From: Podarcis pityusensis
Taxonomy: Eukaryota
Reading direction: 5' to 3' (one strand)
DNA: 64,000 nucleotides
Assembly: GCA_964106645.2 (NCBI GenBank)
Contig: OZ067047.1
Below, piece after piece: positions 1 through 64,000 of the stretch (position 1 is its first letter; every line of letters begins with the position of its first letter). The notes below the pieces were generated by a model that searched no databases, was not told where the DNA came from, and worked only from the letters and a program-made list of their open reading frames with translations. The translations under genes and the position numbers were made by a program.

Positions 1-345
1 AAAATGTTTCATGCAAGACATTTTACATGTGCTCAGGTGCACTTTGTCCTTTCTAATCCAGCAGACTTTTATTTTATGAGGCAGAATCCCTCCCCCAGTT
101 TTTTCGATCACTAATCCTCTCTCTCTCTAATTGTTTAAGATTTTTTTTATGACATTCTTCTTGTATATGTTGTAGGTTGCGCTGACCAGTGTATTTTAAC
201 TAGAAGTGTGGGATATAACTCCTCCATCATTTATTTATTATTTTAATTTGTATGCCACCTTCCCACATAAATGAGCCAAAAGCAGCAATGGGAAGAATAC
301 ATATTAATGCATCATTATAACAGTTTAATGCTACTAACATAACAT

Positions 346-376
346 AGCAGCAGCAGCAACAACAACAACAACAACA
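346..376. repeat. (CAG)n(CAA)n compound microsatellite
   Basis: agcagcagcagcaacaacaacaacaacaaca read directly. Confidence 0.95.
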
Positions 377-640
377 TTTTTCAAGGTACCTGGTTTCAGA
401 GGTGTAATCATTTTGCACATACTCAGGGTCACACACATTCCCTTTAAAAAAAAAATACAAGGGAATACAGGTCCTGAGTTCACAAATTTTGTAAGCCAAT
501 TCTATTTGTGCAACACGTTCCACTCACAAAAACCTAGAATTTCTTGTGTAGTTTGCCGCTTTTATTTATTTTGTTTGTGGTACAGAATTCATGCTGCACA
601 AAGCAATATCAAAACATTAAAATCCTGTTTAATGGATCCT

Positions 641-772
641 NNNNNNNNNNNNNNNNNNNNNNNNNNNNNNNNNNNNNNNNNNNNNNNNNNNNNNNNNNNN
701 NNNNNNNNNNNNNNNNNNNNNNNNNNNNNNNNNNNNNNNNNNNNNNNNNNNNNNNNNNNNNNNNNNNNNNNN
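641..772. other. Assembly gap (132 N)
   Basis: Run of N. Confidence 1.
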
Positions 773-1094
773 ACTCTTCTCAATTATAAGCCGACATTTT
801 GGCAGATTAATTTATCCACTGTAGAGCAGAGACTCAGATGAATTGTCCCAAACAGAGATTCATCATCCTCATAAATATTGCAGCAGTAGTGGCAGGAGAG
901 GTCACAGACAGAAGCACTGACCTTCTGAGAGGCATGGACAGCAGTTAGAGAGGCATGGCTGGTGTTTGATAGGTTATGAGTCTGGTTGTTAGGAGCAGAG
1001 ATACAGCAGGGCTCACTACATATGTAGTCCTTCTCAATGGTTAGTTTGCAAGGGCTTGGATCCTAAGATAAACCAACTTAAAAATGTTGATAGA

Positions 1095-1245
1095 AGGACT
1101 GTAGAGCATCTGTTTTGCATGCAAACGGTCCCAAGCTCAATCACTGGCATATCCAAATTGGTTTGAGAATGTCCCTTGGCTGAAACCCTAGAGAGCCACT
1201 GCCAGCCAGCAGGGACAATATTGACTCAGTATAAGGCTCTTCCAA
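1095..1245 (+). mobile_element. Degenerate Squam3-like tRNA-derived SINE
   Basis: gtagagcatctgttttgcatgcaaacggtccc head, gaaaccctagagagccactgccag body, gactcagtataagg tail; related copies elsewhere in the window. Confidence 0.7.
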
Positions 1246-1363
1246 TGTGAAGGAACGTTTCCTTTCCCTCCCCATGCCAGCTGCAATGTGTCTCTGGGAA
1301 GCACTCTTCTGACCAATGGCACACTTGGGAGCTGCTGGCAAAGGAAAAATCACCCCCAATATA

Positions 1364-1619
1364 CCGTATTTTTCGCTCTATAAGACACACCAGACCATAA
1401 GACGCACCTAGTTTTTGGAGGAAAACAAGAAAAGAAATATTCTGAATCTCAGAAGCCAGAACAGCAAGAGGGATCGCTGCGCAGTGAAAGCAGCAATCCC
1501 TCTTGCTGTTCTGGCTTCTGGGATAGCTGCACAGCCTGCATTCGCTCCATAAGACGCACACACATTTCCCCTTACTTTTTAGGAGGGAAAAAGTGAGTCT
1601 TATAGAACAAAAAATACGG
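1364..1619. mobile_element. Tc1/mariner-superfamily (pogo/Tc2-like) MITE
   Basis: TIRs CCGTATTTTTCGCTCTATAAGAC / GTCTTATAGAACAAAAAATACGG, flanked by TA on both sides; internal 35-bp-arm hairpin. Confidence 0.9.
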
Positions 1620-1769
1620 TAAATTACCTTAAGCAAGTTCATGGGAGGAAAGTTTCTTGTCTCTTTCCACTAACACCCCCAGCAGTCTGCCTCCCTGGTA
1701 GCCCATCCAATAACCCCCACTAGGGCATTTTGTGGGAAGCAAGAGGTGGGAGATTTAGATTTTTTAGCT

Positions 1770-2080
1770 TGGGTATGGCTCCATGTTTGTGGAATCCCCT
1801 CCCAAGGGATGCGAATACAGTTCTAACAGAGCAGACTTCGAAACCCGCTTATTTCAGATTGCATTTCTTAAAAGAGTTACGGCAATGATGACTTGAAATT
1901 GTCTGAAACTGTTTTAGCTAATCCATAATGGTGTACTGCTGGTCTGCATATTGTTTTAGATTGGTGTTTTAAATGGGTGTTTTTACTGAAATGTGGTATT
2001 TTATGGTGATTTTATCTAAGATGCCTGGGGACGGGGGTGCCTTAAAAGGTAGCCTAGAAGTGATTAAATAAATAAATGTT
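1770..2080 (+). mobile_element. Old LINE2-like 3' fragment
   Basis: tgtggaatcccctccc...aaacccgcttatttcagattgcattt, then a T-rich 3'UTR and aaataaataaa tail; family assigned from recall. Confidence 0.5.
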
Positions 2081-2482
2081 TTAGATGGGGGGGGGGGACA
2101 GGATTGTGGGAGGGGAAAAACAATTAAAATGATTTTTTTTTTACTAAGGATCATCTGAAGCTGTTGTTAAGTAGGAGTTAACAGGGGACATGGGGGGGGC
2201 GCGGGAGATTAGAAACTGTAAAGTTTACTTTTGTACAGTTCAGTAGGCACGATACCATCATTTCCGTGGAAATCAAGCAGCTAATAGCCCTATTGGCAGA
2301 CATTAACTGCAGCTAGGAAGTTAATTTCAATGCCATTAAGTAGGATACCTTCCTTCTCCCAGATTTCTTTAGGAATAAAAATGGTTTGAGAGACAAACAG
2401 CGATAGGAAGAATTCAGCTTACTCACTACAGGCACAAGACAGCCAAAATTAAGTGTTCCTGTGTCCCATTTCTTTCAATGTA

Positions 2483-2571
2483 GGCTGCAATCCTATGCAT
2501 ATTTACTAGGGAGTAAGCTCCACTGAACTCAGTAAGACTTACTTCTGAGAAAACATGCATAGGATCACTGC
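2483..2571. repeat. Short palindromic dispersed repeat (tgcaatcctatgcat...atgcataggat), MITE-like
   Basis: Imperfect inverted arms; related copies at ~9720, 13372, 22998, 35575, 54645. Confidence 0.75.
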
Positions 2572-3616
2572 ATATCACGTGCGTAACTCTCCCACATATA
2601 TTGTTTACAAAAGTATTTCACTTCAGTTGGGTTGCACCACCAGTTAGGTTTTCAATTGATATGAAAACAGCTATATGTGAAAAATGAACACAACTGTGTA
2701 GTGATCATGGTGCATGGCCACATGAAGCCATACACATCACTAGTAGCTGATAACCATTTAAACTACTTTGACAAATACAAGTCAACAATTTTAAGACAGG
2801 AAAGGAGTCCAACACAAGTGTCTCTGAATGTTGAGTTTACATATTAATACATGAATGCTGGCTCTGGATATTTCCATGTCCTTTCTAAGGCCCAATGGGA
2901 CAATGAAGTGATAAATAAAATAAAATATGGTTCTGAAAATACATTGTAAGGCACTTAACAGTGAGACTAATGTGTGTCTACTCAAAGGTAAGCCTCACAC
3001 GATTTAATGGGACTTGTTTCCAGGTAAGTAGGGGCAGTATTGCAACTCTAAGTCTGTCCATACGCTAAAACCACTTGCTTAGGACTAATTCCATTGATAC
3101 TAATAATGTGTTTCTATCTTGGAACCTAAATGAAGTGACTATCTGATTACCTCATTATGGCCACACAAGTAGTATAACAGAGTATGTGTGAAGGCATTAT
3201 ACACTCAGCCTGAATTACTCAAATCTAAACTAAGTTGATTCCCTCAAATAGCTGCCAATAAATAATGTCCCATTCCCTTTGAACATCAATGTAATTTGGA
3301 TGGGGGAAAGAACAAACAACTTTATCATCTGGAAACTACCCAGGGGGTTGGAATATCAGTGGTTATTCCAGGAAACTGGATTAACAGCTCCCAAGCAGGT
3401 GAAAAACATTACAATATTTGTGTGAAATGCAATTTACCACTTAGACCTTCAATTCTGTGTATAGCTATTACTAGCAAAAACATTTATGGTACCTAATATG
3501 AAATAAACTCTCGGTAAAGAGTTCTGAGGGTAGAATATATGTATTCAAGACACAACTTTTCAAAGAATTAAAGAAGCCTCTTGCCATGGAGGTGACAATG
3601 CAGAGTTTTGGATATA

Positions 3617-3782
3617 CCGTATTTTTTCGTCTATAAGACGCCCCCATGTATAAGATGGCCCCAATTTTTTGCGCCCAAACTTAAGAAATAAATATTTTAA
3701 ATATTCCGTGTATAAGACAACCCCCAATTTTAAACTTAAAAAAACTGAGGGGAAACATAGTCTTATACACAGAAAAATACGG
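3617..3782. mobile_element. Tc1/mariner-superfamily MITE (related to 1364-1619)
   Basis: TA-CCGTATTTTTTCGTCTATAAGAC ... GTCTTATACACAGAAAAATACGG-TA. Confidence 0.9.
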
Positions 3783-4287
3783 TAATTTTAGTGAACGTAT
3801 TTCTACCATTGCATCTGTTCACTGTCCAGACGTAATTAAATCTTATAAGATTTACAGAAACCAGTTACAACCAATTTTAGAACAGAACCATCCTTTCCAT
3901 GCACTCATCTGATTCCTCAGGTTACCTAGGAGGCAGGGGCCCACAAATACAAGTGTTGGTGACCAGAAATTTTAATTCTGGCAACCAGAAGGAAAAGCCT
4001 ACTGCATATTCCCACCATGGGAATAACAAAATTCTTTCAAAATCCCTACTAGGGCAATGTCTTTATTAGGTCAACCAAAATATCACAACATAGTGTGCAA
4101 GATTTTGAGTTCTCCAGAACTCTTCAATGGGCTAGATAGTGAACAGAGCAATTGGGGGGTGGGTCATCAGCAATAGAGGAAGGGAGAGCATGCCTCTTTC
4201 AAAACGGTGCCATGCTGTGACAGCATCAATGTCATGACTTGGAGGGAAGGAGATCCTACCATAACATGCAACAAGAAAATAGAGCCT

Positions 4288-4395
4288 ATGGACCTCCAGA
4301 TGCTGGACTTCAACTCCCATCATGCCTGACCGTTATCCATGCATTGAGCTGATGGGAGAGAAAGACCTCTGGAGGGCCACAGGTTCTCCATCCCA
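4288..4395. mobile_element. hAT-type MITE copy
   Basis: cctccagatgctggacttcaactcccatcat ... ctctggagggccacaggttctccatcc; same family as 29922-30059. Confidence 0.7.
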
Positions 4396-5563
4396 GACAT
4401 ACAGGCTTGGCCCTGGCATAATCTGGTTTACAAACCCTAAACCGTAGTTTATGTTCAGATGTAATGAGCAGCTATGGTTTGTCACAAACCATGACAGGAG
4501 GGAACTGAAGAACTCATGGGGGAAAATGAGCACTTACGTCTAAGACATATTCCAGGTTCATTCACACAGGGCCCAAAAGTCAGTAAGCACCAGGGATTTG
4601 TCTGAACAAAGCCAAAGACTTTGCCAGCTGCTTCTCCTATAAAACTATTTCCCAGGACATCAGGTAAAAATGAAAGGCACACAAAGTGCGAGTGGGAAAG
4701 GTGAGCTCTGCTAGCTACAACTGGCTAAGCCCAGCTAACGTTTGTAGACCCCTCTTAGGAGGCTTGAGACTCAAATTCTCAAAGACTGCAGAATACGCTT
4801 CTTACTGCAGATTTACAACCTAGGAGGCCAGGCACAGTCATAAAGCCATAGTGACTATCTGATCCCCTCAAATCTAACAATTTCAGAACTAATATGATTT
4901 TTATTACATTGTTTAGTGTGTCTCTAATGGGATGAGGGCTAATACAACTGGTTTGCCTGGAGCCTAGAAAATGCTGCTCAGGTCATGATGAGCATGGCAT
5001 TCAAAATGTTTGTCTCCGTGATAAACTGCACTGATAATGTACATTTTGACTGCCCCATCTGTCTTCTTTTTGGAAGCTCAGAAAAATTGCAAACAGCTGC
5101 TATTTGGATAAAACAAAATCCTATTACAGATCATTTTTCCTTATTCCTATTAAACATATGGTAAACACAAGACCAAAATATATATGAATCCATACACTGG
5201 GGTTAGTCTTCCAAGTTGCAAATGCATGTTACTTTCAACCAACCTTTCTTTTTTAAAAAATAGCAGATTTGGGAGGCTCCAAATTTTATTCAAGCAGCAG
5301 TGTGGAGAGCGATTAGATTATTTTCCCACCAGCCAGCTTTCCTATGAAAATTGCTCTCTTCTTCATGGAGAGAGCATAGAATTAAAGGGCAAAGGCTGAA
5401 ACCCAGAAACGAGAGTGCATTCTACTCCTTGCTTGAGATAAGCATTGGTAAAGAGAGAGACAATTATTGTCTGCTATCTTGTAAGCAGCTAGCATTGTGT
5501 CCCATAAAAGACTGGCACCTGAACCTTAGTCATCATCCCAAATTCTGTCCTGTATTTCTAGAT

Positions 5564-5700
5564 CAGTGTTCCTCAACCTTAGGTTCCCAGACATTAGTTG
5601 GACTACAACTCCCATCATCCCCAGCCAGTTTAGTCAATGGTCAGGGATGATGGAAATGGTAGTCCAACAACATCTTTGTACCCAAGGTTGCAGAACACTG
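5564..5700. mobile_element. hAT-type MITE
   Basis: TIRs CAGTGTTCCTCAACCTT / AAGGTTGCAGAACACTG; internal ggactacaactcccatcatccc palindrome; TSD not preserved. Confidence 0.8.
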
Positions 5701-7841
5701 GCCAGGCCATTGTGACACCACAGAAATAGAATCCCAGTGCTCAAGTCAGGCTGGAATGCCATCCTAGTTCTTATCATGTGGACTTAAAACTACCCTACTT
5801 CTTTTCAGTAGACATAATTGAGTCTGGCATAATATTGAGTGAAACCATCACCACCCTTGATACATTACAGAATCCATTTATTCAAATTTCTGGTCCCCTG
5901 AATGATTTAAATTCAATGCAGGCATTTGGTCAAATGGGGTCATACAGCACTGTATTATATTTGTTGTTCACCAGCAGCACTGAACAGAAAGACAAGCTGC
6001 TGAAGGGAACGGATGAAGCCAGGGCTGGTTCCAGAAGGTGGTAACAGCCAAGGCTAAGAGACCTGTAAAGAGCCCCAACTTATTGGTGCATTGCATGGAG
6101 AACCAGAGGAGTTGAGATTATGAGATTGTTTTTAGTTGGCATGCCCTGCCTTGAGGATCAGTGTCAGCAATTTAATTTTTCCATAATGCCCTGAGCAACA
6201 CTATGTTGGGACATTGTGGAAATTTAAAAAGTCCAGCAGCTCACAAAGTTGACCACTATACAAAAGCTGTTGCTTCTTGATGGAAGTTGTGGAAACTTGC
6301 AATAAAAATAAGAGTAATAGCAAAACATAAGAAATTTGGAAGATGGGTTAAGTTTTCTTCAGCACGCAGCAGGACTATTCAGTGTATATCAGGATAGATT
6401 ACTGTTAAGAGCTGCCTGTATCCACTCTCAGTTTTTGAAAATTACTCCTATTCAGGAGGCACCAACAGACCTCTTTGCTTGGGTTTTCACTGACCATTAT
6501 TATTCATGCTGGTGGTAGCTCCAAAGCAGACTGTACCTTTGGCAGCAAAGACCCACTGCCCCCAGCAGAATAAGGTGAGGAGACACCTCTGCCAAATCCT
6601 AACACGCAAAGTAGCAGAAGAGATCATGGGTTAGGACTGCTCCCTTATCTCCCATGAGATATATACAAGGGAGTGCAGTTTTTCAACGTTCCATTTAGCA
6701 TATAGAATGACTCACTTGCTTGTTATACTGGGGATTTTTATATCTACTCCCTGTCCCAAGGGTTTCTTTGACACGGCGCACTTCAGTTTCACCCATTATT
6801 TTGCTTCTTTGATATCAATAAATCTACCGAGAATATGTAGATATGCAGAGCTGAGGCTGAGGTTACAGCCCCAAGGTTCTAATATAATACATTTTTCTAG
6901 CCCTAACTGATGTGGTACATACCAATAGAAATGTTTTTTCCCCATTAAAAAGCCATTTAAAATAATTTAATGCCTTTAGAAGTTATCCATGGCTTCTTCT
7001 TAATACAACTACTGCCAGCAATCAAGCTTACCAACAGATGAAAATATAGGGTATGGTAGGTAAAGCACACACACCATTTGTAAAGAAGCAACACGCACTA
7101 GTCCAACATAAAGATTTTGTTGGCCCTCGTTCAGCCTGACTTGCTCAAGTCCCTTGATCTTGTGCCAGTAATGAGTAACATTAATGCAATGCCAATCCTG
7201 AGCAATGAGTGAAGTTATCCCATCACTACCTTTTTTGTACTGAACAGTGGCATTAGGGTGCACCCAAGTTGATCTAAATTCAGAGCTCTCATAAAGCATG
7301 CATTCCATAAATCAGCTCTACCCAAACTGTCCCTCCGCCTAACCTCCATGGCTCGATTCCAAACCCAAGTGGTAAAATCACAGCCTGAGGGTAAAATCCC
7401 AACTTTACACAGTACAGAAGCATTTAAATTGGTTTATTCCTACAGCCTTGACTTTAAAGCATGCTTAAATTCAAGTGTGCCAGTTTACATTCTTCTATTT
7501 ATACTGATCCAACTCCAGTGAAAATCAATGTCACCAAAGATACGGAGAGCTACATACAATTCCAAAACAACACACAAAGCCAACTATTGCTCAGAAATAA
7601 TGGTGTTACAAGCAGGCAGATATGCTAGAGTGAATGTAACAAACAGGATTCCTAGTACATTTAGGATCCAGCCAAACAAAGGATTTTGAGGTGGGACTTC
7701 TACCTCAGGCTCATACAGAAATGGAAATATCCATTTCAGCAAATTGGTACTATGCAGATGCCATACATTTTCTGAGGACTGCTGTCTCAAAGTCCTGAGA
7801 AAAACTTCAGCAACCAACTTACAAAGTCTCTTTCATTAATA

Positions 7842-8083
7842 CAGTGGTACCTCGGGTTAAGAACTTAATTCGTTCTGGAGGTCCGTACTTAACCTGAAAC
7901 TGTTCTTAACCTGAAGCACCACTTTAGCTAATGGGGCCTCCCGCTGCCACTGTGCTGCTGCTGCACGATTTCTGTTCTCATCCTGAAGCAAAGTTCTTAA
8001 CCCGAGGTACTATTTCTGGGTTAGGGGAGTCTGTAACCTGAAGCGTCTGTAACCTGAAGCATCTGTAACCCAAGGTACCACTG
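7842..8083. mobile_element. Tigger/pogo-like Tc1/mariner MITE
   Basis: TA-CAGTGGTACCTCGGGTTA ... TAACCCAAGGTACCACTG-TA; near-identical inverted copy at 45426-45651. Confidence 0.9.
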
Positions 8084-10139
8084 TAAGCTAATACTTAAGG
8101 CACTGCCATCAAATGTGATCCTAAGCAGATATAATTCAGAATTTAAGTTCATTCCTCATAAGTAAGTGCTCTGAAACACAACTGTAATCATACCACAATT
8201 ATATCTGTATTAAGCCTTCCTTTTGGAATAACCTTGGAAGGATTAGGGAATAATTTTATTTAGTCAAGACTCATGAGTATTTCTTAAAATAGAAAGTTTA
8301 AAATGTGCTGTAGCAGGTTCATAGCCTTACAAAAGTATATGTTTTATAACAACCATAGATACACAGGTAATGCTATGAAACCCGAAGGGATAAGTGATTA
8401 CATAATTTTAAAGAGATGTTGCTGACTACAGTTAATACCTACTCTACTCAGCACTCGCAATCTATCAGGAAGATATCTTGTGTGCACCCCATTAAAACTA
8501 ATGGGAGCTGTGCAAGAGATGTAGAGCTTCTGCAGAAGAACTTCTCAGTCAGTTGGACCCAGGCAGTGAACTAATGTGGTGTGTTCTAAAAGAAACAAAG
8601 CAAAAATGGCATCTCTGAGACATAACAGCATCAGTGGTGCCTCAGAAGGTTGCAGCAGTACAATCCACCCACCCTCACCCACAAACAGTCCAATGGGAAT
8701 TAAGCATTCTCAATAGGCACAGAACTGAGTGTCAGCTGGAAAAAGGTGGGGAGAGAGATAGGAGCATCCTGGAGGACATGGCTAGGTAACTGGCTGGAAC
8801 TCTGCAAAGGAACACTCCCTTTAAACAATACAGTACAACAGCATTTTCTAATGTTGAACCATTGAGAAAAGTGGTAAGTACTTTTTCTTGAAATGTTATT
8901 TGGGTAGCTTTGTGCAAACCAACATTTTTGCTTTCAGTATCATTTCATAGGGACATAATTCATGGAGTTTCTTAGCACTCCTGCTTTCTGAAGAGATGCA
9001 GTTTCTGTGGTGAGGTTTTCCTCCCTATTTGTCAGGCCAGTGCAGATGAGCAGATATCCAAGTCATTATTTGGAACCCAAGGTAAGTTACCACTTGGCAA
9101 ATGGTTGCTGATATGAACCCACCAATGAACGGGATATTCCCCACTGCAGTTTAGTATCAGCAGCAGTCACACATGGAAATATCTTTAATGAGAGGCTATA
9201 TCCGCAATGTGTTTTAAAGAAAGAAAACATTTGCATTTTGTCCTTGTTGAAAAGTATTACCAACATACACAAAAGTGCCTGACCTGACATTGAGGAAGCC
9301 TAGAATGGGGAGGAACTTCTTGCTAGAGCTATTGTACTACTGTGTGGAATGTTATTATGTGAAATGTGATGTTTAGAGGATATAAGGGCACAAACAGGTT
9401 GTCAAAGTTTAGTAAAATGCACACCTCAAAAATTTTACCTAAGCTATCTGGGTTTGGGCCATTTGTCTGCTCATACAAATCTAGAGCCAGATAATATTGG
9501 AGTTTGGGTCTAGAGATATCTGGCAAGTCAAACACTAAAGCAAGTCCCTTACTTTCATCAAGTCCATGTAAGGCTGAAAGCAGCAGTTATTTAAACGGCA
9601 TTATTTCCCCTCATATTTATATTAACCGTCTAACCGTGAATTTTTATCCACAAATATTTAGTGTCACTCACGTCTTCAAAGTAACAGCTTAGATACATGC
9701 TTTCTCATTTATTTTGGTTGCAACTCCATACCTACTTACAATGGGAGTAATGCCCCCTTGAACCCAAGGAGGCTTACTTCCAAGTAGACATATAGAAAAG
9801 ACTGCATTGTTCATAAACAATATATGAGTTGTGTGTTATTTTTATTCAAAGACCACTGCAAAGGTTTGTGTGATGCAGATTAACAGCTTAATTAATTAAA
9901 TACCTTCAACTTTATTTTTTAATAGGGATTGTACCCAATATTTTCTTTTAAATTTAAAGCTAACCAGGCATAAACAATGCTGCCTTGAGTCGAGGGTGAG
10001 GCGTAAAGAGCAGTTTGGGGTACCCCCCCCAAAAAGTTTTAGCCTTACTAAAATAACTCCTTCTCGCCCATCTCCAGGCAGCCCCAAGTGAGGGAGGGAA
10101 GGGAGCTTAGACTCCCCTTCTCTCCACTCTTGATTTAAC

Positions 10140-11192
10140 ACCTGCCCTTTCAGCGAAGTCTCTCTGGCGGGCAACGGCGACGCTCCTATATCCTAACCTT
10201 AGCGCTCCCACGGCGCTGCGGCGAGAGCAGCAGGTAGGATTCCCCCTCCCAGCCGCTAAACTATTCTTGGGGTCAACCCCTGGCCGGCCCCACGCCGCAC
10301 TCCACGCTCTGCAAAAGGCCCGCGGAGCCTGGCTCGATGGAGAGCGGCGCCGCGAGGGTTAACCCTGCCGGCTTGCCGGGAGGAGGGGGGAAGAGAAGGG
10401 GGTGTTGCCAAGGCGACGGCTCCGAGTGTTCCGGATCGTACCACTGCGCAGGCGGCGCGGGGAGGTGTGGCGCAGCAGAGCCCGGCCCGGCCCAGCAGCA
10501 GCAGCCTCCTCCTCCTCCTGCCCAGTCCCCTCCCCCGCCCGGCCTGAGCGCGGTGCCGGGGCCTGGCAGCCAGCGAGCAAGTGAGCGAGGGAGCGCGCGA
10601 GTCGGAGCCTGCCGAGCCGAACGAGGCGAGGCGGGTCTCCCGAGAGCGGCGGCGAGGGCGGCAGGAGGAAGAGCTCGGCAGCGGGCTGCCCTTCCCTCGC
10701 TCGCGCCGGCGGGGTCTGCCTGAGCGGCGGCTGGGAGACAAAGGAGGAAGAGGAGGAGGCGGCGGCGCTCGGGGAAGAGAAAGCGCCCGCGGGACTGAGC
10801 GCGATGCGGCGCGGGGCCGCCCCAGGAAAGACGCGAGGCGGCAACGCGGCCTGCCTGGTGTGGCGCGGATAGAGGCGGGGACGGACGAGGGCAGTTGCGC
10901 GCCAGAGGCCGGGCTCGCAGCCCAGCTTCCTTCGGCGGAGCAGCAGAGGCCGAGCCGCCCGCCTCGCCTGCCCTGGCGGTGGCGATGTGAGGCCCGAGCC
11001 GGAAGCGGGCGCCGAGAAAGAGAGCGCGCAGCCAGCGGCGGCGAGGAGAGCCCCCCGAAGACCTGCCAAGCAGCGGCAGCGGCCCGGAGGCTGGGTCGAG
11101 CAGCCTTAGCCGCGTCAGGGCCCCGGCGGGAGCGGCGGGCTCCGCCGCCGGGCCCGGGTGGCTGCGTGTCGGAGGCGAGCCGGGCCCGGGCG
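10140..11192 (+). promoter_or_regulatory. FBXL14: CpG-island promoter and GC-rich 5' leader of FBXL14
   Basis: Sharp rise in GC and CpG from ~10140 that continues into the CDS; GC boxes; exact TSS cannot be determined. Confidence 0.85.
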
Positions 11193-12395
11193 ATGGAGAC
11201 GCACATCTCGTGCCTGTTCCCGGAGCTGCTGGCCATGATCTTCGGGTACCTGGAGGTGCGGGACAAGGGCCGGGTGGCGCAGGTGTGCACGGCCTGGAGG
11301 GACGCCGCCTACCACCGCTCGGTGTGGCGGGGCGTAGAGGCCAAGCTGCACCTGCGCCGTGCCAACCCATCGCTCTTCCCCAGCCTGGCGGCCAGGGGGA
11401 TCCGGAGGGTGCAGATCCTATCACTGCGGCGCAGCCTCAGCTACGTGATTCAGGGCATGGCGGAGATTGAGAGCCTCAACCTGAGCGGCTGCTACAACCT
11501 CACCGACAACGGGCTGGGCCACGCCTTCGTGGCAGAAATCAGCTCGCTGAGGGCCCTGAACCTAAGCCTGTGCAAGCAGATCACCGACAGCAGCCTGGGC
11601 CGCATTGCCCAGTACCTAAAGGGTCTTGAGGTGCTGGAGCTGGGCGGCTGCAGCAACATCACCAACACTGGCCTCCTGCTTATCGCCTGGGGCCTGCAGC
11701 GCCTCAAGAGCCTCAACCTGCGTTCCTGCCGCCACCTTTCTGATGTGGGCATTGGGCACCTGGCAGGCATGACCCGGAGTGCGGCAGAGGGCTGCCTGGG
11801 CCTGGAGCAGCTCACGTTGCAGGACTGCCAGAAGCTCAGCGACCTCTCGCTCAAGCATCTGGCGCGGGGTCTCACTCGGCTGCGCCAGCTCAACCTCAGC
11901 TTTTGTGGGGGGATCTCAGACGCAGGGCTACTGCACCTGTCGCACATGAGCAGCCTGCGCACCCTGAACCTGCGTTCCTGTGACAATATCAGTGACACGG
12001 GCATCATGCATCTGGCAATGGGCAGCTTGCGTCTTTCAGGCTTGGACGTCTCCTTCTGTGACAAAGTGGGAGACCAAAGCCTGGCCTATATTGCACAGGG
12101 TTTGGATGGGTTGCGCTCACTCTCCCTTTGCTCTTGCCACATCAGCGACGAGGGCATCAACCGTATGGTGCGCCAGATGCACGGGCTGCGCACTCTCAAC
12201 ATTGGCCAGTGCGTCCGCATCACCGACAAGGGCCTGGAGCTCATTGCAGAGCACCTCAGTCAGCTCACAGGCATTGACCTCTATGGTTGCACCCGCATAA
12301 CTAAAAGGGGCCTGGAGCGTATCACTCAACTGCCCTGCCTCAAGGTGCTCAACCTGGGACTTTGGCAAATGACTGAGAGCGAGAAAGTCAGGTGA
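11193..12395 (+). CDS. FBXL14: F-box/LRR-repeat protein 14 (SCF E3 ligase substrate receptor, Ppa homologue), 400 aa, single coding exon
   Basis: METHISCLFPELLAMIFGYL... N-terminal F-box followed by many LxxLxLxxCxxI(T/S)D LRRs, ending WQMTESEKVR*; near-identical to vertebrate FBXL14 as recalled; ATG in strong Kozak context (gcgATGG). Confidence 0.97.
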   Translation: METHISCLFPELLAMIFGYLEVRDKGRVAQVCTAWRDAAYHRSVWRGVEAKLHLRRANPSLFPSLAARGIRRVQILSLRRSLSYVIQGMAEIESLNLSGCYNLTDNGLGHAFVAEISSLRALNLSLCKQITDSSLGRIAQYLKGLEVLELGGCSNITNTGLLLIAWGLQRLKSLNLRSCRHLSDVGIGHLAGMTRSAAEGCLGLEQLTLQDCQKLSDLSLKHLARGLTRLRQLNLSFCGGISDAGLLHLSHMSSLRTLNLRSCDNISDTGIMHLAMGSLRLSGLDVSFCDKVGDQSLAYIAQGLDGLRSLSLCSCHISDEGINRMVRQMHGLRTLNIGQCVRITDKGLELIAEHLSQLTGIDLYGCTRITKRGLERITQLPCLKVLNLGLWQMTESEKVR

Positions 12396-12967
12396 GAGGA
12401 GGGGACACCTGGAAATCCCCACCCCTCTGGAGGGACTCAACAACTGACTGCTGCAGTGGAAGAGGTGGGGGAAATATGACTCCAAACCTGGAGGGTGGGG
12501 GAAAGTATCTTCAGTACTTGCCTGTCTACCCCCTCAATTACCTGCCATAGCAGTGGAGGTGGGAAAGAGGGAAAACCCACCATTCTTTCATAATTCCCTC
12601 CCCTGCACCAGTGGGAGACAACTGCACTCTTATATCAGCCTTCACTGTGGATGGATACAGTATCACTGTCCTTACCTTTTTCTATTGGGAATGCAGCTTC
12701 TCAATCTTTTATGCACTGGGGATGAATACAGCCCCTTTCTCCAAATCTGATTCCACCCCCCACCCCCCTTCTGCACTAGGGATGGAAGAAGAAAACCTAG
12801 CCCGCCATTGTTGTTATTTACTGCAGACCGGCTCTTTATTGAGCATGCATAAGTCTCTTTCTTTCCTACTTCTTTTCCATTACTGCTTGTTCACCCGTTC
12901 CTAGTTTGCTTTTTGTAGTCATCCACCCCTTTCTTTATATGGTATGTAGACAAGCTGTAGATAACAC

Positions 12968-13085
12968 AGGAACATAGAAAGCTGCCTTATACCAAGTCAG
13001 GCCATTGATCCATCTCATTCAGTATTATCCACACTGACTAGTAGCAGCTCTCCAGAAACTCAGGCAGGAGTCTTTCCCAGCCCTA
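12968..13085 (-). mobile_element. Squam3-like SINE 3' part inside the FBXL14 3'UTR
   Basis: aggaacatagaaagctgccttataccaagtcaggccattg...gcagctctccaga is the reverse complement of the Squam3-type tail. Confidence 0.75.
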
Positions 13086-13371
13086 TCATACTACCTCTTC
13101 TGGGCCATAATACTTCTATTTTTCTCTTCCTGCCCCCCACCTTGTGCTTGAGGCTAGAAACAGCCATGCTTTTTAGACTTCCCTCCTGAGCAGGTGATGT
13201 TTCTTTGACACAGCACTATAAATGGAGTGTCAACTGAAGTGCACTCATACTTCTCACTGTTGCTTGCAGAAAACGGGGAGGAGACATCAAACACAGTATT
13301 TCTCCCTTGGACTCATTTTATGCTGTATCCAACCAACCCCATCACCATCTTTCCTTTGCTGCCAGTTAACA

Positions 13372-13456
13372 GTACAATCCTATGCATATTTACTTTGAAG
13401 TAAATCCCACTGTTTTCAGGGGGCTGTACTCCCAGGTAAATGTGCATAAGATTGCA
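13372..13456. repeat. Short palindromic repeat in the FBXL14 3'UTR
   Basis: tacaatcctatgcatatttact ... ggtaaatgtgcataagattgca inverted arms. Confidence 0.75.
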
Positions 13457-14571
13457 GTCTCAGTCTAGAGGTTGAAGTCACCTTTGTTCAACATTTTATA
13501 ATTCTCTCCCCCCCCCCACCTCTCTCTTCCTCCTTACTCCATCTTTCTCCTCCTTTTTGTGTGTGTGTGTATATACTTTTAACAACATAGCCAACCACAC
13601 ATCTTTTCCATTTGGAGAATTGAGGGTGTATGAACGATGGAATTAATCTTCACTTGTACTTTTCACTAGAAATACTGTGACTGTCTTTTATTTAGAAACA
13701 CATAACAAACAAAACTACTCTACAAAGCTTCCCTTCCCTGAAAAGTCTTGTGGGTGAGCTCAGCTTTTTTTATTCATTCTCTTCTCTTCAGTATTCATCT
13801 TCATACATAGTCTAATTTTGAAAGACATTTGAAGTGGCTGTTCTTGTGGATTTTTAAGTACACTTTTACTGCTTAATATATTCTCTATATAAATGTTTGG
13901 CTACCTCGGGTTTTGGGGTTTTGTTTTGTTTTTGTTCTCAACCCCCCTCCCCCAGGAGTTTTTATAAGAAAGATAAGAGACTGAAATATTTTGTGCCTAG
14001 ACTGGAAAGATAATCTCTTGGGTTTATGATTGCAAGGGGGGAGGCTGGTTGGGGTTTCTTTCCCCCTGTGTCCCACATACACATCATCTTTGTGCCTCTC
14101 CCTCTCTGACTAAGGTTCTGGGGACCCAACGATGCTCTTGTATTTCTACTCTTCTAGCACAAAAAGATGTAACATGTAAACATCCAAACTTATGATTGGG
14201 CTATGGTTAAAAGAAATGTGAAATAGAAACACCGTTTCTTTAAATATATATATTATGCAAATCCCCACCTCCCCTTCTCTCAAATTACCTAGGTCAAGTA
14301 AGAAGCTTCCTATATGGAAGTAGAAAGAAGAGCAGAGTGGACTGACTTGTAGTTGTAACATGAATGGGAAAAGTTGGTTTCATTTATTGTTTCTCTTCTC
14401 TCATTAAATTAAAGCCACTTCTTGACTACTTGTCTTTAAAAGGAGAAATAAGTCAGCTTTGAAGAAAGCAAAAATGATGGGGGAAGAAGGGGCAGTTGAG
14501 CAGATTTTCAAGTCCTCCACAGTTGCAGGTAATGGAACTCAGACAAGCCCAGACACATAACCCCACCATGG

Positions 14572-14669
14572 AATAAATGTACTGTTTGTGAATTTGTATA
14601 AAATAAAGATCCTCTTAAAACATTTTATATTCTTACAGTAAAAGGTTAAACTGATATTTATATAATAAA
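14572..14669 (+). terminator. FBXL14: Probable FBXL14 polyadenylation signals
   Basis: AATAAA at 14572, 14602 and 14664 with neighbouring TGTA motifs and a downstream GT/T-rich tract. Confidence 0.65.
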
Positions 14670-16477
14670 AGAGGAAATATGAAGTATGTTTTTGAAAAAA
14701 AAAGTTGTATCTGTGTTGTCTTTGTCTTTTTAAAAGTCAGGTATATTTGATCAAAACTTGTAAGAAGAGACACATTGCAGAGCTCTTGCCCTGTCTCCTC
14801 TGTCAGTAAGCAGTCAGTAAGCAATTTGGTCCAGTGAATCAAAGGAGTTGGAATGCTTTGTCCTTCTAGTACAGGAGGCTAAACAACTTCAGAATTAGAA
14901 GTTCACAACTGAGCAATTGGTTCCATTTGGAAGGATCTGTTAGTCCTAGCTTATCCTAGTCTGTCTACATGTAATATGTAATTGAACCTGTCCAGTAATA
15001 GCTTTCAGTTCAGTGTTGGGCAAATCACTATTGCTACTAGAGTTTTAATAAGTTTTTTTTTACAGATGCTGAGAACAGTACAGCAATGTTTGGTTTTTCA
15101 TTTTCAACAGAGGCAATATCCTCAGTTGCTGCATTAAATATCAAGTGAATCTGGATAACTAGAAACTTGGATGGCAAAAGGATGAAACCATGCGAATCAT
15201 CCAAGTCTTGAAAATAAAGTGAAAGCCAAACTTGGATGTTAAAAATAGCCTGGGGGGGGGAAGGTTCCCCCCCCCCCCACCTTTTGTACTCATCTGTGAC
15301 TTTTGGCCTGACAGTTTTAAAAAAACTTCTACTGAGGATTTTTCAAAACTGTAGTGGGGGGTTAAGCAGTGCTTATCGAGCATAAAACAAAGCTTTTTCT
15401 TTCTAAGTCATGCAGCATGGCTTTCTCCCCTTCTTTTCTTATTAAAGGGGGGGGTAGAGAGAATGTGAAATGGTGGAAGGAGCAGCAGCCATTGTTCAGG
15501 AAAGTTAAAAGAGGAGCTGTCCTTGCTTGCTTGTTCAGTCATGCATACTGAATCTTGCTGTGTGAGGGTCCCTATGGAAGGGAGGAGGGGTGGTTTCTTT
15601 CCCTCTTTTTAACATTCCTCTCCAGGCCTGGCTGTATTTAAGCTGCTTTTCCTCCATGTGGAGGGCGTGGGTGGGGGATGGTCTGGAGTTCCTGTACATT
15701 TGCATTTCAAGCACTTCCAGGGCTGCTGCAAGCTACTCTCTTCCATTCAAACTGCCCTCTCTACTAGTTGGCTTCTCTGCTAACAGTACCCCAGGTAAAC
15801 TGTCCATAAAACAACTACAGCAGAAAGACAGGCACTTCCTCAGCTACAGTGGAACCGGCAACATCAGTTTCTCCTTCAACACTGAAATACATTCATGTTC
15901 TAACACATGGAAAGGAACAAGATTAAATTTCTGCCTGGGGTTGGGAGGAGGCCATCCTTGCATTTCCTGTTCAGAGTAAGGTTTTACTGGACCTCCACTG
16001 TGCCCTCAAGAGGAAGCTAGCACCTAGATGGCTATTGCTGCTTTTATTTAAAATATTTCATGCTTTCTGCTGGGAGTTCGTCACACAAGCGGCATTGTTC
16101 TCGTTGGCAAAAGCCAGCACAATTGGATCTAATTGAGCCTGACACTACATCCATCTTCTTTTACTTGGAGGGAGGTGTAAGGTCTGTTTCTATGTTTGTT
16201 CCTACTTTTGCCTTTTCTTTTTATAATTTATAATATGTTTATGACTGAAGTGGCAATGAACACTATTAAAATAAGAATGCTTGACTGGTAAGCAGTGATA
16301 GTGGAATCTGTGTTATGTAATGGACACAAGTTCCCTAATACCTTGCTTTGGTGCAAGAGACTGGTAGCAAGTTTTGAAAAACCAGAGCTGAAACTAAAAT
16401 TTTCCTGGGATTCAGAACATTAGCTATTGTGGATTTGTTTTTGTTTTCTTAACCATCTATACTTCACTCTTCTACAG

Positions 16478-18830
16478 AGCAATTTAAACCCTCCATTCTG
16501 TGCCACAGGCCTCCATTTGCACCAGTAGTTCCAACATGAACATGGTCTGTTTCCAGTGAGGAATAGGAAGGATTTATACAAGGGCAACAAGTCAGTTATG
16601 GCTGAGTGAATTTATGTCTGCCAAAATAAAGGACAACTTTTGGTAAGAGAATGGTTGGTACCTTCTAGCTTTGGCTGGAATAATATGTGCAAATATCTGA
16701 AGCCAAACAAACTGCATTCTGTTCTGAAAACCTGGATATGTACAGACATCTCTCATTTGCACAGCATGTGCTCCCTTCATTCGCCTTTTTTTTTTATTAG
16801 ACGAAACTCCCACATATTGGAGCCACAAGTTTCCCCCGTTTCCAATAAAAGGTGGCTGTGCACAAAGCTGACTGGTTGACTCTTGTGCTGGTTGTGAAGC
16901 CATTATCCAACTCACCCAGAGTAATGGATCATTTTAAAAATACCAGTTGACCAGGGGAGAACAAAAAGTTGGAGTCATGTTCTGGTCAGCAGGGAGCAGA
17001 GGATTAACGCCTGTTCAAGAAGAAGGCAGTGCCAATCAGAAAAAACCTGTCCTTCCTGATGAGGAGGAACCTTCTAGTTTCGGGACTTAACCATAGAAAT
17101 TTCCTACAAACAAAAAGCCATTGGCAGATTACATTTGTTGCCAGCAGAATAGTAGTAAAGAATAATATGGAGAGACGGGAAACCTCAACAGTGTCCTTTA
17201 TTGAAAATTTGTGGTAAATAACACAGAAGATGATGTGAACCACCCTCCATGATTGCTTGTACTAATACGGGGGGGGGGGGGTGTCTGCTGACCAGAAGAA
17301 CACTTGGTAACAAAGCTTCCATTCTCAAGTCAAGGGAGTTGAGCAGACAACAAAGGGCTATCCAATAGCAATATTCCCAAAACAGAGAGAAAAAACACTT
17401 TGAAATACTTGTTGCAGGACCCTTCGATGGAAGGATAATTTGGCAAATGTCACATGAAGATGGAGGGTTCACGCACTGAGCATGTCATGGAGGCTTTTAG
17501 TGGTGTGTTGGATCTATGGCAGCCAAGATAGATGCTCTATGCATGGAGAGGGCTGTCATACCCCTTTGGAGGAGATGCCAAGGCTAGGCATTATATGCTA
17601 GGCAATGTGCTCTCAAGCCCCACTTCTGGAAAGTTTTCCCCTGCACCCCAATAGTGAAAGATTTTTCCAGGCAGACTAGGAGTTTGGGGCAAGGGAACAT
17701 TTTGTATAGGCCAAGGGGTCCCCATTGGGTATTGAGCTTGTGTCATTCCTTATTCCTGGGTGACGGTGGACTTGATCTAGTTCTATAGGATTCATCTGTA
17801 TGTACTAGTGAAACCAGGTGTGATTGCAAGCTTCAACAGTGACTTTGAGCTACCCATTTCTTTGAATTATTTTCATGGCCCAAACCAAGCTCACTTAACA
17901 ATGGATAATTCCTATTAGACTGTGAAATGGCCATATGCTGCAATTGATACATTTGGCCTGACCCCATCTGCTGCCAAACTACAGGTAGAAAAAAACATAG
18001 TATCCAAGAGCATATCTAAGCCAATGGGCAGAAACCACAGTCTTACAAGGAAAAACAAATCACATAAATTTTGAGGTGTACATTCCAATAGGTCTTTAAG
18101 CCAAATAATAGTAAGACCTGGAAGACAGAGAACCAACTAATGCCGCCGTAATGGCATTAAACCTCACACTATCAGTTGCAAAGGTGGAAGCAGACAAGGG
18201 TAGACTATCTAAGCTTATATCCACTGCCACAGGCAGAAACTTTAGCCAATTTATATCATTCTTATGGACAACTAACCAGTGCAACTACATGACCTTCTAG
18301 GAGGCCATCCAAACTACTGAAGGGCAATTCTTTCTTACTTAAAGATAAAGGGACCCCTGACTGTTAGGTCCAGTTGCGGATGACTCTGGGGTTGCGGCGC
18401 TCCTCTTGTTTTACTGGCCGAGGGAGCCAGCGTTTGTCCGTAGACAGCTTCCGGGTCATGTGGCCAGCATGACTGAGCTGCTTCTGGCGAACCAGAGCAG
18501 TGCATGGAAACGCCGTTTACCTTCCCGCTGGAACGGTACCTATTTATCTACTTGCTAGGTTGGCAGGAGCAGGGACCGAGCAACGGGAGCTCACCCCGTC
18601 GCGGGGATTCAAACTGCCGACCTTCTGATCGGCAAGCCCTAGGCTCAGTGGTTTAGACCACAGCGCCACCTGCGTCCCGTTTCTTACTTATTTAAACTGC
18701 ACCCACCTGGAGAACCTAACTGGCTTTCTGCAACTGCCTTTGAAAATGCCTCAATGACCTCAGAAGTCTTGGGAGAGGAATCAACTCTCTAAACAGAAGC
18801 AAGCTCCTCATCCTATTGCAATCAGCCTAA
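16478..18830. pseudogene. Candidate decayed protein-coding sequence of unknown family
   Basis: Unique sequence with long frames broken by scattered stops and frameshifts; internal 34-codon repeat with third-position-biased divergence; + strand acceptor at 16477; interrupted by a Sauria SINE; boundaries and strand uncertain. Confidence 0.5.
18342..18679 (-). mobile_element. Full-length Sauria SINE (lacertid type)
   Basis: Minus strand GGGACGCAGGTGGCGCTGTGGTCTAAACC (box A) ... GTTTGAATCCC (box B) ... CAGGGGTCCCTTTATCTTT tail; perfect 11-bp TSD TTTCTTACTTA at 18331-18341 and 18680-18690. Confidence 0.95.
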
Positions 18831-19534
18831 ATTTACATAGGGGTTATGTTCCGGGGATTGCACCTAAAGCCGAAATTGTGTATAGTCAAAACATTGAGTT
18901 CCCAGAACCCCACCCTTTTCTATTTTTTTGCCATGTTCATAAAGCTGAATGTGCACAACCCAAAGGCATATAAATTGTGGGCTTACTGTATAATGACTTC
19001 AGATAAAAGGTGGGGAAATCCTCACTCAGAATTGAATGTGTCTGTCCTGGTCTATCCCGTCTATGCTTGGGGTGAGGAAGCGTCTACTCCACAGGAGGAA
19101 GTTTTAAAACTCTGATTTTATTCACCAGACAGTCCACTGCTCTCTGTTTCTGAGGGAGGAGGGTAGGAAATTTGACAAAGAGAACCCCTTGATGAAATAA
19201 GGTACTGCTACCTCAAGTTGTGCCCATGTGTGATATCTCTTCTCAGGGACAACTTTTTGATTCTCTGAAACTTCTGGTGATAAATGCAAGGGAATTCTCT
19301 TCTTGTCAGGCCTGTATTTGATCTAACTTTCAGAAGATCTATAGACTCCTGGGTTGTACTCTACCATTCAGTAAACTGATGATCAGACGTGCTAGTATTC
19401 AGGGAAGTATGAGGGCATTGCCCAAACTTGTTTTTGTGCCAGATTGTGTGCGCACATGCATGAACACACACAAAAATGCCCAGCTGTCTTTTTAGGAAGA
19501 GCTGTAGCTGTGGCAGAACAGCTGCCCTAGATAT

Positions 19535-19660
19535 AGAAGGTCCCAGGATCTCTCCCCAGCATCTCCAGGCAGGTCTGGAAGAGACCCCTGGCAGATAGCA
19601 TAGACAACACTGAGTCAGATGGAGCAATGATCTGACTCAGCACAAGGCAGCCTCCCACAT
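19535..19660 (+). mobile_element. Squam3-like SINE fragment
   Basis: agaaggtcccagg...gcatctccagg...agacaacactgagtcagatgga...tctgactcagcacaaggcagc. Confidence 0.7.
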
Positions 19661-20888
19661 TCAACTTTCGAAACACCTGGCAAGGAGTGGTAACCTTTCC
19701 ACCAGCTGGAAAGCTTGCATATGGAGAGAAACCCTTATGGGACTGTTTCCAATGTCTCAAGCCCCAGAGTAACAGTGCCACTTCCTACTTACAGAAGAAA
19801 AGACAGGCAGCTGCTTAAGAGGGGAGGGAGTTCAGTTGCCACCCCTCTCCATTTTATTCTTACCTCAAGGCCATGCCTCGGTGATGCTGCCTGGCTCTTG
19901 CAACACACCAGCCCTGTGCCTCATGAGTTGAAATGAGAGAGTTGCTTCCTCTGGAGAGCTGCTCTTCTCTACCGTTTTGCTTTCCCTGAAAAACTGGGAC
20001 TTTTCTGTCCCATTCCAATGCTGCACTTCACAAAAGAGGGAACTGGTTTTCCTGCAAAAAACAAAACAAAACCAGGGCTGCCCTTCCTCTCCATCTAGTA
20101 TTGCAATGAGATTTCAGCTGTGTTCTCCAGCATCCCTCAAGTGAGACACACGAGCGTCTTAGAAATAAAAGCAGCTTTTCATAACAGTGTCTCTGGCTAC
20201 ACTTAATTTAAAGCACTACCACAAGGGACTGCTGATTCCACAAGGGGTTTATGCTACTTTTTCACACTCCACAAGGTGGCAGAGGGACTTTCCAGGAACT
20301 TCCTTTAACTTGCCAACAGTACTGTTAGCATCTTGTTTGCCAAACTTGCTAGGCCTCAGTGCTGCTATTAGGCCTTTGTATATACTCTTAAGGGAAAGGA
20401 TGGCTGCTCCCTCAGGAAAGGAGGGACAGATGACAGCCACCCTTCCGTATGCCTGCTCTGCCTCACTGAGGATATCAGAAGGAAAGGCAGGCTAGGGCAA
20501 CAACCACTCTTGTCACCAGTAACATTCCTGAAGTAAAAAAGGCGGGAAAATGGGAGACACACCAGGGAACCCTTTTAGTTTGCTTTTTACAGTTCTTGCA
20601 CTATTATCTTGGTGTCTGTGGGTTCCAGAAACTACTGGATGCCATTTTGTGAAGAGCTTCAGAATGACATTGTGTACTGCAAAGCAATGCCAAGGTCAGA
20701 TTACAGCAGATAAGCCTTGTCTTGCTTCTAGGCCTGACATCCAGGCAGGTTTGGGACAGAAAAGAGCAGCTCAACAGCAGTGTGTTTTGCTGCAGTACCA
20801 GCTGCGGGGGGAGAAGCCAAGCACAGAGAAGCTGTGTCAGGAAAGGAAGGCCATTTCTCCTGAGCAACTCCTCAGACTTCAAAGAACC

Positions 20889-20948
20889 ATTGAATTGTAG
20901 AGTTGGAATGGACCACAAGGGTCATCAAGTCCAACCTCCTGCAATGCA
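20889..20948 (-). mobile_element. CR1 LINE 3' end fragment
   Basis: gaattgtagagttggaatggaccacaagggtcatcaagtccaacc; matches the start of the 57284-57780 element. Confidence 0.65.
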
Positions 20949-21883
20949 AGACTCGTTTTACCCACTAGAGGCGTCAGAGCATAGTAAAACAAAACAAGCA
21001 AGCAAACAAAATAACCTCTCTCTGCAACCTGACTTGTAATGTTGGCTCCTTACGAAACTTAAACACCATTTCAAGCACCAAGAAGTAAACATGGGCAGTG
21101 GACTGTTGCTTATGAACCAGGCCAGCGTCAGGTAGTTTCTCAATAGAAGCAATTCCCCTTCCAAAATTACATAGGTTGTTGGAGTGGCAGTAGATCTGTT
21201 AATGGAAGTTTGAAAGGAAAAAGCTTTCTGCTTCTTGTGATATGAGGGTCATTACCCAATTAAAAAGGGTATCACTCCTGGGCTGATTAATCCACTTTTC
21301 CAGATGCTTTAGCACCTGTTTTCTCAGCTGAAAAAACTCTGGGTGAAGAGACTTAACCTCAATCATCAAGCAGAAAAAGAAAGCAGGTCTGTTTGAGAAA
21401 GAGAGTTCTGTGCTTCTCTGCTTGGCTCCACCTGTCATTTTGCATGTTAATATTGGAACTGAATTAGTGTTGCCCAAAATTGTTGCTCTGGGCTTTGACA
21501 TGCTACAGAGCTACCTCCATAAAATAGATCTGGTGACAGCCAAAAATGGGAACTCCCATGCTTGATATTGTTCCCTTTCCAGGATTAGTTCAGGAGTTAC
21601 ATCCTTCCTGGCATCCAAACTGGATCCTCCTTCAATTTGGCAGTAGAGAGGAGCATGCTTCTTGCGTGGGATGGCAGATTATGCCCCTGTCAGAAAGCTG
21701 GCCTGGGAGCAAAACATCTCTTCAAGTAAGGACTGGTTCGTTATTTACCCAGAAGGGTAGGCCCTGCTGAAAGCCAAAAGGAGCACAATTTCTGCTTGAG
21801 TTTCCTTGCCAGAAGTCAGTCAGAGAGCTTTGTGGCCAGTCCTAGTGTTCTCTCCTTCATATGACATATTCAGTGGACCTAGA

Positions 21884-22105
21884 CACTGGCGAAGGAATAG
21901 GAGTGCAGGGGGAGTGCACTGCCCCCGGCAGCATGATCCCGGTGGGGTCATCACGGCTGCCCCCCGACCACGCTACATGCCATGCCCCCAGGACGCACGC
22001 CATGCCCCTGTGGGCAGCGCACCATGTCCCCAGGACGTGCGCCAGCCCCACCCCTGCCTGCTCTCTGCCCCCCCCCCGGTGCCGGAGCATGAAGTTCTGC
22101 CACTG
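21884..22105. mobile_element. GC-rich hAT MITE
   Basis: Ends CACTGGCG / TGCCACTG; perfect 8-bp TSD GACCTAGA (21876-21883, 22106-22113); internal catgcccc(a/t)g repeats. Confidence 0.85.
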
Positions 22106-23721
22106 GACCTAGAGCAGAAGTCTTCCTCAAGAGGGACAGATAAACTGCTAAACTGTAGGCTAAAACCAAAGGATCTCTCTCCTTTGTGCATAACAAGAGT
22201 ATCTCTTTATGAAAGTGGTGGTTGCTTATTGGGCCACCAGGCTGCCAATTCAGTAAGAGATTCTGAATGAGTGGAAAGATGAGCACTTAACCAGCAGGTT
22301 CCCACTTGCCAAGCTTGTTGGCTGGCGGGGAAGAAAGTCCTTCCAATGGAGGCTGTGGCTGTGTTGTCCAGAGTTGTTGAACACCCACGCACAAGCTCTC
22401 CACATCCCATTAAGGAGAAACATTATTGTATAATGTGGCCTACAAGTCTCTTTACCAAGCATAGCTACCTTCTGCATGCAAAGCAGATGCTCCACCACTG
22501 ATGCTCTTTCCTGAAAAGCAGCAGGGAGGAAGGTTTTTTTTTTATTTGCAGAAGCACTACAGTGACCAAAAGAACCAAGTGCTGCACCAGGATTTTGGAG
22601 AGATGTCTTGCTACTTCAGGTATCAGTCCCTTTCTGGAGCATGACACCACAGGGGAGGTCCCCTCACTACCTCCAAAAGTGTGTCATGTACTTCTATTAG
22701 CACTGGGTTCTCTTTGAGTCTATGGAAGTAATCCTATGAGTTTTTCTAAAGTGCAGTGTTGCAGGATAAGGTTACAAATCTAAATGTCAAAAGGGAAATG
22801 CAAAATTTAGCAGCTCCCAACATGATTTTGAACAAACGTGGTAGCCTTTACAATGTGCTATGACACAAGGTAGTATAAGGAACAGATATGTCTATATATT
22901 CAAGGAAACACCTACCAAAGAACTGGAAGATTTGGCATTGCAAACTGAGCTAAAAATCTGAAATGTTTTGTGGTGAAAAAGCTTCTACCTTTACATCACT
23001 ATCCTATACATGTTTATTCAGAAGTGAGTCCCACTGTTATTAATGGAGCTTACTCCCAGGAAAGCATATAGATTGTAGCCATAGTTCATAATTTTATTTA
23101 ATTTTTGAACCAATTATGCATCCAGTTAACAAATAGTATTCCACAACAAGGAACTGCATTTGTTTTTCTTTCTTGGAAAAATACTTTTAAAAAGAACAGT
23201 TATTATGACTGCAATAATGCTACTTTCGCACATGCTCTTAGAGGGTGTCAGAGAGTATGATCTCAGGCCCCACCATATTTGATTTTACTGCAAAGTATTG
23301 TATTTTTCCTTGACCTTCCCCCAACCATGATGAGAACAATCTCTCACTATATTATTTCCTAATTGAATAAGGGAGAAAATTTGCCCTCCAGCTGCTGCAA
23401 CTAAACGGACATGTGAGGCAACGCAGAATTCCAAAGTTAACTTGGTTTGGCTGTACGGGGTGGAGTATAGGAACAAAAATTAGAAACCTTTTATATTGAC
23501 CTGTTCCAAGCTGAAATACTTTTGCATTGTCTGATGCCCAGAAAAAGCGGAAACTGCTGCAGTTTGGGGCTGGGAAGTATGTCTGAGCACTGATGCTGTG
23601 TGAAACTCCCATTTGGTTGGTTGGGACTCCAAGGTAAATAGCCTTGTAAAGCATGTAGCCACAAGGTTAGATGGAGTGAGCCCCAAAATGTGTTCACTTA
23701 CCTAAACCTGCTGAGAGAGGG

Positions 23722-23885
23722 TGCAGTGTAAAGGTTAAGAGTGTGCATTGGGAAACCCTCAGTTCAACTATTGCTGCAGCCATGAAGTAGCCTTAAGCAA
23801 ACCACAACTGCTCAGCCCTGATCCACTCTGCATCTGCAATATGGGAATAATATAGCTACTTTATAGAGCAGTTGTAAGGATTATT
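23722..23885 (+). mobile_element. MIR/CORE-like SINE remnant
   Basis: ggttaagagtg...ccttaagcaa...catctgcaatatgggaataata...gttgtaaggatta. Confidence 0.6.
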
Positions 23886-24911
23886 TGGAAGAAGTATTCA
23901 GAACATTTAACCTACACTAAAGTGTTAATATAAATGCTATGTATTATTATTACCTCCATGCAGGTGGTAGATAGCAAAACTCCAAGCAATTGGAGAATGC
24001 TGGTTCACACTATATTTTTCTATATGTCTAAAATGGGGTGGGGGTGGATTGTTTCATGCAGACGTTGCTTTCTTTTGGACACCCCTCCTGTGATTATACA
24101 GGCAAAGAGACTGCAGTGTGCACAGTGTTTCTTCATTTTCATGATGAACTAGATAGGCAGTGAGGCGTTAAGGAGGCACGTGCTTGACTCAAGTTGGAGG
24201 CATTTGGGAAAGGGGGGTGAAGATTTGAAAATAGAAGTCAATGCACCTCAATGCTAGCATTTCAAAGGAATGTGTTCTGCAAAATCTGCTGCTCTGAGGA
24301 ACAGGCACAGTTTGGTTCCAGCAAAGTGGGGCCTTTGTGTTTTTCCTGCCTCCCTCCCTTCAGCAAAGCCCACTTCTATAGGCAGCTGCTCTTTCATACT
24401 GCTGTCTGTTAAGAAAAGATAATCGATAACTCTACTGGAATAGCTAAGGCTATGTTTGAAGACCCCTAAGGATGTCTTCTAGGCGCTGTGCCAAAGCTGC
24501 TGGCATGATTGCATAATGCTTCCCTGCAGTGTCCAGCCAGAGTCCTCCCTGTCAAATTCTCTAGCCTTAAAAGCTGCATGGAGGGGGTGGGGTGGGAGAC
24601 AGAGGTGAGGTTTCAGGTTTTTTTACAAGGAGTTAGATTTCTCCCACATTTGTTCTGCAATGTAGCTAATGCATTTCCCTCCTCCTCCTTTCCCCTCCCC
24701 AATTAAATTAAATCAAATCTAGTTGGTAAAAACAAGACCCAATGCAAAAGCCTAAAATAGCTTTGTTAAGATTTCACACTGATTTGATCAACAGTTCTAT
24801 ATATATTTCCTGGGGAAAGTGCTAAAAGGGGAAAACATTCTAATAAATTGGTACCTGAAAAAGAGTGTACTTTGCATTTAAGAACAGCCACTGTTGGTGG
24901 CTGGAACAAAA

Positions 24912-25070
24912 GGGAGGGCTGTAGAACATGTTTTGGATGCAAAAGAACCTAGGTTCATTCCCTGGAATATCCAATAGGGGTGGGGAAAAATCCTGTCCTG
25001 AAATTCTGGAGAACGGCTGACAGTGAATGTAGTATATTCTACTGAGCTAGGTAGCTTCTTATGCTCCTAA
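24912..25070 (+). mobile_element. Squam3-like SINE
   Basis: ggctgtagaacatg...ggttcattccctgg...ctgaaattctggagaac...actgagctag. Confidence 0.6.
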
Positions 25071-25110
25071 ATGGAATAATCTCAAAATGTGTTTTTATCT
25101 TTTCCCCAAT

Positions 25111-25112
<2 letters not shown>

Positions 25113-25158
<46 letters not shown>

Positions 25159-25166
25159 TCTCTCTC
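25113..25166. repeat. (TC)n microsatellite
   Basis: Read directly. Confidence 0.95.
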
Positions 25167-26659
25167 CAAGGTCTAGGATACACAGTTAAAACAACTGAGC
25201 CAAAAGCCTTTACTACAACTAAGTCTCATGAAGGCTGCACACTGTAGACCAACTGTACCCCAACAGTCCAACTGATCTGAAGATTTTAAAAGTTAGTGGA
25301 ATAAAAGGTTTCACCTTTCTCATGTAAACTACATTCCCCCAAGCTACATACTTTGGTGCAGTTCTAATCCAAGGCTTCATCTCTGCTCCGGAGTTGTGCC
25401 ACTGATTCATGATACATTGTGATTCCTGAGGCAGATAAGTGATACCCCCAAGGTGGTAACAATATACCGTAATTCTAAACTAAATAATGGGTCATTTCTA
25501 ACCTTTAAAGATATTCCAGTATTGCCACCTGAGGCAGGTCACACTTTGCCTTATGGCAGAACTGGCCCAGTTCTCTAGCCAATGTTTGTGAAATTGTAAT
25601 CTCAATTTAACTTTTTCTCTAATAGGGCAGAACCACAACAAATTCTAGCTCCAAGTAGAGAAGACAATTTCTATTGTTCTCTTCAGTTTTTAAATTCCAA
25701 AAAATATAAACAGGAGAGAAAGAGAATATGCATATGATACAGGAGCCTAGGAAGGACTTATAATGTACTGAATCCAAAACTTCTTAAAACAAATCCTAAT
25801 AGGACTTGTTTACAGAAGGAAGATGGCATAGAAGGGCAACAGCAGAAGGCAAGCTCAAGAAGGATAGCAGGTGGTAACAGTCACTGGTAACAGATATTGA
25901 CAGGAAGGGCGCAGCTGAGAAATGGGCTGAGTGATTTATGGACTACAGCCCCCGAGCCGCTCATTCAAAAGCCGGAGCCTAATTGTTGTGGAGTTCTTAT
26001 AATTGCACATGCGCACAGGGCACCAGCTGGCTTCACTCGATAAATGGAAATAAAGTATTTCCAGGCACCCCAGCCCAGACTCTGGGATGTCATCCCTTCA
26101 CTCTCTATTATTTCCATAATTAGCTGTGCATGGGCAGAGTTCAGAATCCATTTCCAGTCACAAATATCCAAAGCCAGACTCTCCCGACAAAGCAGATAGC
26201 AACATCCATCCAGACCAACATATTTTGCTAGGAATGCACAAGCATTGCTCCCTTAGGAATTGCGCTATTGTGAAAGTTCTAATCAAGCATTTAAAAGAGA
26301 CTCAAAGAAACTCACAATGAACATACCTCCCCCACCACCAGCTTCCCCTTCCCAGGTTGCCCCCAGCCCAATAAATTACCTTTGGAGAATGCAAAGACAA
26401 TGGAGAATTCTTTCAGCTGAGAGTTCTTTCCTGGTGAGGACTGAGGCTACCTGTTCTAGAATCTCCAGCAGAAATAGTATGTAATGCATCTATTTCTTAC
26501 TGGAGATTCTAGGACTGGTAGCCCTTGTCTCTGGTGGGGAAAAAATGCTCTGCTGAAGAACTCCCTAGCTCCACTTTCCCGTTCCCTAAAAGTATATTCT
26601 TGTGGAGGGAAGGAACAAGTCAGCTTGCAGGATCAAGGCAAGCACAGACCTACTTGTGA

Positions 26660-26989
26660 CATATCTAAAAAAATGTAGTATAAACACTGACAACTGGGAG
26701 ACACTGGCCTGCGAGCGCTCCAGTTGGAGAACAGCCTTCACCAAAGGTGTCATGGGCTTTGAATACACTCGAACTCAGGACGCAAGGGAGAAACGTGCTA
26801 AGAGGAAGGCACACTTGGCAAATCCACCCTGTGATCAACTCCTGCCCAGGAACCAATGTCCCCACTGTGGAAGGACGTGTGGGTCCAGAATTGGCCTCCA
26901 CAGTCACTTACGGACTCATTGATAAAACTGTGTTAATGGAAGACAATCTTACTCGGCTATGAGTGATCACCAAAGAAGAAGAAGAAGAA
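26660..26989 (+). mobile_element. 5'-truncated RTE-clade (BovB/Expander-like) LINE 3' end
   Basis: Encodes WETLACERSSWR...CPHCGRTCGSRIGLHSHLRTH*, a typical RTE ORF C-terminus, followed by a short 3'UTR and a (GAA)n tail. Confidence 0.9.
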
Positions 26990-27011
26990 TTGTTGCTATC
27001 CTTGGTCCAAT

Positions 27012-27335
27012 CTAGGGATGGGAAAACTTTTTTAACCTGAGGGCCATATTCTCTTCTGAGAGCCATCTGCCAGTGATTGGTGGGACCAGAGACAAACGTG
27101 TGTGGCGCAACATGTGAACATTTTGTCTTTATACAATAGGTTAGTTTCTATACACTTTCACACATCCCTCTCTGTCCTCCATTGAGAAAAAGCACAGGGC
27201 ATTAACAGGGTGAAATGACCCATTTATATGTTTCCCATCAAGCAAAACATTTGGAATGCAAAGTGTGGCCTTGAGAGAGTTCTGAGGGACAGGTTTGGAG
27301 GGCTGCATTTGGCCCCCAAGCCTGAGGTTCCTTGC
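27012..27335. mobile_element. Degenerate hAT/Charlie-like non-autonomous element
   Basis: agggatgggaaaac...cctgagggccat start and ggcccccaagcctgaggttcc end; similar element at ~49370-49715. Confidence 0.5.
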
Positions 27336-28699
27336 TCTAACAAGAAATACAAAATAAAAGTCCTGTCCTATCTCCAGAAAACATTGCTGTCAATGTGTTT
27401 CAGCTGGGAAAGGCAGTACAAGTCCTGCTGACTGCAACACCATTTGCTTTAGCCCACACATAATATAATGGAAGCCATTCTAAAATGAAGCCTCCTCCTA
27501 GCTGCCAATCTCCGCCATGGATTCTATCTCTTGCTAATGATAGGCACGACAGAACACAGGAACTGGCCTTTATATGTTTGATTACCTAAAGACTCATCTA
27601 GTCAGATGGGTGGTAGGACAGCCCTTAGGTATGGTGCACAGAAAATGCCCACCCCCATCCACAAATCATTAGACCATTTGCTCTTCCTGAGCCATTCCTG
27701 TCTGTACTGGCCCAGCCTCTCCTATGTTGAACAAGCCCTCTTAAACATGGCCACATTTCACTGGGTGCCAGAATTGGACACCCTCCGTCCCATCTGTTCT
27801 GAACAGAGGTGCAAATAACTTGCCTCTGTGTGAGACAGAGCGACACAGGCTGATGTAGTTGGCTTTCTCGTTGATGGGGTGGCTGCTTGTAGTCCTGCCT
27901 CTTTTCTGCTCTTTTAGATGTGGCATCCATTTTTTATTCGTCACACACACATCCCAGCAACCATTTAGTGACTAGCACCCACAGTACTTTCTCAGAATTC
28001 CAAATATGCCCGCTGGCCTATAAAGATTGGCAACCCCCTGCCTTATCCTCTCGCAATAGGTGCTGTGGAACTCTTGGTTCGTGCACAGCTGCTTGCATTT
28101 CAAAGAGCTGGGTGCTCCAGTCTCCCCTTTACCATCTCTCAGACTCTGTGGTTCTCTGAAAGCATTGGTGCCCCAGATATCCTCTTGGCTTCTCCGTGCA
28201 GTAGCAGCAGCTTAACCCCTAACACAGGATGTGAAGTAAGAGTAGTGTAGCACTGAGCATAAAGGGTTGTGTTTCCCCTACTGGCTGTGAAAAAAGGCCT
28301 CTCACCCCCTTGATTTATCCCATGAGGTTGTTTTTGAGGCTAGAGATTAAAACAGTAGGTCATTTTTGCATGCTGGAAGTCTTATAGAAATAACTGGGGC
28401 GCTGCTAATTACCGGTAATCAGTCAGGGCCAATTTCTGTCAGTGATGATCAATTTTTACTTGATGGGTCTCCACGACGTTTCATTACAGCATAACAAATT
28501 GAAGCTTTTGTTTTTAAATTCTAAGTCATCTTTCAGGGTATCAAAAAGGCACATGTATTCAGTTTTGGGTAATGTGCTAATCTGATTTATTTAAAAGGCA
28601 GATTATTAACTGAAAACTATTTTAATTCATGAGGCTGCATGTTAAACCAAAGCAAGGGTGGGTGGAGAAGCGGGGGAAATGATGGCTTGGTGTTAAAGC

Positions 28700-29530
28700 C
28701 ATAAAGTCTGCGTTGGTCTCTGGTCTCACACAGCCTGCGTCAATGAGGCCGCGGGAGACACACCTACCCACTTGGGAAACGCGAGTCTTCCCTCTGAATT
28801 TCCCGATCACTGCCCGGAGTTCAGGGCCAGCGCAGAACTCCCCAGGCACCGCTTTAACCGCGCTACGTACAATGATCTTCCAAAACACAGGGGGAGAGAG
28901 AGAATGCCATTGTCCGCTAGCCTGTAAAGCAGAAGGCTCTGCATGGAAGGCGCGCGCAGCCCGGGCATGGAGCGCAATATGCACAGGAACTAAACTGAAA
29001 GAGGATCAAAAGCAGGGCGAAGCGGAGAAAGTATTAGCCCAGCCTCCCCGGCAGGCCAGCCGAGCATCCCGTTTCCCGCTCTGGCCGACTCGCTCTGCTT
29101 TCGCCCCCCTGCCTCGCGGTTTGCAGCCAGAGGCAACTTCGGGAATTTTGCGTTCAGCAGCCCCTCTCGCGGCTGGCGAAGACCGAGCTCCCCGCTACAG
29201 GGATCCTTCCTTGCCAGTAGGCGGCAGCATTGCCCGCCGTTTGGGGGCCGGCGACACAAGCCGTGCTTGGGGGCCCGGTTTCACAAGTGACGCTTGAAAT
29301 AGGTTTCTCTCGAAGGCGGTAAAAGCCCGCGTTGGCGAGAATGTACCGTTTTCTGTTTGTTTGTTTGTTTGTTTGTTTGTTTGTTTGTTTGTTGTGGTTT
29401 GTTTTTAACGGCACTCTCGACTTTTTTGGGGGGGCGGCGCAACCATCCTCACAAGCGATTCATTCCAGACTAAAACGCGCTTTTGGCGTCACGTGTAAAA
29501 ACAGCCTGGCTAACCACGCCCACTCAGAAT
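28700..29530. promoter_or_regulatory. Orphan CpG island (alternative promoter or developmental enhancer)
   Basis: CpG-rich, non-repetitive ~0.8 kb; GTCACGTG E-box at 29488-29495; no credible CDS. Confidence 0.6.
29355..29404. repeat. (GTTT)n microsatellite
   Basis: Read directly. Confidence 0.95.
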
Positions 29531-29921
29531 TAAGCCCGTTGAGTTCATAGTGATTTATTATATCCTGACCAGCTATATCTATGATTGCAGCATTAGGTTT
29601 TTAAAGCATGACAGCCAAAAAGAGGGTTCTGGCTTGGAGTGAATCTATGCCACCATCACAGCACACTTTCTAGTTCTTGGAAGGAAGCAACAGCATCATT
29701 TTAGGGTACTAGGTAGGGGAGGTCAGTACCCCCCACCCATTTGCAGACTACTTGTTCTTATTCCTCAGGAGCATCATTTGTAGGGTTTTAAAAAGCAATA
29801 TATTTATAAAATCTCATAAATATACTTCAGTGGTTACAGATTTTGATTGTTGTGAAGGATTGCCAGTTCCTCATCCCTGACCTGTTGAGTAAAAAATTTA
29901 AAGAGCTTTCACTGTATAAAC

Positions 29922-30059
29922 CAAGGCTAGGGAACCTGTGGCCCTTCTGACACTGTCAGACTACAGCCTCCCAATATTCCCTGACTTGTTCTTGCTGCCT
30001 GGGACTGATGGGAGCTGGAGTCCAACAGCATCTAGAAGGCCACACATCCTCTATCCCTG
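29922..30059. mobile_element. hAT MITE with intact TSD
   Basis: caaggctagggaacctgtggcc ... ggccacacatcctctatccctg; perfect 8-bp TSD GTATAAAC (29914-29921, 30060-30067). Confidence 0.88.
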
Positions 30060-30139
30060 GTATAAACATTTGTCTCTGAGAATGCCTTCAGTTGTAGACT
30101 GAATCTGATGTGTGCACATCTGGGCACAGCATGCAGCAG

Positions 30140-32425
30140 GTCTGGGAAACCAGTGGCCCATCAGATGTTGTAGGACTCAAACTCCCATTGGCTCAGCCAG
30201 TAGGTAACAACAGTCAGGAATGATGGGAGCTGGAGTCCAGCAACTTCAGGAGGCCACGGGGTTCCCATCGCTGGTTGCATGTACACATTGCTGGCTTCAA
30301 AAAACACAGCAGATCCTGACATAAAATCCCGATTAGTTAATCAACATGAAACCAAAGCTTCAAATTTTCAGATGTAATGGAAAACCAGCTTAAAACAAGA
30401 CAGGATTCCCACACTAAGGCTGGTATGTGAGGGGCAGAGTATGCAGACCTGGGCGATCATGTCTGGCTTCACAAACTCTGGTTTACAAGGGAGACAACAA
30501 TGCTGCCTCCACACTGGACCAGTGAGTTACTTCTCATCACACAAACACACAAACTGCCTCCGCTCTGGGAAAAATCACATTTGGAATCCACCCACATCAA
30601 GCTCCTTCCTTTAAATGAGAATTAAAGTGCCTTTAGGAGCAACTGTAGGAAATTATACACAACATTCCATGGAAACTGAGCCATACCAATCATGTCCCAA
30701 GTAGTTCCTATGATGTCAGAGACAGAAGAGGGAGCAAACCACTTAACTTGGCTGAATACCAATGCTCAGTCACAGACCATGTGACATGATACTAAAGAAG
30801 ACAGTACAGTGTTTAGAATATCATAACAGCTACACTAAAACATTAACATGACGATCAAATAACACCACTGCGGTTGCAGTTTGGTATACAGGACATTTGA
30901 CTAAATGTCACTAAAGCAGCTTTCCCCAACTGGGTGCCCTTCAGATGTTGGACTTCCATCATTCTTGACCATGGGCCATGCTGGCTAATGGAGCTGCTGA
31001 AGTTGCATGCAGTTAGTTCAATAAATCTGGAGGGCACCAAGTTGGGGAAGGCAGCATTGAAGTGCCTTTAACCTAGCTTCTCCAACAAAGCAGAACTACA
31101 AGGAGGATAGCCTTTAGCAATGCATTAGTATTATCCATCTAATCCTTTCCCTTTCTGGCTTTTAAAAGCACATTACAAAGCAGGGTAGCACCATCCTAAG
31201 CACAAGGCCAGAGAAGCAGAGAGACTAGCCTAAAGTCATACTGTTTGAAGCAGTGCCTGGAACAGAGTGCAGGACCCTAAAATTTTGCTGCTCTAATACA
31301 GCCTTCCTAATACCAAAGATGGCATATTTCCCTTTCATACATATGTCTGTAAACCACACCTGCAAGAGATTAGCTGCCAAAAAGGAAAACCTCAGGCTCC
31401 TCCCGGTTCAACCTCTGCCAGCGGGAGTGGGGGACAAATGCATGTAAACGCTGGCTTTCCTTACAGCAAGGTTTTAATCCCCTGGGCTTTCAGACAGCAT
31501 ACCTTTTATTTTATGCCACACATGCATAAAAGTCACACTGCCTACATTACCAGTTCAGCTCAGCTATGTGCATACCTGAGAAGCTAGGTTAATTTAAAAC
31601 AGGGCTGGGGAACCAGATGCTGTTGGGACTCACATCCAGCATGGGTAACAGCCTGGAATGATGGGAGCTGTAGTGTAGAGAGCCACAGGTTCCCCACCCC
31701 TGACTTAAAGGAAAATGCCATAAGGCTATAAAAGGATTTCTGGCATTATAACTGCTTCTATAATTTGGTAGCCACAATATATTACAGCAAACATAGTACA
31801 ACGCATTGTGGCAAAGACTAATTGTTATTGAGAAATGATAATTCATAGGTGAGAGCACGGGGAGGGAATCTGTGGTCCTCCAGATGTTGTTGGGCACCCA
31901 CAACCATAAGCCCCAGCCAGGACAGACAGTGGTCAGTGGTCTGCCCCCCCAGAGTTCAGTTATTTAGTGATAGCAAATGTGTGTATTAGTATTAGGTAGA
32001 AGGAATAACAATGCTGCCCCTTTTTAGACCCCAAGGCAGGTTGGGAAATGTAGGCACAGCAATATTCTACTTTTTATTGGCTTTGCCAGAGAGCAGGAAA
32101 ATATCTCCCTTACTTCTTTGTAATCTTGTGGCAGTCTAGTTATGGCAAACCCAAGAAGAAGGGTGAACTCACTTCGTGAGCTCCACAGAGAACTTCATAA
32201 AAAGCTTCTAACCATCTTCATTCAGAGCCACAGAACAGCCTATTGGAATGTGAATAATATTTCTACATGTGCCTTGATTATCGTCAATAAATCTACGTAT
32301 GAGAGCTTTGTGAAGTTTTGTTAATACTATCCAGAAAGAGAGATAAATCTCCAGACGCAACAGTCAGGGATGATGGGAGCTGTAGTCCAACAACATCATG
32401 GAGGGCCACACTTTCCCTAACCTTG
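30140..32425. mobile_element. Five further copies of the same hAT MITE family
   Basis: Copies at ~30140-30272, 30915-31055, 31600-31702, 31856-31935 and 32362-32425 share cagatgttg/gactacaactccca/tgatgggagctg motifs. Confidence 0.7.
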
Positions 32426-32842
32426 GGCAAACCTACATTATCCAAAACATGAAATGGCCTAAAAGCCTAGCAAGTTACTATAGAGCTCCAAATATATAAA
32501 ACACTTTAATAGCATATTTCCAAAATGACAGAATACATTCTCATGAGCACTGTTGGAACAGGAACTCAGGAAGTGTCTTACTGTGTGGTTGTGCTTTCCT
32601 TGTAGCAATTGGGTGTTAAATCTGATTTAGTTTCTTCTTCCAGAAGATCCAGCTATAGCTCTATATCTCGGGGGAATCAGCATTAAAGGGAGACTAGTCT
32701 AGAGTACTGCTGGACATTCATGGCTGTTTACAGCATCCAGTGCAGCCTTCGCTCTAGTTTCCATATATAAATTGACATCAGAGTTATGGTTCTTTTTTTA
32801 AGAAACTAACCATAAAACACCAGACCTAGAATCCCACACATT

Positions 32843-32990
32843 TTTTTTATTTATTGAATTTATATACCGCCCTATACCCACACGTTTCAGGGCAGTTCAC
32901 AGAATAAAATCAGAATATAAAACCACGAAATATATAAACAAAATAAAAACAATAACAAGCCAATAACCCCCAAACACATTTTAGAAGGCC
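32843..32990 (-). mobile_element. LINE2-like 3' tail
   Basis: tttattgaatttatataccgccctatacc...tcagggcagttcaca; related copy at 34325-34455. Confidence 0.6.
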
Positions 32991-35954
32991 ATGCATTAAA
33001 ACAACAGGAAAAAAAGCATACTGCAAATTTGCGTGTTATGCAATTTTTTTATTGATCTGCATAGGTAACATTAGAAGGGGACTTGGTGTTCCCATTGAAG
33101 ACCTAACTTTATTTTGGATGGTTTAAATTCAACAGTTAATTAACATTCCTACCCATGATTTGAATAGGCACTCAAATTCCCAGCAATATATACATATCAG
33201 TGTGGTGCAAGTGTCCTGTTATTTTTACTCAGGGCGTTAAAACAGGGTCCAGAAGGGAATGGCTTCTGTCCCATGACCAGGAAACCTGTCTGAACCATCA
33301 CACACTCTTAGTTCCCTTCCATTGCAGGATATGCATGTCAGTACACCCCAGTCACTCACCTGGCAAGAAGGCAACCCACTACAGTATAGGGAATTCACAT
33401 GTGCAGCTTCCCTTGTCTGCAGTGCCAAAAAACAAGCCCATTGATGCTAATCTACCCCTGTCTCACAGCTCAGATGCTTTTCTGTGGCTAAGCCCCTTAT
33501 AATGGTTTTACTAAAATCCCCTTTTGATGGAAAAAAATCCCAGCTGGAAGTTTCAGGCAACACCACAATATGCAAGTCTGCGGGTTTCTTTCCCCAGTTT
33601 CACAAAAGCCTCTAATGGAGTGGAAAATTTGCTGGAGGCCAGAAGTTTGGGGCTGCAATTATTTTTAAAGGATTATCAGGAGAGAATGGGAGGCGCTTAG
33701 TGCTCTTCTCCTCCCTTTCTATCCCCTCTTTGTGTTTTGATCTGTGCTGCTTTTAAACAGATTCAGCAAGAACCCTCCTTCACTGCAGCTGAGAAATGGA
33801 GCATCCTAGCTTCAACTGCCTCACTTCTCTATCTCCAGTGAACAGAAGTCAGAACTCCAGTTTAAAGAGGCCACTGGCTGAAGTGAGGGTTGCCAGATTT
33901 TTAACTGGCCTGTTCCTGGAGTTTTAACAGCATCTTGACATGCAAATACTTAGCAGGTACAGCTGTTCTTGGCATGGAGATAAAGTCATGGGGAAAGGAA
34001 ATGGGCAGAGAGCCAAGGTAGAGCCTGGCTAGTCCAAGGTTGCGGTCACTAGCAAAAAACAAACCAACCCCAAAATGTTATCAGGCTGGCTCTGAAGTTT
34101 ACTTGCTTTTCAAACCCTGATGGTGCTCACTCTGCAGAATCCAGCTTGCTAGTAAGTCAAGTGGAATAATGACTGGATATAACAAAAAAGCCAACATTGG
34201 AAGAGACAACAAAATATAGTCAGGAAGACAGGAATGATGATGATGATGATAGGAGCACTTTCAAATGTTCAAAACACTACACATGTATTATCTAATTGTA
34301 ATCCTTACCACAACCCTGTAAGATTTGTTAGATTTGTATACCGCCCTGTACCTGCAGGTCTCAGGGTGGTTACAACATAAAATCATAATATAAAAACAAA
34401 AAATACATAATAATAAAAAACAGCCAATAAACCCACCCTCCCCAACACATTTTAAAATATTTTTAAACTTATTTATTTCTTAGGTTTGTTTGATTATTTA
34501 TTAGATATTACAGATGGGGACTGATGCTGAGGCAGAGTTCAGATCTCCCCCATAAATAATGTAAAAATTAGTAAATAAATACTGTATTTATGTGAGCCAT
34601 TGCTCACAGCAGGCTTGCTCCTTACTGAGGAAAACAGAAGTTCCCATATTCAGAGCTCTGTCAACCACAAAAACATACATAGATGTCTGCGGGCCCCACA
34701 AAGAGGGAGAAGAAGGCCTCATTATCCAAAACCTGGGTGGATTTCCCCTGTCCTGACTTGATGCCAGTATTTATAACCCATGGCCATAGCATTCCTGAGG
34801 GAAGCACCATAATAGCACAGAGAGGAGAGACATCCAAGTACCACCTACGTCTGTGGGAAAACTCACAACTCAAGCATAAACCCAGGTGTTGCTCCTTAAG
34901 GCACACAACCTGGGCTTGAATTCAGATCACCACTCCCACAGTATGGGAACTGCCGATGGGCCAAGATGCTATTCTCAGTGCTTAACACAGTATGTTATGC
35001 ATCTCGCTCATTCAGACATGCACACACAAAGTGCTGCTTGCAAAACCACAAGCTTTGGAAAAGGTTACGTGTCCATTTGTGCAAAAGGCATAGTGCAAGA
35101 GGTACGATACAGGCACGCAAGCTGCTCATGTGCAGCACAGCTCTTGCGAGGTGAATGGAGGTTTGAGCTTGTTTGCAGCTAAGGGACTCACCGCTCAGGT
35201 TAACTCCAGTCTCTGACAGTTATCCAGAGATCTAATCATATGCCATCTCCACCCTTGGCCAAGATCCAGCCGAATTACGTTATGCACTTAGGGATGTGTG
35301 TCTCACCACAAACAAACCTCAAAGGACCCATCTGTACTTTCGCAGAACTAAACATGCAGGAAAGTAGCAGAGGCCTAAAGGAGCTCAGTTTTCATTACAA
35401 AATATAACCTGCCAGGTCTGGAATTCAGCATTTTTAAAAAGTTGTTTAAAAAGTTGTTGCAGTCAGACCATTCAGATTCTGCAACTGGAGTAAATTAAGG
35501 GGGGTGGGGAGGCATGTTTTCACAGAGATGCTTAATTTTAAATATATTGGGTTGAATCTAGACTTAGGCTGAAATTCTAACCCTACTTAGCTGAGAGTAA
35601 GCACCACTGAATTCAGTGGGACATATTTCTGAGTAGGCATGGCAAGGATTGCAGCCCAAGTAAGTTGCGCTAAGATCTCAACATAATCAACGGGACTTAC
35701 ATCAGGACTGAAACTTGTTCCATTAATTTTAATGGAACATAAATTCAACTTTAGTCTGGATGAGTCTGGATGCAACCCACTGAATTTAAAGTCTGAAAAA
35801 AAGTTACAACAGGATTCTTCTATTTTGACATTTAGTTGCAAACATTTCAAATGGAGACGAGAGGGGCTAGTAACATGTTCTTATTTAAAATTGAAAGAAC
35901 AGGTCTTTAGAATCCAGGTCTTCGGTATTTTTCAGTTGACCAAAACCAAGATTC

Positions 35955-36185
35955 CCCCATTTCTTTTTCCTTGGTCTTCTTTTTCCAGGCTCAACATACC
36001 CAATTCCTTCAGCTTTTCCTTACAAAACGTCTTTCCCACATCCCTGATCACCTTTATTACCATCCTTAATGCAGTCCAGAATAGCATTAGCTCATTTTGC
36101 AGCTACGTCACACTGCTGACTTGCATTCAGCCTGCAATCAACTGCAACACTGAGATACATTTGTTTCTGATGAATTCTATTTTGA
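35955..36185 (-). mobile_element. CR1 LINE fragment
   Basis: cttcttttttccaggctcaacatacccaattccttcagc...tagcattagctc...cacactgctgactt; resembles 57590-57660. Confidence 0.6.
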
Positions 36186-38046
36186 TTCTCTGAAATCTTG
36201 ATGTGTGAATCCTATTATTTGTATTTTCAGACTATGGTGTTTTGAAGCTACTATATATTATCTTTAAATGAGCCCCTGTTAAAAGTTACTGAACCAGGGA
36301 GGAGGAAAGCGCTTGTTTTTACACCTTAGATGGGGTTGGCAGAAGCCACCCACTGCTTATATTGGGTTTCAGACAGAGATGATGTGGGGTTCAGGACAGG
36401 CATGCAATGGTAGAGGCTTTATTTTTGTAGATAAGCAGGACTGCAGGGGCAAAACCTATGTCAATATGAATCCTATGGAAAATATTGCTCTTGTAGGCAG
36501 AAGAGAGGCTGGTTGTGTTTGTGTATTCAGGCACTGTATATATGAAGATATTTTAGAAACCTCTATACTTAGCCATTGTGGTTTAGATCTTTTTCCAGGC
36601 CAGGGATAATTGTGTAAGCGTGTAGTCAGCACTGGCCAAACAGCGACTTTTAAACTATGCAGTCATTGCCAATTCTGTGAAGGTTTTACATTTGAGAGAT
36701 GTTCAACCCAAGACCCAATTATTAAAGAAAATAACAACAGAACCCAACCAACTCTGCCATCACTGTGCGTTGCTCTTTCGTTATCTTGCTTTAATTGGCT
36801 GCCTCAAGTCAAGATCTTGCTAAGTGGCCAAGTTAAACTTACGGGGGCCGTAGGGGAAGTGATGATGTAGTTGACTTAACTGGTGCCTAAGCTTCCTCTC
36901 TGAGTCAGACCTGAATCAGGGCTACAGAATGAAGCTAGGAAGTGGTCTCTCTCATTCAGAAGAGAAATAAGGACACTTGACCGCCTGCGGTCATGAGAAC
37001 TAGAGTCAGTTTTCATGGCTGGGATGAGTGGAGAGGAGTGATCATTAGGAAGGCCAAATGCCTGCAGTGGTAATTATATTTTGCCTTGCGAAGTTTTTCC
37101 TAAACTGCATTGTGGAGAGCTTTCTACTTCACTTTCTTTCCAAGGACACTGGTGTTTATTATGGTTTAGCAACCCTGAAGCAGATTCAACTTGCATCTGT
37201 CCAGAACATTCCAGACCACAGTGACCTATTATCACCTACATAGAAATTATATTCAGATCTGTGCTGACAAATTTACTGCAGTTTGAACACACTGAAATAT
37301 TTTGGTGGCTCCGTCCCATCGGGAGGCGGGAGGTGTGGAAATGATTCAAAACAAGACCTCTGCTAAAAACCAGCTGCCATTTGGAAGTTGTCGTATGCCT
37401 GTGGTCAGCAGTGTATCTACAAACATGCTAGAAATGACTGACACAGTTTGAGACAGTGTCTTGCCAGTAAAGTGATAGGAATAAGATTACTGTCATTATT
37501 AGGGCTTCAGACATCTGAGCAGCTTAATGGCCTCTTTTGAATATATGTTGGCAAACCATACTGGAATCCTTTAGGCAAAATGCTATTAAATCAAAGTGAC
37601 AGTGCTCCTCATGATGACTACTTTTCTAAAAAATAATAATGTGATTTGGTCTTTCTGTTGCTGCCCGCAGGAACATTTGATACATCAAGGCCAGGGAACC
37701 CTGTATATAGTTTGGTGCTGTAGTTGTTTTAAAGTGAGTGTTAAATAGGTTAGAGATGGCAAGGACAGTTGAGAAGTGCTTACAAACAATTTCCCCTTCA
37801 CTATCCCAGAAATGTAACTGTGAATTAACTTTTCCCCCAAAACCACCTTGAGATAAAACAAACAAACAAGGTACATATTTTTATATAAATGTATAAAGAT
37901 GGTGGGGGAGAGGGAGGTTTATCGGTTTGTGGTTTTTATTTTTGTTATGTATTTATATTGCATTTTACATTATATTGCATTTTACATTGTGAACTGCCCT
38001 GAGATCTATGGATGAAGGGTGGTATACAAATTTAATAAATAAAACT

Positions 38047-38054
38047 AGATAGAT

Positions 38055-38088
<34 letters not shown>
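38047..38088. repeat. (TAGA)n microsatellite following an L2-like tail
   Basis: Read directly. Confidence 0.9.
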
Positions 38089-38089
<1 letters not shown>

Positions 38090-39629
38090 TAAAGTGGGGG
38101 CTCTACAACAATGCTTTGGGATATCTTTAGTGTGCATGTGTTACCTGAGCCTGTGGCTGAGGAGCCTGGAGAGGGAAAGTCAGCACTGAAAACAGGAATC
38201 CCTGCTGTATCTTGAGTTTTACTTCATGTGCAAAATTTAGCTGATTTTTTAACATTTGAAAGTGCAGCCCATCTACATGGAAGTCAATGGAGCATGTGGC
38301 TTCTTCATGCAATTTATTTATTTATTCTCCCGCCCTTCTACCATGCAGGTGGCCTTGAGGCTCTTGGAGGAAAGGTGGGATATAAATGAAATAAATTAAA
38401 ACATAGCATGTAATATTATGTTGATAATAACCAAAGGGAGAGTTTAATAATAATAACAACACAATAGACATGTACAACTCAACAGAACAAATTATGAGGG
38501 AGGAGGGAGAGGTTAAAAATGCACTTCTGATAAAATAGATCTGTTGTGTGGCATAAAACTGGCAGCAAGGTTGAAATCAATCAATTTAAAAACATGATTT
38601 AAAAGAAGCTTTAGTTTAAGATTTTTTGCAAAATATACAAGTTCATTTTAATTTGCATTGCTGACTTACATATATACACCCTAAGAGCAGAAGGAAGACT
38701 CAAAAACAGTACATATGAAAATAGTCAGGGTTTCAGTTAGCTGATGAGGTTCAGTTGCAGCCTCTAGCAATTGATGGTTTAAGCCCCAGAGATATCCTTC
38801 CCATTGAACACAGATGCATTACAAAGTGTTTATTAGAAAAAAACCTATGTGACATTCCACTTAGCAGTATACACTCCTGAATTATAAGTGTGGCAATCCC
38901 ATGTTCTCTGCATAAGCAGTATAGAATATGTTCTCTCTTTACTCACTACAGCAGACTTCACAAACTCTCCAGGGCACCAATGCTTCTTGAGGCTGATGGG
39001 AGTTGTAGTCCTAAATACCGGTAACTGGAGATCACCTGCTGGCCAAGGCTGCGATACAGAATATCTCCCCCCCCCCCCCCGCCCCCAGTCCTTTGACAAT
39101 GGGGATCTATTTTATTTATTAGATCAGTACTGCTCTTAATTTAGAAAACCACAGAGTGGTTGACACACAAGAATATAAAATACACAGCCAGAACAACAAA
39201 ACTGAACCAGAAAAATCATATTTCTCCTATATCAGTTCCAGGCACCAAGGATTTTGACTGCTGAACATTGAATTCTAAGACTATTAACCACACGCAAGCA
39301 CCTTGACGTCTTGATCGTACTGTTCATATAGATATCACAAAGCCTGCAAATAACCAATTTCAAAACTGCTCTCATATTACAGAGGACACTTTTATTTGTT
39401 GCTGCTTGTTGGGATGTCAAATGGTAGCAGTCACACAGTGCAGCACAATGCAGTATAAAAAGATTCCCCTCCCCAAACTATTATCTTGTTAAAAGCTTTA
39501 GAAAGCATTTAGAGCTATAATTCATCTCGGAATCTGGCCAGGTCACAAAACACCCTTGGAATTTTAATTGCCCTGATCTCTAGTTTTATTTACTATTTGA
39601 AAGGGAGGGCTCCAGCAGCACAGGGTCTA

Positions 39630-39830
39630 TATAATTCCACAAAGGGATGCTGAGTCAGTATTAACACAGGGGGGTAAAAGCCACCGCCAGCTGAGTCACC
39701 CACCCAAGCAGCACAAAGCCACTTCCTGCAGGCTCATGGGCATTCCTTGGAAACTTTTACGTAGACTGGGTAGCCCCTTCCACCCTGACTTAGATGATGA
39801 GTGGCGAAAGAAACACAATGAGTCAAGAGA
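39630..39830. promoter_or_regulatory. Candidate AP-1/TEAD/ETS enhancer
   Basis: TGAGTCA at 39651, 39692 and 39819; ACTTCCTG at 39721; CATTCC at 39741. Confidence 0.5.
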
Positions 39831-40589
39831 ACAAAACCCAAAAGAAAAGGGAGGGTCTTTGAGAAAGAGCGGTTCTTAGCAGTGATTCCCAAGCTGTACA
39901 ATGAGCACTTGGATATACACTTGGATATACATTCTCTCAAATTATTCCATACATGGTACTGCATTACCCATATACGGTATAACTCAGGGCTGAAAGGCAC
40001 CCTGTTGATAATGGGTTGACCATGGAGTATGAACGCTGAAGTCACTAAGAAACCAAAAACTGTGCTGTGTAAAGACAAACATGAATCATACTCCATACAG
40101 CTTATTAATTAGCAAGCAACTCATTGGTTACACATAGCACAAGTTCTAATGTAATAGATAGGCTGCAGTTTGTCCATTTCTATTGTGGTCCTAATGTTTT
40201 AGCTACCCTTGGACTAAAGATATAAGGAATTCTCTCACTGGATAGGGTCAGCATCAAAGATAGGCACTGTACAGTACAGCACATGTTAAAGTGAACATCC
40301 CTGCTGGGGGCACACTGACACCCTCTGGTGCCTCTTGGCCCTGCAACTCCTGCCCCTTGCTGTTGCTGCCTGTTCACCTGCCCTCTTCTGTAATCAAGCC
40401 AATGGAGATGGAGAAACCTCCACCCACTTTTCCCAGGACAATTATTCAGATTGGGTCCAGAGGGAGAAGGCAAATGAACGGGCAGTGATGCCTTGGAGAA
40501 GAGAGGAGCTTGTTGAGGGCACCTTGCCCAGCGGTCTCCCAAACCCTGGAGCCAGCACTGCTGATGAATCAGAACAAGAGTCCCTAAGT

Positions 40590-40720
40590 CATGGGTTGGG
40601 AACCTGTGGCCCTCCAGATGTTGTTGGATTACAACTCCCATCATCACTGAGCAGCATCCATGCTGGCTGGGACTGATGGGAGTCCATCAACATCTGGAGG
40701 ACCACAGGTTCCCCATCCTG
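40590..40720. mobile_element. hAT MITE copy
   Basis: gggaacctgtggccctccagatgttgttggattacaactccc ... catctggaggaccacaggttccccatcctg. Confidence 0.8.
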
Positions 40721-42052
40721 AATGCTCATGCCTCAGTAATAATTAAGTCTTCTTCAGCACAATTTAGAATGTAAGAAATCAAAGCTAAAGCAGATGACAG
40801 GAGTCTGCCTCTTGTGGAACCAGCAAGCCACACATCCATAGAACTTGCCTGGGCAGCATCACATCCCTTTATAAGCCAGAGGCTGCTGCATAAGAGAACA
40901 AAGCAGATTCCTTCATACTTACTGATGCATTCAAACTATTTGTAATTAAGCTGAGTTTTTCTAACCTTCATTCAGCTGATGTTTTGTGCAGGCATCTTTC
41001 TTCACTGGAGGTTGCCATAGTATGGTTTTGAGATCTGAGCAACTGTTCTGAGTCCATCTGTCAAGGTGTGGTTTAGCAATCATATTTAAGGCATTTGGGG
41101 ATTTTAAACTTGTCCATGATCCAGATAGGGTTATTCTACCAACATAGCCTTTCTAGTCCTGAATTCAGAGATTATCAATCAGTGGGTTGTGACCCAAAGC
41201 AGGTTGCAGGCTAGGGTGCTGTTTTTTTGGAGAAATCACAAGAAACACACCCAGCTGTGTACCAGGTCAAAAAGTTTATTTTCACACAGAATTAAACTTC
41301 AAATATAATATGTATAGTAAACCAAATTACAGTATTATTCTTAAGTTACCTATTGACTTTCTAGGTATGCAGTAATTTTTAACAGGCAATCACTATATTT
41401 TCAAGTCTCAGGATATGTGGCTGAAAAAAAATCCAGGGGAGGGAGGGTCACCAGTAACACTTCTGCAAACTGTTTCTTTTGTAAACCACTTCAAGATTTC
41501 TTTTAATGTAAGCCATATAAAAATATTATTAAATAAAATAAAACAAATAACAACTTTGAAAAGTCTGAGAAACTCTGCCTTAGTTTGAAAACTGAATTAA
41601 AATTTGACGAAATCTCTAGCACAAGTACCAGCTAATATTATTTAAGAACAAACCTATCAACAATATTAAGAGATGGCACAATTTGCATGGCTTTACAGTT
41701 ACCGTAAGTAGATTGTTTGGATGGGAGTGTAAGGTCCAGTTTCATGTCCCCCATATCTTTAGTGTCTCAAGTTTCATCTAAATTAGGTAACTCCAAGTAT
41801 GTCAGTCCAAACAACATTCCTTCTTCTCTAAAGGAGATTTCTTATTCCCACAGCTTTACCAAGAGATCAAGAGTCTCCCCACCCAGCACACATATTAATT
41901 CTCCCTTGATCCTTTCCAGTTCAGTCTGATACTTCTGAAATTCATCACTTTCAAGGGTGTCAGTAGATCTCAAACTGCTAGATCACCATGAACCACCCAG
42001 GAAGCACCAGACTGAGGTTCTCATGACAGCTTCCCATCAGTGCGATAAAGGG

Positions 42053-42305
42053 TACATAAGCTCTGCTGGAACAAGGCCCAGATAGTACAGAATCCTGTTC
42101 TCATAGTGACCAAGCAGAGGCCTATGGGAAGCTCACAAGCAGGACTTGAGCACAACAGCACTCTCCCTACTTGTGATTCACAGCAACAGGTATTCAGAAG
42201 CATTCTACCTCTGATATTGGAGGTATAGTACATCATAACTAGCAATCATTGATAATCTTATCCTCCATGAACTTGCTGAACCCCCTTTTAATGCCATCCA
42301 ACTTG
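42053..42305 (-). mobile_element. CR1/L3-like LINE 3' region
   Basis: acataag...ctgctgga...atcctgttctcatagtgacc...atgggaagctcacaagcagg; related copies at 61810-61965 (-) and 63828-63925 (+). Confidence 0.6.
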
Positions 42306-43862
42306 GTGGGCAATTCAAAATGGCCATTGAACCCGATTTAAACTTTGGACAGCAAAAATGAAAGAACTGCTCCACTAGATCTGATCATAGGTCCATCTAG
42401 ATAGCATTCTGTTTCCAGCTAATTGCCAACCAGATGCCCTGGAAGACAAAGCATGAAGACAATGGGCAACCTTTGTTGTTGGTCTCCAGCAACTGGCATT
42501 TGGAGATATACGGTCTCTGAACAGAGAGGTTTCATTTAGCAGACATGGGTAACAAATTTATTCTTAATGAATTGGTCTATGCAATTGAGAATTTTGAAAA
42601 GAATATATTCACTGGAAAGTAGAAATGGCAGAAGTTCCCCCATTTGCTTGCTTGCTTACAAACCTTGTAAAAAACTAGGAGAAGTGGGATAGTGTGACCT
42701 GGATCGCATGTCACACTAAGTGAAACCATGGCTTAGTTGGAACATGCCAGTATAGGGACTCCCGAAGAGGATATCATGGCTGCTTTGCTCCTGGTCAGAC
42801 ATTTTGCTCTACTCTGGGGCTAAGCCATGTTTGGTTTAGTGTGTCACCAGAATGTGGATTTGTGCTTTAGGTCTCCAGAACAAACCATGAGCCTTTTGGA
42901 CAAACCCATGTGCTCATGTGCTCACACTAATGTTTATATCAGATGTGGTGCAGGTGCATGTGGTTTGGGGGAAATCAGCTCATGAGGTGAGATGAGAAGA
43001 CTATCTCAGGCAACAGGGTCCACCCTGGGCAACAGATCCCATTGTTGATCCTATTTTTCTCCCCCTCTCCCTTTGTTCATGATGTAGATCTACCCTGACC
43101 CCTTCTTCCCTGGCAGGAGGAAATAGTGCCAAAATTTCTTGGGCTGGCCTTTTCTAGAGGGTATCATGTTGGGGAAACATGGTTTAAAGCAACCAAGCGA
43201 CACAAAGTACCATGAGAGAAGGGGAGGATGAGTTTTACATAAAGAGCAGACCTCCCCATACTATCTATTTATGAACGGGGCAGACATGCATTTTAACTAT
43301 CTGTCCCACCACTTTTAATTTGGCTTCCGGATATGAGTGTTAAAGTAGTGGTGGAAAGGAAATCCAACAGTTTATATATTTCATAGTTAGCGACAGTAAA
43401 TATTGTGTGTGTTTAGACATACACGGCTTGGAAGTCTCCCTTGAAAAAATAAGCTGCTGGTCTAAATATGAAATCTGGGGAGAGCTGACTTACCAGCACA
43501 CACAATCCTAAGGCTGAAAATAAGAGCTGGCTGCCCACCTTACTTTCCATGTAAATTTTACTGAGTGACATGTTGACCCACACTGCAGTCCAGAGAAAGC
43601 TCCGCTATATTTAGCTCTGGACAGCCTTCCCAAAGTGCAGTGAGAGGCACAGCAGGTTGAGCAACTCTTAGCAAGGAATTTAAATAAATTGGCTAATCAT
43701 CTGGTTTTGTTTTTAAAGTTGATAAGATTATAAAGCTGATGAAAACTGAGACCAGAGCTCACTTACAGAGTTTTCAGTCTTTTGGGGTTGTATGAAGAGA
43801 ACCTGCAGCAGGCTTTTTAAGAATAAAACTGGCCCTGGCCCGAGGCTTAATTTTGAAATGTA

Positions 43863-44109
43863 GGGCTTGTCCACACTTCTGCTTCTCCTGTTATTTCTAG
43901 GAACAGGTCCAATAGGTTTTTCCTTTTCTCTCGCTGCTTTCCCCGGGAAAACCTGCTGTTTACTGCATCAATCCACAGAATCCCAAATGACATTTGTTCT
44001 GATTCAGCAGTAACCAGCAAGTTTTCCAGGGAGAAGTGACAGGAGAAAATAAAAACCTATCAGACCCATGCCTAGAAATGACAGGACAAACAAAAGTGTG
44101 GATGAGCCC
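43863..44109. mobile_element. Palindromic PIF/Harbinger-like MITE
   Basis: GGGCTTGTCCACACTT ... AAGTGTGGATGAGCCC; the whole ~250 bp is an imperfect inverted repeat with TA-containing flanks. Confidence 0.7.
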
Positions 44110-44460
44110 TAAAGGAGAAGGCTTATGTTCCAAAAGTGATGCTCAGGGTTTCTACCTGGAAATACCACTGTAACCCTGGACGCGTTGAGGCTCTCTACAG
44201 TTGCTCAATGGTAAAGGAAATGAACTCTGAACCTGCTCAGCAATACATATTCACTCATGGTGACTTCACATGTTCCAGGGTGAAGCCCTGGCACTGAAAA
44301 TAGATGAGACATGATACAAATGAAAATCTGTATTTACTTACTTCAACATGTGGTAAGCTGCACTTGGTGGCCTGCCTACCCATTCTGCAAAGTGGGGCCC
44401 TGGACCTCTGCCCTGAAGTCCTGCCCTGACAGCAGCAGTAGCTATGCACAGTTTATCACC

Positions 44461-44592
44461 AGGTGTGGGAAACATTTTGCCCTCTGGATGTTGCTGGGCA
44501 ACAATTTCCATCATCCCTGGTCATTGACCATGCTTGCCAGGGCTGATGGGAGTTGGAGCTCAGCAACATTTGGGGGGGCTCAAGGTTCCTCA
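44461..44592. mobile_element. hAT MITE copy
   Basis: ctctggatgttgctggg...catcatccctgg...gctgatgggagttggag. Confidence 0.65.
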
Positions 44593-45425
44593 TGCTCAAG
44601 GTTCCACAAGCTCAATAACTGTACAAACTTCATGGGAAGGGGTGAGAGTGAGGGGAACAGAGTGAAGGCACTTAATTTTATTAAAGCTCAACAACTTTGT
44701 CCAGATTTTCAGTTTTGGGAATATGACAACCCTACTCATTCACATTGCACCATGGTGCTTTGTAAAAGGACAGACTTGGCAGGTCCCTGTCCTCAAGAGG
44801 CTCATAATGTGAAAACAGGGAAACAACAGAGGGAAATGGAGGTAGGGATAAATAGGGGAAGAATATATGTTTACTTAAATTGTGACTTCAGGGTATTGGA
44901 ACTAGGGGCTTGTTCCAAAGGCTTTCCAGCGCAGGTGAGTTCTTAAGACGGATTTGGAGGAAGTTCCTGGCATACAGAGTGGCAAGGCAGAAACATTTTT
45001 CAGGGAGCAGGAAACCTCTGGATAAGTGAGAGTCATGAAACTGGAAAAGTAAAGGTCACAGGCAGGGATGTGTCAGCAGCACACAATAGCTAAGAGATAA
45101 GGATCGGGTTGCATGTCTGTGGAGGGTTTTGAAGGTAAATATGAAAAGCTTGTGCCTGATCTGGGAGTGGACAGAAGAAGCCAATGTTGGGTCTGAGGGG
45201 GGTGGGCAAGGTGAAACAATGGTGGATTACAGAGCAGAAGACTGCAGTAGTCTAGTGACAAATGACCAGGACATGGATCTTATAAAAAATGGCTAATTCC
45301 AAGTAGCATCTCTGCCATGCAATTCTAACACCTTAATTTTGTGCAGCATTGCACATGTCACCCTAAGTTCTTATTTGCAGGCAGGCATAGCAACTTGTAA
45401 GACAAAAAGTGAGGCTTTTGAACTA

Positions 45426-45651
45426 CAGTGGTACCTTGGGTTACATACGCTTCAGGTTACAGACTCCACTAACCCAGAAATAGTACCTCAGGTTAAGAAC
45501 TTTGCTTCAGGCTGAGAACAGAAATTGTGTTCCGGTGGCGCGGCAGCAGCAGGAAGCCCCATTAGCTAAAGTGATGCTTCAGGTTAAGAACAGTTTCAGG
45601 TTAAGAACGGACCTCTGGAATGAATTAAGTACTTAACCCAAGGTACCACTG
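45426..45651. mobile_element. Tigger/pogo-like MITE (inverted relative to 7842-8083)
   Basis: TA-CAGTGGTACCTTGGGTTA ... TAACCCAAGGTACCACTG-TA. Confidence 0.9.
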
Positions 45652-47232
45652 TAACAGCATTCAGGGCTGTAAGTCAAGTGCCCAAATCACACATGAGACC
45701 AACAGCGAGGCAAGCAAACGTTCAGCAGTTTTGGAATAATACAACCCTGACGCAGAATCACTCAACTGCAGTGTATGGCACATTTTTCTCGCTTCCTATC
45801 TGCTTAATTGTACCTTTTTAAGTCCCACCATCTTCCCCATAGGAACCTTGCTTAGGACCCAACATTACTATTCTAGTCAAGTAATACTTGATCCAAATCT
45901 CTTGTTGTAAGTATATGGTACCTGAAATTTCACCTGGTGTGGTTAGTTTTGATTGAACACATAAAGATCAGAAGTTTCTGTTCCCTAAATGAGTTTAGAG
46001 TAACTGACTGATGGAGTCAGGTTACAGATGCAGTTATTTGCTTATATGCCTTGCAGATTTGCTCTGCAACAAAATGAAGGATTCTTCTCATTGCTGACAT
46101 TACTTCATTCATTCATTCATTCACTCACTCATATAACAATTAATTGCCAAGGTGGTTTCTAAGCGGTTCACAAGTATACAACCGATTACAAAAAAACCCA
46201 CATAATTAAATACACAATAAAACAATTTCATCAAAACATTAAAATAAACATGCAGAACCCCATCTTCATGTTGCCACAAGATGACAATCATCAGGCTGTG
46301 GTACAATTGACTAGATATCCACTTCAGCTGCAATACTGCAGCAGTACACAAACAGCATTATGACACTCAGAGAACTCCAGATGTGCTGCCAGCTAGATGT
46401 CTAGTGTCTTCTGAATTGGCTGGCAGCACTTTTTGAAACATTTGAAGAGGAACTTACGTTGTACAAGCACGGCCTGCACAAGTGCTCTTGTACAACTTCC
46501 CCTTCAAAATGTGATCGTTAAGTGCTGCCAGTTGAATACAGACAGGATTTCACATATAGCAGGTGGCATTTCTTAACATCCAAAGCCACTCTTAAATTGA
46601 ACATTTGCTTAGGTCCAACTAAACCTGGACATGACATTGCTTTGGGGGATTTCTGGCATCTGGAGGTCAAGATGCTAGCTTTTTGGCTCTTGAGACAGTA
46701 GTTTTCATGGTGAACTTTGGGGGAAACTATATGAAAATCTGGCTCTGGGAAAGGAAACGCCTGCCTGGCCTCAGTTATCAGCAAGAGAAAAAGCAGTTTG
46801 AAGGGTTCTTGACTTTCCCATCCCTGCCAACAAAAACCCCAACCCACTCAGTTCCAATTATTCTGGGACTTCCAAGGCAAAAAGAAAGACATTTTACCAC
46901 TGGCCAGGCCAAAAGAATAAGGGCCACAAGATAGTTGCATCACCTTTACCCAATCAAAAACATTAGCAAGGAAATAGAAGTCCAGTCCAGATTGGATAAA
47001 AATGCCTGCTTGCAGTTTACTATGTTGTTCTGGCTTTGTCAAACTGATCTCCATTTCTGTGTTGTGATATTTTATATGGAAGTGTGGTTTCTAAATATTT
47101 AAATTAAATTAAATACCTATTACCCTCACTCTCCTTCCCTTTTGTGTCTTGTCTTCTTAGCTTGTAAACCTATCTGAGAGCAGGGCCTGACATTCTTTTA
47201 TTTTAATTGACGTGAGCTACTGTGGGATATAG

Positions 47233-47370
47233 CATGGGTGTAACCAGGATTTTTGTTAGGGGGGCAGGCTTTATGTTACAGGTGGGCAGAACCTCATTTA
47301 GTTAAGTACTTTATTGATTTTTATTTATTTGGGGGGCTGCCCCTTCCTGCCCCCTTTGGCTATGCCCATG
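47233..47370. mobile_element. hAT MITE
   Basis: TIRs CATGGGTGTAACCA / TGGCTATGCCCATG; 8-bp TSD GGATATAG / GGAGATAG (7/8 match). Confidence 0.75.
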
Positions 47371-47522
47371 GGAGATAGTATTTGTCAAATAGAAACTCAC
47401 TGAAAAACTGGGAAGAGGAAGCTGGTACATCTCAGCATACAGGGCACAATTAGACAGGTCTATATCTAAAACAATGATAACAGGTATTCCCCCCCCCTAA
47501 ATATTTAGGCCTTCTTCACATG

Positions 47523-48302
47523 TGTCAGGGGTTCAGGGACAGAGGCACAGGGTAGGCAGGAGATGGAGAGCGATGGGGATGAATCCCAAGACAGCGAGGA
47601 AGAGGATGACAATGACTCAAGAGATTCCATGAGTCTTTCCAGCGAATCAGAGGATTCCCAGAAGGGGGCGCTGGTGGTCAAGGCCAGGGGAGCCCCAGGG
47701 GGGACGTGTCGGGAGCAGGGGGCCAGCGGGGGATCCCAAAGTGGCAGCTGGGCGTCAGGACCAGCCTCCCCGCCAGAGTGCAGCGAAGGGGGTGGAGGTT
47801 TCAGTGTATCGGGGAAGCGGCTCCGGCAGCAGAGAAAGGAGGGAGGTCGGAGCAAGCCACCCTCCCGGAAGGGGAGGGGAGTAGTGAAGGGAGTAGTGTA
47901 GCTGTTAAAAGGAAGGTTAGAGGTTGGGCGCGCGCGCCAAGTTCAAATGTAGAGGCGCGCGGAAGTACAGGGAGCCCGGAGGAGGGGCCAGGTCCCAAAG
48001 CCCGAAGGAGGGGGCAAGAGCAGTCTGATTCCACGTCAGAGGAATCCAGGAGGGGCGAAACCCCAGCGGGCAGAAAGACCCTGCGGAAAAGGAAAGAGAG
48101 AAAGAGGTGGAGTAGCGCAAGCCTCTTAAACTGGTGCAGAGGAGGGACGGATTCAGAGGGGACTTCAGTGGTCTAAGCCTAGCAGACGTAGGGCTGCGCG
48201 CCTCGGATGTGAAGCAAACAATGAACTGCAATAAACACTTTTGTATATAAGAAGAGATAGGCGTTGGTCTTTTGTGAGCTGAGACTTGAGGCAGCCTTGA
48301 CA
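47523..48302 (+). mobile_element. Solo LTR, 780 bp (probably Gypsy-type)
   Basis: TGTCAGGG ... CCTTGACA termini; perfect 5-bp TSD ACATG (47518-47522, 48303-48307); TTAAAA box at 47905; AATAAA at 48230; CpG-rich. Confidence 0.9.
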
Positions 48303-48717
48303 ACATGTTATACAGCAACAAATCCAAGTCAGTCAGTTCCTGTGTACTCAAAGTTCCCAGGCAATTTTGTGTGGGTGGGTGTGTAATGCTCACATCTTGC
48401 ATGTGTGCAACTGCAGGAAACACCAACATAGCACCAATGTTTTACAGAGCAATTGTAACATCTAAAGCTGCCCCCATTTGAGGTTCCGAGACACATACAC
48501 AGTGATTTTGAGATAGGTGTGCAAATGCATATGATGGCCACATTTTGCATGTTTTCTGCAGCAAACACTGTACAGTACAGGTGCTTCCCACAGCAACTAT
48601 AGCATGTGGAACTGCTCTGATTACTTTAGATATTGCAGGTATACTGCCTGCCTTACAGCCATACGACTAGACAAGAAACAGGTTTCGGTGTCATAACATA
48701 AATGACAATGAGAAGGA

Positions 48718-48920
48718 AGGAAGCAAATTAAGCTGCTTTACACTGTGTTACACAATTGGTCAGTTGAGTTCAGTATTATCTAATCTGATCAATAGTGATT
48801 CTCCAAGGTGTCAGCTGGAAATAGATCTTTCCCAGACCTGTTAACTGGGACATGCCAGGGATTGAATCTGGGACCTTCTATATACAAAGTGCATATGTAC
48901 CATTGAGCTATGGTCCCTCC
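48718..48920 (-). mobile_element. Squam3-like SINE
   Basis: Reverse complement of the tRNA-like head (ccagggattgaatctgggaccttc...ctgagcta) and tail. Confidence 0.7.
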
Positions 48921-49849
48921 CCCAGAACAAAAAAAACCCAAACATATAAAGCAAAACTAACACCATTATGTGCACCATGGACACCCTACAACTTATCATC
49001 TCAAGAAACTAAATTTGTCACTAGAACTTTTGGTAGTAGTGTCTGCATCTGGAGGTACAACGTGCTCCATGGGTGTTAATCCTTTCTTCGAAGTGGTTGT
49101 TATGCTATCCTGAAACGCACACCATGCAATACATACCGTATATACAGCATGACTTCAGTAGGATTCCATCCTAATGCCACAACATGGCATAGGAACCTGG
49201 TTGAGTGTGACACTTTCACACTAACACCCTAATAATCCTTACACTAGTGCTCTGCTATTAGCTTTGGCTCCAGTGCAGAAAACTTTCCAAAGAGTTTCAG
49301 AGGATTTCTCTATTTTAAAAAACTGTTCCTGGGTCCCCAACCCAGGGATTTTTCTAAAACAAGAGGAGTGAGGAACTTCAGGCTCAAGGGCCAGGCCTCT
49401 CAATCCAGTTCTTGGGATTCTGCCCAGGCCACATCGCTTCCTGGCTGTTCCCTGTGCCTTCCTTAAGAGCTTTTGCCCAACTGGAATATGTGCTTGAACA
49501 GCAATAATGACTCCTGCTTGCCTGGATGAAGAGATGTGTGTGACGATACAGAAACCAATGGCATTTGCATGGCTAAAAAGAGGTCTACTATACAAAGTAA
49601 GAGTCACAGCCATTGTTTCACCCACTCTTGCCTCTGACACCACCCACCACTGGCCCCTGGCATGTTGCCAACAAAGGAATGTGGTCCTCGAGTTGAAAAA
49701 GTTTCTCCACCCCTGCTCTAAAGAGGATCCAAAATTCTTTTATGGACTTTTCCCCCACAAGATATTGCGACAGCCACAAGCACAGAAGACTTGATAAGGG
49801 GATCAGACAAATACATGGAGGAGTAGACGCCTATTAATAGTTGTGAGCT

Positions 49850-50032
49850 GGTGTAGCATGATGGTTAAGAGACTGAGTTGTGAATCAGAAAGTCCCAGTT
49901 TGTCCCAGTTAGAAGCTTGCCTCTGCAATTAATTCACTAGTGGCCTTAGGCAAGTAACTCTCTCAGCCTTAGTCTACCCATTTGCAATATAGTGACATGA
50001 ATACTCTCTTACCTTACAGAATTATTGTAAGG
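49850..50032 (+). mobile_element. MIR/CORE-like SINE remnant
   Basis: gtgtagcatgatggttaagag...ggccttaggcaagt...accttacagaattattgtaagg. Confidence 0.6.
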
Positions 50033-50753
50033 CAGGGTGGCCCTCCACGGATGTCACTAGAGTCCAACTCCCAGCAGCTTTAGCCTTCACTGCCAATTCA
50101 TAGCATTAACCACAACACCAGACTAGGCATCAAACAGCTTATCCCACATGGCAGACTGCAGTAATAGAAACACATAGTTGCTGTGTTCTCCAGGAAACAG
50201 AAGATCTAAGCAGAGAAACATTTACATTTTCCTTGAAGTAGCAGTAAAGGTTTGCCCACTAAACTCAAAAGCTACAATCAGCACAAGGAAACAAAATCTC
50301 AAGTTACAAAATGATAGGCACAGAGTCAAACAGCTGCCAAGCCTCAGCTCTTAAGTGCTGGTGGTGGATCATGAAAAAAAGGAACATTACTCCCTTTGAG
50401 AATTTTCTCAAGGTCTCTTTTGGAATCATCAGACTTGGTTCACAAGTTGCCATAGATCTCAAATGGTATGTGGGATGATTCCAGGTCCCACTGTGCTGTA
50501 TTTGTTTAGGCACACATACAGAGAGAGAGAGAAAAAAAGAAAGAGCACAAATTGGAGGCAGATAACTGTTTAGTATTTATTTTGCACTGTCAAGGGTTTA
50601 TTTTCTCCTTTTGTAAAAGGTAAACGGAGCCTAAATAAGAGTGGGAGAACAGGCTTGCCGAAATCCTCAGGGGAAGCAATCTAAGTTATATCTGTTGGAG
50701 GAAAGCTGTGAGCAACCAACCATGGTCAGCCCACAACAGGCCAGGAAATGCTT

Positions 50754-50785
50754 CAGCAGCAGCAGCAGCAGCTGCAGCAGCAGCC
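50754..50785. repeat. (CAG)n microsatellite
   Basis: Read directly. Confidence 0.9.
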
Positions 50786-52506
50786 AGAACCACAACTTGA
50801 GCCTGACCACATGTCAACCAGGGACACAGAATACCGACTGAAGAGCTTAAATTTAGACAGGTAAACAGGCAAGAAGGAAGAGTGTTGGCACCTATTCGGG
50901 CTTAGCCAGACAGCCAAGATGTGTGAATCAAGTAGCAAAGACTTCAAGAGCAGTGGCAGCTGGTGGCCCCTGGGGCTGACAGGGGGGCCTACAGTAGGTG
51001 GCGCCAGAACCAATGACAGGTTCTGAAAGGCAGAGCCAACTGCTTGTTCCCATCCTCAACCCTGCCGAGTTCTACAAAGGCAACACTGAGGCTGCAAAGG
51101 AAGAAGCCAACAGGTAGTGCTATCTTCTGTGCCGGTTCTAAGTCAGAAGGCAGGGAAGGTTATGAATGTGGGATTTCCTGCATGCAAGGCATATGCTCTA
51201 CCACAGAGGTTCCCAATCCCAAAGTGTGGTCCATGGTCCACCAGTTTCATGCAGGTGGTTCACAGAAGCAACTCTGAGGAGTGGCAGAGCTATGTGCATG
51301 TGAGAAATGTGTGTGAATGGGGGGCACAGGGGCTTCTTCTTCAGTCTTAGAACCTGGCCAGGACTGACCAGAAGTGATGTGGGGAGAAGGCTCTGTCTTT
51401 CTCAGAGGAATACAGCTGTGGCTGGCAGCAAGATGTGGAAGGTCAAAAGAGGGGGAAAGAGTCTGACAGGGCACTTGAAAGGAGTGGGGAGTCAATATAT
51501 GGAAATGAAGGAAGCAGTGAGAAGGGGAAGAAGCTGAGAGAGTGAACGCAAGACGGAGTGACTCAAAAGTGGGAGCTGTTAGCTAATAATAGTCAACGTC
51601 TAAAAATGGATTTGTGGTTGAAGAAGGGAGATTGAAAAAAAACACAAATTAATAAATGATCAAGAAAATAGTAACGAAGATGAAGCAAGAGTAAAGGAAG
51701 AACATATCAAGGGGAAATGCACCTCTAGAAGGATTTTTAAATTGTATTAAATTTAAATCCTTTTGTTTCTTATTGCATTTTATTGTGTTAGAGTTTGAAT
51801 TCCATATAATTAAAAAACAGTACAACTGCTAAGCAATAGGCAGAAAACTCATTAAGTAGTATAGCAAGAACTTTACCAATTTGCAAGTGGTCTGGGGAGC
51901 AGAGTGAGTGTGGAAACCTCTGCTCTCTCACTGAGCTATGATCCTTCTCCAACATATTGAGGGGACACAGGACTGTGGCAGCCAATGCCCTTCAGTGTCT
52001 AGTTAAGCCTAATTCACTGCTATTGGACATAACAACAACAACAAACAAACAAACAAACAAATTTATTATTTGTACCCCGCCCATCTGACTGGGTTGCCCC
52101 AACCACTCTGGGCAGCTTCCACAATATGGCTTTCATATCAGTTGCTGGTTTTTTTTTCTTGTCCCCCTTCTCATCTTAACTGGAATAATAGTGGCATTAT
52201 TTAGCATAGAAGAAAACAGTAAGTGGCATTATAAAACAACTAAAAAGTCCGTCCGTCCCCATTGCCAATGTTAAGTCAGCTGTGGAAGTCCAAGCAAACA
52301 ATGAGTGTTGGCATCACAGACTCTCTGAAAGATTATATGCACTTAAGGCTGATGCCTTATCGTAGTTCACAGATTCTTCCCCTTTCCTAACCCTGCTATC
52401 AGAGGAGATGATGAAGACAATGTAGCAGGTCATGCTTAGTAAAGTGTGTTATTGCACTGCAACCAATATTGTGTTGATATTTATGACACCCCAATCATAC
52501 ATCATA

Positions 52507-52533
52507 TCATCATCATCATCATCATCATCATCA
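52507..52533. repeat. (TCA)n microsatellite
   Basis: Read directly. Confidence 0.9.
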
Positions 52534-55500
52534 TTATTTCATTTATTTATATTCCACTAAAACCAAAATAGGCTTCTAAGCATTTAACAAATATAAAACC
52601 CCATTACATACATACAATAAAATGTAACCATTCACAATGAAAATATACAATATAACAATTCCATTCAAACAGCACAGTATAGTAATTAAAACAGGAGATT
52701 CAAGTCAAGAGATCAAGGGAATACCTATATAAAACAGATACATCTTCAATAGGTCACAGAATGCCAGTATAGATGGGGGGGGGGTGTCTCTCAAGTTTCA
52801 GCATGCAATGCATTCCATAATATTGGGGCCATCACTGAAAAAGCCCATTTCTGTGTCACAAGTCAATGAGTCATGGCAAGATTAAGATCAACCAATGGAA
52901 CCTGAAAAATGTCCTTGCCAGACAATGGAGGGGAAGTCACTGCCTCCCGTAACCTGGTTGAGAGTTGTTTATGGCTTTATATGTAAATAGCAAGACCTTA
53001 AAACCAGTCACTAATAAGCAGCTAGTGGGGACCTGTTAGCATGGGTGTTCAGAAAGGGTGTTCAATATTTGATGAATGTATTATTGGATTGAAAAATATA
53101 ACATTGTTCCAGTTTTAAAAGTTGGGTGCAGTTTAGTCAATTAAATAAATCTCAACCATTTGAAGTATATACTTTAATTTCCGTGTTGATATTAATGGGA
53201 ATTACAAAAGTTTAACATTGGTGGGATAGTGGCCATTGTTCCTTGTATAGTTGGAAAATACAATGTCCTGGCAACAAAAGCAATGCATTAAGGGGAAACA
53301 CACAGATAGTGCACACAGCATGTGAAAAGCAAAGTGCAGATTTTATTTTTCATTTTAATAAATCAGTGTTTTTCACCAGAAACATTATCATGACTTGGCC
53401 TAATATAAGACAGTACAACTGTCTGATTTTGAAAACCCCACACCTTGCAAAATCAGGAACTGGAATTACTGTGCATAGTAGGTGGCTTAGACCATCTCAA
53501 ACCAATGCGGGTGGAGGGGGTGTCAAAAGTGCAGAGAATATCAAAAGAAAGAAGAGGAGGAAGAGTACACAAAACCTTTAAAACTAAATCACTGTTAAGG
53601 GTTAATATCACAAAATGGAAACACAGAGCAAGTCTGAAGGCAGCCAAAGGAGATGTGCTGTATAGTATTACATCTACTACCAGATGAACTAAGAAGGCAG
53701 GCACTCCTTCCTAATAGAGAGGAATCTCTTTCTGATACCCTTGGGCACAGAAGCATAAGAGATGAAGCCTGGGAACGCAGGAAATCTGGGGCTGGAGTAA
53801 GGCCAGGCTGCCTGTCCAATTCTGCCTCCTACTCTGAATTGGCACTTGGATCTCACAAAGTTTCCCTCTTCATATACTATTCCAATTTCTTCGACAGAAG
53901 AAATGAAAACCTGCTTTCATTAATTGTTGGCACATTTACTTCCATGTTCCACATACTTTCCCCCCCTTTTAAAATCACATTAATTTTCTCAGTACCAAAT
54001 TCTTAAATTTCTCTACGTACAGCTTTGCTTTCTCTCTCTTTTTGCAGCTTAGCCCCTTGGTTACTGAAAAAGAAACTCACCTTAGTTTGACATGAACTAC
54101 ATAAGCTGACATATATGCACAGAGCATATGTATGCACTGATGAGATATGCATATGATATTCAAAAAGGATGGCAACTGGCAACCTGGGAGTGTGATCAGT
54201 CCCACAAAGCAACTTAGTCTAGTTCTTGGAAGTGTTTATCAGAATGATTAGCCCTATCTCTGCTGGAATGATAGACAAGTTCCTACACATATTTTCCTGG
54301 TTGAATGGAGAATTAATATGCAACTGAATGTATTCCCAAACCCAACAAAGGAGCCAGAAATGTGTGTGTAGCCCAGTAAACAATGCTGGAATTCTGCAAA
54401 TCACCTGTTGAGGAGAGGGTGCAGGGGGCTGGATTCAACTCCTACTTTCCCACTCAAAAGTTGGTTGGCAGGAATTCAGCTTTTCTTTACTTTCCAGTCA
54501 GGTTATAGATACACAGGCTCAGCAATTCCACATATAGGTTACTGGATTAGGACCCTTGACAGTATATTTAAAGTGTTGAAAAGAAGCAAGGTTATATCTT
54601 CCTTTTTCCTTCATAGTTTGACATTTGAGGAGCTGTCACTTAAGCTGCAATCCTATGCATACTTACCTGAGAGAAGTAGGCCCCACTAAGATTTTCCTGC
54701 CGAATATGCATTATGCAACTTGTGCTAATCACCTATTCAACCCTATTTCAACCCCCCCCCCAAAAAAAATAAGGCTGCTCATTGCATGGGAATCTGAACA
54801 AATGTAAAAGTTAAACAGAAAAGGTATCTATGAACATACACACAATTCAATAAGTTGGAGTTGGACAATGCAGAGGTGCACTTTGAATGCTAAAATGGCA
54901 TACCTGAAATAGAAAGTGAAAAGGGAAGGGCAAATCCCAGGGCCAGAGAAATGCAAGATGCACACATTGCCACATTTTTATGCCAGGAGTTATCTTAAGT
55001 ATTATACAACCTTAATCAAACAGAAGAATATGTGGACAGGTCACAGGCTACTTGGTCTCATTTTATCCTCTCTTAAGGTACAAGTTGCCCTGGGTCAGAT
55101 TTGGCATGTGTGAGTATTTATTGGAATCGAAAAAAATACAAAAGAGCTGGGATTTCATTCATAAACAAGAATAAAATCTACAGACAGAACCTGTAAAAAT
55201 CATGCCTGGAATCTGGATTATGTTAAACAAATGGTTGAGTACTGCACAACTATTGTGCCAAACATCTGTACTTGTAGAAAATGTTCATTTTATCATGATA
55301 TTGAAAGCACTACTGTATGATTCCACAGAACACATTATCAGCACACCAGACCATGTCACTGCCACACACCCACTGCTTAGAGGTAAAAGTAATTTTACAA
55401 GTATTTAACCTGCAGTGTGGATATTTTAAAAGCCCAAATTTGGAATAGTCAATTCATTCCAGTAGTTTGCACTGTGTTTTTGGTTGAAACTAGTGGATTT

Positions 55501-57283
55501 CCAGAACGCATCCCACAACCAAAGCAGCTCCATACCTTTTTTACGTAACTGGCTTTGCAACACTCCAATACACAGAGGCCAGGATAGGTGTCTGGAAGGG
55601 TGCTGGAGAACACAACTAGACAAAGGTACCCTCAGGCAGAACAGGATCTCAGAAGCTTTCCAATGAAGTTTTCCCCTTGCTGTAGAAGTTCACCACCTGA
55701 CTTTGTCTTCTACCATTCACAGTGCACCTCGCTAAAACTAGAAGACTCCACCTCCCATCTTCTATAATTGCTGGTCATCTAGACTTTACATAACCACCAA
55801 GGAAACACCCTCAACAGATGTACAAAGTTCCCCTCACCACACACACTGGCCTGCCATCAACTATAGGAGAACAAAACAGACTGCAGGCCAGGAGCACTGA
55901 AGATGCAAAAGACTAGGACTAGACACAAATGCAAGATAAACAATAGTGTGGCAATTTAAAGGGGTTTAGGCCAAGTTGTCTGTAAAATGGTAAAGCAGCG
56001 TGTTTTCTGGACTTGCACCATTATAGGCTGCAGTTCTAGCCTCATAGGATTAAACCCTCCTCCATATAAAAAATCCACACAGCAAAAAAAAAAAGGTCTG
56101 GTGGAAGGGTTCTACCTCAACTGGTCTCCTATCTGCCGAGCTATTTTTGTATAGAGGAGCATTCAGAGACTCGCAGTCCAAACTGGAACAGCATAAGCAT
56201 AGGTTTGTCACCTCACTGAGTACTAAGTTCAACTGGTTTATTGTTGTGTGAGCTTTTTGTAGGCAAGAGTATACACAGGAGCATAAGTGGGAGAGGTATG
56301 AAGACCCTAATATCATGTACCACCCCAATAACTTCAATAACAAATCAAGGCTACTTGTTATTCCTGTTTAGGAAAGATGGTTCCACCTGCAGCACATAGA
56401 TGCATCAAGAATAGTTACATTCCCACACGGAGTGTTAACCACATGGTTTATAATTAGGTCAATTAGTCAAGAATACAAATACACCTGTCTAGGCAGATTA
56501 TAGATATAAAATACACACACGTGTGTACATGTATGTATGCATGTGCTATATCTATCTATCCTCTATGAGACTAGGTGTTAATATGTCTGCATTATGTATT
56601 TGTGTGAAATAAGAAGCTGCATAAATACAAGTGCGGCAAAAAAGAACAGCAGTATGTTGGGAATATGAGAACTTGCATTGTTAAGCCACATGTCCCATAG
56701 TCTGACCTTCTATAAGCCACCTAGAGAATGTAAATTTAATAAACAATAATAATATCACTTGAACTTAATAATGGTAAATACAGGCCAATAATAGAGGTAT
56801 ATATTGAACCCCAGTCTGATTTACAGTCAACATCCACTTAGCCTTGTGTGGTTGAGTTACTGTGGTACACTTTACATGTGGCCAGCACTACAAACAGATG
56901 CATTTCCTTTTTGCAACACAATGGATTAGGACCAAACTACGCATGATGCAGGATAACTGTGACTGGAACTCCCAGCATATTTCTTCAAGTTCAAAAACAG
57001 CTGTGACTACAATGGAAAGGCTAGATTGTGGTAGTGGAACTGGGGAAAAGAGTGTGCTTAACCTTTCCCTTTGCGCCATTTTCCTGATCAAAAGATCCCA
57101 ATCATGAATCAATTCCCTCACTTCTGGCTGCTCCTTTTAGGCTCTAAAAAGAGGCAGGACTCCAGATCCTGTTAAAACTTGATGAGCTAAAGTTGGCTTC
57201 AAGAACAGTGTCATCGGCCCTGGCTTCATGTGGCCACTACCTGTTAACAAATGGAACTGTCTTCAACAGAGGCAACTGAGACA

Positions 57284-57780
57284 TTGAATTGTAGAGTTGA
57301 AAGAGATCTTGAGGGTCATCTAGCCCCACCCCTGCAATCCAGGAATCTCAACTAAAGCATCCATGACAGATGGCCATCCAACATCTGCTTAAAAACCTCC
57401 TTGGAAGGTGAGTCCATTACCTTCCAAGGGAGTCTGTTCCACTGTCGAACAGCTCTTACCATCAAAGCTCCTCCTGATGTTCAGTCACAATCTCCTTTCT
57501 TGTAATTTGAAGCTACTGGTTTGGGTCCTAGCCTCTGAACAAGCTTGCTCCATCTTCCAGCCCTTCTGATATTAGAAGATAGCCATATCTCCTCTTCCCC
57601 AGGCTAAACATCCCCAGGTCCCTCAACAGTTCCTCATAAGGCTTGGTTCCCAGTCCCTGTATCACCTTGGTCAGCCTCACCCTCCTCTGCACACATTCCA
57701 GCTTGTTAATATTCTTAAATTGTGGTGCTCATACCTGGACACAATATTCCAGGTGGAGTCTGACCAAGGCAGGATACAAC
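57284..57780 (-). mobile_element. CR1 LINE 3' fragment
   Basis: gaattgtagagttg...gagggtcatctag...ctgcttaaaaacctcc...ctggacacaatattccaggtg; the reverse complement matches CR1 ORF2 end and 3'UTR as recalled. Confidence 0.8.
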
Positions 57781-59169
57781 CCCCCAGCTGGCAGGAGTTC
57801 TCCAAGGCCTCACACAGAGAACTCTCTCTGTCATGTCACCCAAGAGCCTTTTAACCCAGACATGCCAGGGGGTCACTGTCTCCTCTGGCTCAGTTTGACT
57901 TCCAGTGTGTGAACACAATACATTTAAAGAAAACAGTAAATTGCTTGGCAAGATCCGAGCAAAGGCTCATCTAGTCCACACAGATGCCTCTTATACACCC
58001 ACAGAAAGGGCACAAAGACAAGCATAATCTCTCATCAAATGCATCCAGCAGCTGATTCAGCAGCTGTTTTGGACCATGACTCTCATCTGCCCCTTTGCAG
58101 TCCAAAACATCTAGAAGACACCAGGTTGCCAAAGACTTTAAGAGCTGAACTCCGCCTCTGAGATTTCATTACAAACAAATTGAGAGCCTCACTTTCCAAG
58201 GTTATCTTGCCAATGACAGGCCATAAAGTACAGGTGATGAGAGAAGAGTAATTTAAAGAGAGACTTAAAAGCACCTTCCCTCCACAGTGTCTTGAGAGGA
58301 TCAGTGCCACAAGCATCCCTTACAGGTTCTGAAGAAAACAGCAGCTGCCCTCCCGAGGTTGTGAGCAGCTCCTACCTACCCATGAGGCACTCAGTCTCCA
58401 CCTCGTTAAAAGTACTGTAAAGTGCTCAGCGACCACCCAAAGTGCCCTGCATTGGGATGCGGCTGTGCAGGGCAAATTGTTCACCCTGGAGTCTGGGGCT
58501 CCACCAGGCAGGCTGAAGGGAAGCCCCAGCAGCAGCAGAGTAGTCCGAGAGCTCACTCAGCTATCCTCTACCTGACAGGATGGCAAAGCACCCAAGACCA
58601 GTAAATGTACCAGGGAAAAAGACAGCTGGAGGTTGTAAAACAAGTTACGAGAAAGTTGGTTTTCCTTTGGTGGATGAATACTCCAAAGGCTGTGAGTGAA
58701 GAGAAGGGATATTTTCTTCACTCTCAACATTGCAATCCGGTTTGTTTTCTTGCTTGGAAGCTTCCCCAGTCCTCCCCATCCACCAGCAATCCCTGAAACC
58801 CGTCAACAAAAGCAGGATTTGGAGACTGCTCCTGTGTAAGTTTCCTACAGACTTGAGACTGCGATCCTAGTCACCCCAGAGTAGACAGGGTTAAGATAGC
58901 ACTGTACACCCCCCCCCCCCCAGTACAGTGGAGCTACTCTCAAGGGAAAGTGCTGCCTTAAAAGAATAGATGTTGCTGGAGCTCAAACCTGCCAGACTGT
59001 CAGGCAGATGCACCCTCCCTCTTGCAAAAACTTCCCCCTAGTTTAGTCACCCTCCATAAGGATGCCGGACTGCAGCTGCCAATAATCATTCCTGATCATT
59101 GGCTACGCTGGCTGGGGCCGATGGGCGTTGGAGCCCAACAACATCTGGAGGGGCACAGGTTACCCACCC

Positions 59170-60560
59170 TGGTTCGAGCAGTGTGGCGACCAGCCCTCGG
59201 CAACAAAAGCGCGCTGCGCCCGCTCGCCAAGACGCTCTTTCCTTGCTACTCAAAAAAGGTAGAACTCTCCTCCTCCGCTTGAAGCAGGGCTAAATTCCGG
59301 CCCGGGCCGAGACACCAACCAGGACCAGCTTTTTAAGGCGTCTCCGCAGGAGTTAAGTCCCGCCGAGTCCAGTGGGACCCCCGGCCAGCGCGCCAAGAGC
59401 CACAGCCAGCGCAAAGCCCGCCCTCCGCCACAAGCCCGCTCCTTGTCCGGCCGCGGCGGCGAGGCGCTTCACCCCGGTCCTGCCCAGGGGAGCCGGGACA
59501 CGTGTTTGCGTCTCCTTAGGGCAAGAACGCGTGAAGGCGGGTTCTGAGGGAGAGGGAACTTTGTTTCAGCGAAAAATAGCAATGCGCGCACACTTCCCTC
59601 CCCACAACTCCCAGTCAGGGAGGCCAGGCGCCGGGGCTCTTCGGACTGGGCTCCTTCCTTCTTCCCCTCTCCGGCGCCCCGGCGGTGACAAGAGCGCCTG
59701 CCCGGGCCCTCCGGCGCTCGCCCTGCGAGGGGCGCCCCCTACCTGCATCTCCGCGCTTTCCAACCCCGCGACGTCGACGGCTGCGGCAAGTTTGCCTCTC
59801 GGTGTGTGTATGCGAGTGGGTGTTCTCCTCGCCCCGCTCGAGTTAGTCCCGGCGCTGCGCAGGCAGCAGGTGAGTCGCCCTTTGGCAGCGCGGAAGGCGC
59901 CGGGCCAGGCAAGGTCAGCTCGGGAGCCACCGGGGACGCGCCCCCGCGCTTCTCTCCAAAGGGCTGGATGCGCCCCTCTCCGCTCGCGCGCTTCTGGCTG
60001 GCTGGCCGGCTGCAGCAGCAACAGGGGCAATAGGCATCCACCGTCGCCGACGCTCCCTCCCTCCCTCCTGCCCGCGGCGGGCGGCTGGCTGGCTGGCGCT
60101 CTCGCTTTCTTTCGGGCTGCTGCTGCAGAAGGGATTTTGCACCAGACAACTTTTAGGCCGGTAGGAGTTTTGACTACAGCGGCGACACTAGCAGCAGCAA
60201 GACGGCGCCGACTGTAGTGCAAAGGGTCGGAGCAAGGCGAGCCGAACCGATCCCGGGGGCTCAGGCAGCAACCTCCGCCCCGCCTCCCCCCACGCCCCGC
60301 GCCCGCCTCTCCCTCCCTCCCAAGCACCCCCCCCGCCTACCCGCCCCGCGCGGCAGCAGCGCCGGCGATGGGCACCACCCCGGGGCAATCCCCTTCAACC
60401 CGCCCCCTCGCGACACACACCGTGTATATAGCCCTCGCTGTCATCCTGTCTCATCCAAACGCAGCCCGAGTCACCCCTCCTCGCCACTTTAGATTGCCAC
60501 CCTTCTTGCTGGCGTGGCGACACTGCTGTCCCGTGAGGAACTTCATTGACCTTCCTTTTC
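59170..60560 (-). promoter_or_regulatory. CpG-island promoter / first exon, probably a distal WNT5B promoter
   Basis: ~1.4 kb CpG island; GC boxes at ~60275-60350; TATA-like element at 60425-60430; minus-strand donor at 59742; WNT5B assignment rests on synteny only. Confidence 0.6.
59743..59748 (-). CDS. Putative 2-codon coding end (Met-Gln) of a first exon, candidate long WNT5B isoform
   Basis: Minus strand gcggagATGCAG|GTAGGG; parallels the 2-codon (MK) first coding exon of WNT5A-long as recalled. Confidence 0.4.
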
Positions 60561-63221
60561 ATTAAAGCCCTGACCCCTTCGCTCTCCCCAGTCTTCCCTA
60601 CTAATCTCCTCTCCTTCCGTGGAGCACCCCCTCTTCCTGCTGCCTCATTCCCAACTCTCCAAGATTCCCCCTAGCCTGGAGCTTGCTCCTGTTCTCACAT
60701 ATACTTGACATTCTTTCCTCCCCAACAGATTAAACTAGCACACTCTCAACACCACTGAGTTCCCCACTACCACCTGACCCCACCACTTGTCCCTTCCACT
60801 AACATACCATCCAATCCATCACCAGGACACATCTCACCACCACCACCACCGCCCCCCACATGAGTCCCTTGATGCAGACACATGCTAAAAGTTGACACTC
60901 AGTGCCTTTCACCCCTAGTTCCTCCCTGTTGTAGACTCAGCTGCTTCAGAGGAGCAAAAGGCAGATGAACTGCTCTTTCACTTCCCATGCGCGCGCACAC
61001 ACTGCTGTAGAGCTTTGCAGTGCCTTCAACTCCTTTGGAAAAGCAGGCGTCTGCAGTCCAACAATATTCACTTCATAGGATCAGATATGCAGGCTCTTAA
61101 AAACTGACTTGGGAGGCTTCAACAGTTTCAGGAACTGGGAATCCATGATCTGGGATGGGATGAGATGGGAATGAAAGAATGGAGCTCTAGCAGATGGTGA
61201 CAATGCTTTTGTGGCACCATAAATGAGCGCAGAAAGAAGGAACGCCATGGTACAGCTGCATCAACACAACTGGACGCCTTCATGTGCCTCAGCTGCAACA
61301 AACTATGTCTTTCTCATATCTCTTTCTACAGCCACAGCAGGTGCTGTAACTCTCCAATGGTTTGACTTTACCCCTGAAGGCGCACTCTTTCATTGTCTCC
61401 AGAGACAAACAGATGCTAACCAAAGACGTACGAATTTATTGTGGCATAAGCTTTTGTGGATATTACCTATAAGTTGACATGGAGATGTGTGGGCGGTAGA
61501 TAGGATTGTATGAAATGGCGTCAAATGGCAATGAAATGTCTGTGGCAATTCAATCAAAGCTTAAACATACACAGAATAAATACGTTAGCTACTCATTACA
61601 GCAGTAATTGAGGATAAACACAAGCACTCCAGTATCCCTAGTGTTTAACGCTGTCAAGCAGTGTCCCTAGCAAAGGAATTGCCCATTTTGAAGCTGGGAT
61701 TGTAATACAAATATTTTAGGTGGAAGAATATCTTTGCCTACCTGCCTACAAATGAGAAACTACAATGATAAAGGAGCAGGAATTTCAATGCCTGTCAACC
61801 TAATATTAAGAACATAAACATAAGAAGAGCCTGTGGGATCAGGCCAATGGCCCATTCAGTCCCGTGTCCTGTTCTCACAGTGGCCAACCACTGGGAAACC
61901 CATTGCCTCTGGGAAACCCGCAAGCAGAATCTGAGTACAAGAGTACTCTCCCTTTGTGTGGTCTCTATTAAGCAAAGTTAAATGACTAAGTTGTGCTATG
62001 CCAGCTAACTCTTGCAACCTCAATCAGAAGTACCGTAAGTACCCCTGAGTTTAATGAGCCTTACCTCACTTATGGATAAGATTGTCAGTGGCATCAGTTT
62101 GTATGCTGTGCATTTCTGTTCAGATCTCACTTGCCACTGATTTTTTGTCTGGTATCAATGACTATCTTTAAGTAAGCTTGTAAAATATAAGCAGAGCACA
62201 TCTATTACCATGTGTGGGCCCCACTGTAGTAGAAGCAGATGTTTCCTTGCACTCCTGCCCATGTGTTCCCCACTGTATTGTGAGTGTGAATTTTGACACT
62301 AGCATTCTTTTCTATGGACATTCATGTGTTTTGCAGCTTGAATTCCTGGCAGTGACTCCTGTGGCACTGTATCAGTTTTCATCCAAGTACTTCAACTTAC
62401 CTAGATGGTGGATAGGAATTGTATTTGTTTTCTCATTGCTCCAACAAGCATTATTGATCTCACATGATGCTGGTGCCACAAACACTCATCAAAAGTGTCC
62501 CAAGAGGATTTTGCCCACCATTGATACCCTAGGACTTAACATTCCCCTTTGCTGGGGAAAGAAACATGACACTGCCTGAAGCAGGGATTGCCAAATTTAA
62601 AGGAGAAGCACCAGCCAAATTGCATGGAACCGCAGTTGCACCAATACTTGCAAATTGCTCCAGCCAAATTGCACTGGTTCCAGTTCTGTAGTTCAGATAT
62701 ATTGCCTGAAGATGGAACTGGAATGCCAATACAATACACAAACAAATACACGTATCTTTGATTAGGGGACACTGATCAGTCTATCCTCTTGGGCTGACTG
62801 GGAAGTATCTGTTCCCTTCCTCATGTGTGTGACAAGAAGAATGCTGTCCTAAGAACACCTGCAGGAAAGTATACTATTGAATTAGTAGCACTTGCTTTCT
62901 GGTAAATTATCAGAGACATACTGTGGCTATATCTAGAAATCCACCAGTATAAGGCATACAGTGCTGGACTCTAGACAAATAACTTCAATCTATGCCTCAA
63001 GAACGTACACATAAGAGCCAACATGAATACCAAAAGAGTAGCACATGGAAGCAATGAGGCAATACACTGGGCAGTTGACGAGCCGATCCGTTCATTTTAT
63101 TGTCTCTCTGACAATAGTAATCTGCTTTTCAAGACCTAGCTTGGGCGTCTGCATTCTGGCACATGTACTGTGAAACATTTCCATAAAGCAAGAAGAGTTT
63201 GGAGAGGGAACTCCCCTGATT

Positions 63222-63222
<1 letters not shown>

Positions 63223-63300
<78 letters not shown>
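63223..63300. repeat. (TA)n(GA)n compound microsatellite
   Basis: Read directly. Confidence 0.95.
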
Positions 63301-63304
<4 letters not shown>

Positions 63305-64000
63305 TATAGTAAAATGCATGAAAGGGAAGAACACCAAGCACTGGGCAGGATGCCGAACTCTAGTGGTGCCAGGATTTACACAGTGAAAACAACAATCTAT
63401 GCTCAAGTGCAGTGATTAACAATACAGCTAGCCAACCCTGTCCTTGCCTCCATATCTGCTCCTCTGTGTAGATAGTTCCTGAGGAGGTTACACATAAAAA
63501 GCACCCTGATCCATGGGTTCCATAATTTGATACCAGCCTCTCAGGTCTTAAAAGAGGCAACCAGGTGTCAAATTCAACAGAAAAATATATTTATTGTGCA
63601 TATATCAAAACCTCAGGCCATCATGATAATCAAATCATCCCTATAGGCTACTGGTCTTCAGTTGGCGGGTTGGGTCACAGCCTGATCCAAGGTGGGTCAC
63701 AACAGGAGCACTACCAGCATGCGAACATATGGGAAGAGGTTATATTTATGTTTGTTCCCTAGCTATACCTGAATTTCCAATTCATCTTTCTTTATTATTA
63801 TGAAAAGTGTGTAAATGATTCACTCAGGTCCTACTTGAAGGTTCCCATGGGCATCTGGCTGACCACTGTAAGAACAAGAGGATGGGCTAGATGGCCTGAT
63901 CCAGCAAGGCTATTCTTATATTATAGTGTCCAAGACTTAAAAAGAGAATTATACTTATAGATATTTACAGATGTGAAAACAGCCCCCATACCCCCATATA

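Follow-up and report, generated by a model that had tools for sequence, protein, structure and literature searches.

A decayed and probably internally deleted DIRS1-like retrotransposon copy downstream of FBXL14 in the lizard Podarcis pityusensis

DIRS1-like tyrosine recombinase (YR) retrotransposons have been described from Anolis (AcDIRS1 and AcDIRS2) and Xenopus. In the available portions of the reports on them (PMC3266345, PMC9210276) these elements have a LAP2alpha gag, a 3' YR as well as an internal complementary region (ICR) just inside an inverted terminal repeat (ITR), arranged in the order gag, YR, ICR, ITR. Pairing between the ITR ends and the ICR is stated to produce a circular junction, after which the YR integrates the element without target duplication (PMC3266345, in part). 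The LAP2alpha domain is DIRS ORF1 according to the relevant section of PMC4495291, and the term non-autonomous DIRS occurs in PMC9940879. The block of lizard DNA analyzed here shares the LAP2alpha gag, the 3' YR and the ICR just inside the ITR with the Anolis and Xenopus elements. Its ITR (about 110-165 nt) and ICR arm (about 40-60 nt) fall within the AcDIRS range given in that part of PMC3266345 (ITR 26+140, ICR 40-58), and its element span of 5.6 kb is similar to those elements as the same portions of PMC3266345 and PMC9210276 describe them. Unlike them, the block lacks RT, RNase H and MT, retains only the last 134 of 326 YR positions, has its catalytic His replaced and all of its ORFs shattered, and is preceded by about 3 kb of unassigned 5' sequence.

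The block lies at 16478-18830 of a 64,000-nt stretch of Podarcis pityusensis contig OZ067047.1 (assembly GCA_964106645.2), referred to here as the window. An earlier note, made from the sequence alone, had called it a ghost gene and offered three origins: a lost exon of a nested gene, a retrocopy, or an old viral or TE ORF. The last of these stood, as an old TE ORF, and the block was once protein-coding; the headline of a lost exon fell to the dispersed copies and neutral orthologues described below. We give a probability of about 0.92 to the reading that the block represents the decayed 3' half of a minus-strand DIRS1-like YR retrotransposon, likely from an internally deleted family that would have been copied by the enzymes of intact relatives; its parts on that strand are gag, recombinase tail, ICR and terminal repeat. 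Direct support comes from copies that are dispersed and collinear, from homology to gag and YR in the order of DIRS, from a terminal inverted structure and from neutral change between species. The stretch 16950-18822, with its SINE removed, is a single copy of an old dispersed repeat, and a lost host gene is largely ruled out there. The block has no protein function or sign of a job today. No description of its DIRS family was found in the literature, to which the search was confined.

Five other loci matched the block collinearly with 60-67% identity, and five more matched its continuation to 22542 (19700-22542 only); four loci carried end sequence only. These copy counts are lower bounds. 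The own-genome DNA search gave two other loci, more were reached by walking from these, and genome searches with the C8 and C17 copies were swamped by inserted high-copy repeats. The copy at C9:32.27 Mb aligned to window positions 16977-18126 (E 3e-76), then to 18681-18822 and 19809-20012; that at C8:70.45 Mb to 16949-18155 and 20499-20690; that at C9:51.25 Mb (C9b) to 16959-17326 and 19645-20880; that at C2:104.19 Mb to 16979-17641; and that at C10:53.93 Mb to 17329-17934. The copies have a common left edge at about 16950, the alignments of four other copies starting at 16949-16979. Identity among six aligned copies was 53-68%, with a mean pairwise K80 of 0.55 over 14 pairs. Hence the statement that the SINE was the only recognizable TE does not hold from about 16950 on, where the block is itself a dispersed repeat, and this multi-copy status argues against the ghost-gene reading.

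On the far side of the SINE the element continues on the minus strand at 18691-18822 (collinear with positions 5472-5605 of the C9 copy, E 1.6e-10), and its 5' body, with later insertions, occupies 19641-22542 on the same strand with collinear pieces in eight other loci. Between them a separate mid-copy repeat, with a match in one fetched locus (L124) and a depth of about 4000-5000, was inserted later at 18825-18996. The 5' body, at about 3 kb, is longer than the usual gag N-terminus, and gag, pol and YR profiles all scored at null across it. RT, MT and YR motifs picked out by eye in 19600-22500 were unsupported by the profiles. A DNA profile of the family gave a best E of 0.03 against 32 DIRS and Ngaro loci, with an E of 0.32 for a match of the YR end to one DIRS remnant (L111).

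The proteins once encoded were traced with profiles. DIRS remnants of the lizard's own genome were collected through PF11560 and used to fetch database relatives, and the resulting profiles were scored on the aligned copies by a custom frameshift-aware codon model with its own gap costs, of which two settings were tried. All 10 gag proteins scanned carried the LAP2alpha label (two of these also RVT_1), and three of the five YR proteins carried a weak Phage_integrase label. The profile of squamate DIRS YR proteins (e.g. Crotalus LOC120297529, P0005; 121 relatives) could be aligned with the block from the LDVRRAL region as far as GRRVLQ at the C-terminus; these proteins come from young open-frame elements and their direct BLAST match to the window was not significant.

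The decayed C-terminal part of a DIRS1-type recombinase lies at 17403-17769 on the minus strand and covers profile positions 193-326 of 326, so that the match ends exactly at the YR C-terminus. The six-copy alignment scored 51.2 bits against a shuffled-profile null of 17.9 +/- 2.1 (maximum 26.1 of 200), and the other-strand, reversed and complemented controls gave 16-18 bits. Leaving out the window copy gave 49.6 bits and a second profile gave 53.2. Under strict gap costs none of the copies taken singly clearly exceeded the null (window 19.1, null maximum 21.3), and with looser costs three of six did (window 32.4 against 29.9, C8 39.2, C10 31.1). In all five copies that cover the HSTR motif, its His is replaced by Leu or Phe, and along the YR path the copies showed no bias by codon position (0.385/0.411/0.387).

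Upstream of the recombinase tail on the same strand, at 17945-18308, is a decayed DIRS1 gag with its LAP2alpha-like domain (profile 177-296 of 412). The window alone scored 30.1 bits, compared with a null maximum of 25.4 of 100, and other copies scored similarly (C9 29.8, C8 33.2, C8 plus C9 54.7, all three with the window 51.3). Controls gave 14-21 bits and the gag signal was confined to the minus strand. Coding had previously been placed on the plus strand with no family assigned; gag and YR are both on the minus strand, and the family can now be named as DIRS1-like.

Standard BLAST, HMMER and Pfam searches failed to detect the gag and YR match. Pfam gave no significant match among 48 six-frame read-throughs, tblastn of 13 DIRS proteins on the window gave a best E of 0.16 (at the YR end), and hmmsearch of the six frames as well as a first frameshift scan lacking local base-composition correction stayed at null level. 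A homologue search using gag among longer proteins was empty. The ancient DIRS protein fossils of amniotes, as presented in the accessible part of PMC9004415, were likewise missed by standard searches and found by frameshift-aware alignment; unlike those described there, the block has no sign of conservation or exaptation.

Two other element classes were considered. LINE-1 ORF1, suggested by eye, was dropped once the stretch resembling it aligned to YR; a search with PF02994 gave no matches in the genome or in controls and was therefore uninformative. Young Ngaro-like elements of this genome are also YR retrotransposons, but a Ngaro-type YR profile built from 14 ORFs of the genome scored 17.9-19.9 on the block, which is null level (null mean 17.7-20.3).

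The gag and YR matches are only about 175 nt apart. The RT and RNase H/MT halves of the pol profile scored 20.1 and 17.5 in the block, where the null averages 20, and were at null in 18690-22600 too. Moreover, the C8 and C9 copies align with the window across the gag-YR junction (17769-17945). As RT, RNase H and MT are missing and the junction is common to copies, the family was likely non-autonomous, and since pol was not found we class this fossil, which belongs to a known kind of TE, with internally deleted derivatives of DIRS1-like elements and not with complete ones. We infer amplification in trans from a master that carried a deletion. It would no longer have had RT, RNase H, MT or the front part of YR while retaining the ITR and ICR as cis signals; intact DIRS elements would have reverse-transcribed its RNA, and their recombinase would have integrated the deleted copies. 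All copies would then have decayed to their present divergence and received the SINE and other repeats afterwards.

The copies could instead derive from autonomous DIRS elements in which RT, RNase H and MT were lost or rearranged in some other manner, through separate deletions, with pol hidden in 19641-22542, or with two adjacent elements. Such an origin would suit the length of the 5' body, which has no protein assignment, and the weak match that a snake YR gave by tblastn at 20512-20309 (E 0.93). It is nevertheless unlikely given the junction common to C8, C9 and the window, the null pol scores in the block and the 5' body, and the replaced YR His in five of five copies.

The ends of the element are consistent with the DIRS1-like reading, though too decayed for the terminal NTT trinucleotides and the 3-bp circular junction of complete DIRS1-like elements to be read. 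The right (3') ITR, whose edges are approximate, lies at 16950-17100 on the minus strand, where the copies start, and is found inverted in the C17 copy: there the sequence of the element's window-left end recurs in inverted orientation at the far side of the body (profile 100-206, E 7e-13). Inverted terminal repeats are thus present at the family level through the C17 copy. The window retains only the right one, and an end profile detected no second ITR within it. The ICR, at 17285-17326 on the minus strand, is the reverse complement of the terminus 16957-16992, with arms of 20 nt that match at 85%, and it is correctly placed in five copies. Pairing exceeded the shuffle maximum in two of these five, C2 (46/60) and C9 (60/94), and did not in the window, C8 or C9b. 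The 17-mer at the ICR core occurs nine times in the genome; its reversed control does not occur. This arrangement of ITR and ICR is the one described for DIRS1-like elements, here in minus-strand orientation. For TE annotation the locus is a small gain, an old deleted DIRS family showing which cis signals (ITR and ICR) a hitch-hiker retained.

What had been read as long protein-like frames on the plus strand did not differ from chance: the three plus frames have 28, 28 and 35 stops in 621 codons and the best of six frames in shuffled sequences averages 28.5, while the minus frames have 25, 31 and 22. The longest ORF is 113 aa (p=0.20). The quoted peptides do exist, DETPTYW at 16800, GLTPVQEE at 17001, FYRIHLY at 17781 and TVKWPYA at 17919 (all in one plus frame) and NWLSATA at 18718. 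They are antisense read-outs, and NWLSATAF... is that of the element continuation at 18691-18822. A plus-strand origin without any link to TEs, as a retrocopy or an exon lost by the host, could claim these readable peptides, an acceptor-like site at 16478 (both judged from sequence only) and the single-copy state of 16478-16940. We consider it extremely improbable given the dispersed copies, the minus-strand gag and YR homology, the undepleted stops and a repeat unit (unit 2, below) that has no protein match elsewhere in the genome and uninformative Atlas matches; for 16950-18830 it is already largely refuted.

The codon-structured repeat pairing 17937-18041 with 18142-18246, which had been put forward as the strongest sign of coding, is indeed beyond chance (BLOSUM 67, a score reached in 0 of 150 shuffles). 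Each of its two units matches the gag helix when read in a minus frame. Unit 1 (17937-18041) is the helix 'DASLD..QFAARAMA' at its canonical place and aligns with C9 (140/204) and C8 (132/193), whereas unit 2 (18142-18246), a second copy of the helix that replaces the canonical upstream segment, aligns to unit 1 of C9 (77/117) and C8 (66/105). As neither of these copies has a self-repeat of the helix, the second one is peculiar to the window copy; most simply, it recombined in from a related element. The plus-frame codon pattern is compatible with a minus-strand gag because one minus frame shares its third codon positions, and for the same reason the repeat leaves the strand undecided. Genome scans should heed that such a repeat fixes the wobble position and not the strand. 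In the plus frame, unit 2 found only itself in an own-genome protein search, and the ESM Atlas returned only short hypothetical proteins and was uninformative.

The window copy might once have been co-opted, either through selection on the duplicated gag helix or as an antisense plus-strand exon, and later lost, which would make it a ghost exon built from a DIRS fossil. There is precedent in the mammalian TMPO and ZNF451 LAP2alpha exons, which in the portion of PMC4495291 available share the DIRS gag domain with the block; those are co-opted and under purifying selection, whereas the block copy is broken and evolving neutrally. The restriction of unit 2 to the window copy agrees with co-option, as do 11 synonymous differences between the units in the plus frame versus five in the minus frame and mismatches of 11/11/23 by codon position (permutation p 0.003-0.007). 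However, that test was chosen post hoc on 35 codons, the 205-nt spacing of the units breaks frame, constraint between species was not seen, and the window copy is as distant from the other copies as these are among themselves (K80 0.45-0.60). Unit 2 also resembles C9 unit 1 (66%) more than it does unit 1 of the window copy (57%), which a related-element origin would predict. We therefore regard past co-option as very unlikely. The third-position excess is absent between unit 1 and C8 or C9, and that between units 1 and 2 is not fully explained. A fuller scenario, equally hard to credit, would have an ancient, possibly undescribed non-autonomous lizard DIRS family amplified in the form of a fusion of gag to the YR tail that carried about 3 kb of 5' cargo, the second gag helix added in the window copy being transiently co-opted next to FBXL14 under coding constraint and later lost (compare mammalian LAP2alpha).

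In DNA read runs of seven organisms roughly half of the words in the block, or more, are present, and four runs were compared. In one run (X16), 23 of 1088 sites differed in 17281-18369 (2.1%) and 17 of 849 downstream (2.0%). Among the X16 substitutions listed inside the block, 10 of 34 were synonymous in the frames proposed by the earlier note, compared with 9.6 +/- 2.6 under neutral placement; because the species compared are close (about 2% apart), this neutrality test is weak for ancient constraint. Single-nucleotide indels were found at 16688, 17039, 17719 and 18719, each in one or two runs. Hence orthologous DNA shows frame-breaking indels and no synonymous bias, against the ghost-gene reading, and with a multi-copy block the suggestion that other reptiles may have the gene intact finds no support. 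As copies are 0.55 apart and related species about 0.02 at the locus, the insertion is roughly 25 times older than the species split, a rough ratio that assumes equal rates and similar masters. As neutral TE debris the block carries little weight for host biology. The region 15300-17281, downstream of FBXL14, differed in X16 at 21 of about 1980 sites (1.1%), about half the rate of the DIRS part, possibly reflecting mild non-coding constraint, though the numbers are small.

The SINE reported within the block was confirmed at 18342-18679 on the plus strand, flanked by an 11-nt target duplication, TTTCTTACTTA, at 18331-18341 and 18680-18690. We take it to be of Sauria type. It is a young high-copy insertion into the DIRS fossil, with matches in many fetched loci and a summed contig depth of 7-13 million versus 30-60 in its flanks. 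To the left of the element, 16478-16940 is single-copy DNA that holds DETPTYW and matched only itself in the own genome: no match was found in the 159 loci searched of 164 fetched (five self loci were left out), and 16250-16945 gave no other copy. Run X16 has indels of 15, 1 and 6 nt within 16478-16940. A weak protein-level self-similarity of 60 nt in this flank (16491-16550 and 16712-16771, LHSV...CT...MC, BLOSUM 48, reached by 1 of 150 shuffles) is perhaps another old fossil. A cluster of AATAAA at 14572, 14602 and 14664, about 2.2 kb past the FBXL14 stop (12395; the gene name is that of the earlier note), likely marks a 3' end upstream of the block. A second GC-rich island (GC 0.61-0.66) at 59000-61000 is a possible promoter.

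Searches of the own genome gave several further observations. Many young YR retrotransposons have intact ORFs, a YR of 318-333 aa plus a downstream ORF (L080-L094; 103 scored matches, the eight best of them on small contigs); we assume these to be Ngaro-like, the downstream ORF being presumably an SGNH hydrolase. On the small contigs C48, C88, C156, C204, C216, C222 and C331 (L042-L049), phage-integrase matches were strong (E to 1e-24) and far exceeded those of the lizard elements; the assembly may include DNA of a symbiont or of contaminating bacteria there. At C10:52.23 Mb (L110, 7620-5725, minus strand) an intact 632-aa ORF has a LAP2alpha-like gag domain, unlike most other PF11560 matches, which lie in short or broken frames; RT or YR motifs were not found nearby, and the ORF is a candidate domesticated DIRS gag in the lizard. 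Finally, the DIRS remnant at C13:55.50 Mb (L111) has gag joined to a YR tail, a second gag-YR deletion form, and is followed immediately downstream by a same-strand C2H2 zinc-finger exon.
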